Below, in pieces: positions 1 through 64,000 of a stretch of DNA of 64,000 nt (positions are counted from its first letter, which is position 1; each line of letters begins with the position of its first letter). The DNA is from Brevinematales bacterium (GTDB taxonomy: Bacteria > Spirochaetota > Brevinematia > Brevinematales > GWF1-51-8). Location: positions 34,788-98,787 of the forward strand of contig JAGVBZ010000021.1 in NCBI GenBank assembly GCA_020059465.1, given 5' to 3'. Position numbers and translations under genes: made by a program. A model generated the notes under the pieces. It did not search any database. It saw nothing but the letters and a program-made list of their open reading frames with translations, and was not told the origin of the DNA.

Positions 1-350
1 GCCAGGGCGGAATTATCGACAACCTCGAGAAGATAGATAAAATCTACCGGATGGAGCACGAGAAGAAAAAGCTGCAGGTCGAGCTAGAAAACATGCGGCT
101 TCAACTGTCACACTTAAAACACCTTTCCGAGCCCGACCCGAACCTTCTCGCTCTGAACGGGAAAAAGCTCCCGTCGACCGTGATTTTCCGTTACGACGAG
201 GAGTATGTGAACGATCAGATAAAAAATATGTTCCCCGAGACCGACTTCAGTTTCATAAAGTACCGATTGTTTCTGGTCGGCGGGGTGGCGGTACTGATTA
301 TCCTGCTCGGAAATATTTTCCTGGTCGCCGGAATGAGGCCAGCCGTATGA
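1..350 (+). CDS. Hypothetical protein, 5'-truncated; coiled coil plus C-terminal TM helix
   Basis: Frame is open from base 3 (QGGIIDNLEKIDKIYRMEHE...); C-terminal hydrophobic stretch LFLVGGVAVLIILLGNIFLV; stop overlaps aroK start (ATGA). Confidence 0.7.
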   Translation, partial: QGGIIDNLEKIDKIYRMEHEKKKLQVELENMRLQLSHLKHLSEPDPNLLALNGKKLPSTVIFRYDEEYVNDQIKNMFPETDFSFIKYRLFLVGGVAVLIILLGNIFLVAGMRPAV

Positions 351-850
351 ATATCATTCTGATAGGCTACAGGGGCACCGGAAAGACCACGCTCGGCAGG
401 GAACTCGCAAAAGAACTGGGATACCGTTTCATCGATACCGACGAGGAAGTGGTGCGAGAGAACGGGAAAACGATCCCGGAAATTTTTGCTGAGTACGGCG
501 AACCCCATTTTCGTGAACTGGAGAGCGCCGCGCTCGCAGGCGTAACATCGGGGGAAAAGTCCGTGATTTCCACCGGCGGCGGAATTATCCTCCGTGAGGA
601 AAACCGCCGGCTGATCATGAAACGGGGCTTCCGGGCATACCTGACCGCGTCACCGGAAGTGATCTATCAGCGTATCCACCGGGATTCGAACCGTCCGTCT
701 CTGACCGGAAAGTCGCCGATGGACGAGATATTGGAACTTTTAGATAATCGCCGCGCGTTCTATGAAGAAGTCGCGGAAATAACATTAGATACCGGGAAAA
801 TGCCGCTCGCGGAGTGCGTACGGCTCATCAGAAATAAAGTCGGATTATAG
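347..850 (+). CDS. aroK: Shikimate kinase
   Basis: NIILIGYRGTGKTT P-loop, FIDTD, FRELE, VISTGGG and RP(S)L motifs. Confidence 0.95.
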   Translation: MNIILIGYRGTGKTTLGRELAKELGYRFIDTDEEVVRENGKTIPEIFAEYGEPHFRELESAALAGVTSGEKSVISTGGGIILREENRRLIMKRGFRAYLTASPEVIYQRIHRDSNRPSLTGKSPMDEILELLDNRRAFYEEVAEITLDTGKMPLAECVRLIRNKVGL

Positions 851-858
851 GCGGGGGT

Positions 859-1917
859 ATGTCGCGAGTCTACTTAGGGGTAAAAATCATTCTATTCGTG
901 CTATTGGTCGTGTTCCTTGTCAATATAGTCGTCTTTGAATCGCTGCATAAGGGCAAATCGATCGCGGACAGCAACCCGGTATCCGGCGCGGTGATTTCCG
1001 TTTATCTCGGTATCAAGGGGTTTTTCCTAAACGACCCTTATTTTAACGAAACTCTCTCGCAGGTCACGGAATTCGAGAAAGGCCTGAATAATCTTCTGAA
1101 GGAGCGCACATACTCGCTGGAAAAGTATGCCTCCGATCAGCGCTTCTACGACCAGATATTTTACTACTGCGTGTCGCGCGAGTTGACAGAAATAAGCGAT
1201 ATCACCCATGAATATTTCGCACGGTATCCCGATTTCAAGGATCTGATAATAATCGATAAAAAGCTAAACGTTGTCTATAAATCGGGTTCGGAGAGCTTTC
1301 AAATCGAGTTTTATGCGTATACGAACCAGATCATCGCGATGAATTATAAGAACCTGTTCGGTATTATCAAAAAGGGCGAAGACCAGTTCCTCGATTTCGA
1401 GTTCGAAGTTATCGCCCTGTTCGATTTCAGCGTGCTGACCGAGGAGATTAAAAAAAATACTATGCCGGCGTTTGTCTATATCGGCGATACCCTGATCCGG
1501 AACGACCGTTTCTCGATCGAAGAATTCCGTCAGTACAAAGAAATGCTGAAAAAAGAGGACGATATCTACATCGGGTTTAATATCCTGAAAAAGATACCGG
1601 TGAGGATCGGCGAATTCACTATCGGGTATGCCGGCGTGATCTACCCGTCGCGGAGCTTCGTCAGCTATCTTCTCCTTTTTCTGAAACTGGCGTTATTCTG
1701 CGCGCTGGGCGTTTTTATCTTTTTCATCGACCGCCGGGTCGCCGCCTATCTGAAATCGGAAACAGGACAATTAAAAAGAGAAAATAAAAAAATCACCGTA
1801 GATTTACCGGATTTCCCGAAGCCCGAAGATGAGGAAGGGATTGCGGAGGATGAAAAAACCGATAGAAATCTCGAATGGATCGAGCATTACATCGGGCATT
1901 CGGAGCATGAAAAATGA
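859..1917 (+). CDS. Hypothetical membrane protein, two TM helices flanking an extracytoplasmic (Cache-like?) domain
   Basis: 352-aa ORF, N-terminal and near-C-terminal hydrophobic segments, GGGGG RBS-like element, operonic spacing. Confidence 0.7.
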   Translation: MSRVYLGVKIILFVLLVVFLVNIVVFESLHKGKSIADSNPVSGAVISVYLGIKGFFLNDPYFNETLSQVTEFEKGLNNLLKERTYSLEKYASDQRFYDQIFYYCVSRELTEISDITHEYFARYPDFKDLIIIDKKLNVVYKSGSESFQIEFYAYTNQIIAMNYKNLFGIIKKGEDQFLDFEFEVIALFDFSVLTEEIKKNTMPAFVYIGDTLIRNDRFSIEEFRQYKEMLKKEDDIYIGFNILKKIPVRIGEFTIGYAGVIYPSRSFVSYLLLFLKLALFCALGVFIFFIDRRVAAYLKSETGQLKRENKKITVDLPDFPKPEDEEGIAEDEKTDRNLEWIEHYIGHSEHEK

Positions 1918-2690
1918 CAGCGATACGGTCCATCATATCAGGATTGTTGATATCGGTCTTTTCCATCACGCTGGCTGCGCTGGAGTGGGGCGAGAATAAT
2001 ATTATCAAATTCAAGCCGGAGACGGATTCGCCTTATGCCCTTTTTCTCGATTATGAAAACATCGACGCGGGCGGCGGATGCATTAAAGCCGCCGACCCTG
2101 CCAATTCGTGGGTCAGGACGTACGACCTCTTCACCGGGACAGATTTCCTGCCCCATAGCGCGTTCCTGAATATCGTAAACTCTTCCACCGATTCATATAT
2201 CACACTGCTGGTACGGGATTCCATAAACGACGAGATACTCGCAAAACAGAACTTCTCGCAAACCGGATTCCTCAGCTTGACTAATATTTTTAAGAAAGAA
2301 GTATATCTGATGGTCGAGTTCCACGGGACTAATCTTCAGCTTTTTTCGTTCGGGCTGAAACGTATTCCTCGTGAAATCATACGCCCCGCGGAATTCGAGG
2401 TCGGCCCATACCTCTGTTTCTACGGCATCACCAACCTGAATATCAATATCAACCTCCGGATACCGTCGTTAATCGATATGATAGTCTACGACGAGTACGG
2501 AACTATCGTACATTATGTGCAGAAACAGAAGTACCTTCCGCAGGGTCAGTACGAGTTTTATTGGAAGCCGGAAGAGCAAAAAAATAAGAACAACCTGAAA
2601 TCGGGGTCATATTTTATCTATATCCGCGCGAAATCCATCGACGGAAAAACCATCGAGTTGTCGAAAAAATTCCTTTTTATTAAGAATTAA
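1914..2690 (+). CDS. Exported protein with C-terminal FlgD-Ig-like domain
   Basis: Signal peptide; C-terminal 'IVYDEYGTIV...GQYEFYW...LKSGSYFIYIRA' matches FlgD_ig-type pattern; overlaps upstream stop. Confidence 0.65.
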   Translation: MTAIRSIISGLLISVFSITLAALEWGENNIIKFKPETDSPYALFLDYENIDAGGGCIKAADPANSWVRTYDLFTGTDFLPHSAFLNIVNSSTDSYITLLVRDSINDEILAKQNFSQTGFLSLTNIFKKEVYLMVEFHGTNLQLFSFGLKRIPREIIRPAEFEVGPYLCFYGITNLNININLRIPSLIDMIVYDEYGTIVHYVQKQKYLPQGQYEFYWKPEEQKNKNNLKSGSYFIYIRAKSIDGKTIELSKKFLFIKN

Positions 2691-3976
2691 TCCTTCAGCA
2701 GGATATACGAAAATTTTTCCTCGACAGGATTCTCTATCGCGATCATGACTATATTCTTATCCGCCATACTTTCCGCGACAACCCCCTGGGAATTCCATGC
2801 CTCAATCTCGTTGATCGACTTATATTTATACTTTGTATCCTTTACAGGATTGTAAAGATATAACGTCTCTATCTTGTCTTTTACCTGATAATAAAGGATA
2901 TTGCCCTCGATAAAACGTTCAAATTTATAAGACGGTTTCACACCCGAAAAATCCTTCAATGTCTGGTTGTTTTTAATATTCTTCATCACTCCGCCGGAGT
3001 TCCCGAGATAAAAATTATAAGTCCCGGTAGAATCGATCAGGAGGCCGTTGAACGGGGTATTATTGACCGACTTGTTGGTAATATTAAGCGAGACAACCCC
3101 TTTCTTCCCGGCAATATAGATACTGTCGCCGAATATTTCGAATTCCACCAAACCGTCAACAATCCAATCCTTATTGACCGGGGTAAGAAGGTTCTCCTGC
3201 CGGAATCCGATGTTCGGGTCGTCGTTCCGCTTATTGAAATCGACGCTCCAGAAATTTTCCGTATTATTGAGTATCAGAACGTTGCCGAACCATTCGATAG
3301 CTTCGATACCGTTGGCATAGGCGACAAACTCGCCGCGCTCGGTAACATAAACAGCGGCGGATTTCTTAGTGCCGCAACGGAAACTCATTGCAAAATATTT
3401 GTCGTCCATCGAAAAATCGATAGAATAGATATACGCCTTTTCATGATCGAATACGCCGATAAACATGCTTTTTCCGTTTTTGATATTCACTACCCTGTAT
3501 GCATAGCTGTCTGTCCTGTTGGTATACACTCCCTCGACAAGGAAATAATCTCCGTTATACGACGGATAAATCGCGTTGATAGCCCCGACATCCATCGCCG
3601 AAACGACCTCGTGCGATACGATATCTGTCTTATAGATAAAGTTGTTATAATAATAGACCAGATAATTCTTTCCGCTCTCGGAGTAAATGCGGGGAGAGAG
3701 AAGGATCTTTTCCTTGATATTCGGCGCGCCCGCCGGTATGGGCGCGATAGCCAGCTTCGGAATCCATCCCCGAAGCCATCCGTTGGAGATCAGGAAGAAA
3801 TCCCCCTGCTCCTTCTCGATCTTTACACTCATTCCCACCTGCAGTGTCCCCATCGGAGATTCCACCATAGGGTTTTTATAGATCGGGGCGTTGATCTCGT
3901 TTACCGTAGCGTTCGCCCCCATTACCGCATTAGCGAATACCGCGAGAAAAATAAGGCTACTCAGCAGGCTTCTCAT
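2687..3976 (-). CDS. Exported protein, N-terminal SH3b-like domain plus beta-rich (propeller-like) region
   Basis: Signal peptide; 'APIYKNP...GTLQVGMSVKIEKEQGDFFLI...RGWI' SH3b-like; overlaps topA 3' end. Confidence 0.65.
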   Translation of the reverse strand: MRSLLSSLIFLAVFANAVMGANATVNEINAPIYKNPMVESPMGTLQVGMSVKIEKEQGDFFLISNGWLRGWIPKLAIAPIPAGAPNIKEKILLSPRIYSESGKNYLVYYYNNFIYKTDIVSHEVVSAMDVGAINAIYPSYNGDYFLVEGVYTNRTDSYAYRVVNIKNGKSMFIGVFDHEKAYIYSIDFSMDDKYFAMSFRCGTKKSAAVYVTERGEFVAYANGIEAIEWFGNVLILNNTENFWSVDFNKRNDDPNIGFRQENLLTPVNKDWIVDGLVEFEIFGDSIYIAGKKGVVSLNITNKSVNNTPFNGLLIDSTGTYNFYLGNSGGVMKNIKNNQTLKDFSGVKPSYKFERFIEGNILYYQVKDKIETLYLYNPVKDTKYKYKSINEIEAWNSQGVVAESMADKNIVMIAIENPVEEKFSYILLKD

Positions 3977-6083
3977 ATCCGCATCCTTCCTTTAAGCATA
4001 TTAGTTTTGTTTCCCCTTTTTCACGTTTATTGAAAAGGACGCTGCCGTCGTTCGGGCAGGATTCCTTCGACGGTTCGAGGAAGGTAGCAAAATCGCAATT
4101 CGGGTACACCGAACACCCATAGAAGAACTTCCCTCTCCCGCCTTTTTTCTTGACTACCTGACCGGTCTCGCATTTGGGGCATTTCCCCAACGGCAGCGGT
4201 TTCGCGTTCCGGCAATCGGGCCATCCTGAACATGCGAGAAAATACCCGAAACGACCGAGTTTTTTCAGCATTTTTTTACCGCATTTCTCGCAGACATATT
4301 CGGTTTCCTCGTCGAAACTTCCTTTCAGGTTATCTATCTGCTCATACGCTTTATTCAATACGAGAGTAAACGGTTCGTAAAAATGGCGGACGACGCCCTT
4401 CCATTCCTTGCCGCCCTCCTCTACCTCGTCCAGCTCGTCCTCCATTCTTGCGGTAAACCCGACGTTGATCAGTTCGGGGAAATTTTCCACAAGGAGCCGG
4501 TTAACCACCCGCCCGAGTTCGGTCGGGACAAGGCTTTTACCGGATTTCATAATATAATAACGTTTCGTCAGTGTGAAGATTGTCGGGGCGTAGGTAGACG
4601 GCCGCCCGATGCCGAGTTCCTCCATCGTCTTGACCAGAGACGCGTCGGTAAAACGCGGAGGCGGTTCGGTGAACTTCTGATCCTTATCGATCTTCGTCAC
4701 CGTAAGCTCGTCGCCCTTCTTGAGGTCGCGGGGAAGCATTTTTTCCTTTTTCGTCTTGGAGAACTGGTACACCGCCTGATATCCCTCGAATACGGTATGC
4801 GAATCGGACGCGGTAAACAGCTTGTCGCCGTTCTCGATCTCGATTGTGTAAGTTTCCGTCTGGGAGGGCGTCATCTGAGAGGCGGTAAACCTGCGCCATA
4901 TCAAGTTGTAAAGTTTATATTGATCGGCGGTCAGATAGCTCTTGATTTTATCCGGGTGCAGTTCCACATCGCTCGGTCTGATAGCCTCGTGCGCGTCCTG
5001 AGCGGATTTCTTATTCGCGTAAACGTTCGGCTTATCGGGAAGAAATCCCGGCTCAAAGCTGCCGGCGATATATTTCCGTACCGCCTCCATCGCAATCGGA
5101 GATATGCGGGTCGAATCGGTACGCATATAGGTAATAAGCCCCGTTCGGGTCTTGCCGAGGTTGATACCTTCGTAAAGTTCCTGCGCGATCATCATCGTGC
5201 GGATAGAGGAGTAGCCCAATGTATTATTCGCGGCCTGCTGAAGCGTACTGGTGATAAACGGCGGCAGGGCCTTCCTGCTCTGCTGGCGTACAGTTATATT
5301 GCCGATCACGGACTTCCCGGCGAGGATTTCCTTCTCGATCCTGTCGGCGTTCGCCTGATCGGAAATCTCCGCTTTCTTCCCGCCGATTTTAACCAATTCA
5401 CCGATCAGGGCGTGCTTTTTCGATTTAAAATGTCCCTTGATCTCCCAGTATTCCACGGGAATGAATTTATCGATCTCGTCCTCGCGCTCGCAGATAATCC
5501 GCAGCGCGACCGATTGCACCCGTCCCGCAGAGAGCTTGGATTTGACTTTTTTCCATAGCAAGGGACTAAGCTGATACCCGAATAAGCGGTCGATTACGCG
5601 CCGCGACTGCTGAGCGTTCACCAGACGGTTATCGATTTCGATCGGATGATTGATCGCATCAAGGACGGCGGGCTGCGTAATCTCCTCGAACTTGATGCGC
5701 CGGATCGGCACTTCGCGGTTCTTGAGCTTAGACAGCACCTTCTCGTTCATATGATTGCGGATATGGTACGCGATAGCCTCACCCTCGCGGTCGGGGTCGG
5801 ACGCGAGAATAATTTCGGATGCGTTTTTCGCGGCGTCGCGGAGTTCCTTCATCACTTTCGATTTGTCCCGCATCACAATATAGTCGGGCTCAAACGTATC
5901 CAGATTGACCCCCATCCGTGAACGCGGCAGATCGATCAAGTGCCCGACCGAGGCCTTGACCTCATAGCCGGATCCGAGATATTTCTTTATCGTATCCGCT
6001 TTCGACGGCGATTCCACGATGACTAATTTTTTCAGATGCGCCGTTTTTTTCTTCGCGGCAGTTTTTTTCTTTGTATCGGCCAT
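3957..6083 (-). CDS. topA: DNA topoisomerase I (type IA)
   Basis: LVIVESPSKA, SDPDREGE, SAGRVQS, LITYMRTDS (catalytic Tyr), AQDAHEAIRP, C-terminal Zn ribbons. Confidence 0.98.
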   Translation of the reverse strand: MADTKKKTAAKKKTAHLKKLVIVESPSKADTIKKYLGSGYEVKASVGHLIDLPRSRMGVNLDTFEPDYIVMRDKSKVMKELRDAAKNASEIILASDPDREGEAIAYHIRNHMNEKVLSKLKNREVPIRRIKFEEITQPAVLDAINHPIEIDNRLVNAQQSRRVIDRLFGYQLSPLLWKKVKSKLSAGRVQSVALRIICEREDEIDKFIPVEYWEIKGHFKSKKHALIGELVKIGGKKAEISDQANADRIEKEILAGKSVIGNITVRQQSRKALPPFITSTLQQAANNTLGYSSIRTMMIAQELYEGINLGKTRTGLITYMRTDSTRISPIAMEAVRKYIAGSFEPGFLPDKPNVYANKKSAQDAHEAIRPSDVELHPDKIKSYLTADQYKLYNLIWRRFTASQMTPSQTETYTIEIENGDKLFTASDSHTVFEGYQAVYQFSKTKKEKMLPRDLKKGDELTVTKIDKDQKFTEPPPRFTDASLVKTMEELGIGRPSTYAPTIFTLTKRYYIMKSGKSLVPTELGRVVNRLLVENFPELINVGFTARMEDELDEVEEGGKEWKGVVRHFYEPFTLVLNKAYEQIDNLKGSFDEETEYVCEKCGKKMLKKLGRFGYFLACSGWPDCRNAKPLPLGKCPKCETGQVVKKKGGRGKFFYGCSVYPNCDFATFLEPSKESCPNDGSVLFNKREKGETKLICLKEGCGYEKPAE

Positions 6084-6304
6084 TAATCCGTGCCTCCCGG
6101 ACGATGTGTTTCTTCCATATTATTATCCGATATTTTACTAAATAAAAACCTGAAAATCAAGTTTTATTGAAGGGCGTCTCTAAAAATCGTTCTTTTCGGA
6201 ATTTTACCTGGAGATTTCGGAGTTTTTATGCATCGAGAGGAAATCGCTGGAGATAATTCTTACTCCTATGCTTAGAAACCACTCCCGCCGATACAGGAAA
6301 ATAC

Positions 6305-6333
6305 AACACCCGCGGGCAATGCCCGCGGGTGTT
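6305..6333. repeat. Perfect inverted repeat, possible terminator of ppx-ppk1 (minus strand)
   Basis: AACACCCGCGGGCA-A-TGCCCGCGGGTGTT, 14-bp arms. Confidence 0.7.
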
Positions 6334-6560
6334 AGGCGAATGAGAAGCGGATTATCTTTCTTAGTTCATTTACGCCGATATATGAGGGGGTATGTTTATC
6401 TTATTTTATTAGACGGAGATTATAGGAAACGGTTAGAAACACGAGCGAATAATAGTTTAGGATAATATTTTTTATCGAGAAAAAATGCGAAGGGGAACGA
6501 GCGATTGAGTTCGTCAATTCGCATACGGGGTTCGGACATAGATTCCCTAATCAGTACAGC

Positions 6561-8684
6561 TTATAGACCTTTTTCCGGATTGCGTATCGGTTTGAATTCC
6601 ATCTTCTTCTCCATTTCCCGCCGGGCCTTCTCTTCCTTCTTGCCGATAAAGTCTTCGATCTCCTTAAAGCTGTCGCGCACTTTTTTATCAGTGCGTAGAG
6701 TGTATACTCCCTCAGAATTGAGTTCCCATGAATTCGCGGTATCGTTGAATTGAATTTCCAGCACTTTACTCAGCAATGCGCGGCCGTCCTTTGCCTTAAT
6801 CGGAAACAGAAGTTCTACCCTGCGGCTGAGATTCCGCATCATCCAGTCCGCGCTGGAAAGGAAATATTCCTCGTCGCCGCCGTTGTAGAAATAATAGACT
6901 CTCGCATGCTCGAGGAACCGTCCGATGATACTGTGTATCGTAATATTTTCGCTGAGACCTTTAAGACCGGGTTTTAGGGCGCAGCCGCCGCGAATGATCA
7001 GGTTAATCTTTACTCCGGCCATCGATGCTTCATAGAGCGCCTGTACAATTTCCTTATCCAGCAGGGTATTCAGCTTTGCGATAATTCTCGCGTTCATCCG
7101 GTTTTTCGCATTCGCGGTCTCGCGCCGGATCAGCGAGAGAAATTTTTCCCGCATATCGATAGGCGCGACAGCGACATGATTCCATTTATTCGGCAGCGAA
7201 AACCCCGTCAACAGATTGAATAATTGGGATATATCCTCGCCGATCAGCTCGTCGCTCGTAAAAAGGCTGAAATCGGAGTAAAGTTTCGCGGTAGTCTCAT
7301 TATAGTTTCCGGTCGCCAGATGGCAGTACCGGCGTATCCCGCTTCGTTCCTTCCGGACGATCAACAGCGCCTTGGTATGGGTTTTCAGGTTTGCAATCCC
7401 GTAGATCACATGCGCGCCAGCATCCTCGAGAGCCCTCGCCGCGCTGATATTCCGTTCCTCGTCACCCCGCGCTTTTAATTCGTCGAGAATGGTAACATAT
7501 TTCCCGTTAACGGCGGCTTTGATCAGTCCTTTCAGGATCGCCGATTTAGAACTCGTCCGGTAGAGAGTTAGTTTTATCGCAAGAACATCCGGGTCCTCGG
7601 CGGCCTTATCGATCATCTCGACTACAGGGTCGTAGGCCTGGTACGGATGAAAGAGTAAAACGTCCTTTTCCCCGATCACTTCAAAAATATCTTTGGATTG
7701 GAACTCTGCCGGATAGAGCGGCTTAATCTGCGCTTCTTTCAGGTCGTTCCGCGACGATGTCATGTAGATATCCATGCACGACCCCAAATCGAACAGACCG
7801 TTGATCTCAAAGACCGCGTCGCCGACCACGTCGAAACGCTCAACCAATTCCTTCAGACGGGTTTCGGGAAGCCCTTTCTCATACTCGAATTTGACCACGT
7901 CCCGCAGATGCATCGTCTTGACCTTTTCCTCGATACGCATCAGGAGGTCGGACGCGGCGTCGGTCTCCACATTAAAATCGGTATCGCGGGAAAGCCGGAT
8001 AATACTCGTCCATTCGACCGTGTATCCGTTATAGAGTTCCCCGACAAATAATTTGATAATGCTTTCGAGCGGGAAATAGGTTTCCTCATTTTCGATTTTA
8101 ATATACCTTCCCAGGGCGCTGGACGGAACCTCGACAAATGAGAGATCCGTTACCTCGATCGATTCGGGGATTTTATCGCCGCGCTTCAGACCGGCCGCAA
8201 TATAAAGTCTCCCCGAGTTGAGTCTGGGAAATGGATGGGTCGGACCGACGGAAAGCGGGGTCAGCACTTTCTGGATTTTGGTCTGAAATACATGCTTCAG
8301 GTAATCCTGATACTTCGTAAAATCGGAAGGCTCGGTAACAATATTTACGCCAACCCCGCGAAGTTCGGGCAGGATTCTTTCATCGAACTCTTCATAGAGG
8401 CGTTTATAAAAAGCGCGAACCCGTTTCATAATCCCGACAAGCTGTTCGGCGGGCGATAGACCGTCGGCAGAACTCCCGCCAGTTTCCAGATCGTTCTGTT
8501 TATTGATCGCAGCCACCCGCACCATAAAGAATTCCTCGAGGTTGCGGGTCACAATCGATATAAACTTCAGACGTTCCAGAAGGGGATTGCTTTCCTCGCA
8601 TGCTTCGTACAGGACACGGTTATTAAACTCCAGCCAGCTCCATTCCCGGTTCAGGAAATACTTTGGGTTATTCAAATCGATCAT
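6561..8684 (-). CDS. ppk1: Polyphosphate kinase 1
   Basis: FLNREWSWLEFNNRVL, EFFMVRVA, PTHPFP, LKTHTK (phospho-His), GRFLEHAR, SADWMMRNL. Confidence 0.97.
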   Translation of the reverse strand: MIDLNNPKYFLNREWSWLEFNNRVLYEACEESNPLLERLKFISIVTRNLEEFFMVRVAAINKQNDLETGGSSADGLSPAEQLVGIMKRVRAFYKRLYEEFDERILPELRGVGVNIVTEPSDFTKYQDYLKHVFQTKIQKVLTPLSVGPTHPFPRLNSGRLYIAAGLKRGDKIPESIEVTDLSFVEVPSSALGRYIKIENEETYFPLESIIKLFVGELYNGYTVEWTSIIRLSRDTDFNVETDAASDLLMRIEEKVKTMHLRDVVKFEYEKGLPETRLKELVERFDVVGDAVFEINGLFDLGSCMDIYMTSSRNDLKEAQIKPLYPAEFQSKDIFEVIGEKDVLLFHPYQAYDPVVEMIDKAAEDPDVLAIKLTLYRTSSKSAILKGLIKAAVNGKYVTILDELKARGDEERNISAARALEDAGAHVIYGIANLKTHTKALLIVRKERSGIRRYCHLATGNYNETTAKLYSDFSLFTSDELIGEDISQLFNLLTGFSLPNKWNHVAVAPIDMREKFLSLIRRETANAKNRMNARIIAKLNTLLDKEIVQALYEASMAGVKINLIIRGGCALKPGLKGLSENITIHSIIGRFLEHARVYYFYNGGDEEYFLSSADWMMRNLSRRVELLFPIKAKDGRALLSKVLEIQFNDTANSWELNSEGVYTLRTDKKVRDSFKEIEDFIGKKEEKARREMEKKMEFKPIRNPEKGL

Positions 8685-10246
8685 ACTTTTATCTCCAAAC
8701 TAATCGGTACCCCGAAAAACATTTCAAAAAGATCGCCTTTCGATTTCACCGCGGATTTTACTATATCAAAATATTCAATCTGTCCTATCTTCATTTTGAC
8801 CTGAATCTCGCATTTGGTATCCAGCAGGCTCACGGTGATATCCTCGACGGCCTGATTGTGAATATTATCCAATGCGTCGGCGACACGAAGAATCGCCGCA
8901 AGACGGCTGACGATGACCCGTTCGTGCATCGGGAGCGCCATATACTCGATATGCGACGGTTTCGGCGTGGCCTTCCGATGGTAACGCGAAATCAGCGATA
9001 TCAGATTCATCTCGCTTTTACTCAACCCGAATATCTCGCTGGAAAGAATCAGTACCTGCGAATGCTTATGGTGGCTGCTCGGATTAACGAACGCGCCTAT
9101 ATCATGCAGTATCCCGGATACCTCGAGAAGCATTCTTTCAATTTCAGGCAGCCCATAGGTGCTTTTAATCTGGTCGAATAAAGAAAGTGCGATTTTTGTC
9201 ACATGCATCGAGTGTTCTTCGGCAAAACGATACTTTCGTCCGAGATAGACTGCCGAGGAGATGATGTGGTCACGCAGCTCGTCATCGATAATCCCGTCCT
9301 GCTCGTTGTCGTCATGGCATGTCAGATAGTCCAAAATCGCCCCGGACATGGGAATATTCGGGAATAAAATATCCTTCGCCTTAGTCAGCGCGAAAAATTT
9401 CGCCGTCATGAGAAGCGCCATCATGGTCGTCCCAGCGACATTCTCGTTGAGCGAATACTTTTTATTGATCTCCTCGATCGTTAAATTCTCCACTTCCTGA
9501 AAAAGCGACTTGAATCTCGGGGCGCTGATCCGGTAAATATCCTCTACTTCTTTATCGACGCCGATCGACTCGATCAGGCGAATCAAATCGTCGTTCAGCG
9601 CGACAAAGCAGTCGATTCCCTTAATCTCGGGATAGTTTTTCATATTGTTTATAAAATTGATGGTTACCGGACTCAACGCATAATCGAAAAAACGCTCCGG
9701 CAGATCGTATGAACGGAGAAGACGCAGCGTACCCTGATTATAGGACTGGGTGAACGCGATTTTCCCCTTGACCAGCATCATGATCTGTGTGGATCCTCCC
9801 CCGATCGAAATGATCAACGTATTTCCCTCGAGGAAACCATAACGGTCTTTAAGGAGTTTGCGCGCGGAATGGTAATAATACTTAATCTCCTGAATAGGTT
9901 CAATGATCTCGATTCGTATTCCGGTCGCGTTGAATACTCTTTCCATCACCGCATCGGCGTTAGACGCGCCGCGCAGACTGCTTGTCGCGATCGCCTTGTA
10001 GTCCTCGATCTGGTAGGATTTCATCACTTCCAGGTACTGCTTGATCACGTTTATCAGATCGCGGACAGTCTGGTTTGAAACCACTCCCTTGCTGAATGTA
10101 TCCTTCCCGATCAGCACGGGAACCCAGAGATGCTCGATAGTCTTGAAGCACCCCTTCCTAATTATTTCTCCGACTGTCATCCGGATTGAATGAGAACCGA
10201 TATCGATTACAGCGTATAAGCCCTGTTTCCGTTTTTTCATATTCAT
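8681..10246 (-). CDS. ppx: Ppx/GppA family exopolyphosphatase with C-terminal HD domain
   Basis: VIDIGSHSIRM, ATSSLR, IGGGST, LHDIG, RYHRK; 4-nt overlap with ppk1. Confidence 0.88.
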   Translation of the reverse strand: MNMKKRKQGLYAVIDIGSHSIRMTVGEIIRKGCFKTIEHLWVPVLIGKDTFSKGVVSNQTVRDLINVIKQYLEVMKSYQIEDYKAIATSSLRGASNADAVMERVFNATGIRIEIIEPIQEIKYYYHSARKLLKDRYGFLEGNTLIISIGGGSTQIMMLVKGKIAFTQSYNQGTLRLLRSYDLPERFFDYALSPVTINFINNMKNYPEIKGIDCFVALNDDLIRLIESIGVDKEVEDIYRISAPRFKSLFQEVENLTIEEINKKYSLNENVAGTTMMALLMTAKFFALTKAKDILFPNIPMSGAILDYLTCHDDNEQDGIIDDELRDHIISSAVYLGRKYRFAEEHSMHVTKIALSLFDQIKSTYGLPEIERMLLEVSGILHDIGAFVNPSSHHKHSQVLILSSEIFGLSKSEMNLISLISRYHRKATPKPSHIEYMALPMHERVIVSRLAAILRVADALDNIHNQAVEDITVSLLDTKCEIQVKMKIGQIEYFDIVKSAVKSKGDLFEMFFGVPISLEIKV

Positions 10247-10266
10247 CCCAAAGTTGTAATTTGTAT

Positions 10267-10294
10267 ATTATAGCGATAATTCCCTAAATGTCAA
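10267..10294 (-). promoter_or_regulatory. Sigma70-type promoter of ppx-ppk1
   Basis: Minus strand TTGACA-N16-TATAAT. Confidence 0.7.
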
Positions 10295-10368
10295 GGAATA
10301 GATTTTATATACATATGTGCGTATTGTTTATTGCAGATGCCGTATATCAGTTCTTCCGGCGGACGCTG

Positions 10369-10393
10369 AAAAAAACCGCCGGTTCACGGCGGC
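10369..10393 (-). terminator. Intrinsic terminator downstream of FGE-family gene
   Basis: Minus strand GCCGCCG-TGAAC-CGGCGGT then T-run. Confidence 0.65.
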
Positions 10394-10446
10394 AGAAAAA
10401 CATCTCTCGGTCGTATTTTCCAGATACGTTATCCCTTATAATACTG

Positions 10447-11382
10447 CTATTTGGGTTTCGGGCCGCCCTTGATGTAGGTCATCGCCAGACGGAAACCGAT
10501 GTAATAGGAACTAGAGTACGGAAACGGGTAATTTCTATTCGCGATTCGGAGATGCTCCTTTAGGGAGTTGACGCTTCCTCCGCGTATCACATGCGAGTAG
10601 CCCTGCAGAGGGCCGGCGGGATTCTCATTCGTATAGGAGGTGTACGGGCCGTACCAGTCCCAGCACCATTCCCACACGTTCCCGCTCATATCGTAAATTC
10701 CCAGCGAGTTCGGATGCTTGAGTCCTACGGGAAACGGCGGATCGATTGTCTGTGAAAAATCATACCAGCCGACCAATTCGGGACGGTCGCTACCGCTGTA
10801 GATATACGGCATCGGATAATTCCCCCCGCGCGCGGCGTATTCCCATTCCGCCTCCGTCGGGAGACGGTATCCGTCTACAGAAAAATCACAGGTCACAATC
10901 CACTTTTTTGGATCGTATCCCCCCAGGTTATTGGGATCCTTCCTGCTCTTTTCGATTATATAGCAGGGAATCAGCCCTTCCTTCAGGCTTTTCCAATTAC
11001 AGAACTCGACCGCATCGTACCAGTCGATATTGACCACCGGCCTCGTACCCCGCCCCAATCCGTCGTCGGGCGGGAGCGGCTTACCCGTATCGAAGCAGTA
11101 ACGGTCGTATTCCTGAAACGTCACCTCGAAGCGCGAAAGATAAAAACTATCCACCAGCGCATAATGCACCGGCTTTTCGTCCGCATCGCCTTTGTTCCAT
11201 GTGTCGCCCATTTCGAAAACCCCGCCCTCGATGTAAACCATCGGGTTCGGCTGGTACTCCAATAATACGATGATATTTGTCTCGACATATCCGGTAGGCG
11301 CCTCAACCGGAGGCACGCCGAAAATAGTCTGAAGCCAGATCATCAGTGAGTTGATAAAAACATTGATTCCGGTATAATTCAT
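10447..11382 (-). CDS. Formylglycine-generating-enzyme (SUMF1/EgtB/PvdO) family domain protein, probably exported
   Basis: FEMGD, EKPVH, RPVVNIDWYDAVEFCNW, YRLPTEAEWEYAARGG, LGIYDMSGNVWEWC, RGGS, IGFRLA; lacks the true-FGE CxxxxC; start may be 11382 or 11397. Confidence 0.88.
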   Translation of the reverse strand: MNYTGINVFINSLMIWLQTIFGVPPVEAPTGYVETNIIVLLEYQPNPMVYIEGGVFEMGDTWNKGDADEKPVHYALVDSFYLSRFEVTFQEYDRYCFDTGKPLPPDDGLGRGTRPVVNIDWYDAVEFCNWKSLKEGLIPCYIIEKSRKDPNNLGGYDPKKWIVTCDFSVDGYRLPTEAEWEYAARGGNYPMPYIYSGSDRPELVGWYDFSQTIDPPFPVGLKHPNSLGIYDMSGNVWEWCWDWYGPYTSYTNENPAGPLQGYSHVIRGGSVNSLKEHLRIANRNYPFPYSSSYYIGFRLAMTYIKGGPKPK

Positions 11383-11696
11383 AGGTACGCCTCGCAATTA
11401 TCATATTATTATCGTAAAAAGCGGGCGGAGAATGAAGAAAAATGACAGGAAACTCGATGAGATAAGTGATCGGGATGACAGGTATTTTGTCACTGCGAAA
11501 ACACAGAACGAAGTAATCTGTAAAAGACCGCTTCGTCCTGTGTCCTCGTAATGACATGGACTGTACATAACCCCGATACCGCGCGATATACTTTTTAGAG
11601 CGCGGCAGAAGCTGTCGCGTATGATGGATTGTGAGATTGATATATCCCCGGTATCCCGCACAGAAGTGAGGGAGATGCGCTCACCGTGACGGAGCC

Positions 11697-11772
11697 GTCA
11701 TCCTGAGCCTGTCGTCATCCTGAGCCTGCCGTCATCCTGAGCCTGCCGTCATCCTGAGCCTGTCGAAGGATG
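11697..11772. repeat. Four tandem 17-bp units ending in a complete REP-like hairpin
   Basis: GTCATCCTGAGCCTG(T/C)C at 11697, 11714, 11731 and 11748, then GAAGGATG, giving CATCCT...AGGATG stem. Confidence 0.9.
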
Positions 11773-11792
11773 CAATTGAATACCTATTAGGG

Positions 11793-12953
11793 CTAATTCT
11801 GCTGGGAAACCGCGTATTCCAGACTAAAGCAGAACACCCTGGGAGGATTGTTTACGGGAATATACACCGTCTTTCCATAATAATCCCTAGCCCATTTTAA
11901 GTTGGGGCGGGTTACAAGTCCGAGGTATTTGTTGATAAACATGATGACCCCCGTATCGGCATTCACGACATTGATGAACCCGTTATCGTCAATACCGGCA
12001 ACCACATTAAGACCATCCGAGTAATAGATAGGCGAATAGGTGAACGGGTCGTAGGTGCGGCAGAACCAGTTCTGGTTGAGCGCCGCGGAAATATCATATT
12101 TTCCGATGCCGGGATTATTATATTTTGAGAAACCCGCATATAGTTTCTTATAGATAGGGTTTATCAGCAATGAAGAATACTTCACTTCCATCCCGGTGAT
12201 ATTCTCCTCGGACAAAGCCGTCAGATTATTATAGGCGTCAAATACCAGGATCCCTACGCTTCCGCCGACATACAGTTTCTGGTTAAACCCGTAATATATC
12301 GCGGAACCGTAAATATTCATTAATGTTTCTTTCGATGTGACGCTGAAAAATGTATTGTCGGTCTTTACAATCGTCCCGTCGTAATCGAAAATATAAAAGT
12401 TATTATCTCCATAAAGCACTTTCACTATTTTCGAGAGGTTTACATCGATCGATGTAAAGGAATCGATCTGAAAGGGATTATTATTTATTTTTACCGCAAC
12501 AATCTTCTGCGCGCTATGCAGTATTAAAACGGGGTCAAGCGTCGAATTGGTGTATACCAGATAATTCGCGGACGGCAGTATTGGCAGATTCGTCTGCGCA
12601 ACCAAATCGCCGTAATCGGTTCCGTACTTCCTGAGTGTGGCCTCGGACGACCCTGAATTGGTAGAAACCACAAACAGGAAGCCGTTCCCAAGAATTTCCG
12701 TCGAATAAAGCAGGACTATATTCTGGTTGCTGATTGTCCTGAACCATTTCAGGTTTCCCGTATCCATCCAAACATTAAATATATTGCCCTTCTCGTCGGC
12801 AAAAAACACGGAACTTCCTTCCTGAACCACTCCCGCGACCACATCGTAATCCAAATTATACTGCCACACTACCCCTTCATCATATTGAGGGCTGAGGCTG
12901 CATGCGGAAAAGCCCAAAAGCAGAAGCGCGGCAAAAATCACTTTATTTCTCAT
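11793..12953 (-). CDS. PQQ-like beta-propeller lipoprotein (BamB-like fold)
   Basis: Lipobox LGFSAC; 'VVWQY...VFFADEKGNIFNVWMDTGNLKW' PQQ-repeat pattern. Confidence 0.7.
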   Translation of the reverse strand: MRNKVIFAALLLLGFSACSLSPQYDEGVVWQYNLDYDVVAGVVQEGSSVFFADEKGNIFNVWMDTGNLKWFRTISNQNIVLLYSTEILGNGFLFVVSTNSGSSEATLRKYGTDYGDLVAQTNLPILPSANYLVYTNSTLDPVLILHSAQKIVAVKINNNPFQIDSFTSIDVNLSKIVKVLYGDNNFYIFDYDGTIVKTDNTFFSVTSKETLMNIYGSAIYYGFNQKLYVGGSVGILVFDAYNNLTALSEENITGMEVKYSSLLINPIYKKLYAGFSKYNNPGIGKYDISAALNQNWFCRTYDPFTYSPIYYSDGLNVVAGIDDNGFINVVNADTGVIMFINKYLGLVTRPNLKWARDYYGKTVYIPVNNPPRVFCFSLEYAVSQQN

Positions 12954-13083
12954 CTTTTCTCCTCAATTAAATCAATTTATTATTGGCAGAAAACTCATTC
13001 TCCTTTATAATATATCTCCATACGGCAGAAAGTCAAGTAATCTATAGATATAACTCAAAAAAGCAGTCGGAGGATGCACCTGA

Positions 13084-14682
13084 ATGAAAGAATTGATGTT
13101 GGGAAATGAGGCTATCGCACGAGGCGCCTACGAGGCAAATGCTTGGGTCGCCACCGGATATCCCGGAACACCAAGCTCCGAAATTATTGAGACTATCGGT
13201 GAAAAATATCCCGAGATCAGTTCCGAATGGAGCGTCAACGAGAAGGTCGCGCTGGAAATCGCGATCGGTTCCTCCATCGCAGGGATACGTTCGCTCTGTA
13301 CGATGAAACATGTCGGTCTTAATGTCGCGGCCGACCCGCTGATGACTGTGGCATATACCGGAGTGGAAGGCGGACTTGTAATCGTGGTCGCCGACGACCC
13401 CGGTATGCATTCGTCGCAGAACGAGCAGGACACCCGGAATTACGCGAAATTTGCAAAAATACCCGCCCTCGAACCGTCGGACAGCGGAGATGCTAAGGAA
13501 TTTACCGCATTAGCGTTCGATATTTCGGAAAAGTTCGATACCCCGGTTATTATCCGTACCCTGACCCGCGTCGCCCATACCAAAACCGCGGTTGAAATAA
13601 AAAAAGTATCCCGGAAACTTCCCCCTATGGCGGAAGGAAAAAACGCGAAGAAATATGTAATGATTCCCGCAAACGCCCGCCCCAGGCATACGATAGTTCT
13701 GGAGCGCTATCTGAAACTCCGCGAGTATTCCGAAACCTTCGCCCATCACCAGGCAGAGTACCGGGGGACGGATATCGGAATAGTCACCCACGGTTTCGTA
13801 TATAATTATGTCCGGGAGGCGCTGCCCGACGCGAGTGTGTTCAAGGTCGCGATGTACCCTCTTCCTATAAAAAAGATAAAAGAATTTGCGAAAAAAGTGA
13901 AAAAGCTTTACGTTATAGAGGAGTTGGATCCGCTGATCGAGGAGGAACTCCGCGCCGAAGGGCTGCAGTTCACCGGGAAGGAAATCATTCCTTCCGAGGG
14001 CGAACTTTCTATCGACATCATCCGGAAAGCGTTCGGGATAACCGACCGCGAGGTTAAGCCTCATGCCGGACTGCCGCCGCGCCCTCCGCAGTTATGTAAG
14101 GGATGCGGGCATATTCAGGTGTTCGAGGTGCTGCGGGACCTGAAATGCACGGTACTCGGCGATATCGGGTGCTATACCCTGGGGATGCTTCCGCCGTATA
14201 ACGCGATGCACACCACTGTATGTATGGGCGCGAGTGTCGGCAACGAGATCGGGTTTAAGAAGGCGTCCCAGCTTCATCAGTCCATCGCGAACTCGGTCGC
14301 GGTTATCGGAGATTCGACGTTTTTCCACTCCGGTATGACGGGGCTTCTCAACGCGGTCTATAACCGTACGCCGATCACCCTTATCATACTGGATAACCGG
14401 ATCACAGCGATGACAGGGCATCAGCCCAGCCCCAACACCGGGTTCGACAACGCATTCCGGCCGAACGAACGAGTGGATATGGAACAGGTAGTGAAGGGTC
14501 TGGGGATACGCCGGGTACGCAGGATCAAGATCGGTCCGCGAACGGTCGATGAATTTAAAAATGCCGTTCTTGAAGAAACCGCGGTGAACGAACCGTCGGT
14601 GATTATCGCGGACGAGATATGTGTTATCTCCGAACCGAAAATGCGTAAATTGGCAGAACAAATAAAGCAGGAACATAAATGA
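13084..14682 (+). CDS. iorA: Indolepyruvate:ferredoxin oxidoreductase alpha subunit (no C-terminal ferredoxin domain)
   Basis: LGNEAIARGA, GYPGTPSSE, MKHVGLNVAADP, SSQNEQD, RPPQLCKGCGH, GDIGCY, GDSTFFHSG, DNRITAMTGHQ. Confidence 0.95.
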   Translation: MKELMLGNEAIARGAYEANAWVATGYPGTPSSEIIETIGEKYPEISSEWSVNEKVALEIAIGSSIAGIRSLCTMKHVGLNVAADPLMTVAYTGVEGGLVIVVADDPGMHSSQNEQDTRNYAKFAKIPALEPSDSGDAKEFTALAFDISEKFDTPVIIRTLTRVAHTKTAVEIKKVSRKLPPMAEGKNAKKYVMIPANARPRHTIVLERYLKLREYSETFAHHQAEYRGTDIGIVTHGFVYNYVREALPDASVFKVAMYPLPIKKIKEFAKKVKKLYVIEELDPLIEEELRAEGLQFTGKEIIPSEGELSIDIIRKAFGITDREVKPHAGLPPRPPQLCKGCGHIQVFEVLRDLKCTVLGDIGCYTLGMLPPYNAMHTTVCMGASVGNEIGFKKASQLHQSIANSVAVIGDSTFFHSGMTGLLNAVYNRTPITLIILDNRITAMTGHQPSPNTGFDNAFRPNERVDMEQVVKGLGIRRVRRIKIGPRTVDEFKNAVLEETAVNEPSVIIADEICVISEPKMRKLAEQIKQEHK

Positions 14683-16211
14683 ACGTTGAACTCGCCTCAT
14701 ATATTGTCGGGGCATCCTTCGGACTTTTTTTATGTGTGCAGTACATTGTCTTCTATTTCATCCTGGTAGCGAATTCCGATGCGAAGAAGAATAAATCGGA
14801 TGTAGTTTACATAGCTCTGATCGGGGTCTCCATTATGGCGTACGGGATTCTGGGAAGCATCCAGATGCTGAGTACCGATCCCTACATTACCGCGGTATTC
14901 TATCGCCTAAAGCTTTCCGCCGGGGTCATTCTCCTTTCGTTCTATGTCCTGCTTCTCAGGTATATCCTGATCCTGATTAAAGATATGACATTTGTGGAAA
15001 CCGACGAGTACAAGGAATCCACTAAGAAATACCTGCTTCTCATGCTTGGAATTTGCGCGGCGTTCATTGTTCTTATCATTTTTACCGATCTCGTGATCGA
15101 TCTTGAGACCGCGACGTACCGTCTCACCGGTCTGATCTACCCGGCGTTCTTTGTCATTGTAGCGGTAATCGAGTACATCGAATTTTATCGTCTTCTCCGA
15201 AAAGAGGAGGGTAAAATTACCCTGATGAACCGTTTCCGTTTCAAAACTATCCTCTGGACAGGAATCGTCCCGGTCATCTTCGCGCTGGTCGAGATACTGA
15301 TCCGTATGTTTATCAGCCCGGACGTCACTACAAAGTTCGGTTCATTTTTCATGTACGGCATCTTTTTCCTCAGTCTCGGGCTCAGCCTAAACCTGATGTT
15401 CGAATACATGAGCGTGATGACACGTATGTCGGAGAGCAATCGTAAACTGAGCGACCTGAATAAAAGGATTCTTGACGAGGTGCGCACCGCTCAGTCGCTC
15501 CAATTCTCCCTGCTGCCCATCGATAAACAGCGTGAGATTCAGAAACTTCTCGATATGGAAATTTCGTATATGCCAATGCAGAGCGTCGGCGGGGATTACT
15601 ACGATTTTTACCAGATCGATAACAATAAACTTCTGATGATACTCGGGGATGCGTCGGGCCACGGAATATACGCGGCTATGATATGGGCGATGCTGAAGGT
15701 CGAGGTCGAGGAGATTATCGAGGAGAACCAGATCAGCGATCTTGCGCAGGCGTTCACTCTTCTCAACAAGCGTATTACGCGAATACTTGAAAACACCTAT
15801 TCCTACGCGACCCTGTTCTCATGTCTTATCAATCTCGACGACCATAATCTTACCTATATTTCCGCGGGGCATACCGATCAGTTCTATTACTCCAAGCAGG
15901 ATGACAGCGTTGTTAAAATACGCAACCGTAACCCAATCATAGGTACTTTCAAGAACGCCAAATATTCCGCCGACGGGATATCCAATCATCCGGGCGACGC
16001 AATTCTGCTGTTTACAGACGGCGTTATCGAGGGGATTAATCCCGAAGGAATGCAGATCGGCGAGAGACGTCTGGAGGACATGTTCCTCGATGCGTGCCAG
16101 AACGCCGACAACGCATCGCTTATCCTGAATAATATGCTCAGTTCAATAGAAGAATTCTGTGAAGGAACAATCCAGCACGACGACCGGACTATGATGGTCA
16201 TAAAACTATAA
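14679..16211 (+). CDS. Multi-TM (~7) sensor fused to SpoIIE/PP2C Ser phosphatase
   Basis: About 7 hydrophobic segments, coiled coil, AQSLQFSLLP, VGGDYYD, GDASGHG, LFTDG, DDRT. Confidence 0.92.
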   Translation: MNVELASYIVGASFGLFLCVQYIVFYFILVANSDAKKNKSDVVYIALIGVSIMAYGILGSIQMLSTDPYITAVFYRLKLSAGVILLSFYVLLLRYILILIKDMTFVETDEYKESTKKYLLLMLGICAAFIVLIIFTDLVIDLETATYRLTGLIYPAFFVIVAVIEYIEFYRLLRKEEGKITLMNRFRFKTILWTGIVPVIFALVEILIRMFISPDVTTKFGSFFMYGIFFLSLGLSLNLMFEYMSVMTRMSESNRKLSDLNKRILDEVRTAQSLQFSLLPIDKQREIQKLLDMEISYMPMQSVGGDYYDFYQIDNNKLLMILGDASGHGIYAAMIWAMLKVEVEEIIEENQISDLAQAFTLLNKRITRILENTYSYATLFSCLINLDDHNLTYISAGHTDQFYYSKQDDSVVKIRNRNPIIGTFKNAKYSADGISNHPGDAILLFTDGVIEGINPEGMQIGERRLEDMFLDACQNADNASLILNNMLSSIEEFCEGTIQHDDRTMMVIKL

Positions 16212-16220
16212 GGACGAACA

Positions 16221-16817
16221 ATGGAATCGAAAAGCGTAGTACTTTGCGGTGTAGGCGGACAAGGCATTATCCTGGCGTCGGAGATCATCAGCGAAGCGTT
16301 ATTCCGACACGGATATGACGTTAAGAAAAACGAGATTCATGGGATGAGCCAGCGCGGCGGAGCAGTGGTCAGTTTTATACGTTTCGGCGATAAGGTTTTT
16401 TCGCCTGTGGTCAAACTGGGAGAAGCGGATATCGTGATCAGCTTCGAACAGCTCGAGATGCTGCGCAACGTCCATTTTCTGAAAAAGGACGGCCATGCGG
16501 TTACTACCGATATAAAGATCGACCCGGTACCCGTGATTCTCGGTTCTGCGGAATATCCGGATGATATACCCGGCAAGGTGAAAAATTTCACAAAAAACCT
16601 GTGTGTCCTCGATGTCGAGCAGGCTGTGCGCGCGGTCGGAAACCTGAAAGCAATCAATGTACTTGTTATCGGATATCTCTCCCACCTTCTTCCGGAGGTA
16701 AAAGAGAAAATATGGAAAGACGCGATTACCGAGATGGTCAAGCCGGAGTTTCATGAGATGAACCTGAAGGCATTCGAACTCGGAAAACAACTTGCATGCG
16801 AGTTCAATCCGCAGTAA
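16221..16817 (+). CDS. iorB: Indolepyruvate:ferredoxin oxidoreductase beta subunit
   Basis: GVGGQGIILAS, EIHGMSQRGGAV, NLKAFELG. Confidence 0.95.
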   Translation: MESKSVVLCGVGGQGIILASEIISEALFRHGYDVKKNEIHGMSQRGGAVVSFIRFGDKVFSPVVKLGEADIVISFEQLEMLRNVHFLKKDGHAVTTDIKIDPVPVILGSAEYPDDIPGKVKNFTKNLCVLDVEQAVRAVGNLKAINVLVIGYLSHLLPEVKEKIWKDAITEMVKPEFHEMNLKAFELGKQLACEFNPQ

Positions 16818-16885
16818 CTACGGATAACCGGCCATTCTACAAATTCGGGCATTCAATCTGCGTCATGAAATGTTAAGGATACGGG

Positions 16886-17641
16886 TTAGTAAATCTCTTC
16901 CTCTACGAAGTCCATCCATTCCTCGAAGTAGAGATAACGGAAACAGTGCGGGCACTGATGCAGTTCGATATCCTCGGGACGGATATCCGATCCGAGGTCG
17001 CCCTGAAGGGCGGTAGGAAGAATAGTGTTACACCCGGAACAAGCGTCGCCCTCGACTAAAACAATCGCCGCTCCGTTTGTCTTATGGAACATGCTGTCGA
17101 GATAGTCGATGAACTGTATGCCGAACGCCTTGCGCATTTCGCCGGCTTTTTCGATTATTTCGTTCAGTTCGCCGCTATGCTGGTCTTTTATTACATCAAT
17201 CTCCTTCTGGAAATCGGCAATCTTGACCTTATTCTCCTCGATTTTCGCGGAGAGACGTTCGTACTCATTTTTATATTCGAGCTGTTTCGATGTATCGTAT
17301 TCGATCTGTGCCTGGATCAGCGACTGCTCCTGCTGCATCTTCTCCATTTCCTTTTCCCAGGATTTGATCTGGCGGACGATCTTAATCTTATCCTTTCCCT
17401 CGTCGAGGTTCGCGATACGGGTGTTTATCTCGTCGCGTTTACCGATTTCCTCGTTGATTTTCTTATTCATCTCCTTTATCGTGAGATCAATATCGCCGAG
17501 AGTCTGGATCAAGTTATTGTTTTCCTTCTCGGATTTGATAAGCCTTGCTTCCTGTTCTTTATAAAGGTCTTTTATTTCCTTTTCGCGGTTGAAAAGATTT
17601 TGCATTTCTACGAGTTTTTTGACTTGTTCAAGAGACGTCAT
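16886..17641 (-). CDS. C4-type zinc-ribbon coiled-coil protein (DUF164; CT398/HP0958-like)
   Basis: Long coiled coil then CSGC...CPHCFRYLY; start moved to ATG 17641 with GGAGG RBS because the longer ORF runs into the tRNA. Confidence 0.85.
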   Translation of the reverse strand: MTSLEQVKKLVEMQNLFNREKEIKDLYKEQEARLIKSEKENNNLIQTLGDIDLTIKEMNKKINEEIGKRDEINTRIANLDEGKDKIKIVRQIKSWEKEMEKMQQEQSLIQAQIEYDTSKQLEYKNEYERLSAKIEENKVKIADFQKEIDVIKDQHSGELNEIIEKAGEMRKAFGIQFIDYLDSMFHKTNGAAIVLVEGDACSGCNTILPTALQGDLGSDIRPEDIELHQCPHCFRYLYFEEWMDFVEEEIY

Positions 17642-17675
17642 TCGCCGTCCTCCAAATTGTGTTTTGAGATGACAA

Positions 17676-17749
17676 TGGGCCCACCAGGACTTGAACCTGG
17701 GACCCACTGATTATGAGTCAGTTGCTCTAACCGTCTGAGCTATGGGCCC
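17676..17749 (-). tRNA. tRNA with CAT anticodon, most likely tRNA-Ile2 (lysidine)
   Basis: GGGCCCATAGCTCAG...ACTGA-CTCATAA-TCAGT...GGTTCAAGTCC...TGGGCCCA cloverleaf; C4/C5 acceptor-stem pairs fit TilS determinants; no encoded CCA. Confidence 0.9.
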
Positions 17750-18062
17750 TCGTTAACAGGCGGTTACTCAAATATGCCTGTAATTATATAAGTATCGAAT
17801 ATAAATTATAACTTATCTACGCAAATTCGTCAAATATTCGCAAAAGGAAATCCCTCTGCCGTACTTGAATTCAATGAACGGCATCAATCCGCCGGAGATA
17901 CTTTTTTTCCATGCAGGTCATCTCAGCATTTTCTGCTGTTGTCATCCCAAGAAATGAAATAAAATTGCCTTTTCCATTCAATATAATTATATTATAATAG
18001 TATGAATATAGAATGCGGAAAGATTTCTTCGGACATATTGATTACTTCATAGGAGGAACAAT

Positions 18063-18569
18063 ATGAAAGACAAACGAGATACCGGGAAACCGGGGGATAA
18101 AGGTTTATTTATCGAACGTGTTTTCGACGCGCCGCGCGAAACGGTATGGGATGCATGGACAAACCCTGAAATCGTGAAAAAATGGTGGGGGCCCAAGTTT
18201 TTCTCATCGCCCCATATAGAGATCGATTTCCGTGAGGGCGGAAAATATCTTTACTGCATGCGCTCTCCCGACGGTAAGGACTACTGGAGTACCGGGGTCT
18301 TTCAGGAAATAATCGAGTTTAAGAAACTTGTCCTGACCGATGATTTTGCCGACGAGAAAGGCAATCCCGTTTCCGCGTCATACTACGGTATGAGTGCAGA
18401 CCTCCCGATGGGCTTACTGGTCACATTTACATTCGACGACCGGATGGGAAAGACCTATTTTACTCTTGCATATGCGGAGTGGCCCGGGGGAATCGAGATC
18501 GAAAACGCACGACAGGGATGGAACGAATCGCTGGATAAGCTGGCGGAATATCTTTCATCGATGAATTAA
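18063..18569 (+). CDS. SRPBCC/AHSA1-like domain protein
   Basis: IERVFDAPRETVWDAWT, WWGP, DFREGG, QGWNESLDKL; AGGAGG RBS. Confidence 0.9.
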   Translation: MKDKRDTGKPGDKGLFIERVFDAPRETVWDAWTNPEIVKKWWGPKFFSSPHIEIDFREGGKYLYCMRSPDGKDYWSTGVFQEIIEFKKLVLTDDFADEKGNPVSASYYGMSADLPMGLLVTFTFDDRMGKTYFTLAYAEWPGGIEIENARQGWNESLDKLAEYLSSMN

Positions 18570-18641
18570 TGCCAATCTGAGGGCTGTCGCTTTCCGGTCT
18601 TCAACTGATGCAAAATATGATCCAAAAACTATGGTATGACG

Positions 18642-21326
18642 TCAGGACATTTTTTTAATGCTTTCGCTCAGCTCAGACATGGAAAAAGGTTTCTGCAGAC
18701 AGGTCAGGTTTTCCCGATGGGCGAAACGCTCGTTCAATTCGTATTCCGAGTATCCGCTCGCGATCAGCACCTTGACCGACGGGTCGATTTTTCTTAGTTC
18801 ATTCAACGTTTCTTCCCCGTCGATATGCGGCATGTTCAGGTCGATTATAAGGAAGTTTATTTTTTCTTTCTTCTCCTGAAAAATCCGGATTGCCTCATAC
18901 CCGCCGCTCGCTAACAGCACGCTGAATCCGAGTTTTTCCAGCATCGGTTTTATGGTCGATCTGACTATCTCTTCGTCGTCGACAACCAGCACCATCCCAT
19001 TCCCCTTTTTCAAATTGGAATCCTCGGCAGGGCGGGTTTTTCCAGCAGTCAGAACCTTATCAACGGACGGGAAAAAAATGCGGAAGGTCGATCCGGCTCC
19101 CGGCTCGCTCTGAATACTGATTGCGCCGTTGTGCCCGCGTACAATTCCCATCACCGCCGACATCCCGAGTCCCCGCCCTGTGAACTTGGTAGTAAAAAAA
19201 GGCTCGAAGATATGGCCGATCGTCTCTCTGTCCATACCGATTCCGGTATCAGTTACCTCGATATAGGTATATTTACCCGCGTCAAGCCCCGCGCCAAAGG
19301 CAAATTCCGATAAGGTTTCCTGAGTGCATTGAATCATGCCGTCCGTTATTCTTATTACTCCATGCTTTCCCTCAAGGGCATCGGACGCATTGGTGATAAG
19401 ATTCATGACAATTTGGCGGATTTGGGTAGCGTCGCCTTTTATCAGGGAAATATCCTGTTCCAATTCCATATTAAGCACCGCTTTTTTCGAGATGGATGCT
19501 TTAAGAAGATTCACCATTTCTGAGATCAGGATGCTCAGATCAATATCTTCGATAATAAATTTTCCCTTTCCGGAGTAAGCAAGCATCTGCCTGCAAAGCT
19601 CCGCGGCGCGATGCGAAGCGTTTTCTATTTCCCTGATACTGTCGCGTACCGGATTGAACGGCTCCAGACTGAAAAGCGCAAGTTCGCTATGGCCGAGAAT
19701 CGCCGTCAGGATATTGTTGAAATCGTGGGCGATTCCTCCCGCGAGCACTCCGAGACTTTCCAGCTTTTGAACATGCTGCAGCCGGCGTTCCATTTCCAAA
19801 CGTTCCGCTTCGGCCTTCTTTTTTTCGGTGATGTTCCTGATGATCGCGATAAACTTATCGTCCCCGAACGGTACAACCCTGCTCTCAAAATACTGCAGCC
19901 CGTTTATATCGAGCGAATACTCGTACGTGTGCAGAGTGCCGGTCTCCTTCACTTTAAGGATTTTCTCAAGGGTTAATTCTGCCAGTTCGGGGGGGACTAT
20001 TTCGTAGATATCTTTCCCGAGAAACTCTTCGGGCGATTTATAAAGTTCTTCTTCACTCTCGGCTTTATAGTCGAGGATAGTACCCTTCTCATTCAGCACA
20101 AACATCAGGTCGGGATTCGCTTCGAGAATAGCTTTGGTTCGCGCTTCACTGTCTCTCAACGCATTTTCCATTTTTTTCCGTTCGGTGATATCGAGAATAA
20201 TGGTAATTATCCCGGCCACACGGCCGTCCGAATCCTTGATCGGAATCCGGCGGGTCTCGCACCACATCGTCTTATCTGAGGTGTCGATGCACTGCTCATC
20301 GGTAAATTTTTCACCGGATTTTAATATATTCTTATAGATAGTTTTGGTATTCTTAGGGATGAAATGAAACACGTCGAAAATATTTTTCCCGGTCAGCTCT
20401 TCACTGATCCCCATCTCTTTCAGAATGTTTACCAGAGCATCGTTATAGAGTATAATACGGAAATCCCTGTCTACCACATGGAGAAGCACATCCATCGAAT
20501 TTACAGTGGCCCGGTAACGCTCTTCGCTCTCCCGCAACGCCTCCGCGGCATTTCTCCGTTCGGTAAGATCTTTCATATATCCGATAACTACCGGCCCGTT
20601 TTTAAATTCAATCTGGGAAACACTCATTTCCAACGGAATCGGTGTGCCGTCGATCCGAAAACCCATCAGTTCGTACACGGTCGGAGCGGGTTTTCCCTGC
20701 CGTCTGAGTTCTGCATATTTCAAAACCGTTTCTATTGATTCGGGGGCGACTAGATCAATATATCTCTTTCCCGCCAAATAATTTTCTTCAGCGCCGATCA
20801 TGACATCCAAGGCTTTATTGGTATACTCGATAATCCCGTTGCGGGAGATCACAATCGGGACTGGAGAGAATTCGATAAACTTCCTGAATCGTTCCTCGCT
20901 TTCGAATAACGCATGTTCCGCCTTCTTCCGTTCCTGAATGTTTTCCCATTCGCGGATGGTGCGGCTGATAATTTTATCGATCACCTTAAACGTGCTTTCC
21001 GATTTTACGACATAATCGATCACGCCGGCCTTCATCGCGCGAACCGCAAGTTCTTCATCCCCATATGCTGTCATAATTATAACCGGCCATCGCGATCCCG
21101 CATTCAGTTCCGAAACGACGTCAAGCGCCTTTTCGTCGGGCAGATTCATATCGAGCAGAACAAGATCGAACCCGATATTTTTCGATACCGCTTCGCGAAA
21201 TTCTTTCGCGGTTTTCAGCGGGATTAGTTTCATATTGCCGGGCGCTGCCTTCAGAGTCCTCGAAATCGCCTCGACATGCGCTTCCTCGTCCTCTACCACC
21301 AGAATAGTTAAAAGTCTTTCAGTCAT
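18642..21326 (-). CDS. Hybrid histidine kinase REC-PAS-PAS-PAS-HisKA-HATPase-REC
   Basis: N-terminal receiver (VEDE, LLDMNLPD), PAS/PAC repeats, LAGGIAHDFNN, NLITNA, FTTKFTGRGLG, C-terminal receiver. Confidence 0.95.
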   Translation of the reverse strand: MTERLLTILVVEDEEAHVEAISRTLKAAPGNMKLIPLKTAKEFREAVSKNIGFDLVLLDMNLPDEKALDVVSELNAGSRWPVIIMTAYGDEELAVRAMKAGVIDYVVKSESTFKVIDKIISRTIREWENIQERKKAEHALFESEERFRKFIEFSPVPIVISRNGIIEYTNKALDVMIGAEENYLAGKRYIDLVAPESIETVLKYAELRRQGKPAPTVYELMGFRIDGTPIPLEMSVSQIEFKNGPVVIGYMKDLTERRNAAEALRESEERYRATVNSMDVLLHVVDRDFRIILYNDALVNILKEMGISEELTGKNIFDVFHFIPKNTKTIYKNILKSGEKFTDEQCIDTSDKTMWCETRRIPIKDSDGRVAGIITIILDITERKKMENALRDSEARTKAILEANPDLMFVLNEKGTILDYKAESEEELYKSPEEFLGKDIYEIVPPELAELTLEKILKVKETGTLHTYEYSLDINGLQYFESRVVPFGDDKFIAIIRNITEKKKAEAERLEMERRLQHVQKLESLGVLAGGIAHDFNNILTAILGHSELALFSLEPFNPVRDSIREIENASHRAAELCRQMLAYSGKGKFIIEDIDLSILISEMVNLLKASISKKAVLNMELEQDISLIKGDATQIRQIVMNLITNASDALEGKHGVIRITDGMIQCTQETLSEFAFGAGLDAGKYTYIEVTDTGIGMDRETIGHIFEPFFTTKFTGRGLGMSAVMGIVRGHNGAISIQSEPGAGSTFRIFFPSVDKVLTAGKTRPAEDSNLKKGNGMVLVVDDEEIVRSTIKPMLEKLGFSVLLASGGYEAIRIFQEKKEKINFLIIDLNMPHIDGEETLNELRKIDPSVKVLIASGYSEYELNERFAHRENLTCLQKPFSMSELSESIKKMS

Positions 21327-21338
21327 GCCTTCCCTCTT

Positions 21339-21779
21339 TTAATGAGGATATTTATTCCACATCAGCCAATAGTACCCGAATGTATCCAATAAATCGCTAA
21401 ATTTATATGAATCGAGCGGTTTTACAAGATAGCTGCTGGCCCGGTATGAATACGCTTTTATTATATCCGATTCCGCTCCGGAAGTCGTCAGGATTACTAC
21501 AGGCAAGTTATAAAAACCCGGTTCGTTCTTAATTCGTCTGATCACCTCCAGCCCGTCGACCTTCGGAAGACGAAGGTCAAGCAGGATCAGATCGGGACGA
21601 GGGCTGGTTTTCGGGTCTGCGTATCTGCTCTGATGAAACAGATAATCCAACGCTGCCTGCCCGTCCGAAACATGGTACACTCGATTTGCTACCGGAGATT
21701 TATCAAAACATCGTTTCGCAATTTCCGCATGTGCGGAATCGTCCTCTACATGCAGAATTATAATCGGTTCAGCTTTCAT
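21339..21779 (-). CDS. Single-domain response regulator (Rcp1-like)
   Basis: HVEDD, PDLILLDLRLPKVDG, ILTTS, YLVKP, YW tail; start placed at ATG 21779. Confidence 0.92.
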   Translation of the reverse strand: MKAEPIIILHVEDDSAHAEIAKRCFDKSPVANRVYHVSDGQAALDYLFHQSRYADPKTSPRPDLILLDLRLPKVDGLEVIRRIKNEPGFYNLPVVILTTSGAESDIIKAYSYRASSYLVKPLDSYKFSDLLDTFGYYWLMWNKYPH

Positions 21780-23808
21780 CGGCTTTTCCCTCTTTATTAT
21801 CAATCCTGTTTCCCGCCAAGGTAAAATAAAACGTCGTACCATACCCTATGCCGGCGGATTCAAACCAGATATCGCCGCCTTGAACTTCTATTATCCTTTT
21901 TACGAGCGCAAGGCCGATGCCTGTTCCTTCCGAAGCGGGATCCAGCTTTTCAAATAATCCGAATAACTTGTCCCCGTGACGGGAATCAATACCCATACCG
22001 TTGTCCTTAACAAACAGAACAATTCTATTCTCCTCTTCTCTCACCCCAATTTCAATACGCGGATTCTTCTGTTCCCCCATAAATTTTATCGCGTTCTCGA
22101 TCAGGTTTTGAAATACCTGGGTATATCGTCTGGGATCCCCAGATAGAATGACCGGAATACTCGTGACATCGATGTGTATGTTTTTTTGACTTATCAATCC
22201 AGCGAGCAGGTCCATGGCGTTCTGTACAATTTTCTGAAGCGATTCCTCATGCGTTTCGGCGTCCATTCTGCCCACCCGTGATAATTCCAATAATTCGTCC
22301 AGAAGCCGCCCCATTTTATCCGCTGCATTCCCGATATAACCGACATCCTTTTCCAATGCCTTTTTATTATTATTTTCATAATCTTCCAATAAGTATCCCA
22401 AAAATGCCTTAATAGTCACCAGCGGACTCTTCAGATCGTGGGAAACAGTATATATAAACCGGGTCAATTCCTCGTTTTTCTGTTTCAGTTCCTCCTCCCG
22501 TTTCTTCTGCTGCGTAATATCTCTCGCTACGGCATAGATGGCATCCCCGAACGGGAAAGAGTTCCATTCAATCCACCGGTAGGAACCGTCCTTACGCCGG
22601 TACCGGTTGATGTGATTCAATACAGTTGTCTGCCCGGAGAGACGCGACATTGCATCCGACGTGCTCCGGACATCATCGGGATGAACGAAGCTCATGAATT
22701 TCTTTCCTACCAGTTCGCTTACCGGATATCCCAGAGTATTTTCCCATTCCGGGTTCAGTTTACGGAAATATCCGCGCATATCCGCGATACAGAGAAGATC
22801 GAGGGCAGAATTGAAATACCTGTCCAATTCATCACTTTTTTGTATCAGCTTCTCCTGAGCATCTTTGCGCTCACGGGTGATCGCCCCGATTATGAGGAGT
22901 GTCAGACTGAACCCGGTAGTCATGTATGCCAGCCCGATTAACGGATAATTCGGGTTGAAAAGGTTGGTATCTCCGAATAAAATCCCAGAGATCGCGATTA
23001 TGACTACCAGAAAAAACAAGGTCATCGATTCCCTGGCCGAGAAACGAATCGCAACCCATGACATCGGCACAATAAGAAGATAAGCAAGTCCCTGCACCGG
23101 AAAACCTTCCCCCGCCGGGAAAAATGACAGCAGCACTGCTATCGCGATAGTAAAAACTGAAATCGCCATATATTTCAGGAGTTCGCCCGCAGACATCCTC
23201 TTCCTTTCAAAAAACCATCCTGCAAGTACGGGAGAAAAAAGGAGCGAACCTGTTGTGATAGCCATGACGAATTTCAGCCAATCCAGGGGTATACTTTCCG
23301 GCTGAATGAGACCGAGAGTCCATTTAAAAAATTCCGCGCCGGTCGCTGATAAAAGAGCAATCATGATAACGCCGAATAATAAAAAGATAAAAGTATCGTG
23401 CAGATTACGAAATGGGTTGATCGCCGACGTATTTCTCCGGCAGAGATAAGCCGCTAAAATCGGTCCGGCGGTATTCATGACAGCGATACCGGACGCCAAA
23501 TCTACCGGCCCGCCCAACGAGACGGTATTGGCAAGTATTGTTCCTGCGGCTATTCCCGGCGCAACCCGCCATCCCCGGATGAGCGCGAATACAAACGCGA
23601 CTGCCGCCGCGGGCCAAATCGGCATCGGTATGACGCCGCCCGTTTTGAAAAGCATCCAGTTGATATGAGATACGCCCCAGTACAAACCTGCGACGATTAG
23701 ATTTTCAATAATTAACAGAAAAAGCGAAATATCTTTTCCTTCAGGATCAAATACTGAAGAAAGAAAAGAATTGAATCCGGTACCCCCTCCCGAATCATTT
23801 TTATCCAT
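21769..23808 (-). CDS. MASE1-PAS sensor histidine kinase
   Basis: PIWPAAAV MASE1 motif with multiple TMs, PAS (VHPDD), SHDLKSPL, NLIENAIKF, GTGIGLA. Confidence 0.93.
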   Translation of the reverse strand: MDKNDSGGGTGFNSFLSSVFDPEGKDISLFLLIIENLIVAGLYWGVSHINWMLFKTGGVIPMPIWPAAAVAFVFALIRGWRVAPGIAAGTILANTVSLGGPVDLASGIAVMNTAGPILAAYLCRRNTSAINPFRNLHDTFIFLLFGVIMIALLSATGAEFFKWTLGLIQPESIPLDWLKFVMAITTGSLLFSPVLAGWFFERKRMSAGELLKYMAISVFTIAIAVLLSFFPAGEGFPVQGLAYLLIVPMSWVAIRFSARESMTLFFLVVIIAISGILFGDTNLFNPNYPLIGLAYMTTGFSLTLLIIGAITRERKDAQEKLIQKSDELDRYFNSALDLLCIADMRGYFRKLNPEWENTLGYPVSELVGKKFMSFVHPDDVRSTSDAMSRLSGQTTVLNHINRYRRKDGSYRWIEWNSFPFGDAIYAVARDITQQKKREEELKQKNEELTRFIYTVSHDLKSPLVTIKAFLGYLLEDYENNNKKALEKDVGYIGNAADKMGRLLDELLELSRVGRMDAETHEESLQKIVQNAMDLLAGLISQKNIHIDVTSIPVILSGDPRRYTQVFQNLIENAIKFMGEQKNPRIEIGVREEENRIVLFVKDNGMGIDSRHGDKLFGLFEKLDPASEGTGIGLALVKRIIEVQGGDIWFESAGIGYGTTFYFTLAGNRIDNKEGKADES

Positions 23809-23860
23809 TCAGCCCCCAAAAAATGCCAAAAATCCTCTTTCTTACCCGACGCTTATTATA

Positions 23861-23888
23861 ATTATACACCCGGATTGAGGTAAGTCAA
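23861..23888 (-). promoter_or_regulatory. Sigma70-type promoter of kinase operon
   Basis: Minus strand TTGACT-N16-TATAAT. Confidence 0.6.
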
Positions 23889-23954
23889 GGTTTTCAGAAA
23901 ATGTTTTTATAAAAATTGGCGGCTTCATTATCGGGTGCTGAACAATTATCGGCC

Positions 23955-25466
23955 TTACATAATAAAATTCATTACCCTGTCCAATATCCGGTACTGAAGC
24001 GCCTCGCTGATATGCATATCGCGCACCCCCTCGCTTCCGTCGAGATCGGCAATAGTCCTGGCGATCTTCAGTATCTTATCGTACACCCGGATACTCAGCA
24101 GAAATTTTTCCATCGCCAGCCTCATCAGCGATTCCGACGGAGCGTCCAGCCTGCAGAACTCCTCCACCAGCCTGTGGGTCATCTCCGAGTTGGTTCGGAT
24201 ACCCAGATGTTTGTAGCGTTCCCTCTGAATTCTGCGGGCTATCTCCACACGCGAACGGATAGAATTCGAACTTTCGGGGTGAATGTCGGCGCGCAGTTTT
24301 TCATATTTTATCCGCGAGACCTGCACCTGAATATCGATACGTTCGAGGAGCGGCCCGGAAAGTTTTTTCATGACCGTTTTCATCTCCGACGGCTCCCAAC
24401 GGTCGAGGTCGGCGTTTGTTTTCGACGGGTTCAGGGCCGCGACCAGCATAAACTTCGCGGGAAACTCGACAGAACCCTCCGCGCGCGATATCCGAATCTT
24501 GTGTTCCTCGAGCGGTTCGCGAAGCACCTGCAGGACATTCCCCGGAAATTCCTGAAACTCGTCGAGAAACAACACCCCGTTATGGGACAGGCTGACCTCG
24601 CCGGGTTTGGGGAAACGCCCGCCTCCGATGATGGAGATATCCGACGCGGTATGATGGGGCGCCCGGAACGGCCGGGTACACACGAGCCAGTTCTCGCTGT
24701 CGGTCTTTCCCGCCACACTGTAGACCATCGTCGTCTCGATCGACTCTTCCATATCCATATCCGGCAGTATAGTCGGGATACGTTTAGCAAGCATGGTTTT
24801 ACCGGTGCCGGGCGGGCCGATCATGATGATATTATGCCCTCCGGCGGCCGCGATCTCCACCCCGCGTTTCGCCGCCTCCTGCCCGCGAATATCGTTCATA
24901 TCCAATCCGCCGGGCCTGTCGCCGCCGCCCTCCTGAACGGGGTGTCCGAACGGGGGAATCGTCTCCTTTCCGGTCAGGAAATCTACCGCGTGCTTCAGGC
25001 TTTTTACCGGATAAATCTCAAGCCCCTCAAGTACCGCCATCTCCCGCGCGTTCTCCGCCGGACAAAGTATCTTCATCACCCCCGCCTGTCTCGCTTTGAG
25101 CGCGACCGGGAGCGACCCCGGAACCCTGCGCAGTTCCCCGTCGAGCGAAAGTTCTCCGATTATTATAAACGACCCGACCTCGCCCAAATCCATCCCGTCG
25201 CTCAGGATCCCGAGCGCGATCGGCAGATCGAAGAGCGTCCCCATCTTGGGTATCGCGGCCGGTGCGAGATTGACCACTATCCGCTTACCCGGAAAATGGA
25301 ACCCCGAGTTCACGATCGCCGATTCGACGCGCTTCATCGATTCCTTTACCGCCTGCCCCGGAAGCCCCACCATATCGAACGATTTTATCTTCGCGGAAAT
25401 ATCCACTTCGATTTCAATGATGATGCTTTCCATCCCGATGAACGTGCCGGATAATAACCGTGTCAT
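23955..25466 (-). CDS. comM: YifB/ComM family Mg-chelatase-like AAA+ ATPase
   Basis: VNLAPA, FDLPIALG, GPPGTGKTMLA, PFRAPHH, GEVSLSHNGVLFLDE, SGPLLERID, ARTIADL. Confidence 0.92.
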   Translation of the reverse strand: MTRLLSGTFIGMESIIIEIEVDISAKIKSFDMVGLPGQAVKESMKRVESAIVNSGFHFPGKRIVVNLAPAAIPKMGTLFDLPIALGILSDGMDLGEVGSFIIIGELSLDGELRRVPGSLPVALKARQAGVMKILCPAENAREMAVLEGLEIYPVKSLKHAVDFLTGKETIPPFGHPVQEGGGDRPGGLDMNDIRGQEAAKRGVEIAAAGGHNIIMIGPPGTGKTMLAKRIPTILPDMDMEESIETTMVYSVAGKTDSENWLVCTRPFRAPHHTASDISIIGGGRFPKPGEVSLSHNGVLFLDEFQEFPGNVLQVLREPLEEHKIRISRAEGSVEFPAKFMLVAALNPSKTNADLDRWEPSEMKTVMKKLSGPLLERIDIQVQVSRIKYEKLRADIHPESSNSIRSRVEIARRIQRERYKHLGIRTNSEMTHRLVEEFCRLDAPSESLMRLAMEKFLLSIRVYDKILKIARTIADLDGSEGVRDMHISEALQYRILDRVMNFIM

Positions 25467-25665
25467 TTGATGCCTCCCTGTCTTTACCGTCCATAATCGG
25501 GAAAACGTGTTAATCGGTGTTATATTATTATGTGCAATTGTTAAACCGCGCTTCTTATATTGGTCTTCGGATTTCCCTATTTAATTCAGGAACTTTATCG
25601 AAATTGGTTGATATTATTTATTTTTTGTATTACAATGAATAAATTCAGTAATTCGGAGGATATTG

Positions 25666-25992
25666 ATGAAGTATGAATCTTCAGAGTATAAAGGTAAGGC
25701 ATTATTAAAGATCAAGGAAAATCTGGTAACCGACCCCGCCGCGCGCGAATTTAAAGAGGTTCTGACGAACCTGATCGACGAAGGAAAGAAAGAAATCATT
25801 ATCGATTTTTCCGACGTCGCGTTTATCGGAAGCAGCGGTATCGGCAAGCTTCTCCTTGCATATAAAAGATTGGACGATCTCGGAGGAAAAATCTTTATCG
25901 TCAGCCTGAACAAGGATATTAAAGAACTCTTTATCACTTTCCGTTTAAACGAGTTTTTCCCTATCTATGACACTCTCGAGGGTATGGAGTAA
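25666..25992 (+). CDS. STAS anti-sigma-factor antagonist
   Basis: IIDFSDVAFIGSSGIGKL phospho-Ser motif; GGAGG RBS. Confidence 0.9.
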   Translation: MKYESSEYKGKALLKIKENLVTDPAAREFKEVLTNLIDEGKKEIIIDFSDVAFIGSSGIGKLLLAYKRLDDLGGKIFIVSLNKDIKELFITFRLNEFFPIYDTLEGME

Positions 25993-26044
25993 GTAGTTTT
26001 CGGGCTGGGTCTAAAAGGGGGGAGAAATTGAAGGCGGGAGTGAA

Positions 26045-28483
26045 ATGGCTTCTCACATAATAGTCGGAGTAATCGCTCTTTTTGTTGGGGCGGCTCTCTC
26101 TACTGTAATTACATTTCTAATCCTTAGAAAAAAACTTCACTCCGTTCCAAAAGATTATAGTAATGCGGTAACCTCGATATCGAATTATTATTCTTCTCTG
26201 CCCTCGATGCTCAATACCACGAAAACCATTTCCTTTCTGACCGATACTTTAAGGGAACTCCCGTCCGTCGTAGACGTAAAACTGTTACGGTACGATTCGC
26301 AAAAGGTGACGCTTTATCCGGAGAATACCGCCGTCGAACAGAATAAAATCCGTTCTGCTATCGAGCGTTTTCTCTCCTATCCCGACGACGAACAATTCGA
26401 TATCGAGAGCGATAATCCGCTGTTCGCGCTGTATGCAGGAGACAACTCCCATCCGGGCGAGCTTTCCGGTGAAGTCCATATCATTTCAATATCGCTGATG
26501 AATTCTATTTTCTGTCTGGTTGTATTTTTCCGTAAAAAGAACATATTCCCCATCTCGTCGCAAGCTATCGGTTTTGTTAAAACTCAGATCATTGTCTCAC
26601 TATACCTGAATTATTTCTCCATGCAGCATAAGCAGGACTACGAATTCCTCGACAACGTGTATTATAAAGGCCCTGTCGCAATGGGTATCACAGACCTCGA
26701 CGGTAAGCTGATTTCAATGAATACTAAGTTCTCCGAATTGTTCCCGGACAGTATCAATAATATGAAGGAAATCATCGAGAGCGATGTTTTTCAGAGTATT
26801 CTACAGGGGAACCGGTTCGAGAAAGATATCGTGCACAATAAGAAGAACCTGAAAATACAGGGTTTCCCCAGCTTCGGTAACGAAGGGAATGTCAAGGGTT
26901 TCGTGTTCACTATTATCGACGAATCGATCCAGTACCTGCTGTATAAAAAACTCGAGGTCTCGGAAAACCGTTACCGTATGCTGATAAAAAAACTCCCCGT
27001 CGGCCTCGTCATTATGAATAAAAAGGGCGTTATTTACTTTGTCAACGACAACTTCCTTTTCTCCCTCGGTTACGCGGAATTCAATAAGGTTCAGGGACGT
27101 GAAATCGACGAATTCTTCGACCTGAGTAAGGACGATTACAAGAAGATGTCTCTGGAGATCGAAAAGAAAGAGTCTCTCTATATAAAAATAAAGACGATCG
27201 CGGATTACGGGGAACGGGTATTTTCCGCCAACCTCCGCAAAATATTCCTCGGCGAGGAAGAGTATATCGAGGCGGTATTCCAGGATGTTTCGCTGGAGAA
27301 CGCGCTGTATTCCCAGCTCTCCGAGAAGAACAAACTGCTGGAGGAGGAGCTAAAGACCGCGCGTATTGTGCAGGAGCATATCCTCGCAATTCCGACATTA
27401 TATACCGCAGGCGTCCGTTTTCATAACTTCTATAAACCCTCGTCCCAACTCGGGGGCGATTTCTACGATATTATCCCGATCGACGAAGTGCATGTGGGGA
27501 TTATTATCGCCGATGTGTCGGGGCACGGCGTATCCTCGTCGCTTATCACTGCGATGCTGAAAATACTCGTCGAATTCGCGCCTAAAGACCCTCATAAGAT
27601 ACACGAGATGATGCATTATCTGAACACGGGGCTGGTCAAGGTTATGCCCGAAGACCATTTTATTACCCTGTTCTACGGCATCATCGATACGCATAGCCAC
27701 AAATTGGAATATATCAACTGCGGGCACCCGTTCCCGCTGATCTACGACGACGTATCGAAGGAAATCACCGCCTTATCGCAGGGCGTCAGCTATCCCCTCG
27801 GCAGCTTTAAAAACCTTTCGCTCGAGGACGCAGTTCAGCGCATCGACCTTCCGACAAATTGTAAGATGCTTTTTTATACTGACGGGCTTCTCAACTTTAA
27901 ACGGGAAAGAATTTCGCTCAGCATCGAGCATCTGAAGGGCATATTCAACGACAGCATCGGGGTGCAGACCCGTGAAATCCTTCCCCATATCTATCTTAAT
28001 GTCGTGAAAAACTCGACCCAGTTCACCGACGACGATGTCAGTATGCTTCTGATCCTGCTGAATAAGGAATGGCAGTATAAAAAACTCCTTTCGATCCCCA
28101 GTAACGTTATGGAAATCGATATCGCAATCGTGAGAGTGATGTTCGAGATAGAACGGCATCTCCGTCTCGGCGACGACGACAAATGGAAAATATATACCGC
28201 GCTCTACGAGGCGATGATCAACGCTGTCGAGCATGGAAATACCTATAACGTCCAGAAACGGGTCACCCTGCTGTATAGGCTTGTCAACAACCTCGCCGTA
28301 TTCAAGGTACGCGACGAAGGATTGGGATTTGTCGTAAAGGACGTCCCCAATCCGCTGGCAAAAGAGAATATGCTCAAACCCTCCGGACGCGGGGTGTTTA
28401 TGATCCGTAAAATGATGGATAAAGTGAAATATAATAAGACAGGCAACGAACTCACCATGTTTATCCGAATCCGGGGCGAATAA
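26045..28483 (+). CDS. TM-PAS-PAS-SpoIIE(PP2C)-RsbW-like ATPase fusion
   Basis: N-terminal TM, PAS-like segments, LGGDFYD, ADVSGHG, FYTDG, DDVS, then EAMINAVEHGN, DEGLGF, SGRGVF. Confidence 0.92.
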   Translation: MASHIIVGVIALFVGAALSTVITFLILRKKLHSVPKDYSNAVTSISNYYSSLPSMLNTTKTISFLTDTLRELPSVVDVKLLRYDSQKVTLYPENTAVEQNKIRSAIERFLSYPDDEQFDIESDNPLFALYAGDNSHPGELSGEVHIISISLMNSIFCLVVFFRKKNIFPISSQAIGFVKTQIIVSLYLNYFSMQHKQDYEFLDNVYYKGPVAMGITDLDGKLISMNTKFSELFPDSINNMKEIIESDVFQSILQGNRFEKDIVHNKKNLKIQGFPSFGNEGNVKGFVFTIIDESIQYLLYKKLEVSENRYRMLIKKLPVGLVIMNKKGVIYFVNDNFLFSLGYAEFNKVQGREIDEFFDLSKDDYKKMSLEIEKKESLYIKIKTIADYGERVFSANLRKIFLGEEEYIEAVFQDVSLENALYSQLSEKNKLLEEELKTARIVQEHILAIPTLYTAGVRFHNFYKPSSQLGGDFYDIIPIDEVHVGIIIADVSGHGVSSSLITAMLKILVEFAPKDPHKIHEMMHYLNTGLVKVMPEDHFITLFYGIIDTHSHKLEYINCGHPFPLIYDDVSKEITALSQGVSYPLGSFKNLSLEDAVQRIDLPTNCKMLFYTDGLLNFKRERISLSIEHLKGIFNDSIGVQTREILPHIYLNVVKNSTQFTDDDVSMLLILLNKEWQYKKLLSIPSNVMEIDIAIVRVMFEIERHLRLGDDDKWKIYTALYEAMINAVEHGNTYNVQKRVTLLYRLVNNLAVFKVRDEGLGFVVKDVPNPLAKENMLKPSGRGVFMIRKMMDKVKYNKTGNELTMFIRIRGE

Positions 28484-29367
28484 TGGCCGATACTCCGGGC
28501 TATGTCCACACGCCGGTCATGCTGAACGAGGTTCTCGAGACCGCGCGCCTTACATCCGGTTCGGCGGTGATCGACTGCACGTGCGGCGAAGGCGGACATT
28601 CCCGTGAATTCGCCCGGCGTATCCCCGGCGGTTCCCTCCTGTGTATCGACCGCGACCCGCGTATCCTCGAAATAGCGCGAACCCGGCTCTCGGATCACCC
28701 AAACATTACCTTCGCTAACGGCGTATTCGATCGTATCGACGAGATTGTGCAGGAGCAGAATTTCCCGCCCCCCGATTTTATTCTCGCCGATCTGGGCATA
28801 TCGATGTTCCATCTCAAGGAGGCGGGCATCGGGATCAGCTATACCGATAAGGAATCTCTCGATATGCGGCTAAGCCCGGATGAAAATATCTCCGCCGAGA
28901 GAGTGATAAATACTTTCAAAGAACAGGAAATTGCCGATATTATTTATAAATATGGCGAGGAATTCGAGTCCCGGAAGATCGCACGTGAAATCTACCGGAA
29001 CAGGCCGTTTCACAACGCGGCGGATTTGGCGGACCTGATCCGCCGGGTCAAACGTCACACTAAAGGCAGAATCCATCCGGCGACCCAGACATTTCAGGCG
29101 CTGAGGATTTTTGTCAACAGGGAACTCGATGTGCTGGAATTGTTCCTGCCCAAGGCGCTGGAAGTCCTGAAGCCGGGCGGAAGAATCGTGATACTGAGTT
29201 TTCATTCGCTGGAGGACCGTATCGTGAAGTATTTTTTTCGCGAAGCTGAAAAAGACGGATACGGACAAATCCTGACGAAAAAACCCCTGACTCCCTCGCC
29301 GGAAGAAGCGCGGCTCAATGCCGCGGCCAGAAGTACAAAAATGAGAGCCTTCGAAAAAAGGATTTGA
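28483..29367 (+). CDS. rsmH: 16S rRNA m4C1402 methyltransferase
   Basis: HTPVML, DCTCGEGGHS, DLGISM, LDMR, HPATQTFQALRIFVN, SFHSLEDRIVK. Confidence 0.96.
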   Translation: MADTPGYVHTPVMLNEVLETARLTSGSAVIDCTCGEGGHSREFARRIPGGSLLCIDRDPRILEIARTRLSDHPNITFANGVFDRIDEIVQEQNFPPPDFILADLGISMFHLKEAGIGISYTDKESLDMRLSPDENISAERVINTFKEQEIADIIYKYGEEFESRKIAREIYRNRPFHNAADLADLIRRVKRHTKGRIHPATQTFQALRIFVNRELDVLELFLPKALEVLKPGGRIVILSFHSLEDRIVKYFFREAEKDGYGQILTKKPLTPSPEEARLNAAARSTKMRAFEKRI

Positions 29368-29368
29368 C

Positions 29369-29725
29369 ATGAAGGGATGGTTGATCGTTCTATTATTGAT
29401 GCTTGTTTTCGGTTTCGCTTTTATCATCATGCAGTTTCGGCTGGAATCGAAAACGTTCGAGCTTCAGCTAACGAGTCTCCAGAGAGAAATCGAGACTTAC
29501 AACTCGCAGAAAAGGGAACTTCATATCCTTATCGATAAAGAAATCCAGAGATTATCGCTGCTTGCCGGGAAAGAAGCGGGCGTACCGATCTCGTTCAAAG
29601 ATATCCTCAGTGTTTCGGTTAACGAAACCTATTCCGCGACAAACTCCGCGCCCAAGGCTTCCTATCCGTCGCTCATGGAAATGATCGTTCAGGAGCTCTA
29701 TGAAAAACGGGCAGTGAAAAATTAA
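29369..29725 (+). CDS. FtsL-like bitopic coiled-coil protein
   Basis: Immediately after rsmH; single TM followed by leucine heptads; assignment rests on position and shape. Confidence 0.55.
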   Translation: MKGWLIVLLLMLVFGFAFIIMQFRLESKTFELQLTSLQREIETYNSQKRELHILIDKEIQRLSLLAGKEAGVPISFKDILSVSVNETYSATNSAPKASYPSLMEMIVQELYEKRAVKN

Positions 29726-29733
29726 AAACTTAC

Positions 29734-29762
29734 TTGAATTTGAACGCATTTGATAGTATGAT
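29734..29762 (+). promoter_or_regulatory. Sigma70-type promoter of PEGA/TPR gene
   Basis: TTGAAT-N17-TATGAT. Confidence 0.5.
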
Positions 29763-29799
29763 ATCCGTAGGGTAACGTAAACCTTTTTGGGGGAAACAT

Positions 29800-30990
29800 A
29801 TGAAAAGAATCATTTCATGGTCTCTGATTCTATTATTAGGTTATAACCTCGGTTTCGGTTATACCTTTATCAACTCGCTGCCTATGAAAGCAAATGTCTT
29901 TATCGACGATAAACATGTCGGGACAACTCCCGTACTGATAAAGGATCAGGTCACCGGCGAGCATTCCATCCGGTTCGAACTGGTCGGATATTACAGTTCA
30001 TCCATTCAGGTAAATGTCCAGTCTTCGATAACCAACCTGAATACCATCCTTACCCCGCAGACATTCTCGCTCTATCTGCCCGGCCAACAGGCGATTGTTA
30101 TCAACCAGCAGGAATATAAAAACGAAGAGATCAAAAACCTCCCTGAAGGGTATTACCACTTCAAGCCGGGGCAGGACGCGGTCACGATGCAGAGGCTGAA
30201 TCCCAACGCGCAGTTTATCTATATCAGTCTGGGGGCGACCATCATCGGGCTTGCGGCCGGGATTTTAGGCTCGCTGAACGCCAACGACAGCTATAATAAA
30301 TTCAATCAGGCAACGACCCTCGACGTCGCCGTCAATTATATGAACGCCGCGACATTCTGGGATAACTGCAGCATCTTCGGGTGGACATTGACAGGGCTAG
30401 GCGCGGGAGCGTCTGTGTACTTCCTGATCGACGACGCCAATTTCGCGAAAGAGAACCAGGCGATCAAAGTCGCTTCGCAATCCATTCAGGAAGAGGATGT
30501 AACGTATTACGAGAAAGGGATGGATCTGATCAGCCAGGGCGATACCCCGAACGCCGTGAAGAACTTCCAGAAAATCATCGACAGTTTCCCGAACAGCCGG
30601 TTTATCCCCAGTTCTCTTTTCCGTCTCGCGCAGGTAGCGTTCCAGAATAAAGAGTATAATAAGGCCGCCGAGTTCCTTGAGAGAATCAAGCGCGAGTACC
30701 CGATATACGAAATCTACGAACTGGCGGTCAAACAGCTCGCGGACTGTTATATCGCGCTTCAGAGTTATGATAAGGCAATCGAAAACTATAAAGAGGTGAA
30801 TCAACTCAATACCATCTACTCAAAAGAATCCATCGAATACGCTGTCATCGATACCATGTACCTGCTGTATAAAAAGAATAAAGACCCAAAGGTCAAAGAA
30901 CAGTTGAAAAAACTGGTTTCCGAGTATACCGGGAACCCGTCTTACTCTCAAGATAATAAAAATTCTGTATTAAATATAAAAATTGATTGA
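29800..30990 (+). CDS. PEGA domain + TPR (BamD/YbgF-like repeat) protein
   Basis: INSLPMKANVFIDDKHVGTTP PEGA; two TMs; 'AVKNFQKIIDSFPNS...LFRLA' TPR. Confidence 0.8.
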   Translation: MKRIISWSLILLLGYNLGFGYTFINSLPMKANVFIDDKHVGTTPVLIKDQVTGEHSIRFELVGYYSSSIQVNVQSSITNLNTILTPQTFSLYLPGQQAIVINQQEYKNEEIKNLPEGYYHFKPGQDAVTMQRLNPNAQFIYISLGATIIGLAAGILGSLNANDSYNKFNQATTLDVAVNYMNAATFWDNCSIFGWTLTGLGAGASVYFLIDDANFAKENQAIKVASQSIQEEDVTYYEKGMDLISQGDTPNAVKNFQKIIDSFPNSRFIPSSLFRLAQVAFQNKEYNKAAEFLERIKREYPIYEIYELAVKQLADCYIALQSYDKAIENYKEVNQLNTIYSKESIEYAVIDTMYLLYKKNKDPKVKEQLKKLVSEYTGNPSYSQDNKNSVLNIKID

Positions 30991-31045
30991 CATTTCACAT
31001 AATATTAGAATATAATATCCCTGATGAAAAACTCAGGGGGACTAT

Positions 31046-31333
31046 ATGGTTCAGAGTAAAACAGCGAAAGTTGAAGAAGCGGCGGCGCTCTTAAAGGCGC
31101 TTTCGCATCCCGTTCGTCTTCTCATTCTTAAAACTCTCATGAAAGAGAAATGCAATGTCACGAATCTGGAGAAAATTTCCGGCTTATCGCAGTCCGGAGT
31201 TTCCCAGCATCTCCGCATCCTTCGTCTTTCAGGAATCATCGAGGCGCAACGCGACGGAAAAGAAATTTGCTACAAAATTATTAACCCGATGGCGGTTAAA
31301 ATTGTCGAGGTTCTTTGCGCCGGCTCGAATTAA
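31046..31333 (+). CDS. ArsR/SmtB family transcriptional regulator
   Basis: LKALSHPVRLLIL, SQSGVSQHLRILR, REGK-like wing; upstream TTGACA-N18-TATAAT (30987-31016). Confidence 0.92.
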   Translation: MVQSKTAKVEEAAALLKALSHPVRLLILKTLMKEKCNVTNLEKISGLSQSGVSQHLRILRLSGIIEAQRDGKEICYKIINPMAVKIVEVLCAGSN

Positions 31334-31379
31334 GAGTTAGTAAAGCAGTCTACCGGAAGAAAGGGCGTTCATTTCAGTC

Positions 31380-32120
31380 TCAGGGCAGGTCCGGCAATTC
31401 CGGGTCGAACCCGCCCTTTGCGGCGATATATTTCCTTAACGCTTCATCCTTCGTATAGGTTAACGGCGTTGCTCCGTTTTTATCCGTAGGGTTTATCAAC
31501 GCTCCCTTCTTGAGTAATATTTTCACTATCGCACTGTTGTTGTTACTGCATGCCAGATGCATCGGAGTCAACTGATTCGACGGGTCAGGTATATCGATTC
31601 TCGCGCCGTTATTCACCAGAAAATCGGCGATCGCGGTAAACCCGTTCATCGCCGCAATATGAAGCGGCGCCCACCTCATCCTCCAATCCCCGGTCTCGGG
31701 ATCTATCGGTTCCGTCTTGAATTTCGCAATCGACACCAGGAATTTTACCAGCGCCAGGTTCGTCCGTTCCACCGCGAGCATCAGCAAGTTTTCGGTGGGT
31801 ATCGCCCCCCGGATCATCAGGTTGCTGACCATGACGACGTCCCATTTCATCACCGCCGCTTCGATCGGGGTGACCCTCAGCATGATACTGCTCACTGCCC
31901 CGTTGGTATTGGTGACATAAACCATCCCCACAAACGGCTGGTTCACGTCATACCCCATGATGAATAATTCCGCGACCCGGTTGGTATTCATCGAGTCGAG
32001 CGCCTTATAGAGCGCGAATTCCTCCGGCTGCGCCGCCGCATTAGTGTCATGCCCCTTACCGCCGTCCCCGTTGCATGCCGTTAGAAATATGACAGAAAGT
32101 ACCGTTATTAGTTTTTTCAT
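31380..32120 (-). CDS. Ankyrin-repeat lipoprotein
   Basis: Lipobox FLTAC; APLHIAAMNG, TPMHLAC, GATPL. Confidence 0.88.
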   Translation of the reverse strand: MKKLITVLSVIFLTACNGDGGKGHDTNAAAQPEEFALYKALDSMNTNRVAELFIMGYDVNQPFVGMVYVTNTNGAVSSIMLRVTPIEAAVMKWDVVMVSNLMIRGAIPTENLLMLAVERTNLALVKFLVSIAKFKTEPIDPETGDWRMRWAPLHIAAMNGFTAIADFLVNNGARIDIPDPSNQLTPMHLACSNNNSAIVKILLKKGALINPTDKNGATPLTYTKDEALRKYIAAKGGFDPELPDLP

Positions 32121-32133
32121 TTCGCCCCTCCTC

Positions 32134-32970
32134 TCAAAAATCCGAACCCTTTTTCATATAATATCCCTGAATCTCGTTATAAGCGGAGTAGATGAAAAAC
32201 GCCAGTTTTCCGTTGTGGAACACCGGGGAGTACATCGTAAGAATCGGACGCTTGATAAAGAAACGGTCCTCGCCCTGTCCGGTCTCGTAGACCTTCTTGA
32301 TATAATCGAGCTGATCGGGGTCGCTTATTTCAAAGAGCGAATCCGATATCGCGGATATCAGTTTCTGCTGCGGGGGAAGCGACGTACGGTTCAGGCGGAG
32401 GAATATCAGCGAGCCGTTCATCATTTTCGGGAAAATAATCTCTACATTTTTCATCTTTGTGGTCAGCGCCTCGATGACAGTCAGGTTACTGAGGATACGC
32501 AGCGGCTTCGTCTCATTCTGTACATCCTGGGCGATCTGACCGAGCTGGGAAGCAAACGCCGTCTTAAACTGCCCAAGCTCGTTGCGGATTTCCTGCGTCG
32601 AGGCGCGGGTGTTCTCCTGATTGATAAAATGCAATGCCAGCGCGATAAAAATGATCACGAAAAATATTCCCCCGACCGCAATGGAAACGCCCTTCCACGA
32701 CACCTGCCGTTCATCGGACTTGCCGGACTTTGCAAGTGTGTCGGAGATAATATTCAGGTTGACCGCGACATTGAGGATAACCAGCGCGGCGAGAATGACG
32801 ATTACCCCGGCGATCATGGCGTAGAACAGGTTGCCGGTGAACCCGCCGAAAACGGTATAATCGAAGGTCTCGATAATGAGATATACTATGATCCAGAGGA
32901 AAAGGATAATGATGAAGAAAATCATCGCATAAAGCGACCAGCGTTTCAGCCTCTGGTAGAATTTTTCCAT
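32134..32970 (-). CDS. Hypothetical membrane protein (3 TM)
   Basis: 278 aa, AAGGAG RBS, upstream TTGACT-N16-TATAAT at 32998-33025. Confidence 0.7.
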   Translation of the reverse strand: MEKFYQRLKRWSLYAMIFFIIILFLWIIVYLIIETFDYTVFGGFTGNLFYAMIAGVIVILAALVILNVAVNLNIISDTLAKSGKSDERQVSWKGVSIAVGGIFFVIIFIALALHFINQENTRASTQEIRNELGQFKTAFASQLGQIAQDVQNETKPLRILSNLTVIEALTTKMKNVEIIFPKMMNGSLIFLRLNRTSLPPQQKLISAISDSLFEISDPDQLDYIKKVYETGQGEDRFFIKRPILTMYSPVFHNGKLAFFIYSAYNEIQGYYMKKGSDF

Positions 32971-33130
32971 GACGCGCTCCTTGATTATGCTTCTATTATT
33001 ATATCCCCGCCCGCGTAAAAGTCAAGGTGCTGCGCACACTATTCCCGATATGAAACCGGTATCCTATATCCTGATATAGCCCGTGTTCGGGACGGCATGA
33101 TAAACCCGTGATCTGATAAGCGGATGAAAG

Positions 33131-33577
33131 CTATTTCTCCGGCTTCTTCTTCAGAAGATAAGCCCTCGGGGCGAAACTGAGTTTTTCATAGAACGGCAGT
33201 ACTTCCTCGTTTCCGGCGGCGACATAGATAGTAATATTCTCCGCCCCTTCCCGTTCCAGCCAATCGAGGCATCTTCGGAAAAGTTCCGCGCCGATACCTT
33301 TGCCCCGAAGTTCGGGCTCTAAATAAAGCGACTCGATCTCCCCCTTTCCCTTACTGTCGATAGACGCGACGCAGTATCCTTTCAGTACGCCGCCGATAGA
33401 AACCGTATGGGTTTCCAATCTCGCTTTTGACATCAGTTCAGCCTTCTGGTCGTTCCATGCCTTCTTTTCAAAGAAGCTCTTAAAAATATCCGCGCGTTCG
33501 GCATGATGCTGACGCTGTTTTTCCCAAAGAGGAGCGATCATGTCGATATCCCGAACATCCTGATTCTGATAATCCAT
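33131..33577 (-). CDS. GNAT family N-acetyltransferase
   Basis: EIESLYLEPELRGKGIG, GNEEVLPFYEKL. Confidence 0.9.
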   Translation of the reverse strand: MDYQNQDVRDIDMIAPLWEKQRQHHAERADIFKSFFEKKAWNDQKAELMSKARLETHTVSIGGVLKGYCVASIDSKGKGEIESLYLEPELRGKGIGAELFRRCLDWLEREGAENITIYVAAGNEEVLPFYEKLSFAPRAYLLKKKPEK

Positions 33578-33586
33578 TTCCCCTCC

Positions 33587-33991
33587 CTATGTCGTAAGAT
33601 AGGTGATGAACATCGGGAGGCTATCGTCGTTTACCTTGAATCCGCAGCGCTCGTAGAATCCTGTCTCTTCCTTATAGGAAATCACCACCTTCCGGGCATA
33701 GTCTTTATAATCCGCAAGCATCCGCATAACGAGTTTCTTCCCGATACCCTGGGAATGGTATTCCGGACGAACCAGTATATAATGGAAATAGGCAGTCATT
33801 ATCCCGTCGGAAAGCGCGTTCATCAGACCGACCAGCTTATCGCCGTCCCACGCTGAGTACACCCTGTCGGAATTCCTCATGGCGATAACGAGTTTATCCG
33901 GGTATTTTCCCGACGACCATTCCACCGATAAAAATAATTCCTCCAAATCCCGCGCCCTAAATTCCTTCGTATCCCGGATATCGATTTCCAT
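33587..33991 (-). CDS. GNAT family N-acetyltransferase
   Basis: LVRPEYHSQGIGKKL, FYERCGF. Confidence 0.9.
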   Translation of the reverse strand: MEIDIRDTKEFRARDLEELFLSVEWSSGKYPDKLVIAMRNSDRVYSAWDGDKLVGLMNALSDGIMTAYFHYILVRPEYHSQGIGKKLVMRMLADYKDYARKVVISYKEETGFYERCGFKVNDDSLPMFITYLTT

Positions 33992-34152
33992 AAACCCTCC
34001 ATCAAACTGTAATTTTACAATGAACCGTCCTAAAAATCAAGAAACCCATCACGTATCATAATGATACATGTATATAATAATGACCCACATTCGCTTGACG
34101 CATGCCCATCCGATTTATTAGATTCATTAGACAACTCTACAGGAGGACAAAT

Positions 34153-36729
34153 ATGAACCTCAGTAAAATGACCCTGAAATCGAGGGAAGCGTTCGAGAAG
34201 TCAGTAGAACTCGCATCGTCGATGAACCATCAGGAGATCGGCTCTGAACACCTCCTGCTTACCATGCTTAGTCAGGACGACGGGCTGGTGCTCCCTATCC
34301 TGAATAATATGGAAGCGAACATCGGACTTCTGCGTTCCCGTCTGGAAGACCGCCTGAAGCAGAAGCCGCGCATCCAGGGTGCGGGGCAGAATTTTATGTC
34401 TAAGGAACTGAACCTCGCCGTCGAGCGCGCATCGAAGGAAGGCGCGCGGCTGCATGACGAATATATAAGTACCGAACATCTATTAATTGGTGTCGTATCC
34501 TCTCAGGACGCTTCTCTGAAAGCGTTGTTTCAGGAAACAAATATCAAGTACGACAGCATCCTTCTCGCGCTGAAAAACGTACGCGGTTCCCACCGTATCA
34601 CCGACGAGGCGCCGGAAGGGAAATTCCGCGCGCTCGATAAGTACACCCGCGACCTCACCGATCTGGCGCGGCAGGGAAAGATCGACCCGGTGATCGGGCG
34701 TGACGGCGAGATACGCCGTTCGATGCAGGTACTATCCCGCCGGACGAAGAACAATCCCGTGCTGATCGGTGAGGCGGGGGTCGGGAAAACCGCGATCGCA
34801 GAGGGTTTGGCCCGACGTATCATCGCGGGCGACGTTCCCGAAGGGCTGCGCGGAAAACGAATTCTTTCGCTCGACCTCGGCCTGCTGATCGCCGGGACTA
34901 AGTACCGCGGCGAATTCGAGGACCGGCTCAAGGCGCTCCTGAAAGAACTGACCGAGAGCGAGGGGGAGGCCATCCTGTTTATCGACGAACTGCATACGGT
35001 TGTCGGCGCAGGTTCCGCGGAGGGCGCGATGGACGCGGGAAATATGCTCAAACCCGCTCTCGCGCGCGGCGAAATCCGTGTGATCGGCGCGACCACTCTC
35101 GACGAGTACCGGAAGTATATCGAGAAGGATAAGGCGCTCGAGCGCCGTTTCCAGCCCGTCAATGTGCCCGAACCCTCGGTCGAGGATACCATCTCAATTC
35201 TGCGGGGTATCAGGGAGAAGTATGAGGTGCATCACGGTATCAAGATAGAGGACTCCGCATTAGTCGCCGCGGCTCAACTCTCGACCCGTTATATCACCGA
35301 GCGTCATCTGCCCGATAAAGCGATCGACCTCGTGGACGAGGCGGCGTCGAAGATCAGGATGGAGATCGAGTCCCAGCCGCAGGTTATCGACGACCTCGAC
35401 CGCAGGGTGACCCGTCTCGCGATAGAAAAACAGGCCCTCGCCCGGGAACGCGACAAGGACTCGAAGGAACGCCTCGCGTCGATAGAAAAGGAACTCGCCG
35501 ATCTGCGCGAACAGCTTTCCGGCTACAAGGCGCAGTGGGAAAAGGAAAAAGAAATTATCCGTCAGATAAAGGATACCAACGCACAGATCGACAACCTGCG
35601 CGGGGAGGAGGAACGATCCGAACGCGCGGGCGATCTCAACCGTGTCGCGGAAATCCGTTACGGGCTTATCCCCGAGAACGAGAAACTCCTGAAAGGGCTG
35701 CAGACAAAACTGAAGGATATACAGGGAGACCGCCCGCTTCTCCGCGAGGAGATCACCGACGAGGATATCGCGCGGATCGTTTCCGAATGGACGGGGGTAC
35801 CGGTATCGCGGATGCTCGAATCGGAGAAGCAGAAGCTCATCCGTCTCGAGGACGAACTCGCGAAGAAGGTGATCGGACAGGAGGCCGCGATATCCGCGGT
35901 CGCCAACGCGGTACGCCGTTCACGCGCGGGACTGCAGGAAGAATCGCGCCCGATCGGGAGTTTCCTGTTCCTCGGCCCCACCGGCGTAGGAAAGACCGAA
36001 CTCTCGAAGACCCTCGCGCGGTTTATGTTCGACACCGACAAGTCTCTCGTGCGGATCGATATGAGCGAGTATATGGAGAAATTCTCCGTACAGCGCCTGA
36101 TCGGCGCGCCTCCGGGATATGTCGGGTACGAGGAGGGCGGACAGCTCACCGAAGTCGTGCGCAGGCGGCCGTACGCGGTCGTGCTGTTCGATGAGATCGA
36201 AAAGGCGCATCCCGACGTGTTCAACATCCTGCTCCAGATACTGGACGACGGGCGTCTCACCGACGGGCAGGGGCGCGTGGTGAACTTCACGAATACGGTC
36301 ATTATTATGACATCGAACGCCGGCTCGAATATTATCCACGAATGGGACGAGGAGAACGACGAACGCCTCCGCGAAAAGATTATGGATGTGCTGAAGGCGC
36401 AGTTCCGACCGGAGTTCCTGAATCGTATCGACGAGATTATCACATTCCGCGCGCTGTCGCAGGAAGATATCCTGAATATTGTGGATATCCGACTCGCTGA
36501 AGTCGCTAAGCGTCTCGAGGCAAAGAAGCTGAAGCTCGACGTCACCCCGAAGGCGAAGGCATGGCTCGCGAAGCACGGCTACGACCCGCATTTCGGCGCG
36601 CGGCCCTTGAAGCGGGTTATCCAGCGCGAGATACTCGACAAGCTCGCGGTCGCGATGCTCGCGGGGAATTACCCTGAGGGGCAGACGGTCAAGGCAGACG
36701 CGGACGATCAGGGAATTATTATTAAATAG
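34153..36729 (+). CDS. clpB: ATP-dependent chaperone ClpB
   Basis: Clp N-domain, two Walker A ([16 protein letters not shown]), M-domain coiled coil, GAPPGYVGY; ATG 34153 with AGGAGG RBS. Confidence 0.98.
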
Positions 36730-36732
36730 AAT

Positions 36733-36765
36733 TAAGCCCCCGGTGATTGCCGGGGGATGTTTTTA
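36733..36765 (+). terminator. Intrinsic terminator after clpB
   Basis: CCCCCGG-TGATTG-CCGGGGG then TGTTTTT. Confidence 0.75.
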
Positions 36766-36807
36766 TTCATGACAGGAATCCATTTAAAGACGTGTCTATA
36801 GAATTTC

Positions 36808-37497
36808 CTATCTTCTTCCCCTATACACCGCGAAGTTATAATACTTCCATACGACGTCTGTCTCCCCGAAGCCGCATTCACTCATCATAGCGAGATGCCT
36901 TGTCAATACTTCCGGGCGGTCTTCGTCATGGTACTTATTTATCCACGTATTCTCTATTTCGTCCGCCGGAACTTTTTTCAGCATGAAGTTCTTCCATCGC
37001 TCAAGGTACATATCCTGCAATCTGTCCGACGAGCCCAGCACAATATCGGCGTTCACAAATACCCCGCCCGGCGCGAGCGCGTTATAAATTCTCCGGTAGA
37101 ATTCCAGCTTCTCATCGAGGGTCTCGATATGATGCAATGCGAGCGAAGACACGGCGAGGTCGTACTGCCTGTCGAACAGGTAATCGGCGAAACTCCCCTG
37201 CTCGAAGCGGACATCCGGATACTCGCGAAGTTTGTACCGCGCGATATCGAGCATTTTCGCTGAAAGGTCCATACATGTCATGCTCGCGTGCGGATAGTGT
37301 TTCAGTATTTCGAGCGCGGACGTACCAGTACCGCATCCGAGATCGATGACCTCGACCGGCGCGCCGCGATCGAGGCAAACCGACAGCGCGAGCGCTTCGA
37401 TCATTGCGGGATAGTACGGCACAAGCCTCAGGATGATATTATCGAATTCCCGGGCTTCGTTGTCAAAATGGGTTTTAATCCGGTTTGTATGGCGCAT
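36808..37497 (-). CDS. Class I SAM-dependent methyltransferase
   Basis: IDLGCGTG, DLSAKML, SSLALHH, LAPGG. Confidence 0.9.
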   Translation of the reverse strand: MRHTNRIKTHFDNEAREFDNIILRLVPYYPAMIEALALSVCLDRGAPVEVIDLGCGTGTSALEILKHYPHASMTCMDLSAKMLDIARYKLREYPDVRFEQGSFADYLFDRQYDLAVSSLALHHIETLDEKLEFYRRIYNALAPGGVFVNADIVLGSSDRLQDMYLERWKNFMLKKVPADEIENTWINKYHDEDRPEVLTRHLAMMSECGFGETDVVWKYYNFAVYRGRR

Positions 37498-37505
37498 CGA
37501 CCACC

Positions 37506-38783
37506 TCAGATTTTTTCTTCAACCGCATAGACCTGAATTTTATCCTTTTTCCCTTTTACCTCGACCGGGTCCATGGGTACTAAAGAATATTCTTCGCCAA
37601 TACCCTTTCTGGTCTGTTCGTCCACCAGCAGAGCGCGCCCGAAGTGCTTGCACAATCCTTCGATCCGGGAGGCAGTATTGACTGTATCGCCGATAGCTGT
37701 GAATTCCATCCGCTCGCTGCTCCCGATATTTCCGACAATCGCCGGCCCTGTCGAAATCCCGATACCGATACTGATCTCCGGCTTTCCCGAAGCGGTAAGT
37801 TCCGCGTTCAGCCGGACAAGCCGTTCGCGGATTTTCATAGCGGCGCGGACAGCTCTCAGCCTGAAATCTTCCATATGTATAGGCGCTCCGAACAGCGCCA
37901 TCAGACAGTCCCCTATCATCTTATCCACAATCCCTTCCTGCTCGAATACCGCGGGAGTCATCAGAGAAAAAAAACGGTTCAGAAGCGCCACAATTTCGGC
38001 GGGGGATGTTTTTTCTGAAAATGAGGTAAAATTTCTGATATCGCAGAAAAGTACGGAGATTATTTTTTCCTCGCCTCCCAGTTCCAATTCGCCGCTCAAC
38101 GCCTTTTCGGCGACCTCCGCCGAAACATACCGTCCGAACACGCCCGTCACATAGAGTTTTTCCTCCAGGCGTTTATAGTTTTCCTCGATAATACTTCTCG
38201 CGTAGTTGCTGATGAACGAAGTCAGGAAAACCGACGCGAGCACGATGCTCAACACTGTGAAATATGAAAAAATCCATAGAGGAATAAAAGGATTGACAGT
38301 CAGTATATCCCAGATCATTACAGCAATTGTCAGCAAAAATACCGTTAACCCGTTAAAAAACGTCAGATTCCGGTCGAACCTGAATCCCGATAACGCGATG
38401 ATAAAAAATGATGCCGTAAATGCGGGAACATGTACTGCGAGCGGATAGAATTCGCGGGGAATCATAATCCGAATTAAAATCAGCATCATGGACAGAAACA
38501 GAATATCTGTCAGCGAAACGATATACTTAACCCAGGAGCGGTAGGTTTTTGCGGAATTCGCCCGGAGAACAGCAGCATCCATAATGATCATTACCGGAAG
38601 CGAAATCATCACTCCGTAGAACATCAGGTCGAGTTCCGTCCCCATCACCAGACGGGCTAAAACGGCGATGAATGTTGATATCGCGTGTATTGTTATCCTA
38701 AAAATATGAATTCGGGCTTCGGTGGCTATCTCCCGCTGCTCTAAAAATTCCTGTAACGAATCCGGCCGGTCAGGTTTTTTCAT
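37506..38783 (-). CDS. Membrane-bound class III adenylate/guanylate cyclase
   Basis: ~6 TM; LFCDIRNFT, DKMIGD, FTAIGDTVNTASRIE, VKGK. Confidence 0.93.
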   Translation of the reverse strand: MKKPDRPDSLQEFLEQREIATEARIHIFRITIHAISTFIAVLARLVMGTELDLMFYGVMISLPVMIIMDAAVLRANSAKTYRSWVKYIVSLTDILFLSMMLILIRIMIPREFYPLAVHVPAFTASFFIIALSGFRFDRNLTFFNGLTVFLLTIAVMIWDILTVNPFIPLWIFSYFTVLSIVLASVFLTSFISNYARSIIEENYKRLEEKLYVTGVFGRYVSAEVAEKALSGELELGGEEKIISVLFCDIRNFTSFSEKTSPAEIVALLNRFFSLMTPAVFEQEGIVDKMIGDCLMALFGAPIHMEDFRLRAVRAAMKIRERLVRLNAELTASGKPEISIGIGISTGPAIVGNIGSSERMEFTAIGDTVNTASRIEGLCKHFGRALLVDEQTRKGIGEEYSLVPMDPVEVKGKKDKIQVYAVEEKI

Positions 38784-39176
38784 TATATCCGCCTTTCGCC
38801 CTGTTTAAAGCGATACGATCTTTTCACGCCCATACGGACAGGGTTTGCTTATTTTAACATACCGATGGTTTTTGTCAATAGATGAAAACTACACCACCAC
38901 TTCCGTGAACAGAGCGGCAGGCTTTTCAGTAAGTATTCAGTCCCGAATACCATGACCATCCCGGTCGATGCGGCGGTTGACAGATACTGATGCAGCGCTA
39001 TAAACGTATCGGTATCGAAAATAGATTCTTGTGCATATCGCATTATTTTTCAAAGTGCATTACGCATGCGATTTGTGAGAAAACCGTGATGCTGAAGGAA
39101 TCATCAGATTCTATCTTATTAGCAGACATGCAGTTATTTTTTATGCCGATTGGCATGATTCTTGATGTATATATTA

Positions 39177-39190
39177 TGTAAGCGCTATCA
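39177..39190 (+). promoter_or_regulatory. cre-like / LacI-family operator upstream of amylase
   Basis: TGTAAGCGCTATCA fits TGWAANCGNTNWCA and abuts a TATTAT -10-like box. Confidence 0.6.
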
Positions 39191-39257
39191 CAGCTTTTTC
39201 AGTTAATGAAAAATTTAATTCAGTTTTTCACGTATTAATTTAGTAATGGAGGTTATT

Positions 39258-41030
39258 ATGAAAAAGTTCGCTTTTGCCGGGATACTTCTATCCCTCATCA
39301 TGGCCACGGTTTCGACATCCTTTGCCGGAGTTCTCGACGCTTCTTCCAAAGAAGTGATGATCCAAGGTTTCCATTGGGAATCCCATCAGGCAAACACTTG
39401 GTGGACAACTGTGCAATCCAAGGCGGGTGATCTTGCCGCCTCCGGTATCAATATAGTCTGGTTCCCTCCGTCTTCAGCGGCGGCAAGCGATGAAGGTTAT
39501 CTCCCCAACCGTCTGTATATTCAGACATCAAAATACGGTACCGAAGCTCAACTGAAGTCCGCAATCGGCGCTCTCCACCAGGTGGGGATTAAGGCTGTCG
39601 CGGATATCGTCATCAACCATCGTGTAGGCACGCTCGGTTGGGCCGATTTCACCGATCCCGTCTGGGGAGCCGACTCGGTATGTTCCGGCGACGAATGGCC
39701 CGGTGCGACCGGCAGCCCTGATACCGGCGAAGCTTACGGCCCCGCCCGCGATATCGACCATACCAAGACCTATGTCCAGAACAGCATCAAGGACTGGATG
39801 AACTGGCTGAAATCATATATCGGTTATGACGGATGGCGTTATGACTATGTCCGCGGTTACAGCGGTTATTACAACCAGATGTACAACAACGCGACTTCCC
39901 CTTATATTTCGATCGGCGAAAACTGGCCGAACTTCGATGTTAATAATCCCAATGCCAGCCGTCAGGCTTTGTGCGACTGGATTAACGCCACCGGGGGAAC
40001 CTCCGGCGCGTTCGACTTCACCACCAAAGGCCTTCTCGGACAGGCGTGCGCGAACAGCGAATTCTGGCGCCTGAAAGATTCTGCAGGTAAACCTGCCGGT
40101 CTGATCGGATGGTGGCCTGTCAAGGCGGTTACCTTTATCGATAATCATGACACCGGCCCCAGCACCCCCGGCGGACTGAACTACTGGCCATTCCCTTCGG
40201 ATAAAGTAATGTGGGGTTACGCTTACATTTTGACACACCCCGGTGTTCCCTGTATTTATTGGGTGCATTTTTATGATTGGGGTCTTCAGAACGCCATCAA
40301 GACTTTGATATCGATCCGCAAAAACAACGGTCTCAGTTCGACGAGCGCCGTAAGCATTATGGCCGCAGACTCCTCGAAATACGCCGCGATCATAGACGGT
40401 AAAGTAGCGGTCAAGATAGGCAACGGCAGTTGGGATCCCGGCGCCGGATGGACTATCGCAGCAAGCGGTTCCGGTTACGCTGTATGGACAAAGAGCACAA
40501 CTCCTCCTCCTTCCGGAACGATCCGCACCGTAGTATTCATGTTTAAAGAAACCACTCCCGGTCAGGATATCTTCATAAAGGGCGGGCATGACGCCGGTCT
40601 CGTACCGTCGGTCTACCCTTCGATGGCCGAGCCGATCACCTATAACAACACCAAGAACGCGACAACCGCGCCTATCAAAGCGAACGATGTGTCTCTCGAC
40701 TGGGGTACCGAATCCGCTCTCGATTGGACCTGTAACGTCTGGCCGTCCTCATGGGGCACAAAGAAGACCTACGCGGTCGACGGGTACGGCGAAGACCCTG
40801 AAAACAATATGGGCCTTCACTGGTGGAAATTCGATGTTAAAATGCAGGGCGCCAAAGGCGACTGGTATGAGTTCAAGGCCTTCATGCGCGAACGCACGAG
40901 CGAATGGTGGGAAAGCAACCGCGCTCAGGCCGGGACACCGTATGCGACCATAAACCACTGGGGTAAGAAAGGCTACATCACCAAGTGTAAGTACAACGAC
41001 AACTGGGTGGAATTTGTAGCATTGCCCTAA
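39258..41030 (+). CDS. Secreted GH13 alpha-amylase (plant-like catalytic domain) with extra C-terminal domain
   Basis: Signal peptide; QGFHWES, ADIVINHR, DGWRYDYVRG, GENW, FIDNHDT, YAYILTHPG; TTPPPS linker; start at ATG 39258 after GGAGG. Confidence 0.93.
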   Translation: MKKFAFAGILLSLIMATVSTSFAGVLDASSKEVMIQGFHWESHQANTWWTTVQSKAGDLAASGINIVWFPPSSAAASDEGYLPNRLYIQTSKYGTEAQLKSAIGALHQVGIKAVADIVINHRVGTLGWADFTDPVWGADSVCSGDEWPGATGSPDTGEAYGPARDIDHTKTYVQNSIKDWMNWLKSYIGYDGWRYDYVRGYSGYYNQMYNNATSPYISIGENWPNFDVNNPNASRQALCDWINATGGTSGAFDFTTKGLLGQACANSEFWRLKDSAGKPAGLIGWWPVKAVTFIDNHDTGPSTPGGLNYWPFPSDKVMWGYAYILTHPGVPCIYWVHFYDWGLQNAIKTLISIRKNNGLSSTSAVSIMAADSSKYAAIIDGKVAVKIGNGSWDPGAGWTIAASGSGYAVWTKSTTPPPSGTIRTVVFMFKETTPGQDIFIKGGHDAGLVPSVYPSMAEPITYNNTKNATTAPIKANDVSLDWGTESALDWTCNVWPSSWGTKKTYAVDGYGEDPENNMGLHWWKFDVKMQGAKGDWYEFKAFMRERTSEWWESNRAQAGTPYATINHWGKKGYITKCKYNDNWVEFVALP

Positions 41031-41057
41031 CTTTCAAATAGTCCTTCTCAATACCCG

Positions 41058-41090
41058 AAAGGGCAGGGATCCTCACCCTGCCCTTTTTTG
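41058..41090 (+). terminator. Intrinsic terminator after amylase
   Basis: AAAGGGCAGGG-loop-CCCTGCCCTTTTTT. Confidence 0.85.
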
Positions 41091-41132
41091 TTTTATTTAG
41101 CATGATGGGATAAAATATACCGGGAGCAAAAT

Positions 41133-42002
41133 ATGATCAGAATATCCGCGCTGATAATCGTTCTTTTCCTTTCGGTCTCATGTTCGGGAGAGACGGGAAA
41201 GAGTTCCCCGTTCATCGAAACCCCCGGCACAAACGGTACGATACTCGCGTACGACGGCAATACCCTGCTCATCCGTTATCACGACACCAACTATCTTACA
41301 AACATCGGGCTGAAAGACCCCATGCTCTACTCGAGCAATATTCTCATCGGAGTGTATAACGGAAAGCTGTGGCGAATCGAACTGGCAGTTTCCGGGCCGG
41401 TATGGTCACAGTTCGGCGACGGGACAAGCCTGTTCACGGACTCGGGATTAGTGTACACCATCGACGGTAGCCGGCTGCGGTACTACAAAGGTTTTATCCC
41501 GCAGAACAGCTTCGAGCTGCCCGGCGGATTATCGGATGTCCAAATGTGGGGCGGGAAATTCCTGATCGGGAAGAAGGACGGCAGGCTGACAGTCTTCGAA
41601 TCCGCCGGCGAGACGGGCATGCTTTTCCGGCAGACCGCCGAAATTCCCGAAGCCGTGATGTGGATAGTTCACCCGTCGTCGCCGTATGTATTCTACTCCG
41701 ACCGCAACGACCGCCTGTTTGTATACAACCTTTTCAGCAAAACTTCCGAGTTTATCGACGCCCCGCCGTTCGAGATCACCCGGATGGAGATCCTTCGCGA
41801 CGAGAGCAGTCTCATGGTCTACAGCGCGGGACGTGTTTTTATCTACGCGGAATGCGCCAACCGGAATATCACCGGCCTTTCCATATCGCCGCTCGATATT
41901 TCCGCCGACGGCAGCGGGAAATTCTATTATTTCCTCTATCCGGGAAAAATTGAGATTTGGACGAAAGTGGGCGGGATGAAAGAGGGCGAGATAAAGTTTT
42001 AA
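41133..42002 (+). CDS. Hypothetical lipoprotein (beta-propeller-like)
   Basis: Lipobox LSVSC; beta-rich repeats ending 'DISADGSGKFYY'. Confidence 0.7.
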   Translation: MIRISALIIVLFLSVSCSGETGKSSPFIETPGTNGTILAYDGNTLLIRYHDTNYLTNIGLKDPMLYSSNILIGVYNGKLWRIELAVSGPVWSQFGDGTSLFTDSGLVYTIDGSRLRYYKGFIPQNSFELPGGLSDVQMWGGKFLIGKKDGRLTVFESAGETGMLFRQTAEIPEAVMWIVHPSSPYVFYSDRNDRLFVYNLFSKTSEFIDAPPFEITRMEILRDESSLMVYSAGRVFIYAECANRNITGLSISPLDISADGSGKFYYFLYPGKIEIWTKVGGMKEGEIKF

Positions 42003-42007
42003 TAAAA

Positions 42008-42052
42008 AAAGGACGGCACTTCGACTTCGCTCAGCGACCGGTGCCGTCCTTT
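42008..42052. terminator. Bidirectional terminator with REP-like sequence in the loop
   Basis: AAAGGACGGCAC / GTGCCGTCCTTT stem enclosing TTCGACTTCGCTCAGCGACCG; lies between convergent genes. Confidence 0.75.
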
Positions 42053-42071
42053 GGTAAATTTTTAGATTCTA

Positions 42072-43424
<1,353 letters not shown>

Positions 43425-43565
43425 TTATAGGATATTTACTAATACCGAAAATGTCAAAATAACCCTTTAAGACTTTTCCGTGTAGATTCTCCAAAATTTG
43501 CCAGGAATCTCTAGAAAACTTGCGTTATTTATCCCTGAAATATATGCTTTTAGGGGGAGGACTAT

Positions 43566-45212
43566 ATGCAGAGGTTTTTCGATTTCTTTCTATCGGGTTA
43601 CAGCGGGGACAAACTCGAAGTCCGAAAGAAAGTACGCATTCTCCTGATCACTAATCTCGTATTAGCGGTATTTGCCGTGATTCTGGGGACAACTATGTTC
43701 CTGACCGGGGCCACGGTAGTCGGAATACTCTTGGGCGTCTTTTTCGCGTTCTGCGACGTTACGATGATACTCATTCGTATGAAAAAATATAAAATTGCCG
43801 TGAACCTGTTTATATTCGTGTTATTTGCCATTATGTTCCTCGCGATCAAGTTCGACCAGTACATCGGTTCCTACGAGACCTATGTTTTCGCTACACTCGG
43901 CCTGTTCCTGCTCACCACCACCATTCTGGTCGGATACACCCGTCTTCAGCCGATAATCGTGACTATCCTTAATGTAGCGGCGATTCTTTTAATATATTTT
44001 CTTGATACATACGTCCAGCAGAAATTTTCGATCCTCACCATCGATATCCAGTCCATTGCGACATCGCTTGTGATGGTCATAGTCGGGGGAATTTTCGGTT
44101 CGATCACCCTATCGCTTCAGAAAGAACTTGTCCGCGAAGCCGAAGACCGCGCAAAAATAAACAGGCTCCGTTTCGAAAAAGTAGACCTGGTTCTAAAGAA
44201 TGCGCAGGAAAAAACATTAGAAAACAGCAGAACTCTCTCCGAAGCATCCGAGGCTTCGATAAAAATGATACGCGAGTTTTCCTCTCATCTCGAGGAGATT
44301 ACCAACGGGATCGAGCAATTATACGCATCTGTGAATTCCTCGTCCGAGGCAAACTCGAATGTGGTCAAATCATCCGGCATTGTCAAAGATACGGTTGCAA
44401 AATATTCCGAACTGGTCGGACATGTCAGTTCCTCCATCGAGGAAATTGTCACCGCGATCAGGAGCCTCGCAGAAAATGCCAAGTCCAAACGCTCATCGAT
44501 CAATACTTTGGTCGAAAGCGCGCACGAGGGCGAACAAAAAATCGGTGTAGGCGTGGAATCGATCAAGGGCATTTCCCAATCGACATCCGGGATGCTAAGC
44601 ATCGCGGATATGATTACCGATGTCGCAAGCCGTACGAATATGCTCGCGCTTAATGCATCTATCGAGGCGGCGCATGCGGGAGAGAGCGGTAAGGGTTTTG
44701 CTGTAGTCGCGGGTGAGATCCGGAAACTCGCCGAGGAAACCACAAGGAACTCAAAAAGCATTACGGAAAATCTAAAGAAAAATATTGAAGAAATTAAAAC
44801 GACGGTCGAGATCGCCTCGGGCACCGGGGACTCGTTCCAAAAAATCAATTCCGAGATCAAGGGCGTCATCACCCTGATCGAGGAAGTAATCGTCGGTGTC
44901 GAACAGATGTCGGTCAACGCGGGAGATATACTGACCGCGGTCTCGGAAATTATGCAGTCCTCGGTCGGAGTAGATCAGGCGATGCAGGAATCGCAGAATA
45001 TGATCGCGCTGAGTAACGAGGGTATCGGCAAAGTCAATGAGCTGTCCGATGATATTGTATCGCTCATTTCCCATATCGGAGAATCGTTCGAGGCAATGAA
45101 GACGGAGGCGGAAAACGCCAACCGTTTCGTTACGGAAAATATGGAAATGCTGAACGGTTTATATTCGGAGATACGCGATATCGGAGAAGCGGAGAATCTG
45201 AACGGTATATAA
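43566..45212 (+). CDS. Methyl-accepting chemotaxis protein with multi-TM N-terminus
   Basis: ~6 TM; [35 protein letters not shown] signalling hairpin. Confidence 0.93.
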
Positions 45213-45274
45213 AAAATACCGCCCCGCGCCAATTTGTCAAATCAGTACTTACTCGACAAATCAGCGCGGGACGG
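45211..45274 (-). terminator. Long (20-bp stem) intrinsic terminator
   Basis: Arms 45219-45238 and 45255-45274; all three DNA mismatches are G-U on the minus strand; followed by TATTTTTT. Confidence 0.7.
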
Positions 45275-45302
45275 CCCCACTTAAAATCGCTTTACCTATA
45301 CG

Positions 45303-45500
45303 TTAGATGAACATATCCACGGCTTTTCCGTTGTTCTCATCTTTCATCGCTCCAATCTGGAGCTCTGCGGAGACTTTTACAAACTTCGTACTCATTCCCT
45401 GAATAGCATCGATGATCTTCTGTGACAGTTCGTCCATGTTCTGTACAGATTTCGCGATCATTTGCGCCGGATTGACCGGGCTTCCTACGCTCCCTACCAT
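45303..45500 (-). CDS. Small hypothetical protein (65 aa), YjfB/putative-motility-protein-like C-terminus
   Basis: AAGGAGG RBS before ATG 45500; ends NGKAVDMFI; own terminator. Confidence 0.65.
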   Translation of the reverse strand: MVGSVGSPVNPAQMIAKSVQNMDELSQKIIDAIQGMSTKFVKVSAELQIGAMKDENNGKAVDMFI

Positions 45501-45571
45501 GTATTTACCCTCCTTGGTATTTCGGTCTCTCGATTTTCGGTTTCGCGCCCGTAAAAACTTGAGTCCTTTTT

Positions 45572-48500
45572 TCATTTTACCTTGATAACTTCCGACTGGT
45601 CAGCGCCGTACGTCTCCTTGTCCTTCGGGCCGAAGGTTACATAGTACCTGAACGATAACGTCTTGGGATTCCCAATAACCTTCAGCGGAATCGCGAACTC
45701 GACATCCTGTTTGATGTAAATTTGCGCGTCCTTGGTATCGGGGATATCTATCCATTGATCGCCCTTTTTCAATCGCAGGAGTAATACCTGGCTGTAATCG
45801 ATACCGCCTAACGAGTCCCATCCCCCGCCGACCCAGTACTCCTTCCCGCCGTCGGTCGATATCCACAGACAGTGATTCTTGCTGAGATTTCCGAGCGGAT
45901 TGTTGTAGAATTTCACCCCGATATAAAGAGTATCCGCTGTCACCGCCGCGATAACAGTCGAGATATCAAATATATTCTCTGAGGTCACGGGATCGCCCTG
46001 CGGGTCGTCGTATATCACAGCGCCGGGAAGTTTCGCAATATCGCCGGAAAACCCGTCCAGAGCAATCTTTCCCTTCATATCGGGAATTTTCGCGGATAAC
46101 GGGTCTGTGCCGTGCGTCCATTCCCAGAAATCGGAGACCATATCACCGTCCGTATCCCAATTTGCCGGATCGGTGCCAATCGTCTTCTCGAACCCGTCGG
46201 AAAGGTTATCCCCGTCCGCGTCCGGCTCGAGCTGATAAAGTATCCGTTCGGTCGAGTCGGAACCCTGCACCTCTTTTCCCTCGGGGCCGGAGTTAATTAG
46301 GAACTTAATGTCCGCCCATACCGGATTCCCAATATACTTCATCGGCAGGACGGCTTCGAGGGCATTCCCGGTGATAATATAATCGTTGCCGACCGAGCAG
46401 ATCAGGTTCGTCCATTTCCCCGGCGCGCTGTTTACCGAGATCACGGTACGAAGCAGATTATGCGTTCCCCATTCTGTCTTATACCCCCCGCCGTACCAGT
46501 ATATCGAGGGAGTCATACCGGGAATGGTAATCCAGAATTCATAGTTGACCGCTTTATTCCCGTCCGGATTTCCATAAAATCCCGCGCCGAAATAGAGGTT
46601 TTTATGATCGTAAAAAACATTAAAATTTGAAATATCATAAATATTCTGCTTCACAGTCGAATCGGAAGAGGGATCGATCAAGTACATCTTCCCGGGGACA
46701 TTATTCCAATCCGCGAGAAAACCGTCAACAGCGAGAGGCACACCGGGAAGCTCGGAGGGCGGGGTCTTCTTGAGCGGGTTGAGCGCGTGAGTGATCTCCC
46801 AGTAATCGGAATAACCGTCGCCGTCGGTATCCCATTTCTTCGGGTCGGTGCCGTAATCCTTTTCCAACGAATCGGGGATGCCGTCCTTATCCGAGTCGGT
46901 TATTTTCGCCGGGGCGGTCGCGCTATTAAAAATAAATCCCTTCACTAAGGAAAGGTTCGTAAAAAATATTCTTTCCATGAGTGTTTCCGGCATCCCTATG
47001 GTCATAAAATTTGCATATGGGTAGGAATTCACCGGCTCGCCGGGGTAGAAATAGGAATGATAATAATTCCCCGACCCTATCGGTACCTGTTTCGTCTTAT
47101 CCGCGCTCTTCCACGGATGCCAGTAAGGCTTATTGAAATAAAACACCATCGGTGTATCGGGTTTTTCCTTTCCCCCGGAGTAGAAACGCGGGATTTGATA
47201 AACATACCAACGCTTGAGATTGGGGTCGTAATGGGCGGGATAATTATGAGACAATAACGCCGTACCGTACGGATCGGTGTGCTGGAACGATGCCGGAGCT
47301 ATCCCCGCCGCGCGGTAAAATGCCATCTGCGCGACAGTCGTATCCCCGCAGTCCCCGATAAAGCATCCTTCCTTGATCAGGTGGTTGTATTGATAATTGA
47401 TCCAACGAAAATCGTCCCATCGGTACTTATTACCGAAGTACTCCACGTAATACTTTCCTTCCTTATATAACTTATGGGCGTTCTCCCATAACTCTTTCCA
47501 TGCCGAATTATCTGCGTTAAAAGCATCCATGTTTTCTATACTGCTGAGGTACATCCGGTGGGCGTGCACCCAGTCCTCCAAGTTCCTCGCGGTCACTTCC
47601 AAATCGAATAACGCGAGGCCCTTATCGACAACAATCGAATGTATCTTCTCGAGTATATCGATACGGTCGACAAATTCCCGGTAAACTTCAAGATTCATTT
47701 TATCTAACTTCATCCGGTACATCGCGTCGAGAATATATGCGTGAGAATAACGCGCGCGGTCGGCCCAGAATATCTTCGGAATAAGGGCGGCTTTTTCAAG
47801 CGCGTACGGACATTTCCAGCTATTCTGCCAATCGACGATTTTCCGGTAGAATTGGTACTGTTTGACAGCATCCTCCGCGATCGCCTTTTTTACTTCGTTA
47901 TCCGCCATGGAGTAGATCATACTGTTCGCGAGCGCTATAGCCGCAGTGATACTATCCCCCGCTCTGTAACAATCCATAGAAAGAAGGTGGAGATACAATG
48001 CCAGCGCAGAGTTTTCCATCCGGTACATGACTGATGCGGGTTCGCAGTTTTCGACATTTTTGAACTCGGTATCGGAACTCTGCGCCCATATTAGAATATT
48101 CTGCTTATATTTCGACTCGTCCAATCCGAATTGGGATAACGATAGGGAAAACTCGAACACGTCCGCCCCGGCGAACTCAGCCTTTACCGGAAGGGAATTC
48201 TCCTTAGTGATTAAATTATTCAGCCACATCCATGGAGTGCCCTGCTTATTCCATCCCATCCCTACCTGAAAGTCGCAGTACCCGTCGCCGGTACAGTCGA
48301 TCAGCACAAAAAACCATCCCGGATTGGCGGGTTTCTTCGCGGTACGGATAATCCCGTAGAGCATATCCCCATCTACAGCGAAACTCGCGCCGATAATATT
48401 TAGCGCGGGATTTTTCGACGGATTATTCGCGGGGTTATCGATCACCGAAAATCCGCCGCCGCCCCATTCCGTATCCTTCCCGTCGATCTTTATCCCGTTA

Positions 48501-48787
48501 ATCACAGGCGCGGCGCATTTTCGGAAGTATTCATCCTGTAGTACAAGTTCCCATCCGAGGAGTACGTCGGGATTTTTATCGCCGGTATATTTTTTCATGT
48601 TGATAAACGCCTTCTGGAAATCCGTACCTGTTACATTATCAGCCGAAAGGATTTCAGACTGTGCGGCTATCGATGGATATGCAGTCTCAAGCCCCTTCAT
48701 CGCCGGGAAATCAGCCCCCTGAACAATCGATAAACCTCCGTTCGATACGATGAAAAGTAAAGATAGAAATAGTCTCGTGTGTTTCAT
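45572..48787 (-). CDS. Large exported multidomain protein: DOMON/CBM9-like repeats, transglutaminase-like core, bacterial TSP3 Ca-binding repeats
   Basis: Signal-like N-terminus (start 48787, GGAGG); three 'DG..D/EW..D...DI/NI' units; GDCGD...AAGI...HNY; DSDKDG/DTDGDG repeats. Confidence 0.7.
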   Translation of the reverse strand: MKHTRLFLSLLFIVSNGGLSIVQGADFPAMKGLETAYPSIAAQSEILSADNVTGTDFQKAFINMKKYTGDKNPDVLLGWELVLQDEYFRKCAAPVINGIKIDGKDTEWGGGGFSVIDNPANNPSKNPALNIIGASFAVDGDMLYGIIRTAKKPANPGWFFVLIDCTGDGYCDFQVGMGWNKQGTPWMWLNNLITKENSLPVKAEFAGADVFEFSLSLSQFGLDESKYKQNILIWAQSSDTEFKNVENCEPASVMYRMENSALALYLHLLSMDCYRAGDSITAAIALANSMIYSMADNEVKKAIAEDAVKQYQFYRKIVDWQNSWKCPYALEKAALIPKIFWADRARYSHAYILDAMYRMKLDKMNLEVYREFVDRIDILEKIHSIVVDKGLALFDLEVTARNLEDWVHAHRMYLSSIENMDAFNADNSAWKELWENAHKLYKEGKYYVEYFGNKYRWDDFRWINYQYNHLIKEGCFIGDCGDTTVAQMAFYRAAGIAPASFQHTDPYGTALLSHNYPAHYDPNLKRWYVYQIPRFYSGGKEKPDTPMVFYFNKPYWHPWKSADKTKQVPIGSGNYYHSYFYPGEPVNSYPYANFMTIGMPETLMERIFFTNLSLVKGFIFNSATAPAKITDSDKDGIPDSLEKDYGTDPKKWDTDGDGYSDYWEITHALNPLKKTPPSELPGVPLAVDGFLADWNNVPGKMYLIDPSSDSTVKQNIYDISNFNVFYDHKNLYFGAGFYGNPDGNKAVNYEFWITIPGMTPSIYWYGGGYKTEWGTHNLLRTVISVNSAPGKWTNLICSVGNDYIITGNALEAVLPMKYIGNPVWADIKFLINSGPEGKEVQGSDSTERILYQLEPDADGDNLSDGFEKTIGTDPANWDTDGDMVSDFWEWTHGTDPLSAKIPDMKGKIALDGFSGDIAKLPGAVIYDDPQGDPVTSENIFDISTVIAAVTADTLYIGVKFYNNPLGNLSKNHCLWISTDGGKEYWVGGGWDSLGGIDYSQVLLLRLKKGDQWIDIPDTKDAQIYIKQDVEFAIPLKVIGNPKTLSFRYYVTFGPKDKETYGADQSEVIKVK

Positions 48788-48845
48788 ACCGCGCCTCCCG
48801 ATTGAATATAATATGCACCAGAATACACTATTTCTCAAGAATTGT

Positions 48846-48874
48846 TTGACGTTTTTTATAGACTCCCCTATAAT
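48846..48874 (+). promoter_or_regulatory. Sigma70 promoter of bioB
   Basis: TTGACG-N17-TATAAT. Confidence 0.7.
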
Positions 48875-48876
48875 TA

Positions 48877-48908
48877 TTGTAAACTATATATTTAGAAAGG
48901 TATACATT
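48877..48908 (+). promoter_or_regulatory. BirA (bioO) operator
   Basis: TTGTAAAC-N15-GTATACA matches the BirA palindrome and overlaps the TSS region and RBS of bioB. Confidence 0.75.
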
Positions 48909-49898
48909 ATGAATCACATGAACGGGTTGATAGAGAGGGCGTACGGGGTTCTCGACGGGAAAGAGCTTGATAAGGGGCTTGCGATGGAATTATCTGCCAT
49001 ACATGGGAAAGATATTCCCGATCTGACCGCGCTCGCCCATAAGGTACGAATAAAATTTTCTCCCGGCACGCATATCTGTACCATTATGAACGCAAAGTCC
49101 GGGCAATGCGCCGAAGACTGCCGTTACTGCGCCCAATCGCTCCATTCTAATGCGGATATCGAAACCTATCCGATGATGTCCGCAGAAAACATCCTCACTG
49201 CCGCCGGCCGGGCCTATTCCAACGGCGCGGACTGTTTCGGCATCGTCACATCGGGACACGGTTATACGGAAGAGAATGACGAATTTCACGAGATTCTCGC
49301 GGCGGCGGATAGTATTCATCAGCGCTACCCCTCGCTGGACGTCGGCACATCATTAGGCGTCCTATCTGACGGCACCGCCCGGCTTCTGGCCGAGCACGGG
49401 ATACGTCACTACAACCACAATATTCAGGTCAACCCTTCGAAATACGGCGTTCTGGTGGCGACCACACATACTATAGAAGAACGCATGGAAACTTTACGCT
49501 TGCTGAAACGGAACGGGATCAGGGTATGCTCCGGGGGAATACTTGGATTGGGCGAGAGTATGACGGACCGGGTGGAACTTGCTTACGCGCTCCGGGACGC
49601 CGGCGCGGATATTATCCCCCTAAACGTCCTTGTCCCGATACAGGGTACCGCACTAGAGAAATCCGCCCCCCCGACAGTGATGGAGACCGCGAAAACATTC
49701 GCGATTTTCCGGCTGGTCAATCCACATGCGGTCATCAAGTTCGCCGCCGGGCGCGAGACGGTGATGAAGGACTTTCAGGGCATGCTCATGCTCGCGGGCG
49801 TCAACGGTTTCCTCACCGGGGGATACCTCACCACACGCGGACGAAGCGTCGGGGAGGATATCAGATTCTTAAACGAGATCAGGGTGTTTTACAGTTAA
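48909..49898 (+). CDS. bioB: Biotin synthase (radical SAM), divergent auxiliary-cluster ligands
   Basis: CAEDCRYCAQS, YNHN, VCSGGILGLGE, IPLNVL, AAGRE, GGYLTTRG; BirA site upstream; start 48909. Confidence 0.9.
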   Translation: MNHMNGLIERAYGVLDGKELDKGLAMELSAIHGKDIPDLTALAHKVRIKFSPGTHICTIMNAKSGQCAEDCRYCAQSLHSNADIETYPMMSAENILTAAGRAYSNGADCFGIVTSGHGYTEENDEFHEILAAADSIHQRYPSLDVGTSLGVLSDGTARLLAEHGIRHYNHNIQVNPSKYGVLVATTHTIEERMETLRLLKRNGIRVCSGGILGLGESMTDRVELAYALRDAGADIIPLNVLVPIQGTALEKSAPPTVMETAKTFAIFRLVNPHAVIKFAAGRETVMKDFQGMLMLAGVNGFLTGGYLTTRGRSVGEDIRFLNEIRVFYS

Positions 49899-49994
49899 GT
49901 TCGATAATTTCAACCCTATCCAAATATACAACTGATAATTATTTGACCAGTTTTTAAGAATCGTTTAGAATATTAAAAATCCGGAGGAAATAAT

Positions 49995-50201
49995 ATGTTT
50001 CATAAATATACAATGGAATACTGGGTTGATGAGAATTGGTTTGTCGGACGCCTGAAGGAAATTCCCGGTGTATTCAGCCAAGGGAAAACAGTTGAAGAAT
50101 TAGAAGAAAACCTGAAAGACGCGTATAAAATCATGTCGGAAGCGAACAACATTGAATTGAAGAGCGAAGTTTTTCATAAAGAAATCGGGGTCGATTCTTG
50201 A
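49995..50201 (+). CDS. hicB: HicB family antitoxin (short, no DNA-binding domain)
   Basis: WFVGRLKEIPGVFSQGKTVEELEENLKDAY. Confidence 0.9.
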   Translation: MFHKYTMEYWVDENWFVGRLKEIPGVFSQGKTVEELEENLKDAYKIMSEANNIELKSEVFHKEIGVDS

Positions 50202-50374
50202 AACGAACCTTTTTTATAAAAGAATTGACCGCGAAGGGCTGCCGAATAAAACGTCACGGTAGCCGTCATGATATCTATGAAAATATAAAAACCGGTAAAA
50301 TCGCTCCGATTCCACGTCATTCTGAAATAAAAGAAACACTTTGTATGCTCATTCGTAGGCAGTTAGGACTATAA
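50198..50374 (+). CDS. hicA: HicA family mRNA interferase toxin (58 aa; absent from the ORF track)
   Basis: TTG start overlapping hicB stop: MKRTFFIKELTAKGCRIKRHGSRHDIYENIKTGKIAPIPRHSEIKETLCMLIRRQLGL; GSRH and PRH motifs. Confidence 0.88.
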   Translation: MKRTFFIKELTAKGCRIKRHGSRHDIYENIKTGKIAPIPRHSEIKETLCMLIRRQLGL

Positions 50375-50411
50375 ACTTTGTAACGGTACTCAATCATATC
50401 ATTTGGAGAAT

Positions 50412-50466
50412 AAAAAACCGCCCTCGCTGCGCGGGAACAAGTCCCGCACCCTGAAGACGGCTTTTT
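50412..50466 (-). terminator. Terminator with nested inner hairpin
   Basis: Minus strand GCCGTCTTC..GAGGGCGGT stem (G-U pairs) + T6; inner GCGGGA-CTTGT-TCCCGC. Confidence 0.6.
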
Positions 50467-50483
50467 ACTATTATATCGTTACC

Positions 50484-50723
50484 CTACTTCCCCTTCGGCT
50501 TGATCCCCAGAATCGTGCTCTTGATCCAGCCCCAGTTCAGGATGATATGCAGGATAACCAGCCCGCTGAAAACCGCTCCATTGATATTATGGACATCGAA
50601 AACCCACAAGGGGGAGGAGAGCAGCCCGAACTCTTCCATTTTCATGAGCGATATCGAAACAAACTGGATCAGGAATACAATAAACAATACCGGGTTCAGG
50701 AATTTCAATAATTTGCTTTTCAT
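50484..50723 (-). CDS. Small 2-TM putative heme-binding protein (DUF4405-like)
   Basis: 'VHNINGAVFSGLVILHIILNWGWI', two His 14 residues apart in the second TM. Confidence 0.7.
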   Translation of the reverse strand: MKSKLLKFLNPVLFIVFLIQFVSISLMKMEEFGLLSSPLWVFDVHNINGAVFSGLVILHIILNWGWIKSTILGIKPKGK

Positions 50724-50732
50724 GCCCGTACC

Positions 50733-51287
50733 CTAGAATTTTACTTTTACCATCGCAAGCTGTTTATGCTTGGATGTAAAGGTATCGTCCGCGCCGGCCG
50801 CGAAAACAACGGTGTGCTCGCCGGGTTCGAACGCCGAATCATAGGGATCGCGGTAGGAAAGGTCGATAGTGAACGTGATTTGGGTAAAACCGTCCTTCTC
50901 GAAACCGGTGCATGAAAGAATGTGGTCTTTTCCGCCGATTTCAGTATCCGGCTGGTGCTTCCACGGCTGTACGCCGAACTCGTCCCGCATATACGCTTTG
51001 CCGTCCTTCACATACCCGATATAAATATCGCCGTCCTTCATTTTGTTCTTCGCGTCGATCATAATCGATATCCATCCGGTCGTCTTACCCTGCAGGGTAA
51101 AGGTGATATTACTGTATGTACGGACCCATTCCAATGAAAAATTACCGCTGCTGATCTTTGTATCCCCTTTGGCAGACGCATCGACCTTCGGGACGGGATT
51201 ATCCGTCTTTTCTTTTCCGTTGCACGCGGTAAATCCGCACATCACCATAATAAAAGCAAAAGTTAATACACTGATTGTTTTTTTCAT
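50733..51287 (-). CDS. DOMON-domain lipoprotein
   Basis: Lipoprotein signal (FTAC); TTGWISI, KMKDGDIYIGYV, terminal H (SKHK); start 51287 with AAGGAGG. Confidence 0.8.
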   Translation of the reverse strand: MKKTISVLTFAFIMVMCGFTACNGKEKTDNPVPKVDASAKGDTKISSGNFSLEWVRTYSNITFTLQGKTTGWISIMIDAKNKMKDGDIYIGYVKDGKAYMRDEFGVQPWKHQPDTEIGGKDHILSCTGFEKDGFTQITFTIDLSYRDPYDSAFEPGEHTVVFAAGADDTFTSKHKQLAMVKVKF

Positions 51288-51482
51288 ATCTTCCTCCTTG
51301 CTAATCATATATCGCCTGTAAAAAAAAGGCAACAATCAGGAGATTCATGAAAAACGATGTCGAAAGTATTAAATCAAAAGAATCTGTACTTCCGGCGTCC
51401 GAAAAAACATAAAAAATATTGAAAGTTTTCACTTTTACTTTATGATATACAAGCTGTTTTTCTGAAAATCGAGGAGGGTTTT

Positions 51483-53684
51483 ATGATCCATACCGTATCG
51501 AAGGATATTCTCAACCGTGTCGTGCATTTCGATTATCATGACCCGTTTCATGTCCTCGGGATTCACCCTATGGAAGTCGAGGGGAAAAACGTGGTCGCCA
51601 TACGGCATTTTAACCCTGCCGCAAAAAAGATATGGGTGATCGATACCGAATCGAAAAAAGAGTTCGAAATGGATAAAACTCATGACGAGGGGTTTTTCGA
51701 GTGCGTTTTTGAAAACCGGAAAAATGTATTCGATTACGAATATAAGGTAGAGTATCATAGCGGCGAAGCACACAAGTATCATGACCCTTATGCCTTCCTG
51801 CCTATCCTCGGCGAACAGGATATGTACTACTTCAGCAGCGGTACCCATCAGACAGTGTACGAGAAACTCGGCGCGCATATGATGACGATCAACAAGATCA
51901 AAGGCGTACATTTCGCGGTATGGGCGCCGAACGCCAAAGCGGTTTCGGTAGTCGGCGGGTTCAACGGATGGGATAACCGCCGTCACCAGATGCGCACTCT
52001 GGGGGGATGCGGGATATGGGAGATATTTATCCCGGGGCTTTCCGAGGGCGAGGTATATAAGTTTTCCATAAAATCCCAGCACAATCAGATTATCGAAAAA
52101 GCCGACCCGTATGCGTTTTATGCGGAACTCCGTCCCCGTACCGGATCGGTCGTATGGGATATCAACAAGTATAAATGGCACGATAAAGAATTCATGGAAA
52201 AGCGCGCGAAGAAACATAACCTTTCCGAGCCGATGTCCGCTTACGAGGTGCATCTCGGCTCATGGAAACGCGGCGCGAACAGCGAGTATATGACCTACAA
52301 GGAACTTGCCCACGATCTCGCTGAGTACTGCAACTATATGGGATACACTCATATCGAACTGATGCCGATTGCGGAACACCCGTTCGACGGCTCATGGGGA
52401 TATCAGGTCACAGGATACTTCGCCCCTACGAGCCGCTTCGGATGCCCCGAGGACTTTATGAATTTCGTCGATTATATGCATCAGCACGATGTCGGAGTGA
52501 TTGTGGACTGGGTTCCCGGGCACTTCCCGAAGGACTCGCACGGACTGAACAACTTCGACGGCACTGCGCTGTATGAGCACTCCGACCCTCGCCAGGGCGA
52601 GCATATGGATTGGGGCACCAAGATTTTCAACTACGGCCGCAACGAAGTCAAATGTTTCCTTTTATCCAACGCCATCTTCTGGCTCGAGAAATATCATATC
52701 GACGGCCTCCGGGTGGACGCAGTCGCATCGATGCTTTACCTTGATTACAGCCGGAAGGAAGGGGAATGGGTTCCGAATATCTACGGCGGCCGCGAAAACC
52801 TCGAAGCCATCGCATTTATGAAGCAGATGAACGAAATCGTTTATGCCCGTTACCCCGGAGTGACCACTATCGCAGAGGAATCGACCGCGTTCGGCGGGGT
52901 ATCCCGCCCTACCTACGTCGGCGGTCTCGGCTTCGAGTTCAAATGGAACATGGGCTGGATGAACGATACGCTCCGCTATTTCTCGAAAGAGCCTGTACAT
53001 AGAAGATACCATCAGGGCGAACTGACATTCTCGCTCATTTATGCGTTCAGCGAAAACTTTGTCCTCGTACTCTCGCATGACGAGGTCGTACATGGAAAAA
53101 ATTCGATCATCAATAAAATGCCCGGAGATATGTGGCAGAAATTCGCAAACACGAGACTCCTTTATTTTTATATGTGGACACATCCCGGAAAGAAACTCCT
53201 TTTCCAGGGACAGGATTTCGGGCAATGGGACGAATGGCGTGCCGAATTCAGCATCGACTGGCATCTTGCGCAGTACGACCCGCACCGCAAACTGATGGAA
53301 CTTGTGCGCGACCTTAACCATCTCTATAAGAGCGAACCCGCACTCCATGAGGTCGATTTCGAACCGTCGGGCTTCGAATGGATAGATTTCTATGATTCCG
53401 ATAACAGCGTACTTTCGTTTATTCGGCGCGCGAAGAACGGCGATTTTGTAGTAGTCGCCTTGAACTTCACGCCGGTTCCCCGCCATAATTACCGTATCGG
53501 CGTCATCTACGAAGGCTTCTATAAGGAAATGCTGAACTCCGACGCATACCAGTATTGGGGCGGAAATATCGGAAACGAGGGCGGCCGCTGGACAGATCCC
53601 ATATCATGGCAGGGTAAGCCTCATTCTATCAATGCGACACTGCCTCCGCTCGGCGGAGTGGTATTCAAGCTTCAGAAACAATAA
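51483..53684 (+). CDS. glgB: 1,4-alpha-glucan branching enzyme
   Basis: [47 protein letters not shown]. Confidence 0.98.
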
Positions 53685-53699
53685 TACAGGGGGTTATCA

Positions 53700-55907
53700 A
53701 TGGCTGACGAAAAAGTAAAAGAGACTCAGGCAGAAGGGGAAGCCAAACCCGCAAAGAAGAAACTGAATAAAACTGTGATCATGCTTCTTCTGTGTTTGGG
53801 TGTCATTCTAATTGTTCTGGGAAGTTTCTATATCGATACGGAAGGAAACTCAAGATTCCCGCTGAACTCGATGTTCCATACGATCGAACAGACTTCCATC
53901 ACATGGAGGTTCGGCGCTAAGGCGCTCTCCGGTTTCCATACCGCTCAGGGTTCCGCAGTCGTCAATATTCAGGAGAAGGAAGGGATATATAAGAATATCG
54001 TTATTGCCGGAATCACCGGGGAAACCCTTTCCCAACTCGGAGAATGGCCGTTCGACCGGAAATATCACGCTCAACTCCTGAACAACCTGAATTCCCAGAC
54101 CAACCAGAAGAATCCGGTGAACAAACGATTCGTATTCTTCGATATCCTGTTCGGCGTAAAGGGCGATTCCGCCAGCGACAAAGCGCTTTATGATGCGATC
54201 AAGAATTACTCCGGCCCGATCGGCGAGGACTTCATCCTTGACAACAGTTCGGTGTCTGAGATCAAGGCGGTCGACGAGCAGGCCATGGTGGAGCATGAGA
54301 TCAATAAACTTCTCACCGAAAGCATGGACTATATGTCGAATTATGTTCAGGTGCTGAAACGGTTCGAATTGGACCCGGAGAAGAATTTCGACCTTACAAT
54401 GAATGAACTTAGGAAGATTCAGACCTTCGATAAAGCGTACCTGATTCTCCCGGAGATCGTCAGCAATCTTAAGTTCTGCGGATCGGCAAATATCGATACC
54501 CAGTTCGGATTGTCCCGCAAAAACCCGTTAATCATCCGTCAGACTTACTATACAATCACCTACGAGACAAACAGCGACGGCGAACTTGAAGGGTATCTTG
54601 AAAAGAAATACGCCTATTACCCGAACATCATTCTTTCGATGGTCGTTCAGCTGCTCGACGCGCAGGTATCGGATATTTTCGTAAAAAAAGGAAAAGTTAT
54701 TGTTAAGAACGCGACATATGACGGAAAGAAAATGGATTTCGAAATCCCCGTCGACGACCGTTTCCGTCTCGCTATTAACTATAAAGCGACTGAGAATGCG
54801 GAATATGTCAAAATAATGCCGTACCACGATCTGATGAACGGCGGCGTATCGGCGAATTCGGTCATACTTGTCGGTATGTTTGCCAAGGGCGCGAAGGCGG
54901 TACAGGACGTCAAGCTCTCGCCGCTCGGCAATATGTTCGGGATTCTGCATATCGCTTACGCGCTCGGAACGGTCATGAACCGCGACTTTATTATTTCCGT
55001 TCCTCATTGGCTGAATATACTTTATACCATCGTTCTTGCATCGATTGTCGCGCTTCTTATCTCGCGCGGCACCCGTTTTACGATACTCGCGGGACTGGTC
55101 GGTATCGTTATCCCTATCGGCGTGGGTTTCGCACTATTTTTCGCAAATATCGAAATATTGACGCTCATCCCGCTGATCACGAATGCGTTGACGCTGATAG
55201 CCGGTGAAATATATCTGCTTCTTACCGAAGAAAAGGAAAAACGTTTTATCAAGAGCACCTTCTCCAGCTATGTAAACCCCGAAGTCGTCGATATTCTCAT
55301 CAAGCACCCCGATAAAATGAAGCTCGGAGGCGATTCGAAGGAACTGACGATTATGTTCTCCGATATCAGGGGATTCACTTCGATCTCGGAAGGCATGACG
55401 CCGGAGTACCTGATTAACTTCCTGAACGAGTACCTCACCGGCCAGACCGATATCGTCATGGAGACACAGGGTACGCTCGATAAATACATCGGCGACGCGG
55501 TAATGGCATTCTGGGGCGCTCCGATCGAAATCGCCGATCATGTGCTGAAGGCATGTCAGGCCGCCGTAAAGATGATGGAAGCGGTGCATACGTTTAACGA
55601 GTCACGGGTCGTTCACGGTGATAAGCCGATCGATATCGGCATCGGTCTGAATACAGCTATCGTGAACGTCGGGAACGTGGGCTCGTCGACACGCAAGAAC
55701 TATACGGTTATCGGCGACGGTGTGAACCTCGCATCGCGCTTAGAAGGTACGAACAAAATTTACCACACGAATATCATTATCAGCGAGGCGACCTACGAAA
55801 AGGTAAAAGACTATCTGATCGTCCGGGAACTCGATTATATCGCTGTAAAGGGTAAGAAAGAGCCTGTAAAAATATACGAACTCTGGGATGTGAAGAAGTG
55901 GGATTAA
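53700..55907 (+). CDS. CHASE2-domain adenylate/guanylate cyclase
   Basis: GEWPFDR, FFDILF (CHASE2), three TMs, FSDIRGFT, DKYIGDAVMA, YTVIGDGVNLASRLE. Confidence 0.92.
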   Translation: MADEKVKETQAEGEAKPAKKKLNKTVIMLLLCLGVILIVLGSFYIDTEGNSRFPLNSMFHTIEQTSITWRFGAKALSGFHTAQGSAVVNIQEKEGIYKNIVIAGITGETLSQLGEWPFDRKYHAQLLNNLNSQTNQKNPVNKRFVFFDILFGVKGDSASDKALYDAIKNYSGPIGEDFILDNSSVSEIKAVDEQAMVEHEINKLLTESMDYMSNYVQVLKRFELDPEKNFDLTMNELRKIQTFDKAYLILPEIVSNLKFCGSANIDTQFGLSRKNPLIIRQTYYTITYETNSDGELEGYLEKKYAYYPNIILSMVVQLLDAQVSDIFVKKGKVIVKNATYDGKKMDFEIPVDDRFRLAINYKATENAEYVKIMPYHDLMNGGVSANSVILVGMFAKGAKAVQDVKLSPLGNMFGILHIAYALGTVMNRDFIISVPHWLNILYTIVLASIVALLISRGTRFTILAGLVGIVIPIGVGFALFFANIEILTLIPLITNALTLIAGEIYLLLTEEKEKRFIKSTFSSYVNPEVVDILIKHPDKMKLGGDSKELTIMFSDIRGFTSISEGMTPEYLINFLNEYLTGQTDIVMETQGTLDKYIGDAVMAFWGAPIEIADHVLKACQAAVKMMEAVHTFNESRVVHGDKPIDIGIGLNTAIVNVGNVGSSTRKNYTVIGDGVNLASRLEGTNKIYHTNIIISEATYEKVKDYLIVRELDYIAVKGKKEPVKIYELWDVKKWD

Positions 55908-55919
55908 AATCCCGGATTA

Positions 55920-55948
55920 TTGACTAAAACAGTGTATTCCGCTAAAAT
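55920..55948 (+). promoter_or_regulatory. Sigma70-type promoter
   Basis: TTGACT-N17-TAAAAT. Confidence 0.65.
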
Positions 55949-55954
55949 ATCTCT

Positions 55955-56042
55955 TGGGCGCTTCCGCATAATGGATCTTTCATTCTGCGGGAGTGCCCAT
56001 TGAGCGGTTTCGTCGATTAGGATGTAATACAACCGGAATCGC
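55955..56042 (+). ncRNA. Candidate structured leader RNA (two hairpins)
   Basis: Stem 55955-55999 and stem 56004-56042, both with G-U pairs on the + strand, starting at the predicted TSS. Confidence 0.4.
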
Positions 56043-56074
56043 GCTTAATTTATTCGGCAGAACAAGGGGTAACG

Positions 56075-56872
56075 ATGTCTCAAGCTCCTGCTATACCTTT
56101 GAATGAGGTAATCGAGGAATCGCGGAATAACCTGTTTTCACAGGACGCCATTGGAATCATGTTCAATAATCTCGGCTTGATCAAGTTTAAGAACATGCTG
56201 ACTATGCCGAACGACGGCAGTGTACCGCTCTATACGATCTTCATGAAGCCGGATAACACTGCCCTCATCTTGGACAAAGTTCCCAAACTTTTCCCCTACA
56301 CGAAAGGCATCACATTAAAGCTGACCGCACCGCAGAAACGGCGGAAGCTGATTACTTATCTAAACGACTCCATCCTCGATTTTATCGACCGGATGGAACT
56401 CGAGACATCGATCAATATTATCCACGAGCTTACCGCGAACGGCGAAAAAGCGAACCTCGAGAATATCATTGTCCGGCAGAAACTCGCCACCGATCCGAAA
56501 GAAGTTCCTCCGCTGATTCGCAACGAGCGGGATATGCTTTTACAGATGTGCAATAATCGCAGTAAATGGGTAAAAATTTCGTGGAAATTCACCCATAAGA
56601 TATTTAAGATTGAAGTAAAAAACAATACTCCCATCGACAGTATGGGTCTTTCAAATATTAAGGAAAAAGTCTCCACCAAGCTGAACACGATCGCGGATGG
56701 GTTTATCGGCGAAATCGACGATAAAATCGGAGCAGGTTTGGGGCTTTTCTTCGTAAACTTCTTCAAGGATGAAATGAAAGAAAAATATGATTTCGAGACT
56801 ATTTTCCGGGTATACGAAAGCGATTTCGGCGAGACCATCGCCAGTCTGACGGTGATGTTTGAGAGGAATTAA
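56075..56872 (+). CDS. Hypothetical protein with degenerate HATPase_c-like motifs
   Basis: IHELTANGEKAN (N-box-like) and GAGLGLF (G2-box-like); no HisKA. Confidence 0.6.
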   Translation: MSQAPAIPLNEVIEESRNNLFSQDAIGIMFNNLGLIKFKNMLTMPNDGSVPLYTIFMKPDNTALILDKVPKLFPYTKGITLKLTAPQKRRKLITYLNDSILDFIDRMELETSINIIHELTANGEKANLENIIVRQKLATDPKEVPPLIRNERDMLLQMCNNRSKWVKISWKFTHKIFKIEVKNNTPIDSMGLSNIKEKVSTKLNTIADGFIGEIDDKIGAGLGLFFVNFFKDEMKEKYDFETIFRVYESDFGETIASLTVMFERN

Positions 56873-56992
56873 GCGCCCCCGAAATCCCGTTGAGTATGAG
56901 TAAATAATGCATGATAGTAAATAAAATACCCCAATAACGCAGCCTTCCGCCGGTTTTAGGCGATTTAAAATGCGTTATAAAAAGAGGTTCCT

Positions 56993-58882
56993 TTGAAATT
57001 CCGACTATTTATACTATTGATATTTTCCGTCCTTTTTATTTCTTGCGGCCCGTCGCTGATCAAGCAGACAGAAGACGCAAAAAAAGCGGTACAGGACGGG
57101 CTGGTAAAATCCTACACCCGGGACCTTAAGGTCGAACTACATTTTTTTACCAACCTTTCCGGCCAAAAGGATATCAATTATCTTTCCAAAGCGCTTCCCG
57201 AAATGCTGTATGCATACCTCAAACCCGTCGAAGCCGAACAGGCATATGTGGATTTTTTACCCGCCGGACTGACAGTTTCCCCGGAATTGGAAAAGACTAT
57301 TCTGGATAATATCATGTTTTTTTCCAATTATATCACCAATGTCGCGTCCGTACTGACCCAGAGAGCGTTCCAACTCCTTACCAATACTAATTTTTTCGCT
57401 CATGCCTCGAATTACACTAAATATCTCTCCGTGTCCAATACCTATATGAACATCATTCTGACAAACTACAGTATGAAAATCCAGTGGAAAAACACGAATA
57501 CCATCACCAATATGATCGTAAATATTTTTACCAATTTCACAGGTACGAATGTTACAAAAACCAATCTGAACCGCATATTCGGCCCTCAGCTTTACACCCT
57601 GATAACAAACGAGTTTCCCAATTTGAAAACGAGTTTCTCGCATATCCCCGTGTCGCTTGTTAAAAAATTCACCCTGACGGCTACAAATCTTCCCGCAGCC
57701 GGGAAAACACCCGATGTTCCCAAACCGGTCACTGCCGATGCAGTCCAGCCGTCCAAAGAAGCGCCCCCGAAAAATACAAAGGATGCCAAAGCGCCTCCGA
57801 AGGCCGATCCGAAAAAGGATGTGAAAACACCTCCGGCGAAGGATAAGACTCCCGAAGCGCCTGTCAAGCAAACCAATATTCTTAAACCCGCCGAGGAGTT
57901 GAAACCGTTTACGTTATATATCAAGGGGGCGTATAAAATCAAGTCGCAGGGGAAAGGCCCGACGATAATCGAGATAACGCTTAAACTGACCAAAGTTGCG
58001 GGCAAAACGAATACAAACACCTATACGCTTGTCTGCCGCGAAGACCAAGTATCGGATAAGATAATCGAGTTTCTGAAGCCGATCCGCCAGTTGATAATCA
58101 ACCGGTCGGCGGGAGATATAATTATTGTGACTGAGCCTGCGGCCGCGAACGTTTATCTCGACGGATCCTACGTCGGCAAATCTCCGTTATACTACCCCGC
58201 TGTCATCGGAGGTAAACATCAGATCGCATTCATTAAGGACGGGTACAACCTGAAGAATATCGCTGTCAATGTAATAACTAATATGACGAATATTGTCACA
58301 ACCCATATCAGTAAGCTGGACGAGGGCGGGATTGTGTTCATCGGTTCGTCTCCCACCAACTGTCTGGTGTTCATCGATTCGCTCTATGTGGGAAATACGC
58401 CCGTGCAGGTATCAAACCTGACAATCGGGGTCGAGCACAGGGTCAAGATTATTACCGGCGATACTAATCAGTTTAAACCGTATTATACTGTGTTCAAGCT
58501 GAATCACCCGGGGCAGGAAATCACGATCAATGCATGGCTGAAGGATTATCAGGAAGTATCGCCTAAAGACACACAAAAAGCCGCTTGGATTGCCGCGTAT
58601 GCAGGATGGGGATTAACGCTTGCGGCGTTCGGAGTGGGAATCTATACCCATTATCAGTCTGAGTTTAATTACGACCTTTATTACGCGAATCACTTATCAT
58701 ATTATAAAGTCAAGGGCGACGATTTCCAGAGTATCACAAAAACCAGTTATACGATCAGTATAATCGCCGCGCTGGCCGCCGCAGGGCTGACCCAAAACGC
58801 CCTCTATCAGGAAAGGGTCTACCTCGGTCTGGAAAAACTATCCTCCGATGAAGTAAACGCGACCATCTCTATACAATACTGA
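56993..58882 (+). CDS. PEGA-domain lipoprotein with TN-rich region and P/K/A-rich linker
   Basis: Lipobox FISC (TTG start); two PEGA units (EPAAANVYLDGSYVGKSP; SSPTNCLVFIDSLYVGNTP); C-terminal TMs. Confidence 0.8.
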   Translation: MKFRLFILLIFSVLFISCGPSLIKQTEDAKKAVQDGLVKSYTRDLKVELHFFTNLSGQKDINYLSKALPEMLYAYLKPVEAEQAYVDFLPAGLTVSPELEKTILDNIMFFSNYITNVASVLTQRAFQLLTNTNFFAHASNYTKYLSVSNTYMNIILTNYSMKIQWKNTNTITNMIVNIFTNFTGTNVTKTNLNRIFGPQLYTLITNEFPNLKTSFSHIPVSLVKKFTLTATNLPAAGKTPDVPKPVTADAVQPSKEAPPKNTKDAKAPPKADPKKDVKTPPAKDKTPEAPVKQTNILKPAEELKPFTLYIKGAYKIKSQGKGPTIIEITLKLTKVAGKTNTNTYTLVCREDQVSDKIIEFLKPIRQLIINRSAGDIIIVTEPAAANVYLDGSYVGKSPLYYPAVIGGKHQIAFIKDGYNLKNIAVNVITNMTNIVTTHISKLDEGGIVFIGSSPTNCLVFIDSLYVGNTPVQVSNLTIGVEHRVKIITGDTNQFKPYYTVFKLNHPGQEITINAWLKDYQEVSPKDTQKAAWIAAYAGWGLTLAAFGVGIYTHYQSEFNYDLYYANHLSYYKVKGDDFQSITKTSYTISIIAALAAAGLTQNALYQERVYLGLEKLSSDEVNATISIQY

Positions 58883-58938
58883 CAAAAACAGGAAACATCA
58901 TGTCGGCAGGTTAAATTTCGCGATTGGTAGAACGTTGT

Positions 58939-59499
58939 TTATTCGACTCTGGGTGTCCCGATCTCATCCGCGCCGGTATTCAGGAATTCCTGTATCAGAG
59001 TATCCACTTCCTCATGCTTATACGTGTTGGCTCGCTCGAACGCGATATCCTGATTGGCTTCGCGAAGTTTGCGGATCAGGCTGTAGATTATAAGGGTCAG
59101 TATTTTGATACCCGCGGACGGGTAGTATTTGATATAATGAATAAATTTTGTACGCGAAATACGAAGCACCTCGACTTCGTCCTTTGCAATAATTTTCGCA
59201 GTCCGTTTGACATCGAGAAAGATCGCGGCCTCGCCGAACACATCGCCCTTTCCGATCGTGCAGATAAAAATATCGTTCCCGTTCTCGTTATGCACATACA
59301 CTTCGGTTATGCCCTTGGTGATCACGAAAAGGCAGGAGCTGACATCCCCCTCGTCTATAATCACTTCGTCGGCGTCGTAACTGTAGAACTGTGAGAGACC
59401 TATTATCTCATCAAGCTCTTTATCGCTGAGATACTGAAAAATGTTCGCGGTTTTCAACGCAACCAACAGTTTCGTTCTATCAGGGGTTATCTCAGTCAT
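58939..59499 (-). CDS. Cyclic-nucleotide-binding domain protein (no clear HTH)
   Basis: IIDEGD, LFVITKG, GDVFGEAA, RTAKIIA; start 59499 after GGAGG. Confidence 0.9.
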   Translation of the reverse strand: MTEITPDRTKLLVALKTANIFQYLSDKELDEIIGLSQFYSYDADEVIIDEGDVSSCLFVITKGITEVYVHNENGNDIFICTIGKGDVFGEAAIFLDVKRTAKIIAKDEVEVLRISRTKFIHYIKYYPSAGIKILTLIIYSLIRKLREANQDIAFERANTYKHEEVDTLIQEFLNTGADEIGTPRVE

Positions 59500-59514
59500 A
59501 TACGCCTCCAAAAG

Positions 59515-59549
59515 TTTCTTATAAAATTATGAAATAATTTTATAAGAAA
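59515..59549. repeat. Perfect AT-rich inverted repeat in divergent promoter region
   Basis: TTTCTTATAAAATTAT-GAA-ATAATTTTATAAGAAA, 16-bp arms. Confidence 0.85.
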
Positions 59550-59569
59550 GGCAAATTTACAAACGAAAA

Positions 59570-59599
59570 TTGACAATTCCTGCTCAATATTGTTATAAT
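59570..59599 (+). promoter_or_regulatory. Consensus sigma70 promoter of GH13 lipoprotein
   Basis: TTGACA-N18 with extended TGnTATAAT. Confidence 0.75.
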
Positions 59600-59624
59600 C
59601 AAACCAGTATTTTAGGAGGTTCCC

Positions 59625-61976
59625 ATGAAAAAGAATACCTTTAAGAAAATCATTTTCACTTGCCTTGTCCTATTATCTTTACCTTTTATCTTTTCCTGCG
59701 CCCCAAGTACAGAAAATCCCTCACCGGGAAATACTACCCCTTCGATGGTCAATTCCGTCGGGTATGAGATCTATGTCAGAAGTTTCTGCGATTCCGACGG
59801 TGACGGTATCGGCGATTTAAAAGGACTGATATCGAAGCTCGACTATCTCAATGACGGAAACCCGGATACCTACAGCGATTTGGGGGTAAATGTCATCTGG
59901 CTGATGCCGATTTTTAAATCACCTTCCATTCACGGGTACGATCAGACCGATTACTATGATATCAATCCTTCCTATGGTACAATGGCGGATTTTCAGGAAT
60001 TTCTGGATAAAGCGCATGCCCGAGGGATAAAGGTTATTGTCGATCTCGTGATAAATCATTGTTCCGATCAGAGTACGTGGTTCACCCAGTCTGTTGCTAA
60101 AAATGCCGCATATAAAGACTGGTTCGTGTGGACGAACGAAACTCTGGGGAATCTGGCGGGATGGCAAAAACCTTGGGGCGGTGAAACGGCTACAAATGTT
60201 TGGTTATCTGCTCCGGGGAGGCCCGGTGAGTATTTCTATGCGGCATTTTCCGGGTCTCAGCCCGATCTGAACCTGAAAAATGCTGCGGTCGCGGCAGAAA
60301 TCGAAAATATCGTTACTTTTTGGCTGAATAAGGGTGTCGACGGTTTCCGTCTCGACGCCATCCGGTACCTGATCGAGACCGGGCCCTATCCTAATCAGGC
60401 CGATACCCCAGAAACTCTTGTCTATCTTCAGAATTTTCAAGCACATATGAAAAGCGTGAAATCCTCCGCATTCACTATCGGAGAGGTATGGTCATCGCTA
60501 TCGGATATTGAAAAATACTACGATAATAATCTGGGTGTCGATATGTGTTTCGATTTTACCTGTGTTAATTCTGTACTTTCAACCGCATTTTTTCAAAACA
60601 ATAGCTATATCGGTACATATTTGACGACTTCGCGAAACGCCCCATGGTCGTTTTTCTCGCCCTTCTTAGCGAACCATGATCAGCAAAGATATCCAGACTC
60701 CATCGGCGGCGATACAAATGTGTCGAAAGTCGCGATGGCGATACTTCTCACACTTCCGGGGATGCCGTTTATCTACTACGGCGAGGAATTCGGGATGATG
60801 AACTCCGGGGCAGGCGGCGATACCGCCTATAGAAGCCCGATGCAGTGGGATAATTCTGCCGGCGCCGGATTTACCGCCGGTTCGCCATGGACACCGATCG
60901 GCGCGAACAGCGATCCCTTCAATGTATCATCTCAAACCGCCAACCCGAATTCACAATTGAATATGGTAAAGAAGATGGTAAATATTCGCACTAAATATTC
61001 CGCTCTCGGTTCTACCAACACCGAGTTGATCGGCACGTCGGTTAATTCAATTGTCAGTTATTTTCGAAAAGGAACGACAGACGGTATAATAGTGATTATC
61101 AACACCTCGGGAACAGTCCAGAATGTGAACCTGAACTTTTACAATACCTGCATTCCACAAATTATTTCCATTCAGAACCTGATGAAAGCCGAATCATTGA
61201 CAGGAATCTCTACGGGAAACTACGGTGTTTATCCGGCAATCCTTCAGCCCTATGAAGTGAAGCTCCTCTATGTCGGAACGGTACTCGATACGCGCACAGT
61301 CGCCCCTCTTCCGCCGCCGACCGTCACTTTATCTCTCGGTAACGGATTTTTATACCGGCCGGATATGAACTATACTACTTGGGTATGTCATAGTAATTCC
61401 AATTTTATCATCACTGCCAACGTACAGTCTAATGGAAATGTGATAAATAGGGTTGAATTCTGGGATTATTATTATAACTTTAAAATGTCTACCGATACTA
61501 CCGCGCCATATGAATTCACTTATAGCAGTTATCCGTATCCTTGGGATTACGGCGATTATAGAGTTTATGCAAAAGTCTTTTACGGCGGTTCGTCGTCAAT
61601 CTCTTCTGTGGGAACCAATCTCTATCGATACTCGCCCTATTATGAAAGCATCATTATAAGTAATGCCTATTATATTTTCCGAATGAAACCCACTGAGATA
61701 TTCTATACCTCAAGGATAAAAACTAACACAATCATCAATGCGATGTATCTTACTGGGGAATTTACTACATGGGTACAAAACAATCCTGCTTATCAAATGA
61801 CTCTAAACGGCCAATTCTATGAAATCACTGTCGCGAGCAATATTTGTAAAGGAAAGATGTATAAATTTACTTTATTTACGAACGGAAATACCAATCTCTC
61901 AAAGGTTATGTGGTTATGGGATTTTGCAAATTACCGTTACAATACAATGGATAATTACAATGCGATAGCGCCTTAG
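59625..61976 (+). CDS. GH13 alpha-amylase family lipoprotein with C-terminal Ig-like/CBM-like domains
   Basis: Lipobox IFSC; YEIYVRSF.DSDGDGIGD, DLVINH, DGFRLDA, GEVW, FLANHDQ, YYGEE; PLPPP linker; 'MYLTGEFTTW' CBM48-like. Confidence 0.92.
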   Translation: MKKNTFKKIIFTCLVLLSLPFIFSCAPSTENPSPGNTTPSMVNSVGYEIYVRSFCDSDGDGIGDLKGLISKLDYLNDGNPDTYSDLGVNVIWLMPIFKSPSIHGYDQTDYYDINPSYGTMADFQEFLDKAHARGIKVIVDLVINHCSDQSTWFTQSVAKNAAYKDWFVWTNETLGNLAGWQKPWGGETATNVWLSAPGRPGEYFYAAFSGSQPDLNLKNAAVAAEIENIVTFWLNKGVDGFRLDAIRYLIETGPYPNQADTPETLVYLQNFQAHMKSVKSSAFTIGEVWSSLSDIEKYYDNNLGVDMCFDFTCVNSVLSTAFFQNNSYIGTYLTTSRNAPWSFFSPFLANHDQQRYPDSIGGDTNVSKVAMAILLTLPGMPFIYYGEEFGMMNSGAGGDTAYRSPMQWDNSAGAGFTAGSPWTPIGANSDPFNVSSQTANPNSQLNMVKKMVNIRTKYSALGSTNTELIGTSVNSIVSYFRKGTTDGIIVIINTSGTVQNVNLNFYNTCIPQIISIQNLMKAESLTGISTGNYGVYPAILQPYEVKLLYVGTVLDTRTVAPLPPPTVTLSLGNGFLYRPDMNYTTWVCHSNSNFIITANVQSNGNVINRVEFWDYYYNFKMSTDTTAPYEFTYSSYPYPWDYGDYRVYAKVFYGGSSSISSVGTNLYRYSPYYESIIISNAYYIFRMKPTEIFYTSRIKTNTIINAMYLTGEFTTWVQNNPAYQMTLNGQFYEITVASNICKGKMYKFTLFTNGNTNLSKVMWLWDFANYRYNTMDNYNAIAP

Positions 61977-61992
61977 AACTAATCCAAGTATT

Positions 61993-62024
61993 AAAAAAGG
62001 CTATCCTTCCGGATAGCCTTTTTT
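61993..62024. terminator. Bidirectional intrinsic terminator
   Basis: AAAAAAGGCTATCC-TTCC-GGATAGCCTTTTTT between convergent genes. Confidence 0.88.
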
Positions 62025-62043
62025 ATTCTATATTCTAATTATT

Positions 62044-64000
62044 TTATATCTGTTCCATCGTGATAGTTACGATATCTCCCGATGTCAGAATCTTGATCGC
62101 GATCTCCGCGCCCCGGGTCGTGATAATCATTTCGATACGGGTGATATCGGTCGGGGAGTTCCGGTATACCTTGACCGAGCAGGTATCAACCTGGGTCTCG
62201 GAGACCAGCTTGGATTCGACCGCCTCGTAATCCGGCATCGCCATAAACGAGAACCCCATGCAGTGCTTCACCAGCACGAAGGCTTCCTGCATAGAAATCC
62301 CCGGAACCGTATAATTATAGGTTTTCTTTCCGCCGATCACTTCCTTATGCAGCTCGACCCCGAGATTGAACGCCTTATAGTAGTCCTCGTTCTCATCGTC
62401 GATACGCTCGAACTCTGTCTGATAGATCAGCCCGATCTTCTCGGTAAAATAATTCTCGAGTCCCATCCCGTATAACGGCGCGGGGAGTTTCGAGAGGTAT
62501 CCCTCAAAAATGTATCCTTCGACCGTCCGGAACTGTACGAATAGCCATCCGCCGATAAGACCGTGACTGCGAAGAAGTTCTTTTTTCTGCGACTTTTTCT
62601 TGAATGTCACCGATTCCCCGTAGGGAATATTCACAATCTTTTTAGTGTCCATACTCGGCTTATCGTAGAGCCATAATCCTGTCGGACAAAGCACATTCAG
62701 TACGTTCCCAGGATCGAACGGATACCTCAGGTTCGCGCCGGTCTGCCATTTCGGCGCGCCTGTTTTATCGATATATGCCAGCGTATAATTCTGGTTAGTT
62801 TTCAATAATACCAGCGCCAGACCGTTTTTAAAATCGGCGGCCTGCAGATACTGCACCTTCAGCTTTAACGCTCCCGTATCGGACAGATATCCGAACTTCC
62901 CGGCGGACTTCACCCGGGCTAGCCCGTTAAACACGGGATAGATATATTCGACTTTTTCGTTGACTTTGTACTTTCCCTCTTTATTCATAATCCCCATCTG
63001 CCCGTTCAGTTCGACCCTTGCAAGTCCGCCCTCGAAACGGGATACCCAGTCGAAAATCACCGGGCAGATCATATTCCCGGATTTATCGACAAACCCCCAT
63101 TTCCCGCTGAAACATTTTCCGTTCAGGGTAATTCTCCCGCCGATATTGATACGCGCAATCCCCTCCTGAAAATCGTCGGCAAAACTGAATTGCGGAGTAA
63201 TAACGAACTTACCGTCCCGATCGATATAACCCCATCTATTCCCGATCCTGACCGCTGCAAGACCCTCGTGAAAATCGAGCGCCGCATCGAACTGGGAGGG
63301 AATAACCATCTGTCCCTTGAGATTGATATATCCCCATTTACCGTACCCGCCGGCGTTGGTGGTAACCACCGCGGCAAGTCCTTCGCTGAAATCGCGGGCG
63401 TCTTTGTATTGAAACGGTATCTTGATCTCGCCGTTTTTACCGATATACCCGTTCAGCAGCATATTCTGGACAAGTGTTTTTTCAGGATACACGCTGTATA
63501 AGGATTCGTCGAAAAAACTCTGGTCGAAATGAAAAACAGACTTGACAGTTACCGTCTGAGCAAGCTTCACCATCGCGTAGCCCTGCTGAAAATCCCCGGC
63601 ATTAGCGAATTTCGGCTGGATGACCGTCTCGCCGATACCGTTTATATATCCGTACTTCCCGTTCAGTTTAATCCTTGCAAGCCCGTCGATCAGATCGTAC
63701 GCTTCCTGATAATCGGCGTTTGCGATAATCTGCCCTACCTTATTAATATACGCATAAAAATCCTTCATTTTAATGCGGGCGATGCCCCCTACAAACGGGT
63801 ATGCTTCGGTGAACTTCGGGGAAATGATCGCTTTGCCCTCGCTGTTCACATATCCGAATTTCGCACCCTCTTTCACCATATTCATGCCGTCGGAGGTCGG
63901 GAATGCGTAATCGTAAACAGGGGTAACGATGACCTTACCGGTATTGTCGATAAACCCCCACTTCCCGTTCACCCAAATAGGCAGTAAGCCCTGTGCCGAA
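62044..64000 (-). CDS. WG-repeat protein with C-terminal SH3-like domain, 5' end beyond window
   Basis: Repeated KWGFID/YGYIN...F.EGLA; 'GLWLYDKPSMDTKKIVNIPYGESV...EGYIF' SH3b-like; frame open to base 64000. Confidence 0.9.
   Translation of the reverse strand, partial: SAQGLLPIWVNGKWGFIDNTGKVIVTPVYDYAFPTSDGMNMVKEGAKFGYVNSEGKAIISPKFTEAYPFVGGIARIKMKDFYAYINKVGQIIANADYQEAYDLIDGLARIKLNGKYGYINGIGETVIQPKFANAGDFQQGYAMVKLAQTVTVKSVFHFDQSFFDESLYSVYPEKTLVQNMLLNGYIGKNGEIKIPFQYKDARDFSEGLAAVVTTNAGGYGKWGYINLKGQMVIPSQFDAALDFHEGLAAVRIGNRWGYIDRDGKFVITPQFSFADDFQEGIARINIGGRITLNGKCFSGKWGFVDKSGNMICPVIFDWVSRFEGGLARVELNGQMGIMNKEGKYKVNEKVEYIYPVFNGLARVKSAGKFGYLSDTGALKLKVQYLQAADFKNGLALVLLKTNQNYTLAYIDKTGAPKWQTGANLRYPFDPGNVLNVLCPTGLWLYDKPSMDTKKIVNIPYGESVTFKKKSQKKELLRSHGLIGGWLFVQFRTVEGYIFEGYLSKLPAPLYGMGLENYFTEKIGLIYQTEFERIDDENEDYYKAFNLGVELHKEVIGGKKTYNYTVPGISMQEAFVLVKHCMGFSFMAMPDYEAVESKLVSETQVDTCSVKVYRNSPTDITRIEMIITTRGAEIAIKILTSGDIVTITMEQI

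Follow-up and report, generated by a model that had tools for sequence, protein, structure and literature searches.

A PEGA-domain lipoprotein encoded in the window, the whole stretch of 64,000 nucleotides of Brevinematales DNA that was analyzed, is crowded with Thr-Asn (TN) dipeptides, and raises the question of whether TN marks proteins that leave the cytoplasm and, if so, what recognizes it there. About 19 TN in 629 residues had been counted by hand in the original prediction, and the count is exactly 19 against 4.1 expected, with a maximum of 14 in 20,000 shuffles; NT occurs eight times, SN four times, and NS not at all, and all three peptides that had been quoted (LLTNTNFF and KNTNTITNM among them) are found in the sequence. 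TN probably serves general glycosylation in the periplasm as a sequon not described before.

The Lipoprotein and Other Proteins of the Window

The lipoprotein is conserved across the order, with a match in 30 of 31 genomes, and 26 orthologues carry 7–25 TN each, whereas PEGA homologues in three genomes that lack the candidate enzymes described below carry 2–4 (1.7–1.9 expected). The 434 TN of the orthologues are spread across 99 alignment columns, 48 of which are singletons, and the residue pairs at TN columns are TN 312 times, SN 68 times, another residue before Asn 48 times, and Thr before a residue other than Asn 16 times. Asn is nearly invariant at orthologous sites and better conserved than Thr (T-x 16 versus x-N 116, with TD in 3 cases), and some Asn positions persist with any preceding residue. 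Among distant orthologues, the first TN of the TNTN at residues 339–342 is retained in 19 of 22, and TN432 in 20 of 22. In the structural model of the lipoprotein, many TN sites appear at turns or strand ends, 7 of the 19 fall within segments of pLDDT below 50, and residues 130–179 form a protruding hairpin region of low model confidence; a fold search with the entire protein returned weak beta-sandwich matches only (TMq 0.16 or less).

Table 1. Positions of the lipoprotein, its parts, other TN-bearing proteins of the window, and the two halves of the TMEM260-like candidate (the latter by genome and contig).
Feature	Position	Strand	Remarks
PEGA-domain lipoprotein	56993..58882	+	629 aa, 19 TN sites, lipobox Cys18, two PEGA stretches
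Signal peptide and lipobox	56993..57046	+	Cys18 invariant in 26 orthologues
TN-dense N-terminal region	57149..57688	+	residues 53–232, 12 TN
Pro/Lys/Ala-rich linker	57671..57889	+	residues 227–299, pLDDT<50, TN at 231 and 294
TNTN at predicted beta-hairpin turn	58007..58018	+	residues 339–342, from the model
Two PEGA domains	58112..58480	+	TN/SN at turns and strand ends: 429, 432, 455, SN474, 491
Predicted exported protein	1914..2690	+	3 TN, 1.0 expected
Ankyrin-repeat lipoprotein	31380..32120	-	5 TN, 1.3 expected
Predicted lipoprotein	41133..42002	+	3 TN, 0.6 expected
GH13 amylase lipoprotein	59625..61976	+	8 TN, 5.8 expected, alone not significant; NT 8
TMEM260-like membrane half	G000:C11:149039-150982		PF11028-type GT-C
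TMEM260-like periplasmic half	G000:C29:218919-221195

TN had also been said to recur in most other exported proteins of the window. Of those named, this holds clearly for the ones starting at 31380, 41133, and 1914, but the proteins at 2687 (2 TN, 1.5 expected), 11793 (3, 2.2), and 62044 (2, 1.8) lie near chance, as does the GH13 amylase, in which four TN of the catalytic domain align to a gap or to non-TN residues in PDB 1wza. Further exported proteins of the window show no excess, namely those at 39246 (0, 2.4 expected), 45572 (2, 3.0), 29800 (1, 1.7), and 50733 (0, 0.5). Among the cytoplasmic proteins counted by eye, TopA, Ppk1, and GlgB have no TN (1.3–1.6 expected each) and ClpB has three in the called gene, or four from the longest start (1.1 expected); enolase has three (1.1 expected).

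Compartment Specificity across the Genome

The over-use of TN is confined to protein segments exported from the cytoplasm. Compartments were assigned in the genome (G000, 96.6% complete) with an in-house gene caller and a signal-peptide and hydrophobicity heuristic, not SignalP. The 666 predicted exported proteins contain 1477 TN at an observed/expected ratio (O/E) of 1.65 (bootstrap 1.53–1.76), which ranks first among the 400 dipeptides and reaches 1.99 in predicted lipoproteins, whereas TN is under-used in the 1,291 cytoplasmic proteins (726 TN, O/E 0.88, 0.81–0.95). It is also the dipeptide that most distinguishes exported from cytoplasmic proteins (z 16.9, the next 4.9). The compartment-specific selection originally proposed is borne out genome-wide at the protein level. 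The outcome named in advance as refuting it, a TN excess that does not surpass NT once composition is controlled, did not occur, NT being at 1.09 in exported and 1.11 in cytoplasmic proteins. Of the (S/T)-N dipeptides TN alone is enriched; SN, although the usual substitute for TN at orthologous sites, is depleted overall (0.68).

It is very improbable that this excess arises artificially from composition, from repeats, from a motif in the DNA, or from the classification, and the explanation is largely refuted. T and N are commoner in exported proteins, the classes are heuristic, and heterogeneity is large, with an O/E of 1.26 when the top 10% of exported proteins are removed; nevertheless, the equivalent removal in cytoplasmic proteins gives 0.61, and the signal survives a per-protein expectation, shuffles within 10-residue windows (1.51), restriction to 651 repeat-free proteins (1.66), and the collapse of paralogues to one protein for each of 476 families (1.69), while each of the eight ACN-AAY codon pairs is more frequent in genes for exported proteins than in those for cytoplasmic ones. 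Counts of ACNAAY- versus AAYACN-based DNA patterns were rejected as a genome-wide proxy, the signal being absent even in G000.

The boundary can be followed within single chains, as the outer loops of 26 two-helix membrane proteins hold 40 TN versus 21.9 expected and their inner tails 18 versus 24.2, with 5 versus 4.7 in the small sample of a seven-protein signalling subset. Flagellar axial proteins, which bypass Sec, contain 10 TN versus 15 expected (nine proteins, one false match having been dropped). No Tat-type signals were found in G000 by regular expression. TN is preferred after a hydrophobic residue and is not in excess when Pro or Glu follows.

Candidate Transferases and Their Distribution

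The original prediction held that an envelope enzyme recognizes TN and called for a search for STT3/PglB-like or other GT-C enzymes. For STT3/PglB the result was negative, PF02516 having no match in G000 or in any of five relatives, with positive controls in four archaea, but two GT-C candidates were obtained that mostly co-occur with the TN excess. PMT, PMT_2, and the Sulfatase family (EptA/LtaS-type) were likewise unmatched in G000. The Pfam scan covered 26 chosen proteins, of which about 20 belong to the set of 114 multi-helix proteins.

All 35 genomes of the order, and 80 of the 251 from the phylum, carry the YfhO-like candidate. Its PF09586 match scores 28.9 bits versus a cut-off of 28.5 and covers the C-terminal 70 residues only, and among its Atlas look-alikes (0.99) PF09586 is found in 21–66% of members; its sequence and profile gave no significant match in the PDB, and a plasmid search gave three weak C-terminal matches. 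The model (pLDDT 88.9, pTM 0.90) has a GT-C architecture with a membrane part and a periplasmic domain, which it shares with STT3/PglB/AglB (Z 18–22.6). The structure that it resembles most is that of the arabinosyltransferase AftD (Z 24.2, rmsd 6.3, 602 residues), and a common fold does not establish function. Among the nearest relatives is a Verrucomicrobia-named cluster, taxon labels being available for 4 of 30 clusters (Spirochaetes, Verrucomicrobia, Haliangiales, Lentisphaerae). In the periplasmic domains of these relatives there are 258 TN versus 92 expected, and in their membrane halves 72 versus 76. A paper concerned with lipoteichoic acid glycosylation (PMC5836110) mentions B. subtilis YfhO, and so the acceptor of the YfhO-like protein need not be a protein.

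The TMEM260-like candidate, found in 34 of 35 genomes of the order and 91 of 251 in the phylum, matches PF11028 with 132.7 bits versus a curated cut-off of 24.2 (E 1.7e-38) and PDB 9rql with E 2.2e-22. Human TMEM260 is a GT117 protein O-mannosyltransferase (PDB 9RQL/9RQM/9RQN) that modifies Thr on extended peptides and in which D52, H67, R264, Y267, and D441 are essential (bioRxiv 10.64898/2026.03.17.711096). The bacterial pair has in common with it PF11028, the equivalents of these five residues, and a Rossmann-like domain that precedes a helical, TPR-like part; in alignment A2, D and H are invariant and R and Y reach 90% or more, and E-G-G-D-N-Q-V-F, aligned to human 439–441, occurs in 94 of 98 periplasmic halves. 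Unlike the human enzyme, whose sequon is a long IPT-domain signature without TN, it does not keep R355 and is split into membrane and periplasmic genes, which lie on different contigs in G000, are adjacent in G070, G059, G046, and G037, and form one chain in families f20 and f49. The periplasmic halves are themselves TN-poor (101 versus 144 expected, 86 proteins). TMEM260/GT117 transferases take the mannose from polyprenol-P-Man; a GT2 of 238 aa, of the polyprenol-P-sugar synthase type with all NCBIfam matches below cut-off, is encoded 13 kb from the membrane half. Beside 79 metagenomic TMEM260-like genes, 82 exported neighbors show no pooled excess (105 TN versus 99.7, with low power), so the family alone does not imply TN.

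Both candidates occur in nearly the same families of the phylum (251 genomes). TN excess is clear in five, weaker in three, and absent in two of the ten samples with both enzymes, and absent in all four that lack the enzymes; pooled exported counts are 345 versus 245 expected in seven samples with both and 97 versus 108 in the four without. The weak samples are G008 (1.34), G172 (1.23), and G070 (0.98), with intervals that include 1, and those without excess are G046 (0.96, 20 proteins) and G037 (0.84, 9 proteins). The sampling left out the multi-copy TMEM260 families f11, f25, f33, and f38. The contrast is weak because the sampled genomes are related, and since they fall into few lineages the co-occurrence may amount to one or two independent contrasts.

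In the mechanism proposed, a lipid-linked sugar would be made in the cytoplasm and then flipped, and the enzyme would meet a chain still extended after Sec export, with Asn at +1 as the recognition residue and Ser as a weaker acceptor than Thr. In the favored, still tentative reading, the YfhO-like and/or the two-gene TMEM260-like transferase would place the sugar on the Thr hydroxyl; the two might work in succession, with a single priming sugar from one and further sugars from the other.

Alternatives and Known Systems

In the same system, the sugar might instead be N-linked to Asn, with Thr or Ser at -1 recognized by the YfhO-like enzyme through an STT3-type fold, which seems rather unlikely. 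The near invariance of Asn would fit such a linkage, as would TNP, which is not enriched in exported proteins (0.97 versus 1.38 in cytoplasmic ones), and T-N-x-S/T, whose enrichment (2.19) exceeds that of other T-N-x-x (1.56) and counts against an O-linked reading; Thr is favored over Ser, much as N-x-T is preferred over N-x-S in canonical N-glycosylation. Moreover, the YfhO-like model aligns to yeast STT3 (8age; Z 22.6, rmsd 4.8, 463 residues, model residues 1–692, taking in part of the periplasmic domain) over more residues than to the O-linking Pmt2 (Z 19.2, rmsd 4.8, 369 residues, only model residues 1–535). The WWDxG motif is a feature of the STT3/PglB/AglB periplasmic domain, but WWD is absent from the YfhO-like sequence and its conserved columns, and the chemistry of both candidate families, known or predicted, is hydroxyl-directed. 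The sequon of canonical N-glycosylation is not favored here, N-x-T (1.02) and N-x-S (1.08) being without enrichment in exported proteins when no S/T precedes. It is doubtful, too, that an undescribed N-glycosylation of hundreds of exported proteins is common to early-branching spirochaetes and Verrucomicrobia, in which a YfhO-subfamily enzyme with an STT3-type fold lacking WWD would modify Asn in Thr-Asn and recognize the hydroxyl residue at -1, not one at +2.

TN fits less well as an export signal or as a purely structural element. A motif of strand ends, hairpin turns, or Asn ladders in beta-rich exported proteins would agree with the modelled positions of many sites, with a strand-like context (I/V/L/M at -1, Q/I/V/T two after Asn), and with Asn positions kept whatever precedes, yet this is quite improbable, as exported proteins of four other spirochaetes have no excess (0.70–1.02), the PEGA homologues from genomes lacking the enzymes have fewer TN than the orthologues of the order, 7 of the 19 TN sites fall in low-confidence segments, and half of all TN columns are singletons. 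It is also improbable that TN is read by another envelope factor, through a modification other than a sugar, a chaperone, or a rule of proteolysis, with both GT-C proteins as fellow travellers of an old lineage: the phylogenetic confounding, the two samples with both enzymes and no excess, and the limited Pfam scan would allow it, but the Sulfatase, PMT, and PMT_2 families were unmatched in G000, and in YfhO-like relatives outside the spirochaetes TN is abundant in the periplasmic part alone.

The glycosylation reading finds its closest parallel in the Bacteroidota, whose general O-glycosylation motif is D-(S/T)-(A/I/L/M/T/V...) in the portion of PMC10897501 available, and which has in common with the present case a short motif across many extracytoplasmic proteins and, as far as that portion goes, no STT3. 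Genomes of both carry YfhO-family and TMEM260-like proteins (Bacteroides control rows), candidates of which neither is proven, and the presence of both families beside a D-(S/T)-x motif counts against the enzyme–TN link. The predicted sequon here, known from sequence, differs in lacking Asp at -1 and strongly preferring Thr, and the Bacteroidota motif is not enriched in exported proteins of G000 (699 versus 678 expected, 1.03; cytoplasmic 1.24). The available portion of bioRxiv 10.64898/2026.07.27.740950 describes the Bacteroidota O-linking transferase as unidentified for over 15 years and predicts YfhO for this role; YfhO and TMEM260-like families would be candidates there too, and with another motif tied to this enzyme pair, encoded by single-copy genes, one could ask directly which of the enzymes recognizes it. 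A TN sequon, a Brevinematales or Brachyspira glycoproteome, and a periplasmic glycoproteome in the phylum were each sought in the literature without result, PMC11444514 being set aside because it concerns host glycans. If true, a two-residue sequon on most exported proteins would constitute a new general glycosylation system in the phylum, with modified sites predictable in advance (about 600 excess TN in G000); the recognition half of the naturally split TMEM260-like enzyme could be studied alone, and a transferase that needs such a short tag could serve glyco-engineering.

With PglL/TfpO-type O-oligosaccharyltransferases, the genome shares two Wzy_C proteins, at C22 and C11:138447, and a putative general periplasmic O-glycosylation. 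PglL lacks a defined sequon and favors Ala-rich segments that are disordered, according to the available portion of PMC12645811. The conserved Wzy_C protein at C22, a weaker candidate, was found with one protein query in just 23 of 251 genomes; this query did not find it in G008 and G172, whose TN excess is weak, in G070, or in family f49. A further GT-C-like protein (G000:C25:75464-76975) was rejected as a general enzyme, being found in its own genus only (4 of 35 genomes).

Positive selection for Thr-Asn in exported proteins

In the genome under study (G000; 3.19 Mb, 96.6% complete), 2,873 genes were called with a custom hexamer model, and the 2,602 proteins of at least 100 aa were classed by heuristics. 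With the signal peptide removed, the 666 predicted exported proteins contain 1,477 Thr-Asn (TN) dipeptides, with an observed/expected ratio from composition (O/E) of 1.65 (z 19.5) that ranks first among the 400 dipeptides and reaches 1.99 in the 202 lipoproteins, whereas the 1,291 cytoplasmic proteins show 0.88; bootstrapping over proteins gives 1.53-1.76 and 0.81-0.95, respectively. The compartment specificity proposed by the original prediction is thus a genome-wide property, and the excess holds against NT (1.09 exported vs. 1.11 cytoplasmic), SN (0.68 vs. 0.78) and shuffles within 10-, 20- and 40-residue windows (TN O/E 1.51-1.60). Spaced pairs in exported proteins stay near unity (T-x-N 0.98, T-x-x-N 0.99, N-x-T 1.09). 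The TN excess persists in the 651 exported proteins without internal repeats (1.66), with one protein per paralogue family (1.69; 476 families) and with the top 10% of proteins removed (1.26 exported vs. 0.61 cytoplasmic). In all, 64% of exported proteins contain the dipeptide.

Exported genes exceed cytoplasmic ones in each of the eight TN codon pairs, six of which are above 1.4, so selection acts on the protein and not on the DNA. In a set of 26 membrane proteins with two helices, TN in the outer loop numbers 40 against an expectation of 21.9, and in the inner tail 18 against 24.2, while a signalling subset of this topology, of only seven proteins, gives 5 vs. 4.7 and nine flagellar axial proteins give 10 vs. 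15. Segments outside the cytoplasm are under positive selection, at the protein level, for Thr-Asn, and Ser is the residue that stands in for Thr. The residue before TN has an O/E above 1 in every case except Arg, highest for M, L, V and I (2.1-2.6), and the residue after it is highest for I, T, Q and R (2.1-2.5), with little or no excess for P (0.97), H (0.99), E (0.74) and D (1.17); the remaining SN sites share the same hydrophobic context.

Other dipeptides of G000 also deviate. Avoidance of dibasic pairs is confined to exported proteins (RR 0.39 vs. 0.91 cytoplasmic, KR 0.64 vs. 0.96, RK 0.82 vs. 1.08), possibly as an escape from an envelope protease, and GP (about 0.5) and AT (about 0.65) are depleted in all compartments, a pattern suggesting that restriction sites are avoided at the DNA level.

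The PEGA lipoprotein and other proteins of the window

The count of about 19 TN from which the original prediction started is exact: the lipoprotein holds 19, where its own composition predicts 4.1 (mean 4.1 and maximum 14 in 20,000 shuffles), together with 8 NT, 4 SN and no NS. The accompanying claim of recurrence in most other exported proteins of the window stands only in part, since, of the seven proteins named, three stand clearly above expectation and four are close to it; four further exported proteins show no excess. The window alone overstates TN uniformity and, therefore, the whole genome was tested.

The lipoprotein is present in 30 of the 31 genomes of the Brevinematales order sample, and each of the 26 orthologues in the alignment is rich in TN (7-25, with 1.2-6.2 expected). 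Their alignment places 434 TN over 99 columns, of which 48 are singletons and 11 are common to at least half of the rows, with SN (68), other x-N (48) and T-x (16) as substitutes; the sites are a few fixed ones and many gained and lost. Residues 525-629 form a pair of long helices followed by a closing beta-hairpin with an aromatic residue at its end, a module kept in orthologues that may be membrane-inserting or oligomer-forming. Elsewhere in the window, a large exported protein with bacterial TSP3 repeats (TN 2 vs. 3.0 expected) weakly matches the calcium-binding domain PF03495, below the cut-off.

Coordinates of the features discussed (plain numbers are window positions; C numbers are contigs)
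Feature	Position	Strand	Basis or context
PEGA lipoprotein, 629 aa, two PEGA stretches	56993-58882	+	ORF and domain matches
TSP3-repeat protein	45572-48838	-	
YfhO-like protein, 860 aa	G000:C29:84690-87272		GT-C by predicted model
TMEM260-like membrane half	G000:C11:149039-150982		PF11028 match; human TMEM260 residues 30-378
TMEM260-like periplasmic half	G000:C29:218919-221195		upstream of ftsW
Epimerase-like/UbiA cassette	G000:C25:73738-79472		locus L097
YfhO-like match in a close relative	G002:C32:16929-19508		
Wzy_C/TMEM260-like neighbourhood	G016:C2:1047706-1055367		genus g8 of family f3

Candidate transferases and their distribution

A chosen subset of the 114 multi-helix proteins of G000 was scanned with Pfam, and four candidates were profiled. 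The search for an STT3/PglB-like or other GT-C enzyme had a divided outcome: STT3, PMT, PMT_2 and Sulfatase gave no match in this 96.6% complete genome, nor did STT3 in five relatives, and two candidate GT-C enzymes emerged, namely a YfhO-like protein and a two-gene TMEM260-like transferase. A Wzy_C protein, found in only 23 of 251 genomes, and an unnamed GT-C-like protein restricted to the own genus fit worse. In genus g8 (G016, G013, G023, G025 and G027), Wzy_C lies within a few kb of both TMEM260-like halves, a possible glycosylation cluster. The C25 cassette of G000 comprises an epimerase-like gene, that own-genus GT-C-like protein (503 aa), a UbiA prenyltransferase and small membrane proteins, and looks like a lipid-linked pentose donor pathway, the gene names except UbiA being our own reading.

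The TMEM260-like periplasmic half aligns with the C-terminal region of a 1,245-aa fusion homologue in genome G172 (E 6e-34) and with human TMEM260 residues 402-468 (E 0.016). In four other genomes the genes for the two halves lie side by side, and families f20 and f49 have both halves in a single chain. Residues D52, H67, R264, Y267 and D441, described as essential in human TMEM260 (bioRxiv 10.64898/2026.03.17.711096), all have equivalents in the G000 pair, whereas R355 has none. Distant bacterial homologues are reported (PMC10214176). Members of the own genus have an RDD domain at the N-terminus of the membrane half (loci L095 and L016). Its gene has a long greA upstream and an FkbM methyltransferase gene downstream; this arrangement recurs at loci L114-L116 and L057, while at L067 greA is kept and FkbM is not.

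All 35 genomes of the order contain the YfhO-like protein. Its model (pLDDT 88.9, pTM 0.90) is most like AftD (Z 24.2, rmsd 6.3, 602 aligned), followed by STT3 (Z 22.6, rmsd 4.8, 463 aligned), and PMT matches its membrane part only. A 2026 preprint predicts YfhO, without test, as the Bacteroidota transferase and gives it as absent from P. gingivalis (bioRxiv 10.64898/2026.07.27.740950). The G002 match is given with two internal TAA stops despite an open 860-aa frame, probably an alignment-edge or assembly matter.

Of the 251 genomes in the phylum sample, 91 have the TMEM260-like membrane domain, 77 its periplasmic half and 80 the YfhO-like protein, with nearly the same families represented; the latter two were both not found in f15 (0/46), f18 (0/11) and f22 (0/29). 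TN was counted in 60-340 kb per relative. Among ten samples with both enzymes, five show a clear exported (cytoplasmic) excess: G000, G016 at 2.65 (0.96), G007 at 1.96 (1.00), G228 at 2.04 (0.79), where one protein supplies 32 of 52 exported TN, and G097 plus G104 at 1.57 (0.88). Three are weak (G008 1.34 (0.91), G172 1.23 (0.80), G070 0.98 (0.51)) and two negative (G046 0.96 (1.02), G037 0.84 (0.74)), while none of the four lacking both enzymes shows an excess (G049 0.87, G062 0.90, G145 0.70, G053 1.02). By exported-vs.-cytoplasmic rank among about 300 dipeptides, TN is in the top five in six of seven enzyme-bearing samples, a subset of the ten, and at 80-127 in the four without. The lipoprotein homologue of G070 holds 7 TN vs. 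2.2 expected, and those of G145, G053 and G044, genomes with neither enzyme, hold 3, 2 and 4 vs. 1.7-1.9. These data support, but do not prove, a link between the TN excess and both enzymes, because the samples are small and related, and co-occurrence does not tell the two apart.

In G228 (L308-L310), SN is enriched like TN in exported proteins (63 vs. 31, O/E 2.06), whereas it is depleted in G000; acceptor preference may differ by lineage. In the G008 sample (L061-L067, L127-L136), Asp-Pro is the top exported-vs.-cytoplasmic dipeptide (1.74 vs. 0.84, z 5.4, repeats included).

A profile search of 1.84 billion proteins with the YfhO-like family supplied its best 150 matches. Leaving aside the Brevinematales-like set, the remaining 118 have 258 TN in the periplasmic domain (92 expected), spread across 58 columns, and 72 (76 expected) in the membrane halves, the rows being homologous and non-independent. 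A 43-member clade including a Verrucomicrobia protein has 131 vs. 38 (69 without the three commonest columns), and a 19-member clade including a Lentisphaerae-named cluster has 7 vs. 9. Of 30 clusters checked among the best 150, four carry a taxon, one being Verrucomicrobia; the clusters of the two best Atlas look-alikes, commonest in Verrucomicrobiota (0.99), are a lead. The TN richness of the YfhO-like relatives from the profile search, set against the lack of a pooled TN excess among exported proteins encoded close to 79 metagenomic TMEM260-like genes, shifts the balance in favour of the YfhO-like subfamily as what marks organisms that use TN.

Chemistry at the Thr-Asn site

TN would be recognised at the inner membrane by an enzyme acting on its outer side. 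Glycosylation is probably the chemistry, since, of the core envelope-modifying genes that were checked, those tracking the motif encode the two GT-C transferases. It is improbable that another factor reads TN, and about equally so that TN is a structural preference. In the AlphaFold model of the lipoprotein (mean pLDDT 76, pTM 0.49), 7 of 19 sites lie in segments with pLDDT below 50, and most others are at strand ends or hairpin turns. Linkage to the Asn is rather unlikely, although the STT3-type fold of the YfhO-like model and the conservation of Asn at TN sites speak for it. G000 does not conform to canonical N-glycosylation: where no S/T precedes, exported N-x-T and N-x-S stand at 1.02 and 1.08, and Q, I and V are favoured over T or S at the second position after the Asn of TN; T-N-x-S/T reaches 2.19 vs. 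1.56 for other T-N-x-x. A new N-linking route is doubtful. A literature search that had most subscription papers outside its reach returned no paper on a Thr-Asn sequon and no glycoproteome paper for these spirochaetes.

Within glycosylation, O-linkage to Thr is tentatively favoured, by analogy with known TMEM260 chemistry and the parallel with Bacteroidota. Human TMEM260 is reported to act on Thr of extended peptides (bioRxiv 10.64898/2026.03.17.711096) and to accept Ser too (bioRxiv 10.64898/2026.09.21.753134). Bacteroidota are described as O-glycosylating D-(S/T)-x, the first sugar of the core being probably a hexose (PMC10897501); that motif is not enriched in exported proteins of G000 (O/E 1.03), whereas the TN system would work alike, and both families, YfhO and TMEM260-like, also occur in Bacteroidota.
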